IMG/VR virus record: IMGVR_UViG_3300017909_004502
Location: 1-62,154 of that record
Origin: a virus
Lineage: Duplodnaviria; Caudoviricetes
Length of the DNA stretch: 62,154 nucleotides
Strand: one strand, 5' to 3'
Below are positions 1-62,154 of this stretch, one piece after another. The first letter of the stretch is position 1. Every line of letters starts with the position of its first letter. Under the pieces are notes generated by a model. That model was not told the DNA's origin. It did no database searches and saw only the letters and a list, made by a program, of their open reading frames with translations. The translations under genes and the position numbers were made by a program.

Positions 1-407
1 AAAGTACGCTCACTGACCTCGTTGCAGGTTGTGTAGGAGAGGGATTGGCCGTTAAGTTTATGAATCATCGTAAGGTTAGCGGTCAACTTCCAAACCCGTC
101 TGATATACTGAGCGGTAAGGTCAAAGACCTTAAAACTAAAGAAATATCAGCGATGTATTCTTTGACAGTTTCTTTGTGCTATGAACTACAACAGGCACAC
201 GAGAAAAAAGAAAAGAACTGGAACGAACAGGCAGACAGATTCTTCCACTACATGATGGACAACTTTGAGACAGAGTTGGTTGTTATGGGTGCCAAGATCG
301 CACTGACGAACTACAAACTACCGTTTGATCCTAGCAAGTTGAAATCATTTGATAGGTTCCATAAGAAGTTTGGCAAGTACGTCATAACTGCTATGGAGTC
401 TAAATAA
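1..407 (+). CDS. C-terminal part of a probable MoxR-type AAA+ ATPase (5' truncated by the window)
   Basis: The frame is open from the window start. It is coupled by TAATG to a HEXXH/VWA gene, the usual MoxR-VWA pairing in jumbo phages. The Walker motifs lie outside the window. Confidence 0.6.
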   Translation, partial: STLTDLVAGCVGEGLAVKFMNHRKVSGQLPNPSDILSGKVKDLKTKEISAMYSLTVSLCYELQQAHEKKEKNWNEQADRFFHYMMDNFETELVVMGAKIALTNYKLPFDPSKLKSFDRFHKKFGKYVITAMESK

Positions 408-1645
408 TGATCGATTACAAAGAACAAAAGATCATAGACAAACTGGTTACGGCAAGGATCGCACTGCTACTGAAACATCCTTTCTTTGGCAACCTTGCTA
501 CCAGATTGAAACTTGTCAACGCAGACGACTGGTGTCCCACAGCAGGCACAGATGGCAGACACTTCTTCTACAACACAAAGTTCATAGACAGCCTTAACCC
601 TAGAGAAGCAGAATTCCTATTCGGACATGAAGTGTTGCACAATGTATTTGAACACATGATGGTGAGGATAGGAAACAGAGACCCACAACTTTGGAACATA
701 GCGGCGGACTATGCCGTGAACCAGATCTTGAAAGATTCAAACATCGGTGAGATGCCAAAGGGCAAGAAAGGTGAGAACAAAGGCTTCCAGGACGACAAAT
801 ACAAGGATTGGCCAGCAGAAAGAATATACGACGACATTATGAAAAATGCCAAAAAGATAGATCTCAGCAAACTTGGAGAACTGTTGGACGAACACGTGGA
901 CTGGGGCAAAGACGAAGGACAAGGTGGAGGTTCTGGCAACAAGGACGGCAAAGGCAAAGAAGGCAAAGGCAGACCTGTGTACACAAAAGAAGAACTTAAA
1001 AAGATCAGGGACGAAGTAAAAGAGGCAATGGTGAGTGCGGCACAGTCAACAGGTGCAAGTAATCTGCCAGGTGCTTTACAGAGACTTGTAAAAGATCTAA
1101 CAGAACCTAAGATGGACTGGAGAGAGATACTGCAACAACAGATCATGAGCACAATCAAAAGTGATTACACTTGGATGAGACCTTCGAGAAAATCATGGCA
1201 CACTTCTGCAATACTGCCGGGACAGAACAACGACGAGATGATAGACATCTGCTTGGCACTAGATGCCAGTGGTAGCATAAGTGATAACCAATGTAAAGAG
1301 TTCTTGACAGAGGTCAAAAACATCATGGATCAATACAAAGATTTTAGAATCCACTTATGGAGTTTTGACACAAAAGTTTTTAATCCGGTTGTGTTTACTC
1401 CGGACAACTCAGATGAACTGTTGGACTACAAATTAGGTGCTGGCGGTGGTACTGAGTTTGAATGTAATTGGGACTACATGAAAGAGGAAGGTATTGAACC
1501 GAAAAAATTTGTGATGTTCACAGACGGTTGGCCTTTTGAAACTTGGGGTGACCCGGACTACTGCGACACGATATTCTTGATCAACAACCCATACGAAAGG
1601 AACATTGAGGCACCGTTTGGTCTCACTGTACAGTACGATGATTGA
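407..1645 (+). CDS. Metallopeptidase-like (HEXXH) plus VWA domain protein (DUF2201-like)
   Basis: Motifs TAGTDG and HEVLH, WNIAADYAVN, MIDAS motif DASGS, GGGT and FTDG. Confidence 0.88.
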   Translation: MIDYKEQKIIDKLVTARIALLLKHPFFGNLATRLKLVNADDWCPTAGTDGRHFFYNTKFIDSLNPREAEFLFGHEVLHNVFEHMMVRIGNRDPQLWNIAADYAVNQILKDSNIGEMPKGKKGENKGFQDDKYKDWPAERIYDDIMKNAKKIDLSKLGELLDEHVDWGKDEGQGGGSGNKDGKGKEGKGRPVYTKEELKKIRDEVKEAMVSAAQSTGASNLPGALQRLVKDLTEPKMDWREILQQQIMSTIKSDYTWMRPSRKSWHTSAILPGQNNDEMIDICLALDASGSISDNQCKEFLTEVKNIMDQYKDFRIHLWSFDTKVFNPVVFTPDNSDELLDYKLGAGGGTEFECNWDYMKEEGIEPKKFVMFTDGWPFETWGDPDYCDTIFLINNPYERNIEAPFGLTVQYDD

Positions 1646-1763
1646 TAGACAACTAGTACAATTACTATGGGAGACGTTCAAAGACTGGTTCCTGAATGAA
1701 GTATCAATATCTATAATGAGTTTTGGATTATTGACAATAGCACTATGGAGTTATTTGACATGA
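1638..1763 (+). CDS. Small 41-aa membrane peptide (not in ORF track)
   Basis: MIDRQLVQLLWETFKDWFLNEVSISIMSFGLLTIALWSYLT. It overlaps the upstream stop and has an ATGA overlap with the next ORF. Confidence 0.6.
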   Translation: MIDRQLVQLLWETFKDWFLNEVSISIMSFGLLTIALWSYLT

Positions 1764-1849
1764 AGAAATTTTTCACAGAGAACCCATTTATGTTAGCAAT
1801 ATATATTTTTTTGATAACAATGATAATTTTTGAGGTGGGTATAGGATAA
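1760..1849 (+). CDS. Small 29-aa membrane peptide (not in ORF track)
   Basis: MKKFFTENPFMLAIYIFLITMIIFEVGIG, with ATGA coupling upstream and TAATG coupling downstream. Confidence 0.6.
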   Translation: MKKFFTENPFMLAIYIFLITMIIFEVGIG

Positions 1850-2208
1850 TGCACATGTTTCCAAACATAAATCCATATTCGGGCAAACTGGAGAAGGTCA
1901 AGTGTTTGCGTAACTGGATGATAGACACTGCGACAATTTTGTTTGACGACAGCAAGAACGATCTGAGAAGCCTACCAAAAACAGTGAGGTTACAAATTCT
2001 TTTGACTCTAAGTTTCATTTGGTCGACTGCTTTCACAATTTATATATGGGGCACAATGAACGTTGACATTTGGCTGAGCTGGTTTGGAGGGCACGTTGCA
2101 ATTATATTTGCATCATACTTTACATTCAAACAGTTTCATGGCAAGGCACACACAATGAAACCAAACAAACAGGAACCACCTATGTACGATGATGTTTGGG
2201 GTGCCTAA
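1849..2208 (+). CDS. Hypothetical membrane protein
   Basis: Two hydrophobic segments; TAATG-coupled at both ends. Confidence 0.7.
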   Translation: MHMFPNINPYSGKLEKVKCLRNWMIDTATILFDDSKNDLRSLPKTVRLQILLTLSFIWSTAFTIYIWGTMNVDIWLSWFGGHVAIIFASYFTFKQFHGKAHTMKPNKQEPPMYDDVWGA

Positions 2209-2474
2209 TGAAGATAAATCCAAATAATTTTTTCCAGAGAGAATTAGATTTCAAACCACCACATTTTACCAACACAGTGGTGAGAGCACACGAGGCAGAT
2301 GTTGAACGTATGCGGAAATGGATCTACGAAAACTGCAACGGCAGATATTCTATTACCAAGGATGTCATGTTTGACAATGGTATATCTCGCAACGTAACTG
2401 TGCTTGGTTTCGAACAACCGGGTGATTTGGTTCTGTTCGGTCTATCCGGTCTGGCTCAAAACCTCCAAAAATAA
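2208..2474 (+). CDS. Hypothetical phage protein
   Basis: ORF track gives 2196-2474. ATG 2208 in a TAATG overlap is the more likely start. Confidence 0.7.
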   Translation: MKINPNNFFQRELDFKPPHFTNTVVRAHEADVERMRKWIYENCNGRYSITKDVMFDNGISRNVTVLGFEQPGDLVLFGLSGLAQNLQK

Positions 2475-2477
2475 AGA

Positions 2478-2506
2478 TTGCACTAGATAATTACTTTTAG
2501 TATAAT
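2478..2506 (+). promoter_or_regulatory. Sigma70-type promoter
   Basis: TTGCAC-N17-TATAAT in the intergenic gap. Confidence 0.7.
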
Positions 2507-2548
2507 ATACGTATATTATATTAATTGCAATTAAAAGGAAAAATACAA

Positions 2549-2863
2549 ATGGCAACAAAAAAGAAAAACTTGAAAAAGCCAAGTAAGGCTACTGCCAAAA
2601 CTGAAGCGGCGGCGCAACCGCAACAGGCACCGGCAGGACAACAGGCTCCACAACCGGATCCTACTGCTTTATCAATTGGTGATTTGAAAAATCTTTCTGT
2701 GGTATTGGACGTGGCATCATCAAGAGGTGCATTCAAAGCCGCGGAGATGGCCAACGTTGGATTCTTGTATAATAAGTTACAAGCATTCTTGGCCAAGGTA
2801 GCACCTGAAACTAAACCAGAAGATGCCCAAGCAGAAGCGCCGGCAACTTCCACGCAGAAATAA
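2549..2863 (+). CDS. Hypothetical protein with Lys/Ala/Gln-rich N-terminus
   Basis: AAAGGA RBS before ATG 2549. Core sequence LSIGDL..LDVASSRGAFKAAEM..VG.LY. Confidence 0.75.
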   Translation: MATKKKNLKKPSKATAKTEAAAQPQQAPAGQQAPQPDPTALSIGDLKNLSVVLDVASSRGAFKAAEMANVGFLYNKLQAFLAKVAPETKPEDAQAEAPATSTQK

Positions 2864-2874
2864 GGAGCACACAA

Positions 2875-3420
2875 ATGGCAAATTTAATGAATGTTAATAA
2901 CATGGCGATGGGTCCAGGGTTGGATGCAAATGAAGGATCAGTTCCTAGAACTTACTTCAAACACGTAGGCGAACTTGCGGACGAATCCAAAGCCAAAGTT
3001 GTAGTGGTATACAGAGTGGTTCCAGGAGAGCCAAACAACTGTTTAGTTGTTGGTACTAAATTCCTGTCAGACATGTACCACAACGCATTGATGAGAGCAG
3101 TCGAATCAGAAGGCGGACAAGCCGCTGAGGAACTGGGCACATTTCTTGCGAGGCAAACGTTTCCAGATGGAACGAATATGCTGGCAGTATTGCACAACGA
3201 CAACTATATCAAAAAGTTTAAAACCAAAGACATCGTTATGACATATGGTCCAACAGCAGAGGGAAGAATAACTCTTAACAAGTTGAATGATATGATCGCG
3301 AAAGAACAAGGTGTCAAGGTAGGCGACCTAGCAGTCAAAGAAGATACTGAAGCGACAGAGGCACCAGCAAAGAAAACAGCAAAAAAAACTGATGCCAAGG
3401 AAACAACCACCAAAGAATAG
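2875..3420 (+). CDS. Hypothetical phage protein
   Basis: AAGGAG RBS; 181 aa. Confidence 0.8.
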   Translation: MANLMNVNNMAMGPGLDANEGSVPRTYFKHVGELADESKAKVVVVYRVVPGEPNNCLVVGTKFLSDMYHNALMRAVESEGGQAAEELGTFLARQTFPDGTNMLAVLHNDNYIKKFKTKDIVMTYGPTAEGRITLNKLNDMIAKEQGVKVGDLAVKEDTEATEAPAKKTAKKTDAKETTTKE

Positions 3421-3736
3421 CACTTGGGTACAGTTGACGAAGGATTTCGTCAAGGAATGGCCGGAAGTTCTAGAAGGATTACATTTCAAGAACATGCCGG
3501 TCAAGTACCTACTTTATATCAATCTTATCCTCAAAAACAACATCACCATACGTTACGACGTCAAAAAAGAACTTAAGAAGAAAAAACAAGAGACAATAGC
3601 CAAGTTCTTGAAACAAACAATTGAAAAAAATTATCTCAAGATAAGAACGGTGGACATGAAATTTGATGTACCTGCCCTGAAAAGGGACATGGAAGCAAAA
3701 ACCAGCAATATACTACGAAAAACTTTTAGAAAGTAA
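3392..3736 (+). CDS. Basic hypothetical protein
   Basis: 114-aa ORF continuing the operon; overlaps the convergent minus-strand gene at its 3' end. Confidence 0.7.
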   Translation: MPRKQPPKNSTWVQLTKDFVKEWPEVLEGLHFKNMPVKYLLYINLILKNNITIRYDVKKELKKKKQETIAKFLKQTIEKNYLKIRTVDMKFDVPALKRDMEAKTSNILRKTFRK

Positions 3737-4588
3737 ATCTACATTTTTTGCCACAGCAATAGCATTATCGATATCACTTATAGGTGTGGTTCTATTTTCA
3801 ACACATTCAACGAAATGTTCTAATTCGTTCCTCAAAGGATTACAATCTATCTTGAATTCTTCAACTGTGGGTGTGTAATTCATTCGATCTTCTTGCCATA
3901 TATCTGTTTGCAATTTTATGATCTTGGACTGCTCATCCCAAAAGATCGTGCCCTTGTCGCCTATAATAACGGTCGTACGTTGCTTATCCGGATAATACCA
4001 ACTCAAGTTAAATTTTACAGGTACATTGTTGCAAGTGAACTCGAACTCGTCTCTGTCATTTTTTTCAAACTTACTGAACCTGTGTCCGCTATGTTTTATA
4101 TTTCTGAATTCGTGTTCGCCCAAAAAATAATGTATCATGCTTATGTCATGAGTGGCCAAACTATCCACTGTTGTAATTTTTTTTTGAAATCTACCCCAAT
4201 TCATTCTATTTGATTCTATGTGTTGTATGTTTCCTATACGAGGCAATAGTTCTTTTATTTTTTTGACACGATCGTTGTAAAGGAAAATGTGTCCCACCAT
4301 CAATGTTTGATCTCTCAAAAAACTTTTTATTATGCAACAGTCTGTGCAAGTCAATGCAAGTGGTTTTTCAACATATAAATTTTTTCCTTGATTCAACAGC
4401 CTAATTACTTGATCTTTATGATCCCACGCAGGTGTGGCCAATATCACATTGTCATGGCTTACGGAGTCGATATCTCTCCCGTTTTTGATATCTATTTCTT
4501 CGATATCTCCCACTGTATCGATGTTGCGTAATTCTCTTAATATATTAGATCCCCAATATCCTATACCAACCAGACTAATGTTTATCAT
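3713..4588 (-). CDS. Gfo/Idh/MocA-family NAD-dependent oxidoreductase (WlbA/WbpB-like)
   Basis: Motifs GIGYWG, ATP..H, VEKPLA, MVGH and HD. Confidence 0.88.
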   Translation of the reverse strand: MINISLVGIGYWGSNILRELRNIDTVGDIEEIDIKNGRDIDSVSHDNVILATPAWDHKDQVIRLLNQGKNLYVEKPLALTCTDCCIIKSFLRDQTLMVGHIFLYNDRVKKIKELLPRIGNIQHIESNRMNWGRFQKKITTVDSLATHDISMIHYFLGEHEFRNIKHSGHRFSKFEKNDRDEFEFTCNNVPVKFNLSWYYPDKQRTTVIIGDKGTIFWDEQSKIIKLQTDIWQEDRMNYTPTVEEFKIDCNPLRNELEHFVECVENRTTPISDIDNAIAVAKNVDLLSKSFS

Positions 4589-5687
4589 AGAACTCCTTTA
4601 TTGATTTTATAATGTAATCTTGCCAATGGGTTGGCAAAGTGTGATAACACGGAAGGCTTAAAATGTTGTCGCAAACATATTCCGTCCTTGTCAATTTTTC
4701 CATGCTATATTCTCTGAATGCTTTTGTTTTGTGTGTTGGATTTTTATAATGCACATTGGTAGCGATACCTTTTGTTTTTAAAAAGTTTGCTAATTCATCT
4801 CTGGTTCCTTTTGGAGTTTCAATCACATACACATAATACGAATGCAATCCCCATGGTGCTTCTTTGGGACATTTAACGATGCCATCCAACTCTGCTGTGT
4901 ACCTACGGCAAATCTGTCTTTTCTTTTCCAACCAAGTATCTATCTTGGACAACTTGGCCTGTGTGATCACTGCCTGGAGATTATCTATACGAGAGTTGTA
5001 TCCAACATCTTCGTATTGGAATTTTGTTTTACGACCATGATCCCTATACATCTTTACCCGTTCAATTAATTTTGCACTGCCAGTGACAGCACCTGCATCT
5101 CCCATGGCTCCTAAATTTTTAACAGGATTAAAACTGAAGCAAGTCAAATCAACTAGACTTCCAACTTTTTTACCTTTGTATTCCGCACCAAAACTCTGTG
5201 CGGCATCTTCAATTAATTTAATATTGTATTTTTTTGCAAACTTTTTGAGTCTATCAATATCCGGTGTTTGTCCATAAAGGTCAACAAAAAGTATTGCACT
5301 GGGCGGACACTCGGGATTGAAATCAGTCACCTGCTCAAGATCAAACAAATAAAACTCATCGATATCAACGAAGTGCGGTGTTGCACCCACATTCACGATG
5401 GATTCTGTTGTAGATACAAAAGTGTGTCCTACCGTCCACACTGTATCGCCTGTACCTATGTCCAATGCACGTAAGGCACATACCAAACTGTTTGTTCCTG
5501 ATCCCATGCTGGCACAGGCCTCGGCACCTGTGTAGTTGCAAATTGCTTGTTCGAATTTGTCCACAGTTGGTCCTGTAATGAAATCAGATCTACCAATAAT
5601 GTCAGCAATCGCTGAATCTATCTCCGTCTTGCACTCCTCGTATTGAGGATAAAGATCAACAAACGGTATTTTGATATTTTTGTTCAT
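4575..5687 (-). CDS. DegT/DnrJ/EryC1/StrS PLP-dependent sugar aminotransferase
   Basis: Motifs IPFVDL, EDAAQS, SFNPVKNLGAMGDAG (catalytic Lys) and GYNSRID. Confidence 0.95.
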   Translation of the reverse strand: MNKNIKIPFVDLYPQYEECKTEIDSAIADIIGRSDFITGPTVDKFEQAICNYTGAEACASMGSGTNSLVCALRALDIGTGDTVWTVGHTFVSTTESIVNVGATPHFVDIDEFYLFDLEQVTDFNPECPPSAILFVDLYGQTPDIDRLKKFAKKYNIKLIEDAAQSFGAEYKGKKVGSLVDLTCFSFNPVKNLGAMGDAGAVTGSAKLIERVKMYRDHGRKTKFQYEDVGYNSRIDNLQAVITQAKLSKIDTWLEKKRQICRRYTAELDGIVKCPKEAPWGLHSYYVYVIETPKGTRDELANFLKTKGIATNVHYKNPTHKTKAFREYSMEKLTRTEYVCDNILSLPCYHTLPTHWQDYIIKSIKEFYDKH

Positions 5688-6987
5688 AATGTTGTTTTAG
5701 CCATTCAAAGTTGTATGATAACATAAGTTCGTCATAGTTGTCACGATATTTGTTATAAAATTCTTTGGCATCGTTAGCACCCTTACTTACCCACTCTGCG
5801 TTTTTGCCTTTACCAAGTTGGCACCATTTTTTCAACCTATACTTGGACTCAACTGTGGGCACAGATTGGCACAACTTGACCACTTCTCTGAATGCTGTCC
5901 TCCAAGCCAACCATGGTGTTTCATTAAAATGATTTATGGCGCTGAGTATGGGCACAACCTCGTGTGCCTGAGAAAGTGTGAAATCCAAACCGGGTTTGTT
6001 GGTCTTCATTGTGAGCTCTTTGTTGTACAGCAACACGGCACCATGACCGTACTCGAGATCGTTCACGGGATTTTTGCAGTGGAAAATATAGTGGCATGGC
6101 TCTTTCATCCTGTCCGGTTGGAAATCAAATTTAAAACTGTCAACGATTTCAAGTTTTGGGAACACCGCAAAAAAATAATCTGTCTCACTTAGACTGGCCG
6201 CAGTCATATACGCCAGTGTTTGTCCTGTCACACTTTTCACCCATTTGGCACGAGGATACTTTGATTTCAATGTGTTGAACCTCGCCTCTGCACTTGGTTC
6301 ATCATACGATATAAAAATGATGTCCATTGGACGCACAGGATAATCCTTTTCAAAATTTACATGACGTTCTATGTCATAAAATTGCTTGATGTTTTTTCTA
6401 TAAGGCACCAACATTATATCATTGGTTTTACCCCACGTGTAAATTTTCTCATCTTCCCAAAAACTTGGAAAAAAGTTTGGAATCTCACTTTCGGGCAAAT
6501 CATGATTGTATAGCCATGTGTAATAATTTGGTTCGGCATTGGTATAGGCTGTGTATGGATTACGTAGTTTAAATCCGGTCTTGGCTATCCAGTTCTGGAA
6601 AAGATTGGGATGATCATGATAATTTATATCCTTGTAGTCTCGCAAAAATTTTAAATTGTTTATTTGTTTTTTTAGGGCATGTGTGTTGATGAGGAATACA
6701 TTGCCTTCCTTGTTTGTGCCACCCAAAGGGTGTGTGTTATACCATACGTGTATCTGTTCACTTTCGTGTTGTTCTGGAATATAATCTAGGTCAACGGTTT
6801 TCAAATCCATGAAATTGGCAAAGAACCAAAAATATTCGGTCTTGACATCATCAATTACACTTTTCAACACATTGAGGTAACTTTCAACAAAAGGCACTTC
6901 ACGTGTGTTGGCAAACGGAGATGGAATGTGTTTGGTGTTTTTAAATCTTACCTGTATGCTGTCGAATCCAGTCATAATAACTTTCAA
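5656..6987 (-). CDS. Glycosyltransferase-like protein; C-terminal half paralogous to 19016-19912
   Basis: Shared DIIFISYDEP, NPVNDLEYG and AFREVVK blocks. The DxD position is replaced by FPK. Confidence 0.6.
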   Translation of the reverse strand: MKVIMTGFDSIQVRFKNTKHIPSPFANTREVPFVESYLNVLKSVIDDVKTEYFWFFANFMDLKTVDLDYIPEQHESEQIHVWYNTHPLGGTNKEGNVFLINTHALKKQINNLKFLRDYKDINYHDHPNLFQNWIAKTGFKLRNPYTAYTNAEPNYYTWLYNHDLPESEIPNFFPSFWEDEKIYTWGKTNDIMLVPYRKNIKQFYDIERHVNFEKDYPVRPMDIIFISYDEPSAEARFNTLKSKYPRAKWVKSVTGQTLAYMTAASLSETDYFFAVFPKLEIVDSFKFDFQPDRMKEPCHYIFHCKNPVNDLEYGHGAVLLYNKELTMKTNKPGLDFTLSQAHEVVPILSAINHFNETPWLAWRTAFREVVKLCQSVPTVESKYRLKKWCQLGKGKNAEWVSKGANDAKEFYNKYRDNYDELMLSYNFEWLKQHYEQKYQNTVC

Positions 6988-7891
6988 GTCCTTGTCTCAG
7001 TGAAAATTCAGGATTGTAACCAATCAATTCACGGGCACGTGATATGTCAAGTGTACCCCTTTGCGGGTACAGTTTATGCATTCCAACGTCACGCAATTCA
7101 GATTTACTGCCTGTGATATCTATTATTGTTTCAGCCAGTGTCCTCAAACTTGCGGCGTTGCCCGCGGTCATGTTCAAACTTATGTTGGTTTGATCACTTA
7201 AGGCGGCCTTAGCAATACCGTAAGCGGCGTCCTGCCTGTATGTGAAGTCTACTTTATTGTCTCCATTGTGCAGTGTAATGGGTTCATTGGCCATGGCTTT
7301 TTTAAAGAATTTCGGCACTACTCTATCTGGCAAATCTCCCGGTCCGTATACTCCACTGGGCCTAATTATGATGTATTTCAGTCCGTCTTTCTTGCTGATC
7401 AACTTTGTTAATCTTTCTCCAGCCAGTTTGGCCTCACCGTATAGGTTCATGGGCTTTGTGTTGGCATCTTCCTTTGTGCCATCAACGAAGTCACCATACA
7501 CCATGCTACTGCTGATGTATATAAATTTTTTTACTCTGAAATTGACACAATGCCATAACATGTTTACTGTGCCATCTATTATCAAAGGTACACCAACCGC
7601 GGGATCATCATTCACAACCTTGGCTCGTGGCCATGTGGCCAAATGAATCACAACGTCCGGCCTAGTACTGAATGCTTTAAGGCAATCGTTTTTTTTCCTC
7701 ACATCTCCCGGAATAAAAGAAACGTTTTTCCAGTTCCTTTCTCTCCATTGGTAGAGTTTTCTTAATTCGTCCCGTGACAACACGCCATAATCTTCCTGGC
7801 TATCCATTACGGTGACCCTGTGATCTTGACAAAGTTTTTCTGCTATTTTAGATCCGATGAATCCTCTGCCGCCTGCTATCAATATCTTCAT
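6941..7891 (-). CDS. NAD-dependent nucleotide-sugar epimerase/dehydratase
   Basis: Motifs GGRGFIG, SSSMVYG, YGEAK (YxxxK), VYGPG and DFTY. Confidence 0.92.
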   Translation of the reverse strand: MKILIAGGRGFIGSKIAEKLCQDHRVTVMDSQEDYGVLSRDELRKLYQWRERNWKNVSFIPGDVRKKNDCLKAFSTRPDVVIHLATWPRAKVVNDDPAVGVPLIIDGTVNMLWHCVNFRVKKFIYISSSMVYGDFVDGTKEDANTKPMNLYGEAKLAGERLTKLISKKDGLKYIIIRPSGVYGPGDLPDRVVPKFFKKAMANEPITLHNGDNKVDFTYRQDAAYGIAKAALSDQTNISLNMTAGNAASLRTLAETIIDITGSKSELRDVGMHKLYPQRGTLDISRARELIGYNPEFSLRQGLESYYDWIRQHTGKI

Positions 7892-9354
7892 CCTAAAACT
7901 TTTACTCCGTATTTGTTGGTGAATGCTTTACCATCTTCCCTTGTGTTCACTATAGGTTGTCCTTTGATGTTGAGACTGGTGTTCAAAAGTATAGGGCAAC
8001 CGGTCTGTTTTTTCCATTCTGTCAGTAGTGCGTGGAATCCTGGATTGTCTGTTTTTCGCACCGTTTGTACCCTAGAAGTGTGATCATGATGTATTATGGC
8101 AGGAAACGTTTTACCATGCGTACAAGGCGCTGTAAATTGCATATAAGGGGTATTTTTGACGCCTTTAGGCAGTGTAAAATAGTCGTTAACGTCCTCTTCT
8201 AATATGGCTGGAGCGAACGGTCTAAACTTCTGTCTCTTCTTGATGCTGTTTACCATGTCCTTGATGTCCTCTCCTCTTGGGTCTGCTAATAACGATCTAT
8301 TACCAAGTGCTCTTGGACCGAATTCCGCTCGGCCACTTGCCACACCCACCATTTTGTTTTCTTTCAATTCTTTTATCAATGCATCAACCGGATACTCACC
8401 GTCTATCTCAGTGCCCAAGAACGGATGTTGCCAATTGATGAATTTCTTTTCATGTGCGGCTACACAGCCAATGCTGGATCCTGCATCTCCCGGATTGGGT
8501 ATTATCCAGATGTTGTCAAACAACTGCATGTTGGCTAAAACTTTGTTGGCGGCGCAATTCAATGCTACCCCACCCGCATACACAAGATTACGTGAACCAT
8601 ACTTGCTGGCCCTGTGCCATAAGTTGGCGAGGCATTCTTCCGTGACCGACTGTATGCTGGCCGCTATATCCATCACGTCAGCCTCCGGGTGCCAGTCTCC
8701 GAGACCCCTGTGTAGGTTCTTTTTCAGTCGGAATGGTGATTGTTCCACAAAGTCCTCGTAAATGTCCTGTTTGTATTTTGGCTTGCCATACGCGGCCATT
8801 CCCATGAGAATATATTCTTCTTCCGCTGGCTTGAGTCCACAACGATGTGTGAATGCCGAATATAATATGCCAAGGCTATGTGGATATCTAATTGTTTCTT
8901 TTCTCTCGATGTTCCTACCACGAGCAGTAGATATAGAAACAGTGTCCCATTCACCTATGGCATCCACAGTCAGTATGGTTGCCTCACGGAATGGAGAAGT
9001 AAAGTATCCCGCCGCCGCGTGTGAGTCGTGGTGTAACACATACTCGTCTATCTTGATATGAAACTTGTCAAGGTGCCATTGAGGCATCTCTGTCTGTGCG
9101 AATGCCTCTGCGTACTGTCCAGCGTATAACTGTCTTGTCTTTTTAAGTAATGGCTTCTCGTAATACACCACCTTGTTGAATGGTCCAAACTTATTCGCTT
9201 CGTTGACTATGCCCCAGTTTAGGTAATGGTCATTCTTTACTTTAGAATATCTTTCGGAGTGTGCGGCCCACAGTATCTTGCCAACACCACCTTGATACTC
9301 AACAACAGCCATAGCGGCGTCATGATTCATGCAATTTATTCCAAGTATTCTCAT
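7888..9354 (-). CDS. NodU/CmcH-family carbamoyltransferase
   Basis: Motifs HDAA, HHDSHAA, DAIGE, MGMAAYG, GGVALNC, EFGPRALGNRS, FRPFAP and LNTSLN. Confidence 0.95.
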   Translation of the reverse strand: MRILGINCMNHDAAMAVVEYQGGVGKILWAAHSERYSKVKNDHYLNWGIVNEANKFGPFNKVVYYEKPLLKKTRQLYAGQYAEAFAQTEMPQWHLDKFHIKIDEYVLHHDSHAAAGYFTSPFREATILTVDAIGEWDTVSISTARGRNIERKETIRYPHSLGILYSAFTHRCGLKPAEEEYILMGMAAYGKPKYKQDIYEDFVEQSPFRLKKNLHRGLGDWHPEADVMDIAASIQSVTEECLANLWHRASKYGSRNLVYAGGVALNCAANKVLANMQLFDNIWIIPNPGDAGSSIGCVAAHEKKFINWQHPFLGTEIDGEYPVDALIKELKENKMVGVASGRAEFGPRALGNRSLLADPRGEDIKDMVNSIKKRQKFRPFAPAILEEDVNDYFTLPKGVKNTPYMQFTAPCTHGKTFPAIIHHDHTSRVQTVRKTDNPGFHALLTEWKKQTGCPILLNTSLNIKGQPIVNTREDGKAFTNKYGVKVLG

Positions 9355-9761
9355 AGTGTATCGTCGAACGTATTTCTACGTATTGTTGAAATGTATTTTT
9401 TTAATTCTTTGTCCTTAACATCTAAAGGCACTTCGTTCTTGTAAAAAATCCTGTAACTGTCACTGCCGTATTTGCCTATACCGTGCAAGTCACTGGCTTC
9501 TTTGTAGTCCCAAGTCAAAAACTGTTCACTCATCTTCCTAAGTCTTTTAGCCCTCACACTCCACATACCCAACGGCTTCAACATGTTTTCCTGTGTTTTC
9601 AATCGGCCTCGCAGATACGCTTTTGGATTTGGATACCGTTTAAACAATTTAGGTAACACTTCTTTGACCTGTTTCCTGTAAGTCTGATTAAGGCATATCA
9701 CACCCACCATGTGTTGCCATATTGTTTTGACCTGTTGTTGCACCATTAGATCTTCTCTCAT
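9351..9761 (-). CDS. HhH-GPD DNA glycosylase, MBD4-like
   Basis: Motifs WQHMVGVICLNQT, PLG..RA and LHGIGKYGSDSYRIF, which resembles the MBD4 catalytic region. Confidence 0.8.
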   Translation of the reverse strand: MREDLMVQQQVKTIWQHMVGVICLNQTYRKQVKEVLPKLFKRYPNPKAYLRGRLKTQENMLKPLGMWSVRAKRLRKMSEQFLTWDYKEASDLHGIGKYGSDSYRIFYKNEVPLDVKDKELKKYISTIRRNTFDDTL

Positions 9762-10417
9762 GCCTGTAATATTTCCTTTATGGCGTTTGCCCCGTGCGTG
9801 TGTCTAATTGAATCAAGATATAGTTCGATCAATGCTTTATTTTCCGATGCCGGATGTATGAGAAAATGAAACCTAGGTTCATCACTGTCGTTACGTGCTT
9901 CGTGTGTGTAGTTGGTATTAAACAAGAACGCACTGTTTGGCGTGAATGGAATTTCTTCTTTGGTGTCCACTCTACGCACATAGCAGTCTTTTGGTTGATT
10001 GAATGCAACATTGACACCAGTGAACTTGGTGACTTCGCTGTCCTGATGAGGATTGAGGTGCCCGCCAGGCTCTAGGCACATGAAACTACATCCTCCATAG
10101 GTATCACTGGGAAATATGTTTTGTAAAAAATTTGTCGTTACCGGAGTGATGTCTGCCACTTCTGTATAGTAATATTTGACATCCGGTGTTGCGGGGGCCT
10201 GATTATTTGTATATGTGTCCCAATTATGAAGCATACAAGATAACCATCCGTTTGCCCATCCGGTCCTGTGCGGTGAAAAATATCCCTGGTCATATAGTGT
10301 TTTGCTTTCATCGAGACATTGCGGTGGAATGTCCAAATTCAGTTTTATGAACCACACATTGTTATCTTTTGCCCAACTGGTTATTGAGGATATTATATTT
10401 TTCAATGCAATCTCCAT
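9758..10417 (-). CDS. 2OG-Fe(II) oxygenase, Asp/Asn beta-hydroxylase-like
   Basis: LEPGG..PHQD (HxD), distal HEARN, and R.H motif. Confidence 0.8.
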   Translation of the reverse strand: MEIALKNIISSITSWAKDNNVWFIKLNLDIPPQCLDESKTLYDQGYFSPHRTGWANGWLSCMLHNWDTYTNNQAPATPDVKYYYTEVADITPVTTNFLQNIFPSDTYGGCSFMCLEPGGHLNPHQDSEVTKFTGVNVAFNQPKDCYVRRVDTKEEIPFTPNSAFLFNTNYTHEARNDSDEPRFHFLIHPASENKALIELYLDSIRHTHGANAIKEILQA

Positions 10418-10989
10418 GTTATCTTTTTGAATCTATCTTTGACTTTTTGTACTCTGGCCTCCCATTCTTCCAGTGTGATGTCATACTCGTAGTTTATGGT
10501 GTCTTCATTTTCTCTGAATTCCACAGCACCGTTACTCATATGAAATTTTCTCGCCATCTCAGTTTTTGGAGATAATGTCACAAGCCTATCAATAACATGT
10601 TCTCTTTTGAATTTTTTGTAAATTTCATTTAATATGTGTCTTCCGCCACCTTTCATCTTTGCCCACACTGTGTAGGCAACTGCAACATTGCCCAACTGTC
10701 CAGATCTGTGTGTGGCCTGTAACCAAGCATCTTTGCTCATTGCGGACATCTCCTCTACACTGGACGGCACGCCGCTACAAAAAGCCACACAAATAATTGC
10801 CATTAATTGTTTGGACTCGTTGTGCAAACCATAAATTTTTCTGCCATCATTTAAACGGAATGCAAGATCTAGTTCGGGTCTCACAGGATCTTCTGTGACA
10901 TCTATATCTGTAAGTTCGACAAGATCGTATTTTGGATCTTTTTCGAACCAGTCAGCAAATCTGGCTTTAATTTTTTTCAACTGTTCCAT
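10402..10989 (-). CDS. Hypothetical protein, possible GNAT-like fold
   Basis: YTVWA..KGGGR and FHMSNGA resemble GNAT motifs A and B. Confidence 0.55.
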   Translation of the reverse strand: MEQLKKIKARFADWFEKDPKYDLVELTDIDVTEDPVRPELDLAFRLNDGRKIYGLHNESKQLMAIICVAFCSGVPSSVEEMSAMSKDAWLQATHRSGQLGNVAVAYTVWAKMKGGGRHILNEIYKKFKREHVIDRLVTLSPKTEMARKFHMSNGAVEFRENEDTINYEYDITLEEWEARVQKVKDRFKKITWRLH

Positions 10990-10992
10990 TGA

Positions 10993-11097
10993 CTACTTGT
11001 ATATAAAAGGATCCTTTTTCTTTAATTCTTTCAATCTTTTCCTGTAGGCAATTTCTTGTTTGATCTTATTGACCAAGTTTTTCAACCAGTTAAACAT
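10993..11097 (-). CDS. Small basic 34-aa protein (not in ORF track)
   Basis: MFNWLKNLVNKIKQEIAYRKRLKELKKKDPFIYK with a GGAGG RBS; fills the gap between two genes. Confidence 0.7.
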   Translation of the reverse strand: MFNWLKNLVNKIKQEIAYRKRLKELKKKDPFIYK

Positions 11098-11881
11098 TTT
11101 TCCCTCCTATAAGTTTTTCAAATGTTGGTTTAAGTAATATTGTAGCATCTTTATGTGCTTTGTCTAGTGGATGTGTTGTTGCACGTTCGTAATCATTCAG
11201 TAAACTCCATTGATTGAAACCCATTTTGCGTTCTCCAAAGAAATGCCATTTGGTAAAATCTATTTCTTCATGCAATTTACCAAGTAATGCATCGTCGTTC
11301 TGCTTTTCCACAAACTCGTTATAAAACAAACTGTTATCAGCAAGAGTGAACATAAAAGGAATATTCTTTTTTTCCAGTATGTTCTGCAACCAAATAATAC
11401 TCTTCCAACTGAGATAAGTTTCATGGTAATCATTGGCCGCGTGTTTGTATAATGATTCTGCGAAAGGTCTCACACCAGACTCGATAAAATCCTTCTGCCT
11501 GGTTTTCCATTCTTCCTGTGCGGTCTCACTGCCTGCCAAGGTCCTAAATGCTTCTTCTTGTCCGGCATTGGTGTCCCACGGTGATATACTTGCCCATCGT
11601 GTGTTCTCTAAAACACGATGCCGGGGCATGGCCCAGTCGTATCTTGACAAAAAACTCCACATGACTACAACACTATCGGTGTCATTATCGATGGCTTGGA
11701 ACACACGCCTAGCGATGGCTGAATTGCCCGCTCCGCCTCTGGCCACACAGACGTATTTTCCCTTTAGTTGACTTTGATAAAGATTGTATGCCCATGTGTG
11801 TTTGGACGGTGTCTTCCCGTCATCATCACTGAGCTCGTTTCCAAATGTAAAACTACAACCGCCTGCTATAAAATTAGTCAT
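11090..11881 (-). CDS. SGNH/GDSL-like hydrolase or acyltransferase
   Basis: Motifs GCSFT (block I), GAGN..IAR and C-terminal THP..AH. Confidence 0.65.
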   Translation of the reverse strand: MTNFIAGGCSFTFGNELSDDDGKTPSKHTWAYNLYQSQLKGKYVCVARGGAGNSAIARRVFQAIDNDTDSVVVMWSFLSRYDWAMPRHRVLENTRWASISPWDTNAGQEEAFRTLAGSETAQEEWKTRQKDFIESGVRPFAESLYKHAANDYHETYLSWKSIIWLQNILEKKNIPFMFTLADNSLFYNEFVEKQNDDALLGKLHEEIDFTKWHFFGERKMGFNQWSLLNDYERATTHPLDKAHKDATILLKPTFEKLIGGKNV

Positions 11882-13040
11882 AAATTTTCAACACATTATT
11901 TAAAAGTGGAAAAGTATCAGCAAAATTTTCTTGTCTGTACTGATCTGCCATTAATATTCTTTGTTTTCTCTGTTTTCTTATTTCATCGGTGTCCCTGTCT
12001 TGTAAATTCATGTACCTTAGTGTGCCCGCGAAATCCTTTAGATTGCTGTATCGTGAATTCACAATATTTTTTATTTGCTTGGGCAATGTTTGTATGTTGA
12101 ACACGTCCGGATCAAAACAAGTGTTTACATAAAAAAATTTAGGTTCAAACTGTCTAACCCATAAGTTTAATTTTGCCAAACTAAAAATATTAAAAATATT
12201 AATCGTGCTACAAATCTGGAACTCCATGTTCTGCGTTTGATACACCTTGAATTGATTTAGATTGTAATTAACTTCTTTCCATTTTGCCGGATGCCTTTGG
12301 TATTCAAACTGTTCTCCCACATCGTCGATACTGAACGCTATTTCCACACGCTTGAAATGGCGCCATAGATCAAATATCTCTCTAGGGGGTAACTGTGTGC
12401 CGTTGGTGTTGTAATGTATGTCTTGATTTTTAGCATATCCTTTTTCAACACAATGCTCCAATATCTTGAAATGATTTTTAATCATAAACGGTTCGCCGCC
12501 TGTGAACTCAAAATATTCCGCTTCTGCTAGATCCTCTTTCACGTCCTCGAAAAATTTAGGATGTCGCTTGGGCCATCCGCCCTCTGTCAAATTTTTACGT
12601 GCAACTGGATTTTCTCCGTAGTCCAGTTCCTCCTGTGCCCATTTGCTGGAACTCCACGATCCACATATCCTGCATTTGAGATTACACACATTGCCCAACT
12701 TAAAATCAATAAATTTTAAAGAAGGCTCGCTATTGGGTGTCCAGTCCGTTAAACTTGTTTTCATTTTGTAAATGCTGTTCATACGTTTTGATGTTTTTCC
12801 TGCGTCCTCTTCCGCCCAACAGTTTGAGCAACCCTCTGGACGTTTGCCATTCCTAAACTGTTCACGCAACTGTTCCATGAACTCGGTCTGTTGTATATTT
12901 TTCAAGCCTGTTTCGTAAACTTTGACTCCCGGCACACTGCCCTTGTATAGACAGCAAGGCGATGCACCACCGTTCACATCTATCTCAAGGTGTGTCCAAG
13001 GCAAAGGACAAACATTTGTTTTTATATACTTGTCCACCAT
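11874..13040 (-). CDS. Radical SAM protein with N-terminal twitch/SPASM-like domain
   Basis: N-terminal CPLPW, CC and CSNC; core CNLKCRIC, GGEPF and YNTNG. Confidence 0.92.
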   Translation of the reverse strand: MVDKYIKTNVCPLPWTHLEIDVNGGASPCCLYKGSVPGVKVYETGLKNIQQTEFMEQLREQFRNGKRPEGCSNCWAEEDAGKTSKRMNSIYKMKTSLTDWTPNSEPSLKFIDFKLGNVCNLKCRICGSWSSSKWAQEELDYGENPVARKNLTEGGWPKRHPKFFEDVKEDLAEAEYFEFTGGEPFMIKNHFKILEHCVEKGYAKNQDIHYNTNGTQLPPREIFDLWRHFKRVEIAFSIDDVGEQFEYQRHPAKWKEVNYNLNQFKVYQTQNMEFQICSTINIFNIFSLAKLNLWVRQFEPKFFYVNTCFDPDVFNIQTLPKQIKNIVNSRYSNLKDFAGTLRYMNLQDRDTDEIRKQRKQRILMADQYRQENFADTFPLLNNVLKIYD

Positions 13041-14353
13041 TCTAACGCCCTTTTATTTTTCTGTAAAATTTTTGTAATGTCGGTTCCTCGAATTTTGTCT
13101 AGCCGTTCGATCTGCTTTTTACCGTTACGCTGTCCTTGAACATATTCATCACCGCTGTACACCAGATCATTATTACGTTTTTGCCTTTTCATTTCTTCAA
13201 GTTGTGCAAAAAATTCGTTTGTACGCCAACTCTGTAAATGTTTTGTATTTGCAACCGCGTCGTCTATTATCTCACACATGATGTCGTATGGCATAAACAA
13301 AGGTGCCATGGCCTGATCATTGCTGAAATTAAAAACCTGTTTGGTTAGCAATTTGGTGTTCATGTCGTCTGCAAGTTTAACCATGTTTTCTAAGTCGAAT
13401 AGTCCAGGCAAAGTTATTGTAAGATCTAATTGTATACGTTGTTCATGACCTTTTATGTAAGTCATTCCGTGTTTCATGTTTTCATACCATTCGTTGTATT
13501 TCAAACCGGTTCTGATGTATTCACCTATTTCACCTGTGCCGTCGATAGATGCACATATTTGGAACTTGGGAAAGTATTTTAATATGTCTTCAAAAAGATC
13601 TTTTTTGTAATATTTGATCCGACTCATGTTACTGTTGTACCTGGCCAACACTTGATCCGCATAACCAAGATCCAACACACGTTGCATGGCCTCCCAATGT
13701 ATCTTCCACATCAACGGCTCGCCACCGCACCAATAAAATTCAGTTATTCTTTTTTGTTCCACTGCTTCTGTAAATTCTTTTACTACTTGTTGATCATGAA
13801 ACTGTGTCAATTGTTCTTTGATGTCTTTGCGACCCCATAGGTCATACTTCTCATATGTTTTACCGTGTTTCCTATTTTCTGCTTCCCAACTACTACTCAA
13901 CATATCACCGCACATCCTACAACTAAAGTTACAAAGATTGCTGAACCTATAATCAAAACTTTCCACTTTCATTGTGGTGGCACCTGTCTGGTCAGTGGAG
14001 TCATATGCTTCGTCTATCTTGTTCCTATAATATTGATTGAAATGGTTCCTATACACAGAGTTGTTTAATAATTTGTGATTGCACACACTACATTGTGGTA
14101 TCTCTTCGCCAGCAAGTAATTTTAAACGAACTGATTTCATGTATTCCGAATTCCAATGTTCATCTAAAGTTGTGAGATTGACTGTATCAGTATTTCCGGA
14201 TCTGTCGTATGTGTCTATGTACTGTTTGAAATTACTAGAATCCTCACGTGAACTGCAACACAGCCTACGTTCCATCTGAGGCGACAGATACGTGTGCGTC
14301 CAAGGTGCCATGCAGAATGTTCTATTGCCGTCTTTAGGCTTTACTCTTGTCAT
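13022..14353 (-). CDS. Radical SAM protein with N-terminal twitch domain
   Basis: CMAPW, CC and CSVC; core CNFSCRMC and GGEPL. ATG 14353 is preferred over 14389. Confidence 0.92.
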   Translation of the reverse strand: MTRVKPKDGNRTFCMAPWTHTYLSPQMERRLCCSSREDSSNFKQYIDTYDRSGNTDTVNLTTLDEHWNSEYMKSVRLKLLAGEEIPQCSVCNHKLLNNSVYRNHFNQYYRNKIDEAYDSTDQTGATTMKVESFDYRFSNLCNFSCRMCGDMLSSSWEAENRKHGKTYEKYDLWGRKDIKEQLTQFHDQQVVKEFTEAVEQKRITEFYWCGGEPLMWKIHWEAMQRVLDLGYADQVLARYNSNMSRIKYYKKDLFEDILKYFPKFQICASIDGTGEIGEYIRTGLKYNEWYENMKHGMTYIKGHEQRIQLDLTITLPGLFDLENMVKLADDMNTKLLTKQVFNFSNDQAMAPLFMPYDIMCEIIDDAVANTKHLQSWRTNEFFAQLEEMKRQKRNNDLVYSGDEYVQGQRNGKKQIERLDKIRGTDITKILQKNKRALEWWTSI

Positions 14354-15632
14354 ATTTGTCAAAAAATTCTTTCCATTCTGGAAAAACATCTAATGTGCTT
14401 TCATTCCTTATCTCGTCGTATCTTCTGGTGTTAGCAAAAAACAGATCCATGTGCTTCTGATTGTCTGTTTTGAACATCCAGTCCAATGCAGATTCGAAAC
14501 CCTTTGTTGCCCTGGTCAGAGAATCCTGTGTCTTTAACCAGTCTATGTGTTTGTCATACTTTTCTTTAACTTGATTTTTGTATTCTGGTGGCAATATATC
14601 CATCCTTTGCCAAACTGGATGTTGCAATAAATTAAAGTTAAAATCTTGCGGCTTTATAAGTCCTTGTTCGACCCAACTGCGATGAAAATCAGGAACGTGT
14701 AAACTGTTAATCAACCCAACTGTGGAACTAATATAAAAATCCACTTGTGGGCAAACTTCCATCATGCGTTTCCTATTAGCAACAGTTTCATTCCAGACTG
14801 TGCCTTTACGCATCAATTCTGCCCGTTCACCTTCAGCATCCAGGCTGGCTCCAACAGATACCGAATCAAATTTGTTCCATAATTCAAACACATCGATATC
14901 TTTAAATGTTGTCCTACTAAAGTTTGTGTTGTATATCAATCTCACATGATACATTTTTCGTTTGTCTAATTCTTTTAATATTCTATAGTGTTCTTCCATT
15001 ATGATTGGTTCACCACCAGCAAAGTAAAACTGTTCGGTATGGTCAAATGACTCTAACATCTGTTCCCATAGATCATTGGTATGCCTTCCCACTTTCATCA
15101 CTTTGGCGTGTGGCGGAGGACTACCTGTTAGTTTTTTATGATCTTCATACCAATTAGAACTAAACCAAGTACCGCAACTTCTACAGGCCATGTTGCACAA
15201 ATTTGAAAATCTTATATCCCAATACTTCATTACAAAATCTGCAGTTCCGTCAGGCAGTGTGTTGTGTACTAAAGGAATATTATGCCCAAAATGTTTGTTT
15301 GAACTTAGACGTAAACTAAAAAATCCCGACTTCTCTTGATCATAACACTTCATACATTCACGTGACTTTTTGTTATTCAACATACGCACCCGCATCTCTT
15401 TCATCTTGTCACCGTTGAATACCTCCTTCAAACTGTTCTTGTTTAAATTGCCAACATCATAGGGATCAAAAGCGAAACAGCACGGATAGGCTCTACCATC
15501 CGGATATGCATGGAGATGCATCCATGGTAAGATACAAAATGTTTCCGAATCAATAAGTAACTCCTTCTCTCGCGGAGTCATGTCTTTTATTTTAAGTTTT
15601 TCGGGCTCCTTGGCCCCGTACTCATATGCCAC
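14334..15632 (-). CDS. Radical SAM protein with N-terminal twitch domain
   Basis: CILPW, CC and CMKC; core CNMACRSC and GGEPI. Confidence 0.92.
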   Translation of the reverse strand: MAYEYGAKEPEKLKIKDMTPREKELLIDSETFCILPWMHLHAYPDGRAYPCCFAFDPYDVGNLNKNSLKEVFNGDKMKEMRVRMLNNKKSRECMKCYDQEKSGFFSLRLSSNKHFGHNIPLVHNTLPDGTADFVMKYWDIRFSNLCNMACRSCGTWFSSNWYEDHKKLTGSPPPHAKVMKVGRHTNDLWEQMLESFDHTEQFYFAGGEPIIMEEHYRILKELDKRKMYHVRLIYNTNFSRTTFKDIDVFELWNKFDSVSVGASLDAEGERAELMRKGTVWNETVANRKRMMEVCPQVDFYISSTVGLINSLHVPDFHRSWVEQGLIKPQDFNFNLLQHPVWQRMDILPPEYKNQVKEKYDKHIDWLKTQDSLTRATKGFESALDWMFKTDNQKHMDLFFANTRRYDEIRNESTLDVFPEWKEFFDKYDKSKA

Positions 15633-16965
15633 GATACCATTCTCCTATAATTGGGAAAGTTTTTTCAAAGTCCTTTCCTCTGCGTTTGTCGTATTGACTG
15701 TAAAATGTTTTGAAATCTTTTTGTAGTTTGTCCTGTGTGGCCGCACCCGCATGCGGTGTTTTTACCACGTCCAAGTAATCAATTAAACGTTTTGTATGAT
15801 TTATTTCCATGCCCTCTAACCATTTCTCATTAGTAGTTAAGAACTTTTCAATGTCACCCTTAAATTTATTTCTAAGATCATCAGGCAAAACAAGCGGTGA
15901 TTGGAAACTAGGAAATCTCAATATGTTCAATGTGTAATTCATAGGAGTACCATAAACTTTACTGCTGTTTTTGAACCAAACTATTGTCTCTAAAAATTCC
16001 GCTAGGCTCTCCAGACACAGTGCATTAATTGTACACATATTATGGATTGCCATTGGAACTTTATGCACCATGAAATCCAGCACATTCTTGTACCATTCGT
16101 TGTACTCAAGACCGTCCCTGATATATTCCGCCTGCTTGAATGTGGCTTCATTTGATGTGTACAATTCGAAACGTTTGAAATTTTTTAGTTTATCTTTAAA
16201 TCGTTCCAGTATTTGATCTTTTGCACCCAAGTTGCTATTGATTGCAATACGCATGTCGGGGTTCATTTTATCACCTTGCGTTTCTACCCAATCCAACAAA
16301 CGCCATAGGTTGGGCGACATCATGGGCTCTCCGCCTGTGATACGTAACTCATCTAAACTTTTATGCAGGTCAGTCTCCCACCATTTGTAGAACGCTTCAA
16401 CGTAAGGATTTGTCTCGTCTTTTTTGTACGGTTCCGCCGAGTCATGTGCGTGTGTAAAATGATTCCTACCGTCAGATTGCAAATTTGTATATGGACCTTT
16501 TTGTTTTATGTCGTTTGCCCACGTGGTGCTAAAAGCAGGATTACAATATGTACAAGCAAACTGACAAGTCCTGTCAAAAGCAATCTCTAACGTTTTTAAA
16601 TTGTGATTGGCATTGTGATCTGTTTCAAATGCTGTTTGTAAATCTTGCTCGTTAAAAATTTTTGATTTGTAAACTCTGTCACTGATAGCGTCCCTGCCCA
16701 TGTCTTCAATTTTCCAACAGTATTCGCAACCAGCAGGACGTTCGCCGCACTGCATCTGTCTACGTTGTTCCTTTTTTTGCCGTGTATTGTGTATTGCACT
16801 TGGATTTGTTTTTATTTCTTCTAGATCAATTTTATGGGGCAATGGGTGATGGCAACTTGTGGTCATTCCCGATCCCAACCAAATGGTTGCATTGTACCAC
16901 TTGGCACCACAAAAACTCGCACTCTTGGTGTCTAATACTTGTTTTTTGTATTCTAAATCATCCAT
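15622..16965 (-). CDS. Radical SAM protein with N-terminal twitch domain
   Basis: CGAKW, SCHHP and CEYC; core CQFACTYC and GGEPM. Confidence 0.92.
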   Translation of the reverse strand: MDDLEYKKQVLDTKSASFCGAKWYNATIWLGSGMTTSCHHPLPHKIDLEEIKTNPSAIHNTRQKKEQRRQMQCGERPAGCEYCWKIEDMGRDAISDRVYKSKIFNEQDLQTAFETDHNANHNLKTLEIAFDRTCQFACTYCNPAFSTTWANDIKQKGPYTNLQSDGRNHFTHAHDSAEPYKKDETNPYVEAFYKWWETDLHKSLDELRITGGEPMMSPNLWRLLDWVETQGDKMNPDMRIAINSNLGAKDQILERFKDKLKNFKRFELYTSNEATFKQAEYIRDGLEYNEWYKNVLDFMVHKVPMAIHNMCTINALCLESLAEFLETIVWFKNSSKVYGTPMNYTLNILRFPSFQSPLVLPDDLRNKFKGDIEKFLTTNEKWLEGMEINHTKRLIDYLDVVKTPHAGAATQDKLQKDFKTFYSQYDKRRGKDFEKTFPIIGEWYRGI

Positions 16966-17662
16966 AATAATTCTTTAACTTATCTAGTTCTTGTTGCGGT
17001 GCTAGTACGTCACTCTTGAACATAACATCCTTTGCCCAATAGTAGTGTGCTATAGGCGGTGGGTGTGATTCACCACTGACATAATCATTTGCAAAGTGAT
17101 CCATACCAAATTCATACAAGCCTTGATTGCCGTTGTAGAAAATAAATTTGTGCCAATCGATTTCATTGTAAAGATCTCGCTCACTATCACTATAAAAGTT
17201 TGTCCTTAACACATCTTGTTTGTAAATCATCATTGTGTATGGAATTGTGTAATTGGTCAAAAACTGTTGCGTTCTCAATATGTGTTCAAGTGTCCTATAT
17301 TGCTGTGCATTTTCATTCCAAAAATGCCTTCTGTAGTAATCATGCTTATCTTTTTCTGGATGGCCTCCATACCAGGTCCACCAACGATTTCTCTCGTTGT
17401 GTGTGTAATATGTCTGATTGCCCGGTATGTTATCTTCCGTGATAACTTCGTAACGGTCAACTCCCGACCACATGATGTACATATGACTGATTCCCGACTT
17501 TAATTCCATTGCACTATCTATAGCGGCTCGGCTTATGGTCTCGTTCCCACTGCCTGATTGGCCACGGTTCAACATTTTCTTGTCAGTGAACCATTCAACG
17601 AACTTGGGCCAACACGGCCATCCGTACCTAGTGAAACTACATCCGTGTGCTACCGTGATCAT
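16958..17662 (-). CDS. SGNH/GDSL-like hydrolase or acyltransferase
   Basis: Motifs GCSFT, GSGNETISR, MWSG.DR and SHP..AH. ATG 17662 lies in an ATGA overlap. Confidence 0.65.
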   Translation of the reverse strand: MITVAHGCSFTRYGWPCWPKFVEWFTDKKMLNRGQSGSGNETISRAAIDSAMELKSGISHMYIMWSGVDRYEVITEDNIPGNQTYYTHNERNRWWTWYGGHPEKDKHDYYRRHFWNENAQQYRTLEHILRTQQFLTNYTIPYTMMIYKQDVLRTNFYSDSERDLYNEIDWHKFIFYNGNQGLYEFGMDHFANDYVSGESHPPPIAHYYWAKDVMFKSDVLAPQQELDKLKNYYG

Positions 17663-19029
17663 GAGTTCTTGCACTCCTCCCAGAATTCTAACATCTCAGG
17701 AAACGTGTTCTCGAATCTCGTCGAACGTCTGCGATCGTGTTCGTTAAAAAATGCGTAAAAATTGCGTTTAGTTTCCGCGTCAGCGTTTGCGTTTTTTTGC
17801 CAATAAGCAAGATTGCGTAGCATTTTTTGAATTTCAAAGTCCTTGAATATGTGTAGTCCCTTGTCCTCTCCGGAATTCTGTCTCATCCACTCTATGTTGT
17901 CTCTGTGTATTTCCTGGTATGACTCGGGCAGTAGTGTGATCTGTTGCCATGCGGGTTGGCGCAACAACGGTATGTCGAACCATACACGCTGATAATCCTT
18001 GCTGTGCTTCCTTCTAAGTTCCAATATGCCTTCCAACAATGGACGCAGTCCAGTCACACTGAGGTTGTTGTATGTGATTATGAAAGTTACACTGTTCCTG
18101 TAAGGAATGCGTTCCAGAAACTCGTCCACGTTGGCCCACATCACATCAAAGTTCAAACCGTTACGTATGTATTCTGCCTGTTTGCCCCAACTGTCCACGC
18201 TCACGAACTGCATGAAATGTTCTACCTTTTGCTCTAAACAGATCTTCTGCACCATGTTGAAGTATTTGTTCTTAAGTTTCGGATCCGGTGGACACATGTT
18301 GCTGGTGACATTCAAATGCAGGTCATCCTTGGGATGGTCAATTACATATTGCAAAACCTTGTAGGTGTTGTTGTCCATCATGGGTTCACCACCGGTCATG
18401 CGGAAGTGTTTGAGATTCTTGTACAGTTCAGGCCACCATTGCCAGAATGCCTCCACGTAGGGATTTGACTCCCTGTTGGGAATGGGCCTGCGCCTGCCCT
18501 GGAAATGCTCGGGTGCGTTGTGTGGTGGTGAGGTGGGGAACTCACCGTAGGTGTCGGTTTCTTTGCCCCAGGTAGTGGAGAACTGTGGCGAACAGTAACT
18601 ACACTTGAAATTACAAGCATGGTTGAAATTAACTTCCACATACCTGGGTGTCCAACTACTTGTCATTGGATTCTGTTTGATTGCTTCGAGGTCCTGCATG
18701 GCCCATGGCTCACCGGATCTGTAGTGCCTGTCCGACATCTGGCCGGCGTCCTCTATGTTCCAACAATAACTGCAACCAGAAGGTTTTTCACCCTTCAGCA
18801 TCTGTTCACGCTGTTGCAATTTTTCTGCGGTGTTGTGCAGTGCGGCCGGATTGTGCTTCAACTGTTCAGCATCTATCTCGTGCAGGGGTGGGTGATAGCA
18901 ACTGTTTGTGAGTCCCGTGGGCAGGTGTAATGAAACCTGGTTCCACTTGGCCAGGCACATGGTAGGTGATACTTCTGCCAGTTTCTTTTTGGCATTCTCT
19001 GCCTGTGACTTATATTCACTTGTACTCAC
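17659..19029 (-). CDS. Radical SAM protein with N-terminal twitch domain
   Basis: CLAKW, SCYHP and CSYC; core CNFKCSYC and GGEPM. Confidence 0.92.
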   Translation of the reverse strand: MSTSEYKSQAENAKKKLAEVSPTMCLAKWNQVSLHLPTGLTNSCYHPPLHEIDAEQLKHNPAALHNTAEKLQQREQMLKGEKPSGCSYCWNIEDAGQMSDRHYRSGEPWAMQDLEAIKQNPMTSSWTPRYVEVNFNHACNFKCSYCSPQFSTTWGKETDTYGEFPTSPPHNAPEHFQGRRRPIPNRESNPYVEAFWQWWPELYKNLKHFRMTGGEPMMDNNTYKVLQYVIDHPKDDLHLNVTSNMCPPDPKLKNKYFNMVQKICLEQKVEHFMQFVSVDSWGKQAEYIRNGLNFDVMWANVDEFLERIPYRNSVTFIITYNNLSVTGLRPLLEGILELRRKHSKDYQRVWFDIPLLRQPAWQQITLLPESYQEIHRDNIEWMRQNSGEDKGLHIFKDFEIQKMLRNLAYWQKNANADAETKRNFYAFFNEHDRRRSTRFENTFPEMLEFWEECKNS

Positions 19030-19912
19030 GGTCTTGCACTCCTCTGTTGATGTGTGGTGGCATCACGAATCTGTAGAAACGACTCTCCGTCTCGTCATAT
19101 TCCGCGATAGGTATGTCCAACTGTTGCCTCAGGCTGTTACCGAACATCAGTAATTCCTCATCTATGTTGTCCACTTGTAATTCCTTGTAGTATTTCTCAA
19201 GATCGTCAAGATCCCGCACTTTGAAAAAATCATTTTGATAGTCCACCACTGTGTAAAAGCAACCTATCCTTGCTCCGAGCATGGCCCATTTTCCAAACTC
19301 GACATCCGCACCCACAGTACACCAAGTGCTTAATATCCTTAGATTGGTTGGCCATATGTTTTTGAAATCCGCGGGCGGTATTGGTTTGCCTTTGTCCGTG
19401 CTCATTTTAACGCCTTCCCTAAATCCGGCCACAAAGGCCTGTTGGCTTGTTGAATTTATCACCGTGGTCGAGTAGCAGTTGTGCAGGTTTTCGTGTGGCA
19501 CCCCCCAACAAAAGTCTATTTGATTTTCTTCTGTGTCTGCGTTCTCATGGGTCTTCATGTCAAGACAAGTCTGCCTTGGCCAACCCACCACGCCGCCGTT
19601 ACCATACACAAGACCATTGATGCTGTTTTTTGCACGCCATCTGTGCACCGCTTTGGGATCGGTTTTGGACCAGTCTAGTGTCTGCAATAGAAATGTTTCA
19701 TCCAATATGTTGTCACCGTCTATGCTAATGAAAAAGTCTGTATTTGCCAATTCTGCCGCGGCCTTGTGTGCGGAATCAAAACCTTTCACACCGTCCACTC
19801 GTTTGGCCCATGGCACCTTGTTCTTGAGGTCTGCCCAGTTCTGTTCCTTGTTGGGCTCCTTGTAACTGATGTAAACGAAATCAAGATCGCTTACTCGTAC
19901 TCTATCAGCCAT
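19016..19912 (-). CDS. GT-A fold glycosyltransferase-like protein
   Basis: Motifs YISYKEP, GVKGFDSAH, DGDN (DxD) and YGNGG. Confidence 0.7.
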   Translation of the reverse strand: MADRVRVSDLDFVYISYKEPNKEQNWADLKNKVPWAKRVDGVKGFDSAHKAAAELANTDFFISIDGDNILDETFLLQTLDWSKTDPKAVHRWRAKNSINGLVYGNGGVVGWPRQTCLDMKTHENADTEENQIDFCWGVPHENLHNCYSTTVINSTSQQAFVAGFREGVKMSTDKGKPIPPADFKNIWPTNLRILSTWCTVGADVEFGKWAMLGARIGCFYTVVDYQNDFFKVRDLDDLEKYYKELQVDNIDEELLMFGNSLRQQLDIPIAEYDETESRFYRFVMPPHINRGVQDREYK

Positions 19913-20196
19913 GTTTCGCCTCCTTCCACCACATCATTGGGCCAGTGTATATCACCCTGTTCGAACGTGTATCCCTTATCTGCCTTTTTGAGGACACTGT
20001 AACGTGTTTTTGGTTTTGGCACGGGTTTCAACAATATTTCTGGACCAAACTTTGCAGGTTTGACCATGTAGTTTTCCTCACCGTGTCGTTGTATTTCTAA
20101 TTTTTTTTGCAGGCTCACCTGATACTGTTTGCCTTGTATTGTGACAAAATGTTTTTTAGGTGGTTTGGGTGGCAACCCTTTAAATATCACGGACAT
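19891..20196 (-). CDS. Hypothetical protein
   Basis: 101-aa ORF overlapping both neighbours in the operon. Confidence 0.7.
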   Translation of the reverse strand: MSVIFKGLPPKPPKKHFVTIQGKQYQVSLQKKLEIQRHGEENYMVKPAKFGPEILLKPVPKPKTRYSVLKKADKGYTFEQGDIHWPNDVVEGGETWLIEYE

Positions 20197-20974
20197 TTAA
20201 CTCCTTGTCAAAATAATGCCACACCCTTGAAACACGTCTTTCACCAAGATAGTATGCATAATGATTTTTGTTTGGATACAAATAATTGTTTTGCTCACCA
20301 ACATGATCCAATCTGTTGACGGACGGCTTGTGATGCAAGAACTTGAACCACTCATAATCAATTAAGTTTTTGTCAGTGGGATCAATTATTCTGTAAGCAA
20401 GAGAGAACACAACATCTGTGCTTGGGTATTGATCATGACAGTTGATAAGCATGGATTTTTTCACTTCGTTCCAGTTTTCTGTGATATGGTTTGCAACATC
20501 AAAGAACTTTTGTGCCCATTTGCTTTTCCTAAAATACATCAAGCCATTGTATAAGTTGGGTAAGCAATTTCTCACGAATAATTTCCTGTATGGTGTGTGC
20601 TTGACTACTTGATCTTTGTAATTTCTACAGTCAACACTGAACACAAGATCATGTTGCCATAAGTGATGCCACCACCAATCAGTGTTTGTCGTCCACAACA
20701 TGTCACTTTCCAATTTTATAGTGTGTGTGAATGGTGTTATATGGAATGCTTTGTATTCGTTTGCCCACTTTGTCTGATGTCCGGCACTGCTGTCTTGCTT
20801 CAGCACCTTGACAAAATCCACCGCTTTATTTTCAAACTTGCTTTTTTCGTCAGTCACAACACAGATTTTGTTTTCCCTATTCCACAACTTGATGCTTTCC
20901 GCCAGTTTTATGCTCAACTCCACATAGTCGGTTTTGTTGTTGTTCTGTGCGAACCATAGGAAACCCTTAGACAT
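20180..20974 (-). CDS. Nucleotide-diphospho-sugar transferase-like protein
   Basis: KGFLWFAQN, TPF..TIKLESDM, FRKS and TD; paralog of 20967-21716. Confidence 0.65.
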   Translation of the reverse strand: MSKGFLWFAQNNNKTDYVELSIKLAESIKLWNRENKICVVTDEKSKFENKAVDFVKVLKQDSSAGHQTKWANEYKAFHITPFTHTIKLESDMLWTTNTDWWWHHLWQHDLVFSVDCRNYKDQVVKHTPYRKLFVRNCLPNLYNGLMYFRKSKWAQKFFDVANHITENWNEVKKSMLINCHDQYPSTDVVFSLAYRIIDPTDKNLIDYEWFKFLHHKPSVNRLDHVGEQNNYLYPNKNHYAYYLGERRVSRVWHYFDKELNVRDI

Positions 20975-21716
20975 CAGCGAACTCCTTGTTTAATATGTGT
21001 ACATCATGATCCGTTGTGTAATTGATCTGATCCTGATACTTCCATGCTATACCTGTGTCACTGATTTTGACCACTTCACAATCAGGAGGCAATGTTGATA
21101 ATGTGATAGGCAATGTATCAAAATCTAAAAATCCATTTGCCTGTTGCAACGCAATCGCAAATGCGTAATCGTTTCTAAAAGACTTGTCATAGATCCTATA
21201 CATCTCATTGAAATAATGATAATACTGTTTCACGTACTTCAATGTGTCAAAAATTCGTTTGGCTTTGTTGCTTTTGCGGAATACAAACACAGTGGCCCAC
21301 ACCATTTCTATCATGCTCCAGCGCCTCTGGTCAAAGGTGTTCCTGCCTGTGAGATCATGTGCGTGTTTGGGTATCAAGAAATCATAATCTGTGTCCAAAA
21401 ATTGTCTAAGGTTATCTGTGAAGGGCAAATAATCGATGTCCATTACCATTGTGGTGTCATAAGGAGACAGTTCATAGGCCAGGTGCCGATCAACGTTGCG
21501 CCATTCCTTGCCCAACTTTGTGTTTCCCAGTTCCGGTTCTACGAATTTGTAATTTATGAAACCCAAAGGTTTAATTTGTTTAAATGTATCGTAATTTGTT
21601 ACTACTGTGATTTGTAACTGAAGATTTTTCTTGATGAGTTCAACACAACGCTCTAGTATCATGTGATACTTCACATCTGCTGTGTCAAAACAAAATAATA
21701 ATACACCTTTGGTCAT
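20967..21716 (-). CDS. Nucleotide-diphospho-sugar transferase-like protein
   Basis: SPYDTTMVMDIDY (DxD), WATV..FRKS, FRNDYAF and H..NK. Confidence 0.7.
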   Translation of the reverse strand: MTKGVLLFCFDTADVKYHMILERCVELIKKNLQLQITVVTNYDTFKQIKPLGFINYKFVEPELGNTKLGKEWRNVDRHLAYELSPYDTTMVMDIDYLPFTDNLRQFLDTDYDFLIPKHAHDLTGRNTFDQRRWSMIEMVWATVFVFRKSNKAKRIFDTLKYVKQYYHYFNEMYRIYDKSFRNDYAFAIALQQANGFLDFDTLPITLSTLPPDCEVVKISDTGIAWKYQDQINYTTDHDVHILNKEFADV

Positions 21717-22033
21717 CAGTCATCTCTTTTTGCAAATGTTTTAGACATTTGATGATACGAACTGATGGCCTCCTGATTTCTCTGTATTAGTGTCTGCAGG
21801 AATTCTGCAGGATTAATAATCTCAACGGGATTGTTATTTGTGTCCAACACAAAGAATTTGTCATGCGTTTCGGAAAGGGTTTTTGTCAGACAAATTGTTT
21901 CTGCATCCGCTCGAAAAATGTGTTCATTGTACACCAATACGAGTCGTGAGTTTGCCTTTTCCAGTGCGTTGCGTTTGGCAATCGCTATGTTGTAGGATAA
22001 ATCTGATTGTTTTTTAAGTTCGCCAATGTCCAT
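21716..22033 (-). CDS. Hypothetical protein, first gene of the tailoring operon
   Basis: ATG 22033 lies 6 nt after a -10 box; coupled to the next gene. Confidence 0.7.
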   Translation of the reverse strand: MDIGELKKQSDLSYNIAIAKRNALEKANSRLVLVYNEHIFRADAETICLTKTLSETHDKFFVLDTNNNPVEIINPAEFLQTLIQRNQEAISSYHQMSKTFAKRDD

Positions 22034-22039
22034 GCCACA

Positions 22040-22068
22040 ATTATACAATAATTATGGTGGTAAATCAA
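22040..22068 (-). promoter_or_regulatory. Sigma70-type promoter of the tailoring operon
   Basis: Minus-strand TTGATT-N17-TATAAT. Confidence 0.7.
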
Positions 22069-22084
22069 CCTGGTAAAAATTTTA

Positions 22085-23044
22085 TTACGATGTTGAGTTA
22101 GAAACCTGTGCGTTGGAACTTGACTGTATTGCCGCCGATAATCCTTGGGCGTTTGTTGGATAAACTTCGATCAGTGCCAATGTCATTCTTGGTGCTTCGT
22201 TTGGATTTGACGGTACTCCAGATGTGTTTGGTGACGTGTAAGTTGTGTCGTCCGCCGCGTCAACCGAATACAATCTAACCGTTATCACTGTAGCCGTACC
22301 AACTGCCGCGTCTAACTTGGCATCAACCTGAACAGTGTTTGAAGTGTATCCCGAGTTGTTAGAAGTCAATTTCAAGATTGTCTGATATGATGTTGATAGA
22401 TCATGGAATCCAAGTGCAAGATTGTTTGTAGTAGTTGTCTCACCTGAACCGGATCTAGTCGATGCTTTGGAACCGATGTCCAAGTTACCGATAGCCGTTG
22501 CTGTCAATTCTGAAAATACTGTGTCTTTTGAACCGGAAATACCTGTAATACAACTAGGATCAACTCTTATTTTGCCGCCTGCGTTGAAGAAGTGTCTCAT
22601 AGCATCAGCACTTGCGAATGTTACAGATCTTTCAATGGTAGAAGTACCATTCCAAGTACCTGAGTTAGTTGAAGATCCAACTGCGTTAGTCGCCGTTGCT
22701 GTTGCTGATGTGCATCCACCTGCAACCGAAGCCGCCAGTGTTGCGAGATCCGCCTCTACTGCTGATTTGATAGCAATAGTGTCTCCTGCTGAAACCTGTG
22801 TTCTTGATGTCAGTGTGTCATTTGTGTGATTTCCGATGTTGTCAATACCAGTTAATAGTGTGTTCCATTGTGATGCAGTGATTGTTGTAGATCCGCCTGA
22901 CACTGTTGCAATGTGTGTTTGTCCTAGACCGTATTCGCCTGAACCTGTGCCAGCGAAATGGTTGTATCCATAAGGACTTGAACTGTTGTTTACGAAAATA
23001 TTGTATTGATCACCTGTTATTGTATCACCTGAAACATATGCCAT
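22085..23044 (-). CDS. Ser/Thr/Gly-rich virion structural protein
   Basis: Starts MAY; motifs GYGLGQ-like, ITASQW and RHFFNAGG; tail-module context. Confidence 0.75.
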   Translation of the reverse strand: MAYVSGDTITGDQYNIFVNNSSSPYGYNHFAGTGSGEYGLGQTHIATVSGGSTTITASQWNTLLTGIDNIGNHTNDTLTSRTQVSAGDTIAIKSAVEADLATLAASVAGGCTSATATATNAVGSSTNSGTWNGTSTIERSVTFASADAMRHFFNAGGKIRVDPSCITGISGSKDTVFSELTATAIGNLDIGSKASTRSGSGETTTTNNLALGFHDLSTSYQTILKLTSNNSGYTSNTVQVDAKLDAAVGTATVITVRLYSVDAADDTTYTSPNTSGVPSNPNEAPRMTLALIEVYPTNAQGLSAAIQSSSNAQVSNSTS

Positions 23045-23045
23045 T

Positions 23046-24671
23046 TTATTTAACTCCTATTACACACTCTGTTAGTTGCGTTTCTACGTTGTATTTATCC
23101 TTGATCAGCCTTCCCAGCACGTTAAAAGCGGTACATTCGTCAAGATCTGCCACTTTTGCCTCACCGTTGCCGGCTGAAACCAAGCGATCTCCTGCCTTGC
23201 CTGTGCCCTTTAATTTAACAAAAACACGCCCTTTCATTGCTATCATGGGGTGTGATTCGTTATTGCCTGCTTGGGCATTCATTAGGAATGCTGGTGATTC
23301 GGATACCACACCAAACACAGCATCGTCAAGTTCTTTTGTGCATTTTGTGACTTCAGCATGTCCGCCCAATATCACTACATCTCCCACTTGCAGAGGAATG
23401 TCCGAAGCATATCTCTCCGCCAAGTCCGCGTACTGTGCCGATGTTGATGTCGCGTGTACCACGTTGGCCCTAACGTCCACCAAAGTGGGTGCTGACATCT
23501 CATCGCCTCCACCAGATTTGAACGCTGTCCAGGCTCCGCCCGCATTTCCAAATATTGTTGTGCCGTCATCTGCGAAGGTCTCGTCCCATACCCAGTATAG
23601 ATCCTGTTCTGTTGCAGACGATGTTTCGCCCCTGTTGACTTTTAATCCTGTATAGTTTGGCATTCCGGAATTGGATGATATATTTCTGTTTAATTCTATT
23701 ATGTTGTCCTCAACAGACAATGTTGTTGTGTTCATCACAGTGTTTGTTCCGTCTACTGTCAAGTTTCCAACTCTTAAATTTTCAATCCTACCCGTTGATC
23801 CTTTTATACGCAATGCTTCTTTTGTTGTACCACCATCATTTACAGTGAAAATTATGTCTTTGTCTTGGGTGGTTTGGGCGATAGTGAAATCATCACTGCT
23901 CAGAGTCATAGTCACGTCCTGACCTGCACCTATTCTTATACCATCATCACTTTGGAATGAAACACGTGCAGTAGTTGTATCCTCGATATTAGATCTTAGA
24001 TAGTTTGCCGCGGCAACACCTCCCAGTGCATCTGAATCTGTTGCTGTGCCTCTAAATTTTGCAGAGGCCACCGAACTTGACAGTTGTAGACCTTGTGCTA
24101 CAGAACTGAAACCTGCTGTGATCAATGCCGCACCTGCTGTTTCTGTCGAACTTGGTGTAAATGCTACGTTGGAAACCACACCAACCACGGAGTCGTTTAC
24201 AACTAATTTTAATATGGATCTTGCAACACCTGTGTTGTCTTCAGGTGCTTCTGTGACCACCTGTGTCACTCCCGATCCAGCAACTGTTGTTGGTCCAATC
24301 AGTGTCCATGATGCACCTGAGTACACATACAACTGATTATTTGCTGTGTCAAACCATGTGTCACCTTGCACTGCATTTGTAGGTGATGTAGCAGAGTTTG
24401 TGGAACTACCAACTGGCTTCCATTTATCTCCAGACCATACTTTTAATTGTTTGTTTGTTTTATCAAACCATAATTGTCCCTGCTGTTTGTTTGTAGGAGC
24501 AGTGGTGTTGTTGAAATTCTCTAGGAGTGCAACAAAGTTTTCATTTAATTTTTCACCAAATCCCGCATAACCTTTTCCAAAAAGCGATAAATCAGTTGTG
24601 GCAGTGTCTATCGTGCCGTCTGCAAGTGTGACCAATAAGGTCCCAAAGGTGTTGTTTATTTTGTAAGCCAT
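23046..24671 (-). CDS. Tail fibre-like protein with C-terminal peptidase G2-like intramolecular chaperone
   Basis: N-terminus GKGYAGFGE..ENF..LLENF is shared with paralogs. C-terminus has SAQYADLAE..GVVS..PAFLMN..GRV..GD.L. Confidence 0.75.
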   Translation of the reverse strand: MAYKINNTFGTLLVTLADGTIDTATTDLSLFGKGYAGFGEKLNENFVALLENFNNTTAPTNKQQGQLWFDKTNKQLKVWSGDKWKPVGSSTNSATSPTNAVQGDTWFDTANNQLYVYSGASWTLIGPTTVAGSGVTQVVTEAPEDNTGVARSILKLVVNDSVVGVVSNVAFTPSSTETAGAALITAGFSSVAQGLQLSSSVASAKFRGTATDSDALGGVAAANYLRSNIEDTTTARVSFQSDDGIRIGAGQDVTMTLSSDDFTIAQTTQDKDIIFTVNDGGTTKEALRIKGSTGRIENLRVGNLTVDGTNTVMNTTTLSVEDNIIELNRNISSNSGMPNYTGLKVNRGETSSATEQDLYWVWDETFADDGTTIFGNAGGAWTAFKSGGGDEMSAPTLVDVRANVVHATSTSAQYADLAERYASDIPLQVGDVVILGGHAEVTKCTKELDDAVFGVVSESPAFLMNAQAGNNESHPMIAMKGRVFVKLKGTGKAGDRLVSAGNGEAKVADLDECTAFNVLGRLIKDKYNVETQLTECVIGVK

Positions 24672-24676
24672 AAATT

Positions 24677-24853
24677 TTAGTTAGATTTATTGTCTCTTAC
24701 TTCTGTAAGAAAACTTACATCTCCCACTAATTTGATTAATATCTCAGCCAATTCAGGATTAAGCATTTGATCTATTTTTGCTTCTTCCTCAGCGGTCCAA
24801 ACGGACTCGTAATTTGCGTTGATATAGTCTGCGACTTCTTGTTTTGTTGCCAT
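24677..24853 (-). CDS. Small acidic 58-aa protein (not in ORF track)
   Basis: MATKQEVADYINANY...EVRDNKSN, with an AAGGAG RBS and ATAAATA upstream. Confidence 0.75.
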   Translation of the reverse strand: MATKQEVADYINANYESVWTAEEEAKIDQMLNPELAEILIKLVGDVSFLTEVRDNKSN

Positions 24854-24872
24854 GTAAATGTACTCCTTATGC

Positions 24873-25337
24873 TTATTTATTATGCTTTTCTATCTGCTCA
24901 TCATCAGATATCCAAGTTAAATCATTTGTGTATTTGCCGTCTAAATCACGCAAAAACGTTTTGACATTGCTCTCTGTCAATACAAATTGATGGTATTTTT
25001 CGTATCTTTTGTGCAGTGCTTGTTCTTTGGTGGCTGTATACACCAGTTTTAAATCCTTTTCCAGAGCCATAGACATTATGTTATCAATGCATAATTTTAA
25101 CGCTTCATGCACTTTACGTGAGTCTGCGTGTTTATCAGTCACAATCCATTCCATGAAACCAAACTGTGTGCCCTCTCCAACATATAGTCCTCCTGCACAG
25201 ATAGGTTTGTCTTCATGTATAATCATTATTCCATCCGGTGGCAGACACTCCATGGGCACAACACCAAATTCCCAGTCTTCCCACCACTGTTTTAGGGTGT
25301 CATAATCAGTTTGCCTGTTCCAATTCCTAACTAACAT
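24873..25337 (-). CDS. GNAT-like acyltransferase
   Basis: LP.DG, ICAGGLY, MEWIVTD and Y....F pattern; size typical of a GNAT. Confidence 0.6.
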   Translation of the reverse strand: MLVRNWNRQTDYDTLKQWWEDWEFGVVPMECLPPDGIMIIHEDKPICAGGLYVGEGTQFGFMEWIVTDKHADSRKVHEALKLCIDNIMSMALEKDLKLVYTATKEQALHKRYEKYHQFVLTESNVKTFLRDLDGKYTNDLTWISDDEQIEKHNK

Positions 25338-25902
25338 TTTTCTGTATCACTATCTTGTTGACGTTGAAAGACGATTCAAAGCAATATTTCACAGCATCAG
25401 CAACTTCTTCCGTTTTTAACTTTGGTAAATTTTGCCACATGCCTTTTATCATGTCTGTGTCCACAACATCCGGACAGACATCGTAAACCGACAAAGGTTT
25501 ATTGAACAAATCTTGTTGCATATCACTTATGTAACCAATAAGTTGTTTCTTGTTGGCACAATAAGTTTTGTATTCTGCATTGTCTATGTCTTCGTCAATA
25601 CCAGATTCCGTACCAGATGTGCTTGTAATAACAGCAATTTTCTTTGGAACACTATGAAATGCCGTGTACATTTTTTTTAACATTTCAAATTGTGCTGTGC
25701 CGGAATATGCGTTCAACACAACTAGATCACAATCATGCAAAGCATCTATTATCTTTGTTTGGTCTTTTGCAATATCATAACCGTTGCTTCGGCTAAATCC
25801 CATAACTTCATATCCGTTGTTCTTGTATAAAGAAGCAACTGCCTTGCCTATGCCTTTGGTATGTCCTATTATTGCAATTTTATTTTTGTTTTCTTTTTTC
25901 AT
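25327..25902 (-). CDS. Short-chain dehydrogenase/reductase
   Basis: Motifs GHTKGIG, LNA, YCANK (YxxxK) and P.VVDT.M. Confidence 0.85.
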   Translation of the reverse strand: MKKENKNKIAIIGHTKGIGKAVASLYKNNGYEVMGFSRSNGYDIAKDQTKIIDALHDCDLVVLNAYSGTAQFEMLKKMYTAFHSVPKKIAVITSTSGTESGIDEDIDNAEYKTYCANKKQLIGYISDMQQDLFNKPLSVYDVCPDVVDTDMIKGMWQNLPKLKTEEVADAVKYCFESSFNVNKIVIQKNVS

Positions 25903-26548
25903 AAGTGTCTACTAGATTTTCAAGTCCTTCAAAACATTCATTATAATTTTTGTAATATGCATTAAATTTTTCTTCAGTGTACTCCAGTTCTTTAAAAAAA
26001 TCTATTAACAATGTGGTTCGTTCTTTTGGATTGTTGTTAAATCCGTTATGCAATTGAAGTGCAGGTTGGAATATGTATGCTTCTCCTGTCTTCCATGTGT
26101 ATAGTTCCTGCTTGTTTGTTTCCAAATTCATGACATACATTCCACTTTGATCTCCACCGCCGTCATCAAGGCACAATTGATATCGCCAACCGCCCTCATT
26201 GTCGGTATGATTTCCTATTTTTGTATCCGGACCCACTGTCATTATTGCTACATTTGTTTTGTAAGGAAATTTCCTAAGTATAGAATACAACATCGGATAG
26301 TCGTTAAAGTCCTGTCCTTCATGATCCCCTGCTTGTATGCCCAACGCTTTCCATTGGCCATGTACATAATCTCCAGAACGATCATCAAAGTCTTCTGGTA
26401 GTCCTCTTACACTGTCAGAAAAATCCTCTGGATCTAAAAAAGTCTTATCAGGTTGTGTGTCAAATTCGTGCTTGATGTCGGACCAATGTTTTTCCAATTG
26501 CCGAAAACATTCGCCCTGTTGTCCGTGGTAAAATGATTTATGAAGCAT
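25880..26548 (-). CDS. Asp/Asn beta-hydroxylase-like 2OG-Fe(II) oxygenase
   Basis: P.T.I..HTD, W..GE, HNGFN and R..LLID. Confidence 0.8.
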   Translation of the reverse strand: MLHKSFYHGQQGECFRQLEKHWSDIKHEFDTQPDKTFLDPEDFSDSVRGLPEDFDDRSGDYVHGQWKALGIQAGDHEGQDFNDYPMLYSILRKFPYKTNVAIMTVGPDTKIGNHTDNEGGWRYQLCLDDGGGDQSGMYVMNLETNKQELYTWKTGEAYIFQPALQLHNGFNNNPKERTTLLIDFFKELEYTEEKFNAYYKNYNECFEGLENLVDTYEKRKQK

Positions 26549-27968
26549 TCAGTATATTAACATTTTTATCATGTATTTGTCTATCATGATCCTGCCAATT
26601 ACTGAAAAATTCTTCTCCGTGATTTACTAGTTCTTGCTGTTCGCTCAATTCAAAGTAATCTGTGAATTCTATTCCGTTGATTATAATTCTTCTGTTCTCA
26701 GAACCAAACACATACACAATGGCATCATCACTGCCCAATGAAATTCCTTTTTTGCTGTTTTCAACTCTAGTCCAGTTGCCATCTTCTTTGACCATGTGTG
26801 TTCCTGAAACTTGTATTCCTTGGTAATCATACAAATTATTGATTAAGAATTTACCAGTGGCAAAAACTTTTCCACCAACAGCAACACTGTCGCCTATGTC
26901 CACTGTCTCAACCGCTTTCTGTGAGCCATCCGCCATTGTTATCATTGTGCCGGCTATGAAACAACCACCGCCAGATCCACCCGATCCAGATGAACTGCTA
27001 CCAACAGAATCGCCGAAACCTGATGCTGTCGATATAAAGTCCACACCCGAGTTAAACAATGCTTTCCATACTCCGCCAACTTTGTAATAACCTGCCGTCA
27101 CACGCTTCCATGCTCCAGACACTTTATAGTACATGTCATTGACCGACTTCCATGCACCTGACACTTTGTAATTCGCTTGAACACTTATGTTGAAAACCAC
27201 AACTGCCAGACCATTACCGCCAGAACTACTTGGATTACCGCCTACAGCAACTCCGCTTTGATATTGGCTTAGGCCTGTTCCACCGGGTGTAACTCCCGAT
27301 CCGTTGTTTTCTGTACCACCGGTCTGCACAAGATTGCTTCCGGAACGTCCGCCAGTACCACCGTTGTCGCCAGATCCACCATTTCCTGATATACCTCCAG
27401 CGGCACCTCCGCCACCAGCACCGCCACCGCCACCATCTCCTGTGTGGTCCTTGCCGTTTTCTCCCAGTGTTGCTGGAGAATTTGCTGTTGCTGAATTCGT
27501 GTTGATTCCTGCTGTACCGTTTGAACTTTTTCCCGCACCTGCTCCGGAACCGCCACCGCCTGCTATGTGTGTCGCTGAGCCGTCTATAAAGACAACTGTT
27601 GCACCACCGGCACCACCGCCTGAACCTGAATATGGTCTAGGACCTGCGTTTCCGCCTCGGCCGCCTGAATACCCTGTTTTGCTTTTTCCGTTTGGTCCAC
27701 CCGGTGCACCACCTCCCGATGATCCGCCGCCACCTCCGCCACCGACTGCGACTTCCAGTGTTGTGCCAATTTTGTCCGATGCTATTGCATATGCTGTGTG
27801 TACCACATGATGTCCGGCCGCTCCTACGCCACCAGGACCACCAGCATCAGAACTTCCGCCACCTCCGGCACCGCCCCATAGATATAAGTCTACAGAGGTT
27901 GTTCCTGGTGGTATAGTTGCTTGTTGAAGTGTTCCAGTGTAAAGAAACGTTTTAGTGACTGTGGCCAT
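26538..27968 (-). CDS. Glycine-rich virion protein with C-terminal Hint domain
   Basis: LWGGAGGG polyglycine domain, three KVxGxWK repeats, GG|CFIAGTMITMADGS (Hint block A) and SGTH (block B). Confidence 0.8.
   Translation of the reverse strand: MATVTKTFLYTGTLQQATIPPGTTSVDLYLWGGAGGGGSSDAGGPGGVGAAGHHVVHTAYAIASDKIGTTLEVAVGGGGGGGSSGGGAPGGPNGKSKTGYSGGRGGNAGPRPYSGSGGGAGGATVVFIDGSATHIAGGGGSGAGAGKSSNGTAGINTNSATANSPATLGENGKDHTGDGGGGGAGGGGAAGGISGNGGSGDNGGTGGRSGSNLVQTGGTENNGSGVTPGGTGLSQYQSGVAVGGNPSSSGGNGLAVVVFNISVQANYKVSGAWKSVNDMYYKVSGAWKRVTAGYYKVGGVWKALFNSGVDFISTASGFGDSVGSSSSGSGGSGGGCFIAGTMITMADGSQKAVETVDIGDSVAVGGKVFATGKFLINNLYDYQGIQVSGTHMVKEDGNWTRVENSKKGISLGSDDAIVYVFGSENRRIIINGIEFTDYFELSEQQELVNHGEEFFSNWQDHDRQIHDKNVNILNAS
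27061..27171 (-). repeat. Three tandem YKVxGxWK peptide repeats
   Basis: YKVSGAWK, YKVSGAWK and YKVGGVWK at a 14-aa period. Confidence 0.8.
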
Positions 27969-27972
27969 GGGA

Positions 27973-29388
27973 TTAAGCCTCCCTTACGAACCAGAAGTCT
28001 CCGTCATTTCCGTCACCCGATGTAGGTGCGGAAGTTGAGACAGTCTTTTCTGATCCGCCCCATTTTTCACCGAATGTAACCACGGCACCAATGGTTGGTA
28101 CGTTAGTGTTTGTTGTGTCGCCTTCTGCTATTGTGCCCACTGCCGCCAAAGTAGCGGTTGTAACTTTTAAATTTCCTGCCGCGGTAGTTTTTAAAACTTT
28201 TTCTTTGTTTGCGTCACCGTCTGCCACCGCATCTGAAAGTCTAATAACCTGTGAATATGTGCCACCTTGACCTGCTGACCAATAGTTCTCAGAAACATCA
28301 TAGAACATTCTTGCGTCATCTGTGTCACCGGTCTCTACTATCATACCAGAATCAACTTCACTGTTTCCGTTGTTCAATTTAATAAAAGCATCGTCATACG
28401 TTGACACATTAGATGTTGAAGCATTGTACTCACCTGTGATGTTCAAGTTACCTGTGATAGTCACATCACCTGTAAGTGCAATAGCACCTGTTGAACCAGT
28501 GAACGCCAATGGTGTTTTTGTTGTGCCACCATCATTGATTGTGAAACTTAAATTTTTATCTTCTGCCGTTTGTGCAAGAGTTACGTTATTGCTTGATACC
28601 GATATTGTTAATTCTTGTGCGCCACCAATGATCACTCCGGTGTCGTTGTCCACAGTCAACGCTCCTGTTGTAGTGTCAGATGCATCTGCTCTTAAAAAAT
28701 TACCTCCAGCGATCAATGTTGCAGAATCGTTGGTAGTGCTTGAAACATCTATCGCCGATGCCTGTGTGTTTGTTCCATCAAATACAGCACCCAAAGTTGA
28801 GTTCAATGTCAAACCTGCTTTGATTGTGGCAAATCCTGATTGAGATGCACTAGGTGTGAATGTCTCTTTGGATAATATTGCTACCCTTGTTCCGCCAGCA
28901 TACATGGACGCAACAACCTTGTTACCTCCAGAACTTGCTAGTGTTTCTATTTCCCAACCCGAACGTGTTTGTCCTGCTGTGAAAACCGGACCAATTAATT
29001 CCCATTTGTCGTGTGTTTGATGTGCTCTTGTATCTCCTGTGTAAACGAACACTTGATCATTTGTTGCATCCAACCAGAGATCGCCCGCAGTTGGGTTGGT
29101 TGGTTTAGTAGCAGATGATTGTGCTCCGCCTGTTGGTTCAAATGAAGTGCCATCATAAACTTTTAATGAATTTGTGTTTGTGTCGAACCAAAGTTCACCT
29201 CTCAAAGGTGCAGTTGGTTGTGATGTTGATGCTGAGTTTTCAAGTAGTTTTACAAGGTCCTCATTCAAAAGTTCCCCGAAACCTGAATAACTTTTTCCAA
29301 AAAGTGTTAAACTTGTTGACGTGTCGATAGTGCCATCTGTGATTGTAGCAATTACCGTTCCGTCTGTTTTGTTGATTGTGTACGCCAT
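27973..29388 (-). CDS. Tail fibre-like protein (paralog)
   Basis: MAYTINKTDG..GKSYSGFGE..LLEN; C-terminal APT..DG.DGDFW. Confidence 0.75.
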   Translation of the reverse strand: MAYTINKTDGTVIATITDGTIDTSTSLTLFGKSYSGFGELLNEDLVKLLENSASTSQPTAPLRGELWFDTNTNSLKVYDGTSFEPTGGAQSSATKPTNPTAGDLWLDATNDQVFVYTGDTRAHQTHDKWELIGPVFTAGQTRSGWEIETLASSGGNKVVASMYAGGTRVAILSKETFTPSASQSGFATIKAGLTLNSTLGAVFDGTNTQASAIDVSSTTNDSATLIAGGNFLRADASDTTTGALTVDNDTGVIIGGAQELTISVSSNNVTLAQTAEDKNLSFTINDGGTTKTPLAFTGSTGAIALTGDVTITGNLNITGEYNASTSNVSTYDDAFIKLNNGNSEVDSGMIVETGDTDDARMFYDVSENYWSAGQGGTYSQVIRLSDAVADGDANKEKVLKTTAAGNLKVTTATLAAVGTIAEGDTTNTNVPTIGAVVTFGEKWGGSEKTVSTSAPTSGDGNDGDFWFVREA

Positions 29389-29397
29389 TTGCTATAT

Positions 29398-30906
29398 TTA
29401 GCACCTTCCCACTACTATATTAATTGTGCCTATTTGGTCAGAATCGTAGTCTTGCAATGCTTTTCCTATCACTTCTCCCACTTGCGGATCATGTGTTTTT
29501 TTGGCAACACCGTTGTGTGTTGGGTGTGTTGAAAGCATATCGCCCTTGGATATTTGCCCGACCACTTTACATTTGACTTTTCCTGTCAACGCCACCGGTA
29601 GACCCGACGCATCTGAGTTCATCAAGTACGCAGGATTTTCACTTATAACACCAGCAACTGCTGTGTCATTGCCCGATGTTGAAATAGTAATTTCTTTATC
29701 GCCGCCAAACACCACCACAGTTCCAACACCGTATTCGGCATCAGATTCATAAATCTCAGCCAAGTCAGCATATTGAGCCGATGTTGCTTTGGCATACACT
29801 GTGTTGTATTTTTTGCTGGATGATCCTATGTCGTATGATACATCTGTGTCTGGTTCAATTTCTTGAGTTGTCAGTTTGTCTGATAAGACTAAAGTGCCCA
29901 TTGTGTTGGCACCTGTGCTTGTTACGTTACCTGTTATATCTCCTACTACCGCACCTGTCAACGCACCAGTGAACGCTGTTGCTGTCACTGTGCCGGCCAC
30001 CTGCAATTTTGTGCTAGGCGATACTGTTCCAATACCAACTCTGGAGTTGGTACCATTTATTGTCATTACAGTGGTTGTGGAACCTCCGTCATTGACCTTG
30101 AATGATATGTCTGTGTCTTGTGTCGCGTTTGAAATGATAGCACCACCGGCATCAACACTAATCGTTAAATCACTATCTGTACCTACAATTACACCACCAT
30201 CATTTGCAACTGTCAAAGTACCGGATGTTGTGTCATTGGCATTTGATCTCAAATAATTTGACGCCGCAACACCGCCCAACTTGTCGGCATCATCTGCTGT
30301 ACCTTGGAATTTGACATCTGCGATAGCAGTAGTAAGTGTAATACCTTTTTTAATTGTAGCAAATCCTGTAATTGATGTTTTAGGTGTGAATTGATCTTCA
30401 CTTATGATTGCAATTCTGTTTCCGTCATTGTATATGTTTGTGATATTTTGATTTGTATCAGTTGAATCTAATATTGTGTCAAACGTAAAACCTGAAGTAG
30501 TCGCAGTTGCGTTTGGTGGTCCCACCAATATGGAAGTAGTACCATTGTAAAAATATAATTGTCCTGTGTCAGAGTCAATCCAGATATCGCCCTGTGTAAG
30601 ATTTCCAGGCGCTGTTGATTGATAAGGCGCACTGGCGCCGGCTCCTTGCCATGAAGTTCCTGTGTACACTTGTAGTTTGTTGTTTGTGGAATCCCACCAA
30701 AGTTGTCCCGAAATAGGTTTTGTTGGTGCTGATCCGTTAGAAAAATTCTCTAAAAGGTGCAAGAAATTTTCTGCAATCAATTCACCATAGCCTGCATAAC
30801 CTTTTCCTATCAAACTTAGATCAGTTTGTGCATTGACGACACCGTCCTGTACGGTGTACTGATTTGGTGATGCTGAACTATTTGTCTTGTTTACAGTGTA
30901 CGCCAT
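29398..30906 (-). CDS. Tail fibre-like protein with peptidase G2-like chaperone (paralog)
   Basis: Same N-terminal module as its paralogs; SAQYADLAE..PAYLMN..PVALTGKV..GD.L. Confidence 0.75.
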   Translation of the reverse strand: MAYTVNKTNSSASPNQYTVQDGVVNAQTDLSLIGKGYAGYGELIAENFLHLLENFSNGSAPTKPISGQLWWDSTNNKLQVYTGTSWQGAGASAPYQSTAPGNLTQGDIWIDSDTGQLYFYNGTTSILVGPPNATATTSGFTFDTILDSTDTNQNITNIYNDGNRIAIISEDQFTPKTSITGFATIKKGITLTTAIADVKFQGTADDADKLGGVAASNYLRSNANDTTSGTLTVANDGGVIVGTDSDLTISVDAGGAIISNATQDTDISFKVNDGGSTTTVMTINGTNSRVGIGTVSPSTKLQVAGTVTATAFTGALTGAVVGDITGNVTSTGANTMGTLVLSDKLTTQEIEPDTDVSYDIGSSSKKYNTVYAKATSAQYADLAEIYESDAEYGVGTVVVFGGDKEITISTSGNDTAVAGVISENPAYLMNSDASGLPVALTGKVKCKVVGQISKGDMLSTHPTHNGVAKKTHDPQVGEVIGKALQDYDSDQIGTINIVVGRC

Positions 30907-30909
30907 CTA

Positions 30910-31635
30910 TTAATATCCTGTGTTACTACCTGATGTTGTTCCGCTTATCGTGTTTGACGTGCTCAACGCAGTAGAACTTGTTTCAGTAAATGTTGTTAAA
31001 CTTTGTATTCTAAGTGTGTAATCGATCTGTATCAATCTATTCAATGATTTTTGTACAGGGTGGAATATCACGTGTGTCAACAGTTTGTTTGTTGAACCGT
31101 CCTCTGTGCCTTCCCATGACTTCAATCCCAATTCATCAAACACATAATCACCATTGAAGTTGGTTGTGTTGTCGAACGCCGCCTGTCCAGTTGGCTCACC
31201 GTAGTCTAAAGTACAAGTACAAACTATGTCTGTGTACTTGTTACCTGCTGTGTGACGCACTTCCATTTTGTTACGTGTGGTGTCTTTATTTGTGCTTGAA
31301 TTGTCATCTATCACTTTGTAATATGTTTGATTGTATAGAGATGCGTTGGATCCTGTGGAGTTTGGTGTCAGGTATGTGATTATACCTGTTGGATCGACAG
31401 ATGTTCCACCGTTTCCGAATGCCATCTCATGAACGAAACCTGTTGATTTATTTGCTAATGAATTTGCCAGGGCCTGTGACATGTTTTCATAGTGTATTGC
31501 ATTACGCTTGTCAACTATGACTTCACCTGACTCCGGATCCCAGATCTTGATGTGTCCTTCCATCATCACTCCGGAATGATCCTGAGGTTTCTTGGCCTCT
31601 TCTTTTTGTTCTGTTTGTTTGTTTTCTTCAGTCAT
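30910..31635 (-). CDS. Baseplate/tail structural protein
   Basis: GHIKI..KRNAIH..FGNGG..FDELGL..LLTHVIFHPVQKSLNR. Start at ATG 31635 after a TAAATA box. Confidence 0.7.
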   Translation of the reverse strand: MTEENKQTEQKEEAKKPQDHSGVMMEGHIKIWDPESGEVIVDKRNAIHYENMSQALANSLANKSTGFVHEMAFGNGGTSVDPTGIITYLTPNSTGSNASLYNQTYYKVIDDNSSTNKDTTRNKMEVRHTAGNKYTDIVCTCTLDYGEPTGQAAFDNTTNFNGDYVFDELGLKSWEGTEDGSTNKLLTHVIFHPVQKSLNRLIQIDYTLRIQSLTTFTETSSTALSTSNTISGTTSGSNTGY

Positions 31636-31645
31636 CCTAGTGTAT

Positions 31646-34600
31646 TTATTCAGGTGCATTTGTTGGGTCATCTGCTATGAAACGAGCCTGTTGAGAGGTA
31701 CTTGCCTGTAATCCTTTACCATTTGCAGGATTACCATCCTTGGCAGTGTACCACACCTGTCCTTTCTTGTGTAGTATTTTGATTTGTGTCCCGGATGCTG
31801 GAGCAGTGCTCAATGTTACCGCTGTTGTCGATCCATCCACCGAGTAGTTTATAGTAGAACCGTCCTCGCTGGCGAGCAACAATCGTTGGCCACCAATGAA
31901 TATGTCTAACTCACCTGCTGAGGACGGTGCTTGTGATAGAGCAAACACTGTTGTACTGCCGTCACCTGTGAAAGTGTTGGTGTAAATTGTGTCTGCATAA
32001 GGTATAGTTTGAGTTCCAGATGCGTCTACCACTTCTGCACCTGAACTATGCTCCTTAATTCCTGTTCCGAGAGTACCACGTCTAAGTTGTCCCAACGTGT
32101 TACCTGTTTTTGTAAAATATTCAATTCTTTCTTTGTCAACAAAAATCACTCCCGGAGTGTTGCTTGAAATACTTGGCGTGCCTAACACACTTCCGTCTTT
32201 GACTTCTATTGTTGCCGGATTGTCAATTAGATCTTTTGTCAATTCTGTTGTTGCATTTTTACTGATACGTTTGTAGAAGGTTCTGTTCAACATATCTTTG
32301 AAAATCCTAAATCCTGTTGCACCCACGGCCGAGTCTAATGCAAAATACAACACATCTAGTCTATCGCTTGATGTTATTGTTCTGCCCACAATAGTGATTT
32401 TTGTGTCATTGGTAGTGAAGTGTGGAGAAACCGTGAAGTCTGTTCCTTGTGTGATCTGCTCACCGTTCAACCAAACATACATATATGAAGCGTTCAGCGC
32501 CGCAAATCTCAAATAGAATTCACCATTAGATTTTCCTTCCAATACTTCTCTTCTCAATTTCATGCCCAGTGCGTTGTTGAATGTTGTGACCGTCATCACG
32601 TCAGATGCTGATAAACTGTAACCATCTGATGATATCTGTGTTGTGTCCAGTATAAAGTCTGTGCCCTCTACCCTGTAATGATTGTCCACTAGTGTTTCGA
32701 CAGCAATAACGTCTGTTGCAGACGGTACCGCACCGGTAACAAATTCTATGTTTTGATTGCCGATATCAACTGTGTAATCTGTGTTTAACAATTTTTGGCT
32801 TCCGTTTACAAAAACATTTACTTGTGATGCACTTGTGATCGTTTTTGCCGGATCCACTGTCGAATCCTCGCCCAGACCAGAAACCACACCGTAAGTGTAT
32901 GTGCTTCCGTCACCGAGGTAATAACTGATGTCCGGACCACGCAACATTTTTCCATTGACTTCGATCATGGTCAATCCAGAATATGGACCAACAGTGCCTG
33001 GTGGATATGTCATTGTGTATCTGTTTGTGGAACCATCATAAGTGATTGCTTCATTCCTCATGGAAGCATGTGCCCTAGTGCCGGATGCTTGACTGAAACC
33101 TGCAACCTGTACATAAGCGTTCGCCGCCGGTGGTGTGTTGAATGTTACTGTTATTCGTTTAGCCGAACTTGATGTTGTGAAAGCCGTTGTTGGCACACCG
33201 TCTATTGTGATGTAAATTTGCGAATCTGTAGAGTCACCTTGGAAGTCATCTCTCGAAGCAGTCACGAACTGTGTTGTTGATCCGTCACCTATATATGTGT
33301 CTAACACCCTGTAATTTGATCCAGATATCGCAAAAGTCTTCGTTGCCACCACACTTAAATTTGCAGGTGCAGAGGTAAATGTTATTGTTTTGGCCTGTAC
33401 ATCAATTGTGTAATCTGTGGTTAATTTTTTGATGACACCGTCCACAGTAGCGGTGACCGAACCAAGTGTGCCCGGATATTCGCCTATGCCAAATGTTGTG
33501 GTAGTGCCGTCGCCTCTATAAATTTTTTCTGTTATGAAAGGTACACCCGACTGCGGTGATGTGTACACCTTCATGTCTAATGTGTCAAACAGTTGTCCCG
33601 GAACTGCTTCTTCCGGTGCATAACTTGTGTCTGGTGAGATGAAATCATCACCATCAGTGATTATGTCACTAGGTGCGTAACCCAATGCACTGCCAAATAG
33701 TCCGCCCTTGACAACTGTGTCCAAAGTTCTATCATCTGTTGGTGTCAACACACCGTCCTCGTTGTAAGGTATGAACTCCACCAATGTGCCGTCTGCTGGT
33801 GCACTTGCAAGTGTTTTGCTTGGTGTTGAACCGTCACCTCTGAAACTGTCATGCACTCCACTTGCATTTAAAACTTTTGTTCTTATGCCATTTACAGTAG
33901 TGTATATCAAATACACAGTGTTCTCCGCAGGTGGCGTATCAAATGTGAATGTTGCTGTAGAACCGTCTCCCCTGAATGTCAGTATGTTTGACTTGCCATA
34001 GTTGTCCCAACCAAAATCATAATAGCCGGATTTGTCAAAACACTGTCCCTGCGTAAACAATAGACCTGTAACCATTGTTCCGCCATAGTCAATGCCCGAC
34101 ATCAATTGTGATAACTCATTTCCGGCCATGCCCGAAGTTGGCGTGTAGAATCCTTTTGTTCTATCAGATGCAGTCAAACCGGTTTCGTCTCCACGCAATT
34201 TATAAACAGAGTTTTCGTTTTCTCTGAATTTTGTCGTGCTAGTAAACCTGTTGGTTGCTTTGTAAAGTTCGTTGTTGTATCTAATTAACTGTCCATATTC
34301 GTATGTGCTGTTTGATTCCCAATCCACAACATCGTGCGTTGATTTGATCCTGTCAAACTTCATTGTGACATCAACATCTCTGACAAGGTCGTTGTTCAAA
34401 TTAGCGTATGCTCTTGCAACGTCTGTTGGATTTGTTCCATCATTCTTTCCGCCAGTAATCGTCACTGTTGGTGTTGAAGTGTAATTCCTACCTTTGGTCA
34501 CGACGTTGATACTTGTGACTGCACCGTTTTTGACGATAGCGGTCGCGGTCGCCGCCTGTGTGTCAGGCGTGTCGTACATTTTGTATATTCCGGATTTGGT

Positions 34601-37600
34601 TTCTACACCATGATTGGTTGTTGCTGTTGGCATATAAAAAGTGCCAGCATATTCGTCAAAAGTGTGTGTATGCACAGTACCCGAACCACCGTTTTGAGAG
34701 TCCCAAATTTTGGCCTGTGATTCGCTTGTGAATAACGGATAGTAATATCCGTATGTGCCGGATGTTGCTCCCGAACTGCTAGTGCCACGTATCTGGAACG
34801 GACCGGTTGAAGCAATGGTTCCTCCCAGCACTGTCACTGTTGGTGCAGTCTCGTATCCTGCTCCGCCGTGTGTTACCGTGATCGAACTCACATACTTCTT
34901 GTGATAGTCGTTCCACATCTGCCATGGATATTCACTCAGTTTAGCGGTATCGCTCGAAGTGTTCAGAGATCTAATCTTGCCTGTTGTGGAGTCATAGAAA
35001 GGTGGATTATCAAAATCGGTAAACAATCCATCTTGAGTATCCGTGCCGTCATAACCCAACTTGTATTCCCTTATTTTACTGTGGAATGGTTTGACTTCGT
35101 TTATGTACTCCTCTATCCAATCGTCTGTGCCGATGGTGTACGTTTTCCTTTGATCAAGTTTTCTCACTTTGCTGTTGATATTCAAGAAAGATGTTTTGAA
35201 CAACCAATCAACATAAGTTTGTTCTGCTAAAACTTTTCTTAGCCCGGTAAAAAATAATGTGTTGTACTCTTTGGCCAAATCATTGACAAACAGATCGTCA
35301 CGCAGTGCAGTTAATATTTTCCTAGTTTCTATAGAAGGCTCTTGGTCAAAAAAGTTTTCATCGAATGTATCTTCACCAGCAAAACCTATGGCATCGGTGT
35401 CGTAATCGTAAATGGCAGTCGACAACCTGATTGTGCCGTTCTCGGTTGCAACGTTTTGCCAACCATCTGCTGTTTTCATGTAAATTTTCCAACCACCTGT
35501 GTCAGCACTTGTCACTTTGACATGGTTTCCTAATTCCGCGTCCAAAGTGTCTAACTCATATTCGTAAGTTACTTGTTTGTCTATCTTGGTATTGACATCG
35601 TGTGTCATACTGCCTGAAGTTTCGTACCAATCCACGTATTCCCAGAATTTTGAAGTGTTATAACTCTGTAATTTTGTTCTTGACCATTCTGTGCCGTCCC
35701 ATGAATATATCGCCCAAAAATTGTTGGACCTTTCATCTGCTTTGACCAGATATTTCACAGTACCGGAAAGATCTGCTGTGTTTATGTAAGTAAGTTCGGC
35801 ATAGGTGTCAACACTGCCGTCCCATTCTCCACTCTCGGCAGTTGGTTGAGGGTCGGCACTATCCAAATTTGTTAGTGAGAAGGTACCAACCAATTGATAT
35901 TTCTTCAATACAGAATTAGCATAATCTATAATTTCTTTAAGTGCATCGTATCTGTTTACATACCAACTCTGCCTTGGTCTAATTTTGTTTCCGTATCTTT
36001 CATTTACAGGCAGATCTTGGTCAGGAACTATGTCGCCTTCTTCGTTCGAACCTATCAATGAGTCCCACCAGCGTTTTTCTATTTGCATGCCTGGTCTGTA
36101 ATTTTTGTCACCTTCCCTGACCAACTTCCATATACTGTGAGCGTCCGCCTCAAAAGTATTTGTACGTATGTCAAGGTTTAAAATTGTTTGGTCGTTTTTG
36201 AGATCAGGTAGATTATATACCAAAAATTTATTTGTGTCGGTCACAGCATAATAGCCTATGCCAGAAAGTTTAGGATTTGCAATGGTGTTTGCAACAAAAG
36301 CCGTTGTGTTCTTTCTTTCAACAACACTGTTGACCGGCATACTTGATCTGTTTTTTACCCAATAATAATAATGATTAACGAAACCATTTTTTATACTGCT
36401 GTATTTTTGCTTCACAGTGTAGTGTGAATCATCCGGATAAGCCGGTGTGCCAGATAGATCTCCCCTGTTGATCGAAACAACTTGCTGTGCGTATTCGCTC
36501 GGTAGTAATGTTGACTCTACCCATTCATAAACATCAATCGTGGATCCCGGAAAAGTTTTGCCCCAGTTGTTGAATTTGTATTCTTGATCCCCTTGCTCGT
36601 ACCATAACCATTTCACTGTTGATAGATCCCACCAAACTTCTCCTACATGTTTTTCTGCCCATGCAATTTTTGTTTGTGCTTTACTGCCCACATTGTAGTA
36701 AGCAGGATCGTTTGGAGTTTTGAAGTTGATTTCTGCATCTGCTAAACCTAGTATTCGTCCCTTGATCGGATCATACAAATTAAAAAATTGACCTATCTGT
36801 TTGTCAAAACTGTTGAATGCAAAAACCTGTCCCAATTTGCCTATGTCTATCAACGGTGTTTCACTTGCGATATTTTTCCAAGCATACTCGCCGGCGGTAT
36901 TGAGATCATAACAATGTACTGTTCCGTCGTCTTGTATTTTACTGCTACCGTCACTTACATCGGTGTTACCGTCATCTTTTGGTGCACCCACCATGATACT
37001 TCCGTCAATAGCACACACGCCTGTACCGTACTCGTCATTTGCAGTGACGTTGTCATTGATCAATTTGCCGTCCAACACAAATTTTGTGTTGTACATGGTT
37101 GCGGTATACACCGCACCCGAACCGGGATTTTCATCAACTATGTTTGTATCCTGCAGATCAAATGTTGTTTCGCCTGAGTCAAATCTCATTGGTCTGTCAC
37201 TGCTCATGCCTTCAGCACCTATTACTAGTCTTGTGCCATTGTTGTTTAGATCCAACTGAGATCCAAATTTAGCGTTTGTTAATTTTTCCGGTGCAGTGAT
37301 AGTCTGCTGTAAAGTGTAAGTGTTAGTAGAGCCGTCTGCATTCCATTTGTAGTAGTATATGGCACCACTGTCAGGTGCATTTGGATCATCGACACCAGGT
37401 GCTCCTATCACAAGTGTTGTGCCGTCTTTGCTCATGCTTATTGCATCACCAAAATTTGTGTTCAAAGTTGAGTCTTCGGAACTTGTGCCAACAAGTGTTT
37501 GTACCCTAGAAAAGGAATGTTCCACGCTGTCGTCATTGGACTGTGATGTTCTCACAAAAATTTCAACCTTACCGGCATCTCCCGGAGACAGTGAACTCAC

Positions 37601-40600
37601 TGCCAATATATCACCGTTATCGTTTGTGGCAAGCCTGTGACCGAATCGTTTTCCCGTACCCGGCTCGCTTGAACCTATTGTCACTCTCTGTGTCCATGTG
37701 TCATATGTTGATCCGTCCGAACCAACTTCCCATGTGTACATATACACTTTTCCGGTGTTGCTATTGATACCAGGAGCGGAAACAAACAAGTACTTGGTTG
37801 CAGTACTTCTTGTGCTACTTGCACCGGGCTCTGCTATTTTATGAGCCCAACCAAAATTTTGTGATGCTTCATCAGTTGGTGGAGTAATTTCGTTCAAGGC
37901 ACTGTATCTAAACGTTGCCGGATTCCATACCAATGTTTTCAACAAGCCAGCGTCCGCGAATCTAGTGCTACCGTCTGTACCTATCGAATTGGTGTATGGT
38001 GCACCTGCACACACAAAATTCTCATCTGTGCTGATAGATAAACTTTCTCCTAATCTCGAAGTGTTGTCGTTTCCTGCTGTGGTTGTCACAGTCGACTCAT
38101 TGAACAGAGTTGATCCCGCTGATGCTTCTGTTCTAAACATGACATGGATTTTACCTTGTGCGTCTCCTGGAGCACTGACAATGACCGTTCTTCCATCGTT
38201 ACGTGCAACCACCCTGTGTCCAAAATGTTGACTGGCCGCTGTGGTGTTTGGTGATAGCACCAGTCCAAATGTGTATGGATCCTGCTTCTCGTACACACGC
38301 CATAGTCCTGCACTGTCGCTGTCAGCGTAAACTTTGTCACCGGTTTGATCTATAGAGTCATCTTTTTCCACATACTGGTCGAACGCTAGTCTGTCATTGA
38401 CATTGTCCATCGATGATAACCTAACGCTTCTAAAGTAAAATAAATTTCCATAAGAATTTGCTGTCGATTCATCGCCCAGTGCTGGAATGAATGCTGTATT
38501 TCCGTCATAGTCTACAACAAGTGTGTCATGATCTATCACACGCTTGACCACGTAAACACGGTTGATATCGTCGTTTTCCGCTTGTGCTATTGCAAAATGA
38601 TCGGCCTGCGTGGTTGTGCTACCTGCTGTCAACCCATGTGATTTGTTGAATGTGATTTCTAATTCTGTCGCATTATTGATCGGCTTCAATGAACGCAGTG
38701 TTGTGTCTGCGTTTGTAATTCGCAACACGTCCCAGTCGTTGTTTGATTTGTTTGCTACCCATATAAGTTCACTGGAAGCCACGGCATTCACATCTAAATT
38801 TAAAATATCATCTATGTGGAACGCAGTATGATTAACCTGTGTCAGTCTCGGATAACCTGCTGTCTTGTAAACTTGCACCTGATCTCTGTCAATACCTGTT
38901 TGGGTGTAATCATATTTGGCGAAGGTTGTTGGTACCGAGTAATCTATCGGCTTGTAATACAGTTGCTCTTCGTTTGCGGAATAACTTCTGTTCCATTCTT
39001 TGGATAAAGTTGGATCTAAAATTTCAACACTCTGGTTGGTAGGATTTATGCTGTCCGCTGATAATTTTATTTGTATGCTTTCTGTTTTGTCAGTATTCCC
39101 AATCTGTCCAGTCCTAATCATCCATTCCGGATAAAGATCAAGATCAATATTAGAATTTTCATATTTCGCTTTCAACAGTTTATCAATGGCATTACGAGTA
39201 CCTTTTTCCCTTATGAATCCTTGATAGAACTTGTACTGAGACACATCATTCACAAATAAGTTTTCGAGGTAATCTCTTGATTGATACCCTATTAGACGTT
39301 GTGCCAGTTTTTCTTGCGACTCATCAAAATTATTGGATTCCAAGTTGTAAAAATCATTGAATTGTGAAATTTTGTATTCAAAATTTGGAATCAATTGTGG
39401 TGCAGGTTTTTGCGGTTTGTATATCCATTTGCTGTAATCAAATGCTGTGCCTGAATTTTGATTTGTTTTTGAAACATAAAATTTGCCTTGGTATTCTACT
39501 GCTTGTCCTATTTTGTAATCTGTGTTCTGTAACCAGTAGGTCACCTGCCCAGAATCAAAAATAAAACCAGGAGCATAGTAATCGCCATTCCAACTTGACG
39601 TTTTCCAGCCAACAAGTTTTAATCTTTTTTGTCTGAAACCGTTAGATTGATCATAAAGAATGTCATTAAACACTGTCTTGTTGTCAAACAACAGTAAATG
39701 TTCCTTCTGCACAGTGTTCATTGATATATTGTACATTCCCACTGCCGCTGATTTAAGTTCTATGTCAAATGTTGTACCTATTCTTTTTGTTGATAATTCA
39801 TTGACAGGAATTTTTGCACCTGCACTGTCCAGTATGCTGTAATCACCTGTTATGCTCTTTAATTGTCCCACGACAGAATTGCTTGTGGTTAATTCTAATC
39901 CGTTGGCTCCAGGAGAAACAGTGATGGCCGATCCCGGACTCCATTCTTGCGTGGTCCAGAACAGGAATTCTCTCACTGCATTTTTCCAGTTTAATGTTTC
40001 TTTTAGTTCGTTCGAATATTTGTTAAAAGCAAAACCTTTTGACTCCAAATATTTTCCATATCCAAGCAAGAAGTTTGCTACTTCTTGGATTGTGTCAAAC
40101 ACAAATCCGTAAGGCACTGTTTGCAAAGTCTCATCGAAGTCATTGTATGCAAGTGCTTCCTGGCCGGGTACACTCAACTTAGAATTATTTGTGTTCAACA
40201 ACGGATAGTAAAAATTGAAGTAAGGTTTGTCCGCACTGTACCCTAATATTTTATATCCACCACGTAGACTCGAGCCATCAACACCTACATCTGTGTTCTT
40301 TTCAATCAACACTCCCGAATATGAAAATGTTTCTACAGGATTGGATGCTCTAAAAAGTATTTTGTAGTTCTCGTCTGGTATGAATTTGCTTCCCGACGTG
40401 GATCCCGGAGATACCGAGTCAGTCAAAATTTTAAGATTGTTCTTATCTGTGAAGCCGCCCAATTTGTAGCACAACTGCGCCTGTAAATTTTTCAATTTTT
40501 TGTAATAGAAAGTTACCGGATCTAAATTTTTAGAAATCAGATAGTTCACACACAGTGGTTGATATCCTGCTGTTGTATATCTTGTTGTTACACCGGTTGT

Positions 40601-43600
40601 GTTATTGGTTACTGTTTCCAAATGATATCTTGCATCTGCTAATGTCTGTCTGACACCTGTTTCTGTGCTGATTAAATTTTGGGAAACATTTTTTTCCAAG
40701 CGAGAATTATCAAAATATATTCCAAAAAATTTAGCAGGAGTTGTAAGCGCCAACATCTTAATTGCAGTGAATGGATACGAGCTTGATCTACGCCATGCGG
40801 TCTCTGCCGGTCCCTGATCACCAAACTTCCAACTTGCACTGCGTCCTCTAACGTCAAAGTCTGCAACAAGTCCGGTCGCAATAGGATCTAACAAGTTTCC
40901 CGATGCATCCACCGGGAGGTATCTTTTGATATCTGGCTTGCCATATCTGCCCGGTTGAGTGGCAACTGCGTTCCATAAGACATCGTTACCTGAAGTGTAA
41001 GGAGCCGCACCGTAAGTGGTTTCCCAATCACTAGGCTTCTCGGAATGTCCCAACATCTCCCACGGTCTCGTGTGTGGAGAATCTGTATCATAGAAGTATT
41101 TGTATATTCCTCGCCAAAACCCTGGCAGTTTATCCCCGTTCAACCTATCTGTGCTGAATGCAAAATTGTAAGTGAATGGTGATCCTTCGGAAAATGTTTT
41201 GTTGTTTATGTACTGAACATTGTTTCTGCCGGCCCAGGTGTAAAAGTCAGGACCCATGATATCATTGACTTCATCGATCGTGTAATCGGTGCTTGTGAAT
41301 GCTGTCGGCATGACATCTGCTGTGCTCAACAGAGTGGCATCGTAGGTTGTTTTGCAGTTGTTGTAAATTCTTTTTTCTAATTCTAATATTAGATCGTCCC
41401 TTTCATCGCCGTATGCTTTGATCAACGATCCGTCATGTTTCCTAATCACATTGACAGTGGTTTTATATGTGTCATCCGAAAATAATTCAGGTGTGAACTT
41501 TGGATACATACCCAACTTTGTGGGAGTTGGTGGAATAAAACTTCCGGTTGTGTCAGGATAATCCTTGATCTTTATCTTGTCGCCTTCTGCGAGTGTTTTT
41601 GTTATGTTGATGCTATCGTCAGTTGTGCTAAATGTGTAATCTGTTCCCAACAATAACTGCACATCGTTGAGATACACATACACTGCTCGGTTGCTTAATT
41701 TTGTAATGTCATGCTTGGAATCTATTGCGTATTCTGTTTGGCTGGCATCGGGCACTGTGTAGTTTCGTACAGAAACATTTTCTCCGTATCCGACCATGTC
41801 CTCGTAATAGAATGGAAAATCGTTGTTTCGTCCGGTACCGATCGCTGTGATTATCTCATCAACCCTATCACCTGCCACACCCTCGTATGCCGTGCCTGTG
41901 GCCGTGCTTAAGAATGCGTTGTACCATTTTTCATATTCTTTGTTAGTGTAATCGATTGCACTTATAACATTTGACTCCGGATCTATCAATCCAAAAAACG
42001 CCGGCATCAATGAGCCATCATGCTGTACAATAGAACCACCGTTCCTTAACGCATCAGGCTTATCACGTAGATTGTTGTTGCCAGAATAGTTTCCAGTCAG
42101 TTCTGTGTTGTAGTCGAATATGGATTGTAAATGATTTTGTATTTGTCCAAATGTAAAACTGTCGATGATAGAATTTTTAGCGTTTATTTCCAAGTTGCTT
42201 GGAATCTCGTAGATTCCTTTGTTCGCAATTTTTTCCGACTTGCTGTAAACTGCAATTCTCACTATGTCATCGATTTCTAAATCAGTGTTGAATTTGATAA
42301 ATTTGTTTTTTGTTCCATCTACTATTGTGTAATCGGTAGACACTGTTTTACGAGATCCGTTGACAAAAACACTGACAATAAGGTCGGTAAGTGTAACTGA
42401 ATCTTTAAAGAAATCTATCGGAAATAATTTTTTTTCTAGTTTGTCAACAATGAAAGTTCTCAGCACACGTTGACGTGATTCAGAATCATTTTTGACCCAT
42501 GCACTTTTTGAATTGTGTGTTTGCGTTGCTGTGGTGTAGTGTAAATGTCCTTCCGCTAATTTTTTAGAAACTGTATTTGCTCCGGACTTGTATGTGAAAC
42601 TGCCCGATGTATGGTCAGATTCAAAAACCATATCACCCACGTTGTTAATTGTGTTATATTTTACCTTGATTCCCAACACTGTGTCTGTAGTTGCAGAGTC
42701 GGATGTTGCAAAAGCAAAAACTTTGGCTCCGGCAAAACTTGTGCTTGGATATTTTGTGTTATCAGAATAACTGACATGATCGTTGTCGTACATGTTGAAC
42801 AACGGTTGCTGATTTAATTTTGTTTTGTCTTGTGACGCTGTCCATTGCTCGCTTGTGCTGTTGTAGTGATAAACATTGCCTTGATTGTCGGTACCTAGTT
42901 CAACAAATACACTGTCGCCTTGAGTTGGCGTGCTTTTTTTTGTTAGTGCAATGACTTGAGCACTGTCCGAACCTGTGACAAAGTTTACTGTGTAAACATT
43001 GTTTTTAACAAGACTGTCGTTGTCGTTAGCGAATATGACTGTCATGCCTTCTTCTAATGCTATGCCGTCAATGATGTAACCTGTTTGATTAACCACATCC
43101 GAGAAAGCGTCTGTAGTGGTATCATCATATAATGTAATCGAATCGATAGATTGCGTGCCATGATTGAAAAGCGCCAATCCAGAATCAAATTCTATGATAG
43201 GTCTTTTGGCTCTGTCAGTTTCGTTTAGTACAGGTGTGTTGCCTGTGATTTCTGCTGTTCTCTCAATCACATCTCTGTGGAACCATCTGTTGTACCTCGA
43301 CCATGCATTGTGATCAATGCTGTCTCTCTTTATCGTGATATAATCAGGATCCTTGGGCCTGTAAAAAGCCTTAGAGTAGGGTCTTGAATCAAACACAACT
43401 CCATCAAACGGGATAGTTGTCTCCTCGGCATATGTGGCCGGTGTTATCAATTTGGTTGTGTCCGTCAGCGTTATGGCATCACCAACACCTTCAACATAAT
43501 ATTCTTTGTCTTGGTACGCCGCTGGCACTTTGCTGTTTGTGAATTTTATCTTCATTCCATTGGAAATATCCAATGTTCTCAATGAGTAATTTTTGACACC

Positions 43601-44521
43601 TATGATTTCGTTATCGGGATCAATGTTTTGTGTTGCATCCACTGTGCGGATCTGTAAGATACCATACATAGCGTCATGATTTCCACACTGATAATATAAA
43701 GTATCAGGAGCACCTGCCGGTACTGTGAATGTTACTGTACCTTCGTCCGCTCCGTTGTTTGTTACGCCTGTGCTGTAAAGTGTTGATGTAGATCCGTCTG
43801 CTGACAATTGATCCTTGTAGGGTTCCGTCATTATCCAAAACGGATGTCCTTTTGCTTTAACATTAAATTTGTAAGTGTTGCCCCTGTAAAGTTTTAGTAT
43901 GGGGTTTCTTTCATTTTCCCTGTGAGGGAATTTGTATGCTCTAGCACTGCTACCATCCAATGGCCATGCTTCAACTTTGTATTCGGCAACCGCTCCCGTG
44001 CCCACGCTGTCTATCTCTATAGGATTTGGACCTTCCGGCATCCAGTAGTATTCTCTGTAATTGATAAGTTTATCAAGGTCCACTGCTGGATTCCAGGAAT
44101 ATCTAACCTCTCTGTTTAATCTATCATGATTATTGGTTTTGCCATTAAAGACACCTAGTTGATTGATATAGTCATCATAGGTTGCAGAAAACTTGACTTG
44201 GTCTTCGGGATTGATACTTGTTGTGTCTCTGTCTGTGTAAGTTATTGCTGGTTCCAGTTGGTACGCCATTCTGTCTCTACTTGTGGCGTCAACATATCTG
44301 TCTGTTGGTTTTCTAGTGTAAGCATCCTGTCGTCCTACAAAACCGTCAAGCCTTTGTAGTGACCCTTTCTGTACCAATTGGTCAAGTGTGCTTGATAAAA
44401 ATCTGTTATTGGAGTCTGTTCTATAGAAAGCGGGTAGATGCTGAATAGTCCTTCTGAGCTCGGTATCGCCCTGTTTGACTACTTCACTGTTTAATGATGC
44501 GTTTGTGATTTGATCTGCCAT
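31646..44521 (-). CDS. Giant 4291-aa virion/baseplate protein
   Basis: Single uninterrupted ORF after the gp6-like gene. It contains a cupredoxin-like segment, FG-GAP-like propeller repeats, CBM-like W..Y..G..V.Y.G..Y units and GDGST.F repeats. Confidence 0.85.
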   Translation of the reverse strand: MADQITNASLNSEVVKQGDTELRRTIQHLPAFYRTDSNNRFLSSTLDQLVQKGSLQRLDGFVGRQDAYTRKPTDRYVDATSRDRMAYQLEPAITYTDRDTTSINPEDQVKFSATYDDYINQLGVFNGKTNNHDRLNREVRYSWNPAVDLDKLINYREYYWMPEGPNPIEIDSVGTGAVAEYKVEAWPLDGSSARAYKFPHRENERNPILKLYRGNTYKFNVKAKGHPFWIMTEPYKDQLSADGSTSTLYSTGVTNNGADEGTVTFTVPAGAPDTLYYQCGNHDAMYGILQIRTVDATQNIDPDNEIIGVKNYSLRTLDISNGMKIKFTNSKVPAAYQDKEYYVEGVGDAITLTDTTKLITPATYAEETTIPFDGVVFDSRPYSKAFYRPKDPDYITIKRDSIDHNAWSRYNRWFHRDVIERTAEITGNTPVLNETDRAKRPIIEFDSGLALFNHGTQSIDSITLYDDTTTDAFSDVVNQTGYIIDGIALEEGMTVIFANDNDSLVKNNVYTVNFVTGSDSAQVIALTKKSTPTQGDSVFVELGTDNQGNVYHYNSTSEQWTASQDKTKLNQQPLFNMYDNDHVSYSDNTKYPSTSFAGAKVFAFATSDSATTDTVLGIKVKYNTINNVGDMVFESDHTSGSFTYKSGANTVSKKLAEGHLHYTTATQTHNSKSAWVKNDSESRQRVLRTFIVDKLEKKLFPIDFFKDSVTLTDLIVSVFVNGSRKTVSTDYTIVDGTKNKFIKFNTDLEIDDIVRIAVYSKSEKIANKGIYEIPSNLEINAKNSIIDSFTFGQIQNHLQSIFDYNTELTGNYSGNNNLRDKPDALRNGGSIVQHDGSLMPAFFGLIDPESNVISAIDYTNKEYEKWYNAFLSTATGTAYEGVAGDRVDEIITAIGTGRNNDFPFYYEDMVGYGENVSVRNYTVPDASQTEYAIDSKHDITKLSNRAVYVYLNDVQLLLGTDYTFSTTDDSINITKTLAEGDKIKIKDYPDTTGSFIPPTPTKLGMYPKFTPELFSDDTYKTTVNVIRKHDGSLIKAYGDERDDLILELEKRIYNNCKTTYDATLLSTADVMPTAFTSTDYTIDEVNDIMGPDFYTWAGRNNVQYINNKTFSEGSPFTYNFAFSTDRLNGDKLPGFWRGIYKYFYDTDSPHTRPWEMLGHSEKPSDWETTYGAAPYTSGNDVLWNAVATQPGRYGKPDIKRYLPVDASGNLLDPIATGLVADFDVRGRSASWKFGDQGPAETAWRRSSSYPFTAIKMLALTTPAKFFGIYFDNSRLEKNVSQNLISTETGVRQTLADARYHLETVTNNTTGVTTRYTTAGYQPLCVNYLISKNLDPVTFYYKKLKNLQAQLCYKLGGFTDKNNLKILTDSVSPGSTSGSKFIPDENYKILFRASNPVETFSYSGVLIEKNTDVGVDGSSLRGGYKILGYSADKPYFNFYYPLLNTNNSKLSVPGQEALAYNDFDETLQTVPYGFVFDTIQEVANFLLGYGKYLESKGFAFNKYSNELKETLNWKNAVREFLFWTTQEWSPGSAITVSPGANGLELTTSNSVVGQLKSITGDYSILDSAGAKIPVNELSTKRIGTTFDIELKSAAVGMYNISMNTVQKEHLLLFDNKTVFNDILYDQSNGFRQKRLKLVGWKTSSWNGDYYAPGFIFDSGQVTYWLQNTDYKIGQAVEYQGKFYVSKTNQNSGTAFDYSKWIYKPQKPAPQLIPNFEYKISQFNDFYNLESNNFDESQEKLAQRLIGYQSRDYLENLFVNDVSQYKFYQGFIREKGTRNAIDKLLKAKYENSNIDLDLYPEWMIRTGQIGNTDKTESIQIKLSADSINPTNQSVEILDPTLSKEWNRSYSANEEQLYYKPIDYSVPTTFAKYDYTQTGIDRDQVQVYKTAGYPRLTQVNHTAFHIDDILNLDVNAVASSELIWVANKSNNDWDVLRITNADTTLRSLKPINNATELEITFNKSHGLTAGSTTTQADHFAIAQAENDDINRVYVVKRVIDHDTLVVDYDGNTAFIPALGDESTANSYGNLFYFRSVRLSSMDNVNDRLAFDQYVEKDDSIDQTGDKVYADSDSAGLWRVYEKQDPYTFGLVLSPNTTAASQHFGHRVVARNDGRTVIVSAPGDAQGKIHVMFRTEASAGSTLFNESTVTTTAGNDNTSRLGESLSISTDENFVCAGAPYTNSIGTDGSTRFADAGLLKTLVWNPATFRYSALNEITPPTDEASQNFGWAHKIAEPGASSTRSTATKYLFVSAPGINSNTGKVYMYTWEVGSDGSTYDTWTQRVTIGSSEPGTGKRFGHRLATNDNGDILAVSSLSPGDAGKVEIFVRTSQSNDDSVEHSFSRVQTLVGTSSEDSTLNTNFGDAISMSKDGTTLVIGAPGVDDPNAPDSGAIYYYKWNADGSTNTYTLQQTITAPEKLTNAKFGSQLDLNNNGTRLVIGAEGMSSDRPMRFDSGETTFDLQDTNIVDENPGSGAVYTATMYNTKFVLDGKLINDNVTANDEYGTGVCAIDGSIMVGAPKDDGNTDVSDGSSKIQDDGTVHCYDLNTAGEYAWKNIASETPLIDIGKLGQVFAFNSFDKQIGQFFNLYDPIKGRILGLADAEINFKTPNDPAYYNVGSKAQTKIAWAEKHVGEVWWDLSTVKWLWYEQGDQEYKFNNWGKTFPGSTIDVYEWVESTLLPSEYAQQVVSINRGDLSGTPAYPDDSHYTVKQKYSSIKNGFVNHYYYWVKNRSSMPVNSVVERKNTTAFVANTIANPKLSGIGYYAVTDTNKFLVYNLPDLKNDQTILNLDIRTNTFEADAHSIWKLVREGDKNYRPGMQIEKRWWDSLIGSNEEGDIVPDQDLPVNERYGNKIRPRQSWYVNRYDALKEIIDYANSVLKKYQLVGTFSLTNLDSADPQPTAESGEWDGSVDTYAELTYINTADLSGTVKYLVKADERSNNFWAIYSWDGTEWSRTKLQSYNTSKFWEYVDWYETSGSMTHDVNTKIDKQVTYEYELDTLDAELGNHVKVTSADTGGWKIYMKTADGWQNVATENGTIRLSTAIYDYDTDAIGFAGEDTFDENFFDQEPSIETRKILTALRDDLFVNDLAKEYNTLFFTGLRKVLAEQTYVDWLFKTSFLNINSKVRKLDQRKTYTIGTDDWIEEYINEVKPFHSKIREYKLGYDGTDTQDGLFTDFDNPPFYDSTTGKIRSLNTSSDTAKLSEYPWQMWNDYHKKYVSSITVTHGGAGYETAPTVTVLGGTIASTGPFQIRGTSSSGATSGTYGYYYPLFTSESQAKIWDSQNGGSGTVHTHTFDEYAGTFYMPTATTNHGVETKSGIYKMYDTPDTQAATATAIVKNGAVTSINVVTKGRNYTSTPTVTITGGKNDGTNPTDVARAYANLNNDLVRDVDVTMKFDRIKSTHDVVDWESNSTYEYGQLIRYNNELYKATNRFTSTTKFRENENSVYKLRGDETGLTASDRTKGFYTPTSGMAGNELSQLMSGIDYGGTMVTGLLFTQGQCFDKSGYYDFGWDNYGKSNILTFRGDGSTATFTFDTPPAENTVYLIYTTVNGIRTKVLNASGVHDSFRGDGSTPSKTLASAPADGTLVEFIPYNEDGVLTPTDDRTLDTVVKGGLFGSALGYAPSDIITDGDDFISPDTSYAPEEAVPGQLFDTLDMKVYTSPQSGVPFITEKIYRGDGTTTTFGIGEYPGTLGSVTATVDGVIKKLTTDYTIDVQAKTITFTSAPANLSVVATKTFAISGSNYRVLDTYIGDGSTTQFVTASRDDFQGDSTDSQIYITIDGVPTTAFTTSSSAKRITVTFNTPPAANAYVQVAGFSQASGTRAHASMRNEAITYDGSTNRYTMTYPPGTVGPYSGLTMIEVNGKMLRGPDISYYLGDGSTYTYGVVSGLGEDSTVDPAKTITSASQVNVFVNGSQKLLNTDYTVDIGNQNIEFVTGAVPSATDVIAVETLVDNHYRVEGTDFILDTTQISSDGYSLSASDVMTVTTFNNALGMKLRREVLEGKSNGEFYLRFAALNASYMYVWLNGEQITQGTDFTVSPHFTTNDTKITIVGRTITSSDRLDVLYFALDSAVGATGFRIFKDMLNRTFYKRISKNATTELTKDLIDNPATIEVKDGSVLGTPSISSNTPGVIFVDKERIEYFTKTGNTLGQLRRGTLGTGIKEHSSGAEVVDASGTQTIPYADTIYTNTFTGDGSTTVFALSQAPSSAGELDIFIGGQRLLLASEDGSTINYSVDGSTTAVTLSTAPASGTQIKILHKKGQVWYTAKDGNPANGKGLQASTSQQARFIADDPTNAPE

Positions 44522-47500
44522 TAGTATCCAGTCCCACTACTGCCGGTGCTTGAACCGGATCCTGATGTAGTGGAACCTGACACTGCTGAACCTGTCGTCG
44601 TGTTTGTTGTGGCTGTCGATGTACTTGTCACCACTGTGCCTGAAGATTCCAACTGGTTGGCTCCAAGTGCTGTGATTATCGATACATCATTAACGGTGGC
44701 CCCACTAATGAATATTTCGTCCGCCGCCGAATCTATCTGGAACAGAGACCCAAAACTCTGCCCTGACTGATTGGGTACTATCACAACCGTAAGCAAATCT
44801 GGCGCTAATTGGTTGTGTACGAATGCGGCTAATTCTGTAAAATAAAAACTGTCCCCAAAGTCCCAATTATCTAATGCAAAAAACTCATTGATAGCGGCAA
44901 TGACTCTTGTCTTGATCACTGCATCTGTTACATTGGTTCTAGGATTTTTGACAACCTTGAATGTTGCCTGTAATTCTTCATCGGAATTTGTACCGAATAA
45001 AATTTTATATTTCACTGGATGATATATCAATTGATCCGATAGTGATTTTTTGGGATTCAAGACACCAGAATAATTTATTCTCAATTGATCGCTTGTGGAC
45101 GGTGTAGGTTTTTCACCACCGTCTTGTAACCAAATTCTGAAAAGATTGTCGTAACTTTTTTCTAACACATAGATGTCTATTATGTTAGATACCGCAGGAT
45201 CTATTCTAGTTTCCTGACCGGCATGATGTTTGTATTGGAAATCAATAGAACTTCTTCCACGTCTACCTATGTAGTCAGTTGAAGTTGTCAACGTGTTTGT
45301 AGTCTCGCTGTAAGACTTGACTACATTTTCATTTTCATCATAAAAGTAAAAAAGTTGTCCGTCGTCATATTGTGTTGTGGCGAGGTTGATATCACTTTCA
45401 TTTTGGGACACAACGAAATTTGAAGATGCATACGGTCTGTATCTTTCTATGTTGTTGTAGGACAAGTATTTTTCAAAAAATACAAACTTTTGTGTTGGAG
45501 TCACAGTTGGTTCTACAAAGATGTCAAAAAGTTCAGGATTGTCTACTACACCGTCGTCGTCTTTGTCATAGAATCCAACCTTAATTTTTCTATTGTCCTG
45601 GAAACCGTCTGCTTCCGTCACAGTGTCCACCACCTGCCATGTGATAGGATATCCGATGCTGTTACCCGATGATAGTATGGAATTTGTTTTCAATATTTTT
45701 ACTACATCTTTTACACTCTGTCCGGTTTTGTAATCGTAAATTTTTTCTTGTGTATCATAATGGAACTTGTTTTGACCTTCTGATTCAAAGACATAGTCTA
45801 ATTTTCTGTATCGCACTGTGTATGTTCTGCCATCGTTTCTAAAATCAAACCACCAACTAGCATCAAGATTGGCATCCGATGTGTCGCCTGCGTTCGATAA
45901 ATTAAAAATTGTACTTGAACTTAAATTCGTGCTTGTTATCACTTTCCATGTTTCTGTTGTTTCGTCATATCTCAATCCAAACTCTTCGTAATCTTCAATT
46001 TTGTTGATCATGTCTGTCTTGACCTCATCTGAAATTGAGAGGGTCAAATTAGGAATTACAGCACTCAACACACTACCATTTGGTATTATGCTGGACAACA
46101 CCACAGGTCCTGTGCCATCTTCAAGATTTCCCGTTCCGCCATTTGCCCCGTCACCTGTGACCGATGTCATTTTGGCCCATGCTCTGTCTTCTGCGTTGTC
46201 GGTGCCTGACGTTACTAATTTGTTGTTTAAAAATTCTCTAGTATCTGGTGAAGTGAATTTTATCAAAGCACCCGGTTTCGCAAATTTCAAGTTAGAAGTT
46301 GCAAAGTCACCTGTCACTAAAGCACCACCAGATGTGAAATATCCAGTATTACTGTTTGTGGACGTTGTTGTTGAATTCCAAGTTGCGGAAAGAGTGCTTA
46401 GATCTTTGTTTCCGTATTTGAAATAATAAAATTGTCTAGCATATGCTTCTTTTAATTTTGCTTCAACATTGGTGTTGATCGTTGCTCTAATTTCATTCCT
46501 GTTTGCATATGTGAAAGTAAACTTAGGTAAAGACTCTTCTCTGTATAAAATACCATCCTCGGCAAACACACTTAAATTTGAATACGCACCTGTGGGATCT
46601 AGAATTTCTTTTTGTCTAGATATACCAGATGCCGACCTGTTGACACTTCTCACTTTGACAATCTCTTGTGATGCACTTAAAGGCACAACTTGATAATCTT
46701 CTGCTGTAATCATCCTATCTTGTGAATAGTAAACCTGTGCCGCTTTTTGTTTGATGTCGCTTGTTGATTCTGTTGTGTTTGCATTGTACACACTTTGTTT
46801 CAGACTCATTGCTAATGTAAGAGTCTGTTGTGCACCGTTCTTATCGATATATCCAATGTTCAAGGACAATGACTGTATATCACTAGGTTGCAGAGCATAC
46901 TTGGCGTTGTCGCTTTGTCTGTAATACAATCTAAAATTGCCCAATGGTATATTGCTGAAGTTTCCGTCACCAAACACAAGGTCTATGCTGTCACTTGCTT
47001 TAGTAACCACATTGTAAATGTTACGCTCGCTCTCTGCCAAAGAATTATAGATAGCATTATTGCCTGCAAGAGAAGGTACCTGTTTCCATTCCTCAATCGG
47101 TAGACCAAAATTATCTAGTTTGTACAACCAAATATCGTTATTGTTGATATTATTTGCCGCTACGGATCTAACATAATTGGTTTCTGCACTGTCTATGGCA
47201 AAATCAAAACTGGACATTGTTCCTTGTTTGAACATGAAAAAGAAACCGGTATTGTTTGAACTATCACCCGCACCGTCTGTTCTATATGTGTAAGTGAATC
47301 CGGAACCGTTGATCGGTCTCGCCTCATATACAGATTCGCTATCTTCAATCGAACTTGAAACAATCTCAAACTGTCTTGTAATTCCACCAACCGCTTTAGA
47401 AAACTTGTACATCGGTAGATCAACTTGATTTGTGCTTAATGTATATGTTTCAGTTTTTATTCCACCTATTGTTCCTTGCTCCCTAGGACTGCCAAACAAC

Positions 47501-48003
47501 TGTCCTGTTTGATTTGCCGCATTTAATATCGCAATAAATTGTTCTCTATAATTGCTATTGGCAGAGTCGTTCCAAACAATTGTTTGATTTGCTAGGTTTG
47601 ATCCTGTGCTGTCTACTACATTTTCTGTAGTTGATACAGAATCCAATTTTAAAAGTCCGGTTGCCGGTGTGTTTCTTTTCGCTGTGTAATTGATCAACCT
47701 TGCTAGTCTCAAAACACTATTTCTTCTTTCAGCAGTTTCTAAAAAATTTTCTCTGGCATTTAGATCTACCCTGAAAGACAGTGCCTGAGCAATGTAGGCT
47801 ATGAGATCAATAAGTGCCACATATTCAGAACTTTCAACAAAATCGTTGAAATCATCTGGATAGTTTTCCTTGATGTAAGCCACCATGGTTCTACGCAGTG
47901 TCTCAAAGTCATAGGATTTAAAATCTGCCTGTTGGAAAGTTTGGTAGATCTTTCTCCAATCTTCCGCGACTAGTAATCTGTTTTGTCTATCTGTTGTGGC
48001 CAT
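44521..48003 (-). CDS. gp6: Baseplate wedge subunit (T4 gp6-like)
   Basis: YDFETLR, ENFLETAERR.SV.RLA.LINY, FGDG.F, RMITAEDY and WDFG; follows gp25. Confidence 0.85.
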   Translation of the reverse strand: MATTDRQNRLLVAEDWRKIYQTFQQADFKSYDFETLRRTMVAYIKENYPDDFNDFVESSEYVALIDLIAYIAQALSFRVDLNARENFLETAERRNSVLRLARLINYTAKRNTPATGLLKLDSVSTTENVVDSTGSNLANQTIVWNDSANSNYREQFIAILNAANQTGQLFGSPREQGTIGGIKTETYTLSTNQVDLPMYKFSKAVGGITRQFEIVSSSIEDSESVYEARPINGSGFTYTYRTDGAGDSSNNTGFFFMFKQGTMSSFDFAIDSAETNYVRSVAANNINNNDIWLYKLDNFGLPIEEWKQVPSLAGNNAIYNSLAESERNIYNVVTKASDSIDLVFGDGNFSNIPLGNFRLYYRQSDNAKYALQPSDIQSLSLNIGYIDKNGAQQTLTLAMSLKQSVYNANTTESTSDIKQKAAQVYYSQDRMITAEDYQVVPLSASQEIVKVRSVNRSASGISRQKEILDPTGAYSNLSVFAEDGILYREESLPKFTFTYANRNEIRATINTNVEAKLKEAYARQFYYFKYGNKDLSTLSATWNSTTTSTNSNTGYFTSGGALVTGDFATSNLKFAKPGALIKFTSPDTREFLNNKLVTSGTDNAEDRAWAKMTSVTGDGANGGTGNLEDGTGPVVLSSIIPNGSVLSAVIPNLTLSISDEVKTDMINKIEDYEEFGLRYDETTETWKVITSTNLSSSTIFNLSNAGDTSDANLDASWWFDFRNDGRTYTVRYRKLDYVFESEGQNKFHYDTQEKIYDYKTGQSVKDVVKILKTNSILSSGNSIGYPITWQVVDTVTEADGFQDNRKIKVGFYDKDDDGVVDNPELFDIFVEPTVTPTQKFVFFEKYLSYNNIERYRPYASSNFVVSQNESDINLATTQYDDGQLFYFYDENENVVKSYSETTNTLTTSTDYIGRRGRSSIDFQYKHHAGQETRIDPAVSNIIDIYVLEKSYDNLFRIWLQDGGEKPTPSTSDQLRINYSGVLNPKKSLSDQLIYHPVKYKILFGTNSDEELQATFKVVKNPRTNVTDAVIKTRVIAAINEFFALDNWDFGDSFYFTELAAFVHNQLAPDLLTVVIVPNQSGQSFGSLFQIDSAADEIFISGATVNDVSIITALGANQLESSGTVVTSTSTATTNTTTGSAVSGSTTSGSGSSTGSSGTGY

Positions 48004-48017
48004 ACTGTTTGTATGGA

Positions 48018-48025
48018 TATTTATA
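48018..48025 (-). promoter_or_regulatory. T4-type late promoter
   Basis: Exact TATAAATA, 14 nt upstream of the gp6-like ATG. Confidence 0.75.
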
Positions 48026-48045
48026 TATTAAATTAAGTGCGTATA

Positions 48046-48459
48046 TTAAGATAGGCGCAATAATGAATTTTCATCAAAGTTGAATGCTAACTTTTCGGTG
48101 ATGTTCAAAGGCACGTAAGTCAATGTGGCCTGTATCAATATGCCATGATCTGCCTCTTGCACCACGATGTTTTCTGTTGCTATACGTGGATCTGCATTGA
48201 GATTCTCTGTGATGTCCTCTGTCACTGCTTGTTTTATACGATCTGTGAACGGTTCAAACAACACATCGTATATTATTGTGCCAAATTCAGGATTCTCCAC
48301 TCTTTCGCCCTTCCGTACCGACAAACGGTTTATGAGATCCTGTTTAGCACACTCAAAATCATAAACCTTAAAGTTCTGCCTCTCGGCTCTTGATGAAAAT
48401 CCTTTGAACGTGACATTGTTGATGCCGCTGTTTGTGTTCTGTCCGTCTCCGTATGCCAT
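48046..48459 (-). CDS. gp25: Baseplate wedge subunit, gp25/GPW family
   Basis: Motifs RKGERVENPEFG, LFEP and DPR. Confidence 0.9.
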   Translation of the reverse strand: MAYGDGQNTNSGINNVTFKGFSSRAERQNFKVYDFECAKQDLINRLSVRKGERVENPEFGTIIYDVLFEPFTDRIKQAVTEDITENLNADPRIATENIVVQEADHGILIQATLTYVPLNITEKLAFNFDENSLLRLS

Positions 48460-50852
48460 TAATGTAATCTCCTAAATTCCACGTCAACTTTGTTGTAGTC
48501 GACTGCCCAGTATCCGGTATCGGTCATGTGCCTTGCCCATGGCACTTCCTGTGCCATGACACCGATATACCGTCCCGGTATTCCGTAGTATTTAAACGAA
48601 TATATGTTGATACCGCTTGGTGATTTGCCAATTAATTTTATTTGTTCTTTCAACCTCATATCACTGAACTTGAAACCACTAAAGAAAGTTTTTACTGCAC
48701 CACCTATGGCTCCTATCTTGGTTGCCAGGTTTTGTCCAACGTTCTGGAAAAATGTTTGTCCGCCCAGTTGTGCCGCACTGGCATTGTACAAACCGGTCTT
48801 GGTTGCTATGTTTCTCACAGTGTTCATTCCGATTATCTTGCCGCCTGTCACGTTCGTGAAAGTCCTGTTGATTGTTTCAACGTTCTGCACCACACCACCT
48901 ATGTTACCTTGAGAAAGATTGTTTTTGAGCCCTTTGACAGTGTTGATTGTGCTTCCGCCAAGTTTCACTGTTTTGAGAACATCCTCACCAACAGCGAACA
49001 ATTCACCTGTGGAATTCACAAACACATTGTCTTTGAAAAGTTCCGTGCTGGCGTTCTTAAATTTCTCAACTACTTGTGAGCTCAGTAGATCGTCAGCGGC
49101 GCCTTTAATAGTTTTACCCAAAGCACTCGCCTTGACTTTTTCTGTTATGCTGTCCTTGATGTCAAAAGGCAAGTTCAATTTTTCGGATATGCCATATATC
49201 TTGTTGTATTCCTTGGCAAAATCGCCCAACAGTTCTTTGGCCTTGGTTCCCGATGTGCTTGATCCCATTTTTTGTTTGACATATGCCAGTGCATCTGCTT
49301 GATATTGTGCATCACGTATTCCGCTGTTGGCACTCAATCTGTTTTGTTGATTCAAGAACTCTGGAGTTCCTGGCTGGTTAGCATTCTTGCTCCATTGCTT
49401 CTTGTCATCAACCTCCACCGGTATCACGCTGTCGCTCGTGATAGGTGACGCCCTGAACATGGGCTCGTGTGTGACAAATCTATGCACAGTGGTCTTGGTC
49501 TGCCTGCTGAACATTTCCAGCGGTTCGATTCCTTTTTTGGCCAGTTCCACATCACCTTCCTCACGTGTAGACATGCCTGCAATAAAATCATCCAACCACA
49601 CAGGACCCCAACTTGGACTTGCACCGACCGAATTGAAATGCACCTGTGAACCTGCAAGGTCAATCCTGCCTCCGGCTCCGTGCAGTTGTTGACCCGGTGT
49701 GTAGGATGTTATACCTGTTTTTCCGTGCGTGGTCACAGATCCCTCTGTTGCACTCGTGAAAGTGCCCAGTCTGCTGATGTTGAACGTGGCTTCACTGCTC
49801 TGTATCAACTCTGCCTCGGACTTCATACGTATCTGCCCGTTGGCATGGAAGTTCATGTTGCTGTCGCTATGTAAATTAAAGTCACCTTCGGTACGTAGAT
49901 TGATTCCTCCTATGCCGGAGTATATGTCAATCCTTCCGTCCTTGGTCATTTCAATGTATGCGTTACCCGAACCGTTGGCAATGTAAACCACGCCAGCGGT
50001 ATCATGCATTAGTAATTGATGCCCGGATGCTGTCCTTAGTCGTGTCAGTTGATTGCTTCCGTCCGTCGCTCCGTCGTCCATTACAAAAGTATGTCCGGTT
50101 GTTCTGTCCACAACATCCTGTACTGGATCATCGGACGATCCCACGTTCTTTGGAGTCGCTCCCGTATTTTTTCTTCCCGGAGTGCTCATGCCAAAAACTT
50201 GGCTCGGTGATTCACGCTGTGCCGACGAAGTTGTTGTTCCCCTGACTGAATCTGATATCAATCCCTGTTTTAATAATGTGTCCGCGAACGGATGCACCGG
50301 ATGTGCTTGTTGTTCGTAATTTTCAAAAGTGACCCCACGATCCCTATTGATTTCTCCTGCAGGAATGTTTGCACTTCCGTATTCGTTACCGGCATTGGCC
50401 CCCAATTCGTCTATGACGTTGTCGGAACTTGCTATGCCCGGTGTCATGTGATTTGTTATGGGTTCCTGTATACAACCTATCCAAAATGCGTTCTCGACCT
50501 TGCCTTCTGCAAATATCACTAAAACACGTGTTTCCAGATCGGGCGGCACTGCCCAGAAACCGTAACTGAACTGCGAATCCTCGTACTTGTTTCCTGCTGT
50601 GACATAGTTCAAACCTTTGTTGCCGTAAAAAGGACTAAGGTATTTGCATTCTATCAAGTTGTCGGTCTCCTGTTTGTACGATCCCGACAATGCAGGTATT
50701 AAAACTTTCAGTCTTCCCATCTTGAGTGGGTCCACGTTCTGTTTTACTATCCCTATGTACGGGCCACTGTTTTCTGTTCCCCAACTGGTGTCTGTGCCCG
50801 GTGCTGTGGAAGTGGATGTGTGTCCCGATATGTATTTTTTGATCCTAGCCAT
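48459..50852 (-). CDS. gp5: Baseplate central spike (gp5/VgrG-like) with C-terminal S74-type chaperone
   Basis: OB-fold DP.KMGRLKV..PPD...VLV.F, RTASGH beta-helix repeats, and terminal FSDMRLK..GVMAQEV..VDY. Confidence 0.8.
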   Translation of the reverse strand: MARIKKYISGHTSTSTAPGTDTSWGTENSGPYIGIVKQNVDPLKMGRLKVLIPALSGSYKQETDNLIECKYLSPFYGNKGLNYVTAGNKYEDSQFSYGFWAVPPDLETRVLVIFAEGKVENAFWIGCIQEPITNHMTPGIASSDNVIDELGANAGNEYGSANIPAGEINRDRGVTFENYEQQAHPVHPFADTLLKQGLISDSVRGTTTSSAQRESPSQVFGMSTPGRKNTGATPKNVGSSDDPVQDVVDRTTGHTFVMDDGATDGSNQLTRLRTASGHQLLMHDTAGVVYIANGSGNAYIEMTKDGRIDIYSGIGGINLRTEGDFNLHSDSNMNFHANGQIRMKSEAELIQSSEATFNISRLGTFTSATEGSVTTHGKTGITSYTPGQQLHGAGGRIDLAGSQVHFNSVGASPSWGPVWLDDFIAGMSTREEGDVELAKKGIEPLEMFSRQTKTTVHRFVTHEPMFRASPITSDSVIPVEVDDKKQWSKNANQPGTPEFLNQQNRLSANSGIRDAQYQADALAYVKQKMGSSTSGTKAKELLGDFAKEYNKIYGISEKLNLPFDIKDSITEKVKASALGKTIKGAADDLLSSQVVEKFKNASTELFKDNVFVNSTGELFAVGEDVLKTVKLGGSTINTVKGLKNNLSQGNIGGVVQNVETINRTFTNVTGGKIIGMNTVRNIATKTGLYNASAAQLGGQTFFQNVGQNLATKIGAIGGAVKTFFSGFKFSDMRLKEQIKLIGKSPSGINIYSFKYYGIPGRYIGVMAQEVPWARHMTDTGYWAVDYNKVDVEFRRLH

Positions 50853-50857
50853 TTTTA

Positions 50858-53257
50858 CTAACCGCTTCTATTGTTTAATCCTTTTTTGAGTTTGTCTTTA
50901 GTTTTTCCGCCTGTAAATTCAATGTGAATTTTTGGACTTGGTAATCTTTGCCACTGGTCAATCAGTTTCTGGAAAATGTTATTATCTTTAAATTTAGTGA
51001 TGTCCTGCGTTATCTTGTTTCCAGATGCAACCACATTGCTCGCTTTGTAAACTTGGTTAGAGGCCGGCACGTATGGTCTCTTTCCTTGGCTTTTGGTACG
51101 TACTAAATTCAAGGTCTGTGTGAATTTACCATCTGCGAATGTGCTCACACAACCAACTACCCGGTATAGACCACTGAATGCTATGTTATCTGAGTCACCG
51201 AGGTTGTAAGTGCCCTTGGCTGTGTCAAAATCTGTCGGAGTCCTAAAATTAAATTGCACGACAGGTTCTCCATTGTTCATGTCAAAAGTTTTGAATCTCG
51301 AATTCCATATATTACGTTCGTTATTCATCAAAGCCAGTTTTGCAACATCAGTGGCACTGCTGTCTGTTGACAATGCAGGTCCTGTACTCACAACAGGATT
51401 AGCCGGCATATACTGCACCTGTCCCAACCATGCCGGATCGCCTAATATTTCCATTTCGATATTGACCATGTCTGCTTGTGGATTGGCTATTGCATCGAAC
51501 AGTTGATCCAGCCTAGCATTTGTTTTTACTGCTCCTCCGCTTAAACTTTTAACCACACCCGGTTCTGTTTTATACACGAACGGTGGATCTAAAAAGGCAT
51601 TTTTTTCTTGGGCGGACAGAACCCTTTCCTCTGTTTCTAATTCTTGCTTACTTGCAGTCTCTTGCCCTGCGGCCGGCACATCTTTTAATTTTGTTTGATA
51701 GTACGCAACTTTATAATCTATGTTGACATCTAATATGTCTACATTCTCTCCTGTGTAGATATAATTGTATTCTTTACGCACCAACGGTGTAAATTTTGTT
51801 CCAGTTGATACTCCGGGTTCTGCTAAAGAATAAGCATGTATTTTGTGTGGATAGATATGATAACGAATTATTTTTGGATGTGTGCCACGTACATAATCAA
51901 ATTCTCCCGGTTTCATGACCACGTTGCCATCAATAGCAAAGTAATTGAAGTAAAAGTCGTTTTCATTAGAGGACGATCCTTCAACTTTTTTCTTGAATTC
52001 TTCTAACGAGTATTCGTTCTGGAACCTCGGTAAAGTTTTCATTAAGGCAGTCAGTATCGTAATAATAGCATCACTTTTTTTAAACGTTCCTTGTTTAGAA
52101 CCGTTGCTGTTTACTCTACTGCCGGGACCTGGTTTCAAGTCCTTTACAAAAAAATTGTCTATGGTCATTTTTGTAGGATCGGGTCTCTCGGCGCCAAACT
52201 CCGGGTCCACTGTGATTTGATATTGATCGCCACGACCCTCTTCAGCGTACTCGTTTCCCTCTTCCTCTGTCCTAATAGACTCATTTAAAACTTGTGAAAA
52301 ATTAGTGAGCATTTGTGACAATGATTGATCACCTTTAATTTCCCCCGTGGTCCTTGTGTAATTGTATTGATTCATGAACTGAAATTCGTTGTAGGCCACA
52401 GCAGTCAAATTATAAGTTGTTGACCCTGCGTTGACATTCAATCTAATATTGGTAATTTTAATCGGAATACGTCTTGTTTCTGCTTCGGTGGACGGCACAG
52501 GTCTGCCCAATTCGTCAAAACCTTTAAACTCAACTGTAAGCAGATAAGGTGCATCAACATGATCAAGGTAACCGCAGTTAGCGGCCGCACCTCTGATTTT
52601 GTCCAGCAGTGAAAGACCAAGCGGTTCTATGATTTCCATTTCTATTTTAGTGACCGCTGTCAATCGCCTGTCCTGATTCATTGGAGGAATACTGTTTATA
52701 GTCACATTACTGAAATACAAATCACGTGCATCTTTTAATTCTCGCTTGGATCTACGTAGAGCCTGTTTTGCCAGGTCACTTTTTAGTATTCCTTCTTGTG
52801 TTTCATTTATTGTGGAATTTGCACTGGTTCTCGGATCCGTGCCTATGCCGCCGCTTCTTACAATAATATCGTGTGGATTTCGTGAACTGAGTATTTTATT
52901 TGGGTCAGTGATGTCTGAGATGTCTAAAGCACTCAGCGTGAAGAGACTGTTGTAAGTTGCATATCTAAACAACGGATTGGGTTCAATCAAATCTCCAGTT
53001 TGTGTTGTTTTTGTCAAAGTTGTAGGCGATGTTGTGTCTTCTGCCTCATTTTCATCGACATGTAAATTTTTAGTATTATATGTATCGGTATTTTTTGTTG
53101 TGGACATTGTGGTCCACCCTGCATTGCCGTAGTCCTGCTCGGCTAGATTTCTAAAATATTCTTTTCTTACATTGACATATTTGCCGCCGTAAAGGTAATT
53201 GCCATCTTTACCTTTTTTTAATGCTATTTCGATTTCCTCTTGCTTGGTTCTGGGCAT
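50858..53257 (-). CDS. Baseplate hub protein (gp27-like)
   Basis: I.EP.G, PYLL..F.G, I.GDP.W and SG.Y.V....F..G.F.Q.L...R; lies between the gp53- and gp5-like genes. Confidence 0.65.
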   Translation of the reverse strand: MPRTKQEEIEIALKKGKDGNYLYGGKYVNVRKEYFRNLAEQDYGNAGWTTMSTTKNTDTYNTKNLHVDENEAEDTTSPTTLTKTTQTGDLIEPNPLFRYATYNSLFTLSALDISDITDPNKILSSRNPHDIIVRSGGIGTDPRTSANSTINETQEGILKSDLAKQALRRSKRELKDARDLYFSNVTINSIPPMNQDRRLTAVTKIEMEIIEPLGLSLLDKIRGAAANCGYLDHVDAPYLLTVEFKGFDELGRPVPSTEAETRRIPIKITNIRLNVNAGSTTYNLTAVAYNEFQFMNQYNYTRTTGEIKGDQSLSQMLTNFSQVLNESIRTEEEGNEYAEEGRGDQYQITVDPEFGAERPDPTKMTIDNFFVKDLKPGPGSRVNSNGSKQGTFKKSDAIITILTALMKTLPRFQNEYSLEEFKKKVEGSSSNENDFYFNYFAIDGNVVMKPGEFDYVRGTHPKIIRYHIYPHKIHAYSLAEPGVSTGTKFTPLVRKEYNYIYTGENVDILDVNIDYKVAYYQTKLKDVPAAGQETASKQELETEERVLSAQEKNAFLDPPFVYKTEPGVVKSLSGGAVKTNARLDQLFDAIANPQADMVNIEMEILGDPAWLGQVQYMPANPVVSTGPALSTDSSATDVAKLALMNNERNIWNSRFKTFDMNNGEPVVQFNFRTPTDFDTAKGTYNLGDSDNIAFSGLYRVVGCVSTFADGKFTQTLNLVRTKSQGKRPYVPASNQVYKASNVVASGNKITQDITKFKDNNIFQKLIDQWQRLPSPKIHIEFTGGKTKDKLKKGLNNRSG

Positions 53258-53258
53258 A

Positions 53259-53558
53259 CTATAATCCTAGATCTTTTAAAACATTTTCTTTTTTTGGCAA
53301 CTGGATAGAAACTCCCGGTTTGAAATCATAGATGGGATCTTCTATTTGGTCGGGATTGCGTTGTGCAAACACCCACCATAACCTCGGTGTGCCATATAAG
53401 TCAAATGCAAGTAGATCAGGTCTGTATGCGTATGTTCTCTCTATCGTGTACTCTGTGTCGTCCGGTTCCGCTGTGATTGTGCGTGGAGTAAGATAACTCA
53501 AAGAGTAGGCATCTTGTGCTGTGTCAAAATAAGGTGATGTTTTTGAATAGTCCGCCAT
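53259..53558 (-). CDS. gp53: LysM-like baseplate wedge protein (gp53/tail X-like)
   Basis: YRPDLLAFDLYG..LWWVF..N....P. Confidence 0.8.
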   Translation of the reverse strand: MADYSKTSPYFDTAQDAYSLSYLTPRTITAEPDDTEYTIERTYAYRPDLLAFDLYGTPRLWWVFAQRNPDQIEDPIYDFKPGVSIQLPKKENVLKDLGL

Positions 53559-54436
53559 TAAATGAATCCTATACCTTCACCGTTGTTGCCATTCAATTCA
53601 CCCTTGGCAAATTTTTGTAGGCTGAATTTTTTGACAGTGTCTCTGCTGTAAACTGGTGTTATCAATACGGACACGTTTGACAGGCTGGGTGCCCAGGTTT
53701 GATCAAATGTATTTGCATCAAAATTAATATTTTTCATTTCACTTGGATTTGTCCTGTCCGCCATACTGAATCCTTGGAAATCCTGTCTTGTTGAAATATA
53801 GTCTATACCGGACTTTAATTCCACGTTGAACGAGTTCACCACAACCGGTACTTTGTTGAACATGTTGTCACCATAACCGGAGAGGTGTAATATCGGTGGT
53901 GGACTGCCCTTGAAACCTTGTCCTTCGTCTTGACCGAAAAACATCTTTGTTATGGCACGTAGGAAATTTATTGTGGCCACCCACATCACAGCATCCTGCT
54001 GATTTTGTACCGGGAACTCACCAATTATATTGATCTGATCCACTTGTGAATTTTGATATGCCTGGAATGGGTAATTGCTGTGTGCCATTGCCAATGCATC
54101 ATAACTGGCAGTGTGTTGGATCACCATGCTGGGTGTCAATGGCCAAAATATTCCGCCCATCTCGGCCAACGGTGCCAATCTGTTTTCATTGCCAGCCGCG
54201 TTACCGCCCGGAAAGAAATAGTTGTGTAGGGGTGACTGTTCCGGCAGTGTCAATTTCACACGCCAATCTTTGGTGTCATCCCTGTCGGCCCATCTTGCTG
54301 TTGCACGTTTGATGTTGCTCTGTTGTTTTCGGAAAATACCGGAATTGAACAATCTACCAAAAGTCCTGTTGAACACACCCTGCCCTATTGTGTCTTTTGC
54401 AATTTTACCTACTGTGTTTCCAATTTTTTCAAACAT
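53558..54436 (-). CDS. Tail tube initiator/baseplate protein (gp48/gp54-like)
   Basis: P.TP, A.Y..HSNY, FLR..TKMFFG, G.PPP and L.GYG..F..VPVVV; first gene of the tail operon. Confidence 0.6.
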   Translation of the reverse strand: MFEKIGNTVGKIAKDTIGQGVFNRTFGRLFNSGIFRKQQSNIKRATARWADRDDTKDWRVKLTLPEQSPLHNYFFPGGNAAGNENRLAPLAEMGGIFWPLTPSMVIQHTASYDALAMAHSNYPFQAYQNSQVDQINIIGEFPVQNQQDAVMWVATINFLRAITKMFFGQDEGQGFKGSPPPILHLSGYGDNMFNKVPVVVNSFNVELKSGIDYISTRQDFQGFSMADRTNPSEMKNINFDANTFDQTWAPSLSNVSVLITPVYSRDTVKKFSLQKFAKGELNGNNGEGIGFI

Positions 54437-54445
54437 ATTTTTTGG

Positions 54446-54474
54446 TTGTGTTTTTTGTTAAAATTTCGTATACT
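54446..54474 (+). promoter_or_regulatory. Sigma70-type promoter for the late sigma/gp47/gp46 operon
   Basis: TTGTGT-N17-TATACT. Confidence 0.5.
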
Positions 54475-54481
54475 TAAACTA

Positions 54482-54489
54482 TATTTATA
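54482..54489 (-). promoter_or_regulatory. T4-type late promoter heading the tail operon
   Basis: Exact TATAAATA in the divergent intergenic region. Confidence 0.75.
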
Positions 54490-54577
54490 GGCACAATTAT
54501 AGGCGCATTTAATTCCCCTTACGGCACGATTACAACAGACCTGTTTGTGGTCACTCCAAAGAAAGCAAAGGACAAAT

Positions 54578-55558
54578 ATGAAACGAGTGAAATATCTAAA
54601 CAACCGAGATCTGTTGGCGCAGATACATGCCAGCAAGAACACCTATTGTTCGTACGTGTCACCCGAGGACGGCAACTACGACTTGATCGTACCAAATCTC
54701 AAGAAAATTAACGCAAATGCCATAGCACAGGCACGTAAGGCCAAAGCAAAAAAAATGACCCAGGAAGCATGGGAGGAGGCAAAGGCATCGGGCGAGAAGA
54801 AAATTAAACTGGTAGATTTTACCGTATCTCCAAGAAAGATCGACAAAACCGATCTAGTATTCAGGGTAATGACATACGATCACATTCCAATGGACAGCGA
54901 ACGAAAGAAAAATCCCAAGCAGGTCTCAGATCACCACGCCAAGGTAAACTTTCCACCATTCCAACACTACAGGATGGATGACAAAGGTAATCTTAAATGT
55001 GTTGGCAAAAGCCATTGGCAGGGCGGAATGGTGAACGGCGGATTCAGTGTGGATCATGGCAAGATCACAAACACGCTGGCCCTGATGTTCATGAAACTGT
55101 GTGAACGTTACGGCACAAGAGCCAACTGGAGGGGATACACCTACAACGACGAGATGCAGTCACAGGCATTGATGCAATTATCACAGATTGGATTGCAGTT
55201 CGATGAATCCAAATCAGAGAATCCGTTTGCCTACTACACGGCCGCAATAACAAATTCATTCACAAGAATACTAAACATCGAAAAGAAAAATCAAGCCATC
55301 AGAGACGACCTATTGGAAATGAACGACATGATGCCATCATTCACAAGACAGGGCGAAAATGAAAGAAACACTGTGTCTTACAAAAAGAAAATGGCCAACG
55401 TGCATGGCGAAGTCAAGGTAATGAACAAGACCAGTCTTGCCAAATTGAACAGGAAATACAAAAAGACAGGCGAGATCACACACGAAGATTTTGAGGAAGC
55501 CGGCTACAAAAAAGTCGATGTCACAAATCACAAACCGGTATTAAAGAAGAAATGGTAA
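54578..55558 (+). CDS. gp55: Late-transcription sigma factor (T4 gp55-like)
   Basis: YLNN..L, NWRGYTYNDEM, FD..KS.NPFAYYT and F.R....EKK. AAGGA RBS; lies upstream of gp47 and gp46. Confidence 0.85.
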   Translation: MKRVKYLNNRDLLAQIHASKNTYCSYVSPEDGNYDLIVPNLKKINANAIAQARKAKAKKMTQEAWEEAKASGEKKIKLVDFTVSPRKIDKTDLVFRVMTYDHIPMDSERKKNPKQVSDHHAKVNFPPFQHYRMDDKGNLKCVGKSHWQGGMVNGGFSVDHGKITNTLALMFMKLCERYGTRANWRGYTYNDEMQSQALMQLSQIGLQFDESKSENPFAYYTAAITNSFTRILNIEKKNQAIRDDLLEMNDMMPSFTRQGENERNTVSYKKKMANVHGEVKVMNKTSLAKLNRKYKKTGEITHEDFEEAGYKKVDVTNHKPVLKKKW

Positions 55559-55561
55559 AAT

Positions 55562-56581
55562 ATGTTTTTTAAAAAAGTCGCTTGTTTCACGGACATACAC
55601 TTTGGCTTGAAGGGCAACAGTCGTGTTCACAACGACGACTGCGAGGCATTCGTGTACTGGTTCATAGAGCAGGCCAAGGCACACGGTTGCGAGACCTGTA
55701 TATTCCTGGGCGACTGGCACCATCACAGATCCGCTGTAAATGTCAGCACAATGAACTACACAGTTTCAAACATGGAGAGGTTGGGCAAGGCATTTGAGAA
55801 AGTTTACGTGATAATGGGCAATCATGATCTTTTCTACAGAGAAAAACGTGAGATCAATTCCATGGAGTTCATAAGGAACATTCCCAACGTACACATTGTT
55901 AATGAGTGGATTGTTGAAGACGATGTTGCCATAATACCATGGATCGTCGAAGACGAATGGAAGATAATTGAAAAAATGAAACAGCAGTATGTTTTTGGAC
56001 ATTTCGAACTACCGTACTTCAAGATGAACGCAATGGTGGAAATGCCAGATGTTGGAGGTATCAAGACAGAACATTTTGCCGGATGCGGTCAGGTGTTCTC
56101 AGGACACTTCCACAAAAGACAACAGATGAAAAATGTCACATACATGGGAAACGCTTTTCCACACAACTACGCAGATGCATGGGATGACGAACGTGGCATG
56201 ATGATACTGGAACATGGTGGCAAACCAAAATACATAAATTGGCCGGATATGCCGAGATACAGAACAATCAAGATAAGCGAATTGCTGGCGGATCCGGAGA
56301 AGCATCTCAAACCAAAGATGTATGTGAGAGTAACTTTGGATATAAAAATCAGTTACGAGGAAGCAAACTTCATACGAGAAACATTTATAGAAAAATACGA
56401 ATTGAGAGAATTACAGTTGATACCGGAACAGGTGGATCAAGCACAACAACCCACTGTCGAAGTACAGAAGTTCGACAGCGTGGATCAAATAGTAATAAAG
56501 CAACTACAAGGGGTAGATTCCGAGACATATGACAAAAACATATTGACAGCAATCTACAATGATTTAGATGTTAACCATTAA
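55562..56581 (+). CDS. gp47: Recombination endonuclease, Mre11/SbcD-like
   Basis: Motifs DIHFG, GDWHH, GNHD, GHFE and SGHFH. Confidence 0.95.
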   Translation: MFFKKVACFTDIHFGLKGNSRVHNDDCEAFVYWFIEQAKAHGCETCIFLGDWHHHRSAVNVSTMNYTVSNMERLGKAFEKVYVIMGNHDLFYREKREINSMEFIRNIPNVHIVNEWIVEDDVAIIPWIVEDEWKIIEKMKQQYVFGHFELPYFKMNAMVEMPDVGGIKTEHFAGCGQVFSGHFHKRQQMKNVTYMGNAFPHNYADAWDDERGMMILEHGGKPKYINWPDMPRYRTIKISELLADPEKHLKPKMYVRVTLDIKISYEEANFIRETFIEKYELRELQLIPEQVDQAQQPTVEVQKFDSVDQIVIKQLQGVDSETYDKNILTAIYNDLDVNH

Positions 56582-58343
56582 AGAACTCACAGTAAAAAAC
56601 TTCATGAGCGTGGGCAATGCCGCACAAAGCATTAACTTTGCCAACAAAAATTTAGTATTGGTTATAGGTGAGAACATGGACCTCGGCGGCGATGATGCGG
56701 GTGCTAGGAATGGTACCGGTAAGACCACAATCATTAATGCATTGAGTTATGTATTCTTTGGTGAGGCGCTCACAAGCATCAGGAGAGACAACCTTGTAAA
56801 CAAAACAAACGAAAAAGGCATGATGGTCAGTGTGAAGTTTGTAAAGAACAATGTGGAATACACCATAGAACGTGGACGTAAACCACAAATATTCAAATTC
56901 TATGCCAATGACATCGAACAGAATGTCGAAAGCAACGAAGCACAGGGCGAAAACAAGGAAACACAACAAGAGATAAATCGCTTGATCGGAATGACACATT
57001 CCATGTTCAAAAACATAATTGCGTTGAACACGTACACACAACCGTTCCTGTCAACAAAAGCAAACGAGCAAAGAGAGATTATTGAACAACTATTGGGGAT
57101 CACTTTGCTTTCTGCAAAAGCCGATATGCTCAAAGACAAAATGAAATCCACCAAGCAGGAACTGACCGAGGAAAAATACAAGATAGATTCAACATTGGCC
57201 GCAAATGAAAAAATACAAGAATCGGTTGAAAGCCTCAAAATACGTTCAAGTGCATGGCAGACACAGAGAGATGAGGACATCGAGAAGTTCAACGATGCCA
57301 TAACCGAACTGGAAAAAGTCGACATCAAGAAAGAACTTGAAGCACACAAACGTTTACAGGCACACAAGGAAAACAGCACAGCGTTGCGAAGCCTGGAAAA
57401 AGAAAAAGCGTATCATGAAGACAGCCTTACACGTGCTGAAAACAATGTCAACAAAGCAGAAACCGATCTTGAATACGCCAATGATGCGAAATGTCCAACA
57501 TGTGAACAACCATTGCACGATGACAAACATAAAAAACTAACCGAGAAATTGACAGTGACACTAACAGAAAACAGAGACGATGTTTCTAGACTGCAAAGTG
57601 ATCTTGCAAAAATACAACAGGGCATAGACGAGATTGGCGATCTTGGGCAAGTCCCGGACACGTATTACGACAATATGGACGAAGCATACAATCACAAAGG
57701 TTCGTTAAAGGATTTAAAACGCCAATTGGAACAGACAGAGGACAAAGAGGATCCGTACGCGGAACAGATAGAAGAACTTACAAAGACTGCAATACAAAAA
57801 GTCGACTACACCAAGATCAACGAACTGGAAGATCTATATAGACACCAGGAGTTCTTATACAAACTACTGACAGCCAAAGATTCATTTATACGAACAAGGA
57901 TCATAGAACAAAACTTGACTTACTTGAACCAAAGATTGGCCTACTTCCTGGGCAAAGTGAAGTTGCCACACACCGTGACTTTTCAACCGGACCTATCTGT
58001 AACGATAGAAGAACTGGGCAGAGAGTTAGACTTTGACAACTTGTCAAGGGGTGAACGTAACAGGTTGATCTTAAGTTTAAGTTGGGCATTCAGAGATGTG
58101 TGGGAAAGTCTTTATCAACAGATTAACTTGTTGTTCATAGACGAATTAGTTGATGCGGGTATGGACATTTCAGGTGTGGAAAGTTCAATGGCCGTGCTCA
58201 AGGAAATGAGTCGTACACAACAAAAAAATATTTTCCTAATATCACACAAAGACGAGTTGGTGGGAAGAGTAAATTCTGTATTGAAAGTGGTAAAAGAAAA
58301 TGGTTTTACCAATTATGCCAACGATGTTGAAATAATTGTTTAA
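56568..58343 (+). CDS. gp46: Recombination ATPase, Rad50/SbcC-like
   Basis: Walker A NGTGKTT, zinc hook CPTC, signature LSRGE, Walker B FIDE and ISH. Confidence 0.95.
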   Translation: MLTIKELTVKNFMSVGNAAQSINFANKNLVLVIGENMDLGGDDAGARNGTGKTTIINALSYVFFGEALTSIRRDNLVNKTNEKGMMVSVKFVKNNVEYTIERGRKPQIFKFYANDIEQNVESNEAQGENKETQQEINRLIGMTHSMFKNIIALNTYTQPFLSTKANEQREIIEQLLGITLLSAKADMLKDKMKSTKQELTEEKYKIDSTLAANEKIQESVESLKIRSSAWQTQRDEDIEKFNDAITELEKVDIKKELEAHKRLQAHKENSTALRSLEKEKAYHEDSLTRAENNVNKAETDLEYANDAKCPTCEQPLHDDKHKKLTEKLTVTLTENRDDVSRLQSDLAKIQQGIDEIGDLGQVPDTYYDNMDEAYNHKGSLKDLKRQLEQTEDKEDPYAEQIEELTKTAIQKVDYTKINELEDLYRHQEFLYKLLTAKDSFIRTRIIEQNLTYLNQRLAYFLGKVKLPHTVTFQPDLSVTIEELGRELDFDNLSRGERNRLILSLSWAFRDVWESLYQQINLLFIDELVDAGMDISGVESSMAVLKEMSRTQQKNIFLISHKDELVGRVNSVLKVVKENGFTNYANDVEIIV

Positions 58344-58350
58344 ATTTTAC

Positions 58351-58380
58351 TTGACAGAACCACTTCTTACGTGCTTTAAT
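58351..58380 (+). promoter_or_regulatory. Sigma70-type promoter
   Basis: TTGACA-N18-TTTAAT with TGn extension. Confidence 0.6.
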
Positions 58381-58430
58381 AACAGATATGTTAATTAATA
58401 ATATCGTACGATAAAGGAAGGACGTAAATT

Positions 58431-58622
58431 ATGTCACAAACACACGAACAGATCATGACAGAGATTCAAACTTAGTCTGAAGAGAACGGCAAGTTCACAG
58501 ATAAGGGTGTGAAGGCTTCTGCAACTAGAGCCAGAAAAGCACTTGCTAATCTTTCTAAATTGATCAAAGCAAGAAGAAAAGAAATTCAAGAGGCGAAAAA
58601 CGCAGAAAAAGCCGCTTCGTAA
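58431..58622 (+). pseudogene. Histone H1-like (Hc1-family) basic protein with in-frame TAG at codon 15
   Basis: MSQTHEQIMTEIQT*SEENGKFTDKGVKASATRARKALANLSKLIKARRKEIQEAKN. It has its own promoter, AAGGAAGG RBS and terminator. Confidence 0.75.
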
Positions 58623-58649
58623 GTTTAACGACTTTGAATATTCAACTCT

Positions 58650-58679
58650 AAAGCCTGTGTAGAAATATGCAGGCTTTTT
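58650..58679 (+). terminator. Intrinsic terminator
   Basis: AAAGCCTGTGTA-GAAA-TATGCAGGCTTT followed by a short T run. Confidence 0.8.
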
Positions 58680-58684
58680 CAGTT

Positions 58685-59722
58685 ATGCAATATAAAATTG
58701 AAATACTGTTGTCTACCGAGAATCAAAAGTCTGCACCTATAATATTCTTTAATAGTGAAAAAATAATTCTAAAAGGTGAGCACACTATAAAAACAGACGT
58801 AGCGACAGATAAAGAGATAAGTTTTGATGTTGAGAGCATTGAGGACAATGCAATAAATGTTGAACAGATTCTTATCAATGATTGCGTCATGGATAAGTTT
58901 GCACACTCAAAATTCCAATTCAACAGCATAGATGTCACAGCAGAGTCGATAGACAGAATTGACAACACAGGCACCTATACCCTCAAAGTGGACAAAACAC
59001 TTGTTGAATGCACACGATCAGATTATTGGAAAATATCAAATCACAATAAAGATTACATCTACAACATAATTTTTCATGACGACAAACAAGACACAGGATA
59101 TAAGCCAAGAAACCATGCTGTTATAAAAAACGACTCCATCTGTGTACTTGGTGACTCGTTCACGTTCGGATGGGGCATTGCTGTCGCGGACACATGGCCA
59201 ACATTGCTTGAACAAAAAATAAAGCAACCTGTTATGAATTTGGCTGTTACAGGTGCTGGTATAGATATCGTGTACAATAACTTTAAGAAACTGCTTACAG
59301 AATATGAATTCTCAAAAATTATAATAAATCTACCAGTGTTCACAAGACGTGTAGTGAAATGTAAATTACCTAACGGATACTACAAAATACCAAACACTTA
59401 CTTGCCGGATATCGATCACGATAACAGTTTTCTATACTTCAATCACGCCGAAGTTTCTAAAGCAAGGAAGTTAACCGAACAAAAAATGGTCAAGGACGTT
59501 GACTGTTTGTATCAAAAAAAAATATTACAAAGACTGTTTAAACTCGGTAAGCAACACGGTTGCACTTTTATAACAAGTAGATTTGACGATGTTTACAAAT
59601 ATGTGCAGGATCATTATGATAATAAATTTGTTTTACCAAAATGGCAACTGGAAAACTACGATCGCCATCCCACTATAAAAGACAACGAAAAATTTGTAGA
59701 TTCTATCACTTCTTTTTTATAA
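58685..59722 (+). CDS. SGNH/GDSL-like protein, AT-rich
   Basis: LGDSFTFGWG, NLAVTGAG and RHP. ATG 58667 lies inside the terminator, so 58685 is preferred. Confidence 0.7.
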   Translation: MQYKIEILLSTENQKSAPIIFFNSEKIILKGEHTIKTDVATDKEISFDVESIEDNAINVEQILINDCVMDKFAHSKFQFNSIDVTAESIDRIDNTGTYTLKVDKTLVECTRSDYWKISNHNKDYIYNIIFHDDKQDTGYKPRNHAVIKNDSICVLGDSFTFGWGIAVADTWPTLLEQKIKQPVMNLAVTGAGIDIVYNNFKKLLTEYEFSKIIINLPVFTRRVVKCKLPNGYYKIPNTYLPDIDHDNSFLYFNHAEVSKARKLTEQKMVKDVDCLYQKKILQRLFKLGKQHGCTFITSRFDDVYKYVQDHYDNKFVLPKWQLENYDRHPTIKDNEKFVDSITSFL

Positions 59723-60113
59723 TACCCTTGCCATGTACCCGGACTCTAATGTGTCCGTTGTAGTAGTCGTTTGATTCAAGCACCTTGCGTGCGAACTGTT
59801 CACGTGCCTCGATGTAGGAGAGTTCCGCTTTCGAATAGCAATAGAATAATATTTCACGTGTGAAATTTTCCTTGCCCAGTTTAAGCACATCGGCTGTGAG
59901 TTCGTCACTGCTACCATAATACTCTCTCCAGTCGGAATCCACTTTGTACCTTCTTTTGTTTTTCCTGCCTTTGAGTGGTGGTCGTGATCTCTTGAACCTG
60001 GCCAATTTCTTGCCGATGTACATCCTGCCGTTGGTTGTGTTGGTAATTTGGTACACGAATCCCACCACGTCCTCTGGTAATTCGTTAACTGTTTTTTGTT
60101 GGAAAGTCCACAT
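59706..60113 (-). CDS. Stand-alone GIY-YIG endonuclease (T4 EndoII/DenA-like)
   Basis: GFVY.ITN..NGRMYIGKK, W..YYGSS, F.REIL, E and YYN. Confidence 0.88.
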   Translation of the reverse strand: MWTFQQKTVNELPEDVVGFVYQITNTTNGRMYIGKKLARFKRSRPPLKGRKNKRRYKVDSDWREYYGSSDELTADVLKLGKENFTREILFYCYSKAELSYIEAREQFARKVLESNDYYNGHIRVRVHGKGIIKKK

Positions 60114-60137
60114 CACCAATATTTAAATTCAAAAAGA

Positions 60138-60167
60138 TTGACCTTAAAATAAAAATAGTATAAACAT
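60138..60167 (+). promoter_or_regulatory. Possible sigma70-type promoter for the structured element
   Basis: TTGACC followed by an AT-rich spacer and TAGTATAAACAT; the -10 spacing is imperfect. Confidence 0.45.
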
Positions 60168-60169
60168 AT

Positions 60170-60580
60170 GCGATAGGCACAAACACAACTCTTTAGAATT
60201 TCACAAAGGCAAACATAGCATCGCAACCAGTGAGCAGGGAAATGCGGCTAACAAGCGACAGGTGAATCCCTTGATGCAAACAGCAAAAATGATGAGGCTC
60301 TGAGAAACAGCAACCTCAGGTCTGCCATGGATTATCATGCAAAGGCATGGCGGGCTCGCGTTGGATGAATAAGCGAATGGGTACAGCACAACCGCCCAGT
60401 TACGACAGCGTTGCATGGTGACTGTGAACTCGCCACACGGGTAAAGTCAGTTCGGCTAGAAATAGCCGAATTATGACTGCTCATCTGCCACAGCAGGCGC
60501 AAACGTTAAATTTGCGTTCGCGTATGTTAAAAAAAGAAACGAGCGTAAGCGAAGTTTCAGATGGTTGCAAACCATCTTTA
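60170..60580 (+). ncRNA. Putative large structured ncRNA of unknown class
   Basis: The longest gap without a credible ORF. It holds about 9 stems, GAAA and GTAA tetraloops, and G-U pairs that work on the + strand. Confidence 0.6.
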
Positions 60581-60601
60581 CAGCATGAGTAAGTACAGTG
60601 T

Positions 60602-61369
60602 ATGCAGTTGATGTTTGATCACACATTTGGCAAGCAGGAAAATCAAGATTTGGTGGTGTCACGACCGCTGTGCATATTCGAACCGGACGAGGAACAGGGC
60701 GCCATAGAACACGGTTGGCTGGCACTGGACGAACCGGTGCACGGACATGAAGTGTTCTACCAATCCCGCAGTACACGGATAAACCTACGCAACTTCCGAC
60801 CCAGATTCCGAGAACACACCCTGGATGGCGAGCCCGTACGGCACAAGACCGTGGAGGCGTCGGAAATGGTGAAACTGTTGGGTCTGCCCTCGATCTACCA
60901 ACGCTACATGAAGCGGAAAAAATTTGGCGCGGACTACACGCCGTTCCGTCACTATCACAAGCGTGATCGATTCATGGTATTCTACACCGGAAGTGCGGAT
61001 CACATAGTGGGATTCACCAAGCAGAAGTTCTACCGCGAGGAGGACAACCAATACGCCACCATAGACGATTACATGATACATCATCCCGGAGTCGAGAGTT
61101 GCATACACGCCAACATCGCACCCATAGGCGCACTCACGCTGGATCTTGAACTGAAGTGGGCCAAGGAACAGGGCATACCGTTCTACTACCTGGGCAGTGG
61201 CTACGAACAGAGCTCGGAGTACAAGTCGTCATGGCAGGGATTTGAATGGTGGACCGGCATCGAGTGGAGCACCAACAAGAAACTGTATCGTAGATTGTGT
61301 AAGCGAGACAGTCGCCTTACTGCTTTTTCCCAGCTCGGAAACCTTTCACTGATTCCAGATAAGAGCTAG
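60602..61369 (+). CDS. Arginyl/leucyl-tRNA-protein transferase-like (ATE/Bpt-like) protein
   Basis: N-terminal GW..RSTRI; C-terminal G.L....E..WAK..G..FYYLG.GY....YK.....E. Confidence 0.6.
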   Translation: MQLMFDHTFGKQENQDLVVSRPLCIFEPDEEQGAIEHGWLALDEPVHGHEVFYQSRSTRINLRNFRPRFREHTLDGEPVRHKTVEASEMVKLLGLPSIYQRYMKRKKFGADYTPFRHYHKRDRFMVFYTGSADHIVGFTKQKFYREEDNQYATIDDYMIHHPGVESCIHANIAPIGALTLDLELKWAKEQGIPFYYLGSGYEQSSEYKSSWQGFEWWTGIEWSTNKKLYRRLCKRDSRLTAFSQLGNLSLIPDKS

Positions 61370-61835
61370 ACCAATTGCGGTAGTAAGGACCGGCCTCTAA
61401 TATTTTCGAGAATTTATTAAGTTTGCTGAGCCGCTGTGCCAGGAACAGCGTGTATTCACCGTTGTTGAGTTTGACCTGTTGCACGTGTTCTGCTATCTCG
61501 GGATGGTCCTCCAGCACCACGATGTCCCTCTGCATGAAATAACCGTTGAGATCCTCCGCCAGTCGCTCGGTCTCTGTGGCCGTGAACTGATCGGGTTCCG
61601 CTATCATGCACAACACATCCACCTCATCAAAGTCGGTGTCCAGTATGTGTTGATAGAGTGTGGGATATCCGGCCACGCCGTCCAGTTCCAGGAACCGAAC
61701 CTTGTCGTCGATCATGGCCTTCTGTGCGAACGGGCACGGAGGCAGGTTACCAAAAACCGGGTTGGGTCGAGTAACAAACTCGCTAATCCAGGTCTTGATC
61801 TTTTCCGTCGGTGTCTGTTTCTGTTGTTGAGTCAT
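61317..61835 (-). CDS. Hypothetical protein, DUF1415-like
   Basis: W...FV...N.PPCPFA, DHP and L.QR motifs. Confidence 0.55.
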   Translation of the reverse strand: MTQQQKQTPTEKIKTWISEFVTRPNPVFGNLPPCPFAQKAMIDDKVRFLELDGVAGYPTLYQHILDTDFDEVDVLCMIAEPDQFTATETERLAEDLNGYFMQRDIVVLEDHPEIAEHVQQVKLNNGEYTLFLAQRLSKLNKFSKILEAGPYYRNWSSSYLESVKGFRAGKKQ

Positions 61836-62100
61836 CCGTCAGTGACTTGATCCTTTCCAGTGCTTCGTCCAGCAGTTTTTCCTTGGTGTGCAGTTTGGCC
61901 TCCAGGTCCGCTATCTGTTTGTTCTGCTCACCTATCTTGTGTCCGATGCTCTGCACGTCTGATGTGGCGTGCTCCAACTTGATCATCACCTGCTTGAGTC
62001 GGCTTTCTTTGGTGAGGACCTTGGCCAAGGCATCATCACGGTCCTTTGTTAAGTCCTTGATTGTTTCCTTGAGTTCTCGAACTAGATCTCGTTCTGACAT
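61783..62100 (-). CDS. Coiled-coil hypothetical protein
   Basis: Heptad-rich 105 aa; AGGA RBS and TATAAT upstream. Confidence 0.7.
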   Translation of the reverse strand: MSERDLVRELKETIKDLTKDRDDALAKVLTKESRLKQVMIKLEHATSDVQSIGHKIGEQNKQIADLEAKLHTKEKLLDEALERIKSLTDDSTTETDTDGKDQDLD

Positions 62101-62154
62101 AATGTCCTGTAATTATCTGCTGTTTCAAACACCATTATAGTATACTATATTTTA

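Follow-up and report, generated by a model that had tools for sequence, protein, structure and literature searches.

The window analyzed here is a 62,154-nt stretch of viral DNA (Duplodnaviria; Caudoviricetes), positions 1 to 62,154 of IMG/VR record IMGVR_UViG_3300017909_004502. On its plus strand we confirmed a gene for a structured non-coding RNA of about 410 nt at 60172-60579, in the intergenic space between a GIY-YIG nuclease gene and an ORF for a 255-aa protein (Table 1). A preliminary description of the sequence had pointed to a structured, RNA-like element of about 420 nt at 60126-60601. That view was borne out with narrower limits for the RNA proper: 60126-60171 is the promoter part of the longer stretch, and 60580-60601 is a spacer ahead of the next ORF. 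The TTGACC that had been called promoter-like is conserved, with TTGAC in 49 of 60 homologues and, in these, a -10 box (TAAACA, TATATA or TATAAT) 17–18 nt further 3'. Transcription is predicted to start near 60172-60173, and the RNA would end near 60579, at the terminal hairpin. No conserved ORF was found inside the element, where the longest ORF (35–101 aa) varies between homologues.

Table 1. Features of the RNA gene and its neighbors (window coordinates).
Feature	Position	Strand	Details
137-aa GIY-YIG (SegE-type) protein	59706-60119	-	Pfam PF19835, phrog_447; divergently transcribed
Sigma-70-type promoter	60138-60166	+	-35 TTGACC 60138-60143, 17-nt spacer, -10 TAAACA 60161-60166
Non-coding RNA gene	60172-60579	+	about 408 nt; 76-pair structure, 96.8% paired
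A/C-rich 5' single-stranded region	60175-60211	+	AGGCA repeats at 60175-60179 and 60207-60211
Domain 1	60218-60277	+	helix 1 (60218-60222/60273-60277) around helix 2 (60236-60240/60267-60271)
Helices 3 and 4	60294-60317	+	GAGG/CCTC and TG/CA, AGAAA loop
Helix 5, long hairpin	60319-60356	+	60319-60333 pairs with 60342-60356
Pseudoknot	60335-60418	+	helix 5 loop 60335-60340 (UCAUGC) pairs with 60413-60418 (GCAUGG)
Helix 7, then short helix 8	60378-60406	+	helix 7 60378-60382/60394-60398, loop 60383-60393
Hairpin HL1, segment 1	60426-60443	+	CUC-GCC-ACA, variable triplet 60432-60434
Helix 10, GNRA-capped hairpin	60445-60478	+	GAAA loop 60459-60462
Segment 2	60480-60492	+	CUCAUCU-GCC-ACA, variable triplet 60487-60489, same as segment 1
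Length-variable region	60496-60532	+	usually a hairpin, repeated GCGUAA-like motifs, 15–59 nt
Helices 11 and 12	60536-60558	+	GAAAC-GA-GC-GUAA-GC-GAA-GUUUC, G/A-rich internal loop
Terminal hairpin and UUU	60559-60579	+	60559-60565 pairs with 60571-60577; putative weak terminator
255-aa protein	60602-61369	+	predicted aminoacyl-tRNA-dependent-transferase-like fold (AlphaFold2 and Foldseek)

A structure model of 76 pairs, including a pseudoknot, was checked on 60 distinct homologous sequences. Pairing was kept in 96.8% of 4542 cells, as opposed to 32–40% in a control in which partners were slid by 1–3 columns. Compensatory changes on both sides occurred in 41 of the 76 pairs, a number reached by none of 500 shuffles; the covariation proposed at the outset as a check is strong. 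It shows that the RNA folds into at least 13 helices and a pseudoknot, with GNRA-capped hairpins and an invariant 11-nt loop. Paired columns held 477 G-U cells versus 44 A-C cells, an excess indicating that the RNA is read from the plus strand. Canonical pairing was also higher for the plus than for the minus strand (96.8% versus 87.3%), and the minimum free energy z-scores were -2.97 and -1.58, respectively.

Seven of the nine stems originally recognized by eye were confirmed in these homologues, and an eighth in part. GCATC/GATGC enclosing AGGGA/TCCCT corresponds to helices 1 and 2 (97.0% and 92.9% paired, with three pairs in each changed on both sides), and TGAGG/CCTCA with the inner CTG-AGAAA-CAG to helices 3 and 4, which are 100% paired with five of six pairs compensatory and lie in a region whose GGCUCU is conserved across all clades, deep ones included. 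GTCTGCCATG/CATGGCGGGC forms helix 5 (13 pairs, 97.7% paired, both-side changes in 11), and an all-against-all helix scan placed its loop in the pseudoknot, where the 6 pairs are 99.2% paired and 4 are compensatory; one is C-G in 30 sequences and U-A in 28. The stem TGGGT/GCCCA is helix 7, with one covarying pair in the main clade; the closing pair covaries between C-G (39 sequences) and U-A (20). Its 11-nt loop, ACAGCACAACC at 60383-60393, is invariant in 60 of 60 sequences, as is most of the stem, and in deep clades the stem is longer and carries compensatory changes. Helix 10, seen earlier as AGTCA-GTTCGGCTA-GAAA-TAGCCGAAT-TGACT, has 14 pairs (96.8% paired, 5 compensatory) and loops of GAAA, GUAA, GCAA, GAGA or GCGA, all of the GNRA form. 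GAAAC..GC-GTAA-GC..GTTTC matches helices 11 and 12 (97.3% paired, three compensatory pairs), of which GAGCG.AAGCGAA is kept in deep clades, and AGATGGT/ACCATCT is helix 13, the terminal hairpin (98.8% paired, two compensatory pairs).

Of the remaining two stems, GCGCAAA/TTTGCGT falls in the length-variable region, which can form a hairpin in 55 of 60 homologues (dG <= -5 kcal/mol) and whose sequence is not conserved, and CTGC-CACA-GCAG exists in this window only, its CACA belonging to one of two co-varying segments described below. The stem of HL1 is just 85.8% paired in fixed columns because its register shifts between sequences. Two to four copies of AGGCA or AGGCU occur in the 5' region of all clades, deep ones too, and 17–19 bases of the RNA are invariant. 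The terminal hairpin with its UUU is likely a weak terminator, judging from its sequence; the U-tract is absent in 19 of 60 sequences, which have CUGAC instead, and is present in some relatives.

Searches for a known family were uniformly negative. We used the 4227 models of Rfam 15, which include tRNA, tmRNA, RNase P, group I and II introns, 6S, T-box, GOLLD, ROOL, HEARO, OLE, raiA and IMES. At the gathering score the whole window had no match, and at E <= 10 there were two chance-level matches outside the RNA element and none within it. Seventeen divergent loci were likewise without an Rfam match, as was a deep-clade locus (L040) at E <= 5. ARAGORN detected no tRNA or tmRNA gene in the window. 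The earlier impression that hallmarks of tRNA, tmRNA, RNase P and group II introns are missing therefore agrees with Rfam and ARAGORN, and the suggestion of a new large structured phage RNA has passed the Infernal-type search proposed for it. A group I or II intron was rejected, as the RNA starts at its own promoter between complete ORFs and has no Rfam intron match. Term searches of the published literature turned up no account of this RNA.

The RNA is common in marine metagenomes and is also carried by contigs of marine RNA libraries. Relatives were found in more than 100 contigs of IMG/VR and in more than 100 marine metagenome contigs. An invariant 17-mer was found in at least 118 stretches each of viral_contigs (IMG/VR) and metagenome_contigs (marine), and a profile HMM of the element matched 122 of 129 loci, the window's own included. 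Metatranscriptome contigs from four runs in three studies cover 60176-60559, these being contigs only and possibly including DNA. Coverage in runs X2 and X4 was confined to the RNA region. Summed depth over the RNA in runs X5 and X6 exceeded that of most flanks, in runs picked using this stretch and from contigs that cannot rank expression. In eight of nine relatives found via the adjacent protein (52–76% amino-acid identity), the RNA showed 75–86% nucleotide identity over most of its length, and is thus better conserved than its neighbor; the ninth locus starts inside the RNA element.

The carriers form a clade of uncultured jumbo phages from the sea, whose genomes are estimated at about 350–440 kb. 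Among 50,697 cultured phage records, blastn gave no true match to the RNA element, nor to its invariant core at E <= 10, and tblastn gave none to the 255-aa neighbor. By gp46, the cultured phages most closely related to this clade are PA5oct, Phosso and Atu_ph07 (42–47% identity), and nhmmer detected no relative of the RNA in the PA5oct, Phosso and Melnitz loci. A PA5oct region with similar motifs by eye (L130, 8667-8811) was the best match of covariance model R1 at 12.1 bits (E 0.11), which is no better than matches to coding DNA, and it was discounted. The 17-mer occurred in 87 stretches of prokaryote genomes versus an estimated 69 or so by chance, and the four loci matching the element HMM among 80 listed all lie on short marine MAG contigs; thus, these counts hold no clue to the host.

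The preliminary description had advised looking for a variable, guide-like segment, and two were found. One loop reads CUC-NNN-ACA and the other UCU-NNN-ACA, and their triplets agree in 60 of 60 aligned sequences and in all 118 unique sequences of the main type, where ACC occurs 76 times, GCC 21, AGC 13, AGU 7 and ACU once, with C in the third position of 110 and U in that of the other 8. On a tree built without the triplet columns, at least six independent switches were counted; ACC to GCC arose at least three times, and both loops carried the same triplet each time. The constant agreement of the two triplets and their switching among few values suggest that both loops may contact the same kind of partner, itself in few discrete versions. 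Deep clades display the same two-segment design with different triplets and a different constant part, and U follows the triplet. The segments of one deep-clade sequence (L047) differ at the first variable position (GGG versus UGG). The identical part exceeds three letters in deep clades, and in many main-clade sequences identity runs 1–4 nt beyond ACA, so a pure triplet reading is too simple.

Where the loops might find a complement was sought within and around the RNA. No column inside the RNA is complementary to the variable triplets, no conserved site complementary to the loops was detected in the flanking 5–14 kb, and the window contains no further similar hairpin. In the downstream protein, no residue varies in step with the triplet; the best column has a purity of 0.60 and follows lineage. 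No tRNA was found in the three main-clade contigs searched. Two deep-clade contigs have 27 and 33 tRNAs, with cognates of their own triplets among them, and since these sets are nearly full, they speak neither for nor against the reading of tRNA. Two other interpretations were dropped: a K-turn or C/D box suggested by UGAUGA motifs of deep clades, motifs that the main clade does not have, and translational bypass over the matched triplets, given that main-clade segments lie 47–60 nt apart in no constant frame and that all three codon positions are conserved.

The genes next to the RNA supply most of the competing explanations. The GIY-YIG protein belongs to PF19835 (126.3 bits versus a cut-off of 25, E 1e-36, profile positions 1-123 of 123), a Pfam SegE family, and has PHROG homing-endonuclease families as secondary matches. 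The T4 seg and mob endonuclease genes sit beside conserved genes, and a free-standing homing endonuclease could have settled likewise by the RNA gene, whose invariant bases would be its cleavage target in phages lacking it; that the orientation of the GIY-YIG gene differs from clade to clade fits this. We nevertheless judge homing unlikely, since the gene is nearly always there (within 3.2 kb of the RNA in 72 of 74 main-clade loci), its identity in deep clades (57–77%) exceeds that of gp46 (48–60%), unlike a sporadic selfish gene, and in myoviruses of the cyanophage type the family has the look of a core gene. Homing would account for the neighborhood rather than for the function of the RNA and is compatible with the explanation that we prefer.

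The 255-aa gene on the other side raises the question of a leader. Its product has no Pfam family at E <= 10 except for one chance viral match, falls outside Pfam ATE_N/ATE_C, DUF2156 and FemAB, and has no PHROG match; a PDB profile search returned only E > 1. Its AlphaFold2 model has a mean pLDDT of 61, and with a model of that confidence the top Foldseek matches were L-PGS (4v36), human ATE1 (8tzv), MprF and FemX at E about 1e-4 and TM 0.33–0.46. These matches suggest a likeness to tRNA-dependent aminoacyl transferases, and the gene is probably reached by read-through from the RNA. The proposal of a leader for this ATE-like gene could hold for 35 of 51 main-clade loci, where the downstream gene follows the RNA directly, starting within about 25 nt with no promoter evident between; it fails for the 10 of 51 in which a convergent gene follows at 47–165 nt and no gene is co-oriented, and for the 3 of 51 in which other genes are inserted. 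In three deep-clade loci an ATE-like gene is again beside the RNA, but divergent.

A cis-acting leader or riboswitch would sense a ligand, such as the specific tRNA that T-box leaders recognize, and set read-through of the terminal hairpin into the transferase-like gene. The loops, read as Y-NNN-A, resemble a codon plus a purine, and their triplets end in C or U as counted above. Moreover, UCAUCU just 5' of segment 2 complements AGAUGG in the 5' arm of the terminal hairpin, with 4–6 nt of complementarity in 18 of 26 representatives in which that hairpin was found (28 tried). The alternative helix gave a mixed result, however: it does not covary consistently and shrinks to 3 nt in three sequences (L117, L121 and L016). 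The absence of a U-tract in 19 of 60 sequences cuts both ways. Together with the closeness of the next ORF in 35 of 51 loci it makes a cis role possible in those genomes, and it may also mean that there is no terminator to regulate. We find this cis-acting explanation quite doubtful, because the RNA is intact and just as conserved in the 10 loci where the gene after it is convergent, because other genes intervene in 3 more, and because Rfam gave no T-box match even at E <= 10 and no residue of the downstream protein follows the triplet.

A functional partnership with the GIY-YIG protein had been raised in the preliminary description. The RNA would steer the nuclease to a target, or would itself be the substrate, with cuts at the two identical segments. 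The genes adjoin, divergently, in 64 of 74 main-clade loci. Deep clades often have the GIY-YIG gene immediately before the RNA and on its strand, a linkage that outlives a rearrangement. The 137-aa protein is a nuclease domain only, with no evident DNA-binding domain, and two identical sites would suit two cuts. Frequent as the adjacency is, members of the family are present in 496 records of cultured phages, of which 339 are Synechococcus phages, and blastn finds no match to the RNA in that collection. The closest cultured relative, in phage Melnitz (61% identity), has no large intergenic region next to the gene. Furthermore, 0.9–3.2 kb of other genes separate GIY-YIG from the RNA in 8 of 74 main-clade loci, and 7 of 19 deep-clade loci have no GIY-YIG near the RNA. 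A partnership is therefore very improbable. Least credible is a DNA-level element rather than a functional RNA (a replication origin, the priming RNA suggested earlier or protein-binding iterons): it would suit a site between divergent transcription units in a replication and recombination gene region and two direct repeats 55 nt apart, but the compensatory changes preserve pairing and tolerate G-U on a single strand, which is the signature of an RNA. In addition, the skew switches near 54 kb, together with the coding strand and not at this element, and GCCACA, at 14 and 22 copies versus about 9 expected per strand, is not enriched in the rest of the window, which has no similar hairpins.

The explanation that we prefer, and regard as rather likely, is a stand-alone RNA gene of marine jumbo phages that acts as a scaffold in trans with two identical recognition loops. 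Loci with a convergent gene or with insertions argue that the RNA gene stands alone and is not a mere leader. Host RNA polymerase would transcribe the RNA from its own sigma-70-type promoter, and the product may act in trans as a rigid scaffold showing two copies of the loop YYY-NNN-ACA. In most genomes, read-through past the weak terminal hairpin would also give the next gene this RNA as its 5' leader. Contact with the partner is most likely by base pairing with an RNA. The anticodon of a tRNA is the boldest and leading candidate; a co-evolving phage protein is the alternative.

In its specific form, with the two loops pairing with the anticodons of two molecules of one tRNA, held or sensed for the phage, the tRNA proposal seems to us decidedly speculative and on balance improbable. 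The tRNA would be that for Thr with ACN, Ala with GCC and Ser with AGY, and for Gly, Arg or Trp in deep clades. The complex might feed the putative aminoacyl-tRNA-dependent transferase encoded next to it or shield the tRNA from host anticodon nucleases. If true, codon-like recognition of tRNA, known from the T-box and the ribosome, would have arisen a second time and independently in a free-standing RNA. A tRNA partner would connect the RNA biology of phages with aminoacyl transfer from tRNA, or with the arms race in which tRNAs are cleaved. The twin loops offer a handle on function, in that a triplet swap should swap the partner. Whatever its function, the family lends itself to cryo-EM and to a new covariance model for annotating phage genomes.

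Large, intricately folded RNAs are few, to our knowledge, and each so far has opened new biochemistry. GOLLD and ROOL, large ornate RNAs with Rfam families that are often encoded by phages or prophages, offer one comparison (PMC12286853, PMC5737381). The likeness extends to a length of several hundred nucleotides, many helices, GNRA loops, a pseudoknot, carriage by phages, a function that is not known and discovery by comparative genomics and metagenomes. The present RNA differs in having no sequence or structure match to either family (Rfam gathering score and E <= 10) and in lying in a window without tRNA genes. It also differs in its two identically co-varying loops, which we know of no description of in GOLLD or ROOL.

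The T-box (RF00230) is likewise large and structured and precedes a gene with an aminoacyl-tRNA connection. It exposes a triplet followed by A that varies among family members, C being preferred as the third letter of the specifier, and a possible competing pairing with the terminal hairpin is a further likeness. Examined as specifiers, both loops read Y-NNN-A with a variable triplet, with U after the triplet in deep clades. In contrast to the T-box, the RNA described here has no covariance-model match at E <= 10, presents two triplets rather than one, placed in hairpin loops where the T-box uses an internal loop of Stem I, is kept in 10 of 51 main-clade loci with no co-oriented downstream gene, unlike the T-box as a cis leader of a regulated gene, and is of phage origin. 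No T-box sequence or UGGN antiterminator bulge was found, and UGGU at 60415-60418 belongs to the pseudoknot.

The packaging RNA of phi29 is also a phage-encoded structured RNA with exposed loops, and a trans action like its own is what we propose here. That RNA has mutually complementary loops, through which it assembles into a ring, whereas those of the present RNA are identical, and size, phage type and gene context differ. Another parallel is boxB of the lambdoid nut sites, where two like small hairpins per phage differ between phages together with the cognate binding protein; here too, two hairpins are alike within one phage and vary between related phages. Unlike boxB, both hairpins lie within one large folded RNA, and we identified no N-like protein. 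Independent recurrence of the same few triplets is easier to reconcile with a fixed set of partners than with free co-evolution of the boxB kind.

The window is a viral fragment of 62,154 bases from IMG/VR, with an estimated completeness of 14%, and holds the RNA element between a GIY-YIG gene and a 255-aa ORF. Among cultured phages, its gp46 comes closest to that of three jumbo phages, PA5oct, Phosso and Atu_ph07 (42-47% identity). Rfam 15 gave no match in the whole window at the gathering score, and at E <= 10 over 59900-60800 it gave two chance-level matches only, both outside the element. ARAGORN called neither tRNA nor tmRNA in the window. The preliminary description had proposed a new large phage ncRNA; the lack of an Rfam match and the covariation of its pairs uphold that proposal.

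Features at the RNA locus (window positions)
Feature	Position	Strand	Remarks
Rad50-like gp46 gene	56568-58343		Upstream of element
351-aa ORF	58667-59722		Weak DUF6473 / GDSL-lipase-like matches; upstream of GIY-YIG gene in few relatives only
GIY-YIG protein, 137 aa	59706-60119	-	Pfam SegE_GIY-YIG, E 1e-36
RNA element	60172-60579	+	Predicted start near 60172
AGGCA or AGGCU repeats	60175-60211	+	Two to four copies in unstructured A/C-rich 5' part, every clade
Variable region	60496-60532	+	One to three GCGUAA(R) motifs here and in homologues
Terminal hairpin	60559-60577	+	Conserved; predicted 3' end
ORF, 255 aa	60602-61369	+	Neighbour of RNA
172-aa protein gene	61317-61835		Convergent; weak DUF6875 match, motif PPCPFA

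Searching with the 255-aa protein yielded ten viral contigs and, from these, nine loci with the element. Eight retain it at 75-86% nucleotide identity across most of its length, and the ninth starts within it; the 255-aa protein of the same loci is merely 52-76% identical. An invariant 17-mer taken from the alignment occurred in at least 118 stretches of viral_contigs and at least 118 of metagenome_contigs, and 122 of 129 collected loci (the window's own counted) matched an HMM of the element. Prokaryote genomes gave 87 stretches, about the number expected by chance on our estimate; of the 80 loci retrieved, only four were genuine, and each of these sits on a short MAG contig of marine origin. 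The element was absent from the cultured phage records searched. Some 17-mer matches came from phages with a gp46 only ~50% identical, and these deep clades retain the core, motif order and terminal hairpin of the RNA.

The plus strand folds better than its shuffles (z -2.97, against -1.58 for the minus strand). From an alignment of 60 distinct full-length sequences, RNAalifold predicted 64 pairs, 35 with compensatory changes. A pseudoknot linking the loop of a long hairpin with a stretch ~75 nt downstream emerged from an all-against-all helix scan; it is 99.2% paired, with compensatory pairs at four of six positions. In the resulting model of 13 helices and 76 pairs, 96.8% of 4542 cells are paired and 41 pairs show changes on both sides. 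None of 500 shuffles attained any of five measures, and sliding partners by 1-3 columns left 32-40% paired. G-U cells outnumber A-C cells 477 to 44, and we therefore read the RNA from the plus strand; on the minus strand the identical pairs would be 87.3% canonical. Seven of the nine stems originally proposed were borne out, one falls in a length-variable hairpin region, and CTGC-CACA-GCAG is not conserved. The RNA holds no conserved ORF, the longest complete one varying from 35 to 101 aa. Its 5' repeats could be a platform binding protein or RNA. The GCGUAA(R) motif recurs in helix 12 (GAGCGUAAGCG).

A promoter-like TTGACC had been noted ahead of the element. TTGAC is kept in 49 of 60 sequences; 17 nt downstream of it stands TAAACA, TATATA or TATAAT, and this arrangement places the probable RNA start. 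U residues follow the terminal hairpin in some relatives, and CUGAC in 19/60. Contigs from marine RNA libraries (four runs, three studies) span 60176-60559; such contigs show neither strand nor ends.

The variable guide-like segment envisaged in the preliminary description exists in duplicate. Main-clade RNAs carry (A)CUC-NNN-ACA, the loop of a small hairpin, and, 47-60 nt apart from it, (A)UCU-NNN-ACA, which follows a GNRA-capped hairpin and can form a short hairpin too. The variable triplet is identical in both segments of all 60 aligned sequences and of all 118 unique main-type sequences (ACC 76, GCC 21, AGC 13, AGU 7, ACU 1). Each triplet column shares its highest mutual information with its twin, except at the third position of the triplet, where the twin ranks second, and no column of the alignment is complementary to them. 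On a tree made without these columns the triplet changed at least six times, with ACC to GCC arising at least three times and AGC twice; both sites were therefore altered together, repeatedly. Deep clades also have two matching segments, with triplets ACA, ACG, GGA, AGA, AGG and UGG and a sole mismatch (GGG versus UGG, locus L047). The constant part after the triplet is clade-specific there, for example UGAUGA, UGAUAA, UAGA or UAAUGA. Where the main clade has ACA, deep-clade loci such as L040 (~2205-2270), L022 and L043 show stop-codon-like triplets, often in tandem (UGA-UGA, UGA-UAA, UAA-UGA, UAA-UAA, UAG).

Gene order was surveyed in 83 unique main-clade and 21 deep-clade loci. In the main clade the GIY-YIG gene is adjacent and divergent in 64/74 loci and lies 0.9-3.2 kb away, with other genes inserted, in 8/74. 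The 255-aa gene immediately follows the RNA in 35/51 and is displaced in 3/51; ten lack it and have a convergent gene directly after the RNA, and three fit neither pattern. Among deep clades, GIY-YIG is adjacent and divergent in 2/19, elsewhere upstream in 10/19 (seven on the RNA's strand) and not found in 7/19; the 255-aa gene is a divergent neighbour in three loci. The RNA is therefore the constant element, retained without either neighbour. The 255-aa gene is gained or lost jointly with the convergent 172-aa gene. Both RNA gene borders are insertion hot spots (loci L008, L030, L114, L025, L081, L125, L129, L050), with 0.7-2.3 kb between RNA and 255-aa gene and 0.9-3.2 kb between GIY-YIG gene and RNA.

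Collectively, comparative sequence data show that this pseudoknotted RNA is conserved, is read from the plus strand, has a predicted promoter of its own, is independent of both neighbours and carries two loops under selection for identity. Such an RNA would act in trans, both loops contacting the same kind of partner. Few triplets are reused convergently, so a partner in few fixed versions fits better than free protein co-evolution. The most interesting candidate, albeit an improbable one, is a tRNA anticodon, suggested by the Y-NNN-A form, a third position of C or U in all main-type sequences and the transferase-like neighbour. That 255-aa protein had no match in Pfam, PHROG or PDB-profile searches. 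Its modest AlphaFold2 model (mean pLDDT 61) lies nearest L-PGS/MprF, human ATE1 and FemX (E ~1e-4, TM 0.33-0.46), with a predicted GNAT-type fold most like aminoacyl-tRNA-dependent transferases. None of its residues tracks the triplet; flanking DNA yielded no target of the segments, and the window no enrichment of their motif. Two deep-clade contigs with the RNA, G004 (locus L043; 330 kb, 93% complete) and G003 (locus L013; 192 kb), carry 33 and 27 clustered tRNA genes, near-full sets whose ARAGORN calls include one two-letter anticodon and one tRNA-Thr(AGU).

A T-box-like cis role, akin to the leader first suggested, agrees with the usual position of the 255-aa gene but is weakened by the ten loci without it and by an alternative helix that is inconsistent among sequences. 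Frequent adjacency likewise suits the proposed GIY-YIG partnership, with the RNA as guide or substrate; this is weakened because the family is widespread in cultured T4-like phages without the RNA (496 records; Melnitz copy 61% identical). The origin-priming role found no support, the skew change lying elsewhere, near 54 kb. GC and AT skew flip sign at ~54000, where the coding strand switches too.

Two cultured jumbo phages have gene-poor stretches after gp46. Pseudomonas phage PA5oct (NC_071039; L130 8017-9531, record ~75.7-77.2 kb) has ~1.5 kb with just four tiny annotated ORFs, downstream of gp46 and a RusA-like gene. The stretch begins with a consensus TTGACA-17-TATAAT (L130 8151-8179), closes with a GC hairpin and U-tract, and by eye has motifs reminiscent of the RNA's pseudoknot, its invariant loop and the region around helix 3; its covariance model match is weak (E 0.11). 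The PA5oct paper gives four ncRNAs, at other coordinates (PMC7318152). Sinorhizobium phage Phosso (L131 8410-9425) has an unannotated ~1 kb gap at the equivalent position, between gp46 plus a Holliday-junction resolvase and RNase HI. Term searches of the literature, with supplementary tables outside their scope, found no description of the RNA, which we rate a new RNA class. Like GOLLD and ROOL, it is large, ornate, phage-borne and without known function; it belongs to none of the Rfam families.
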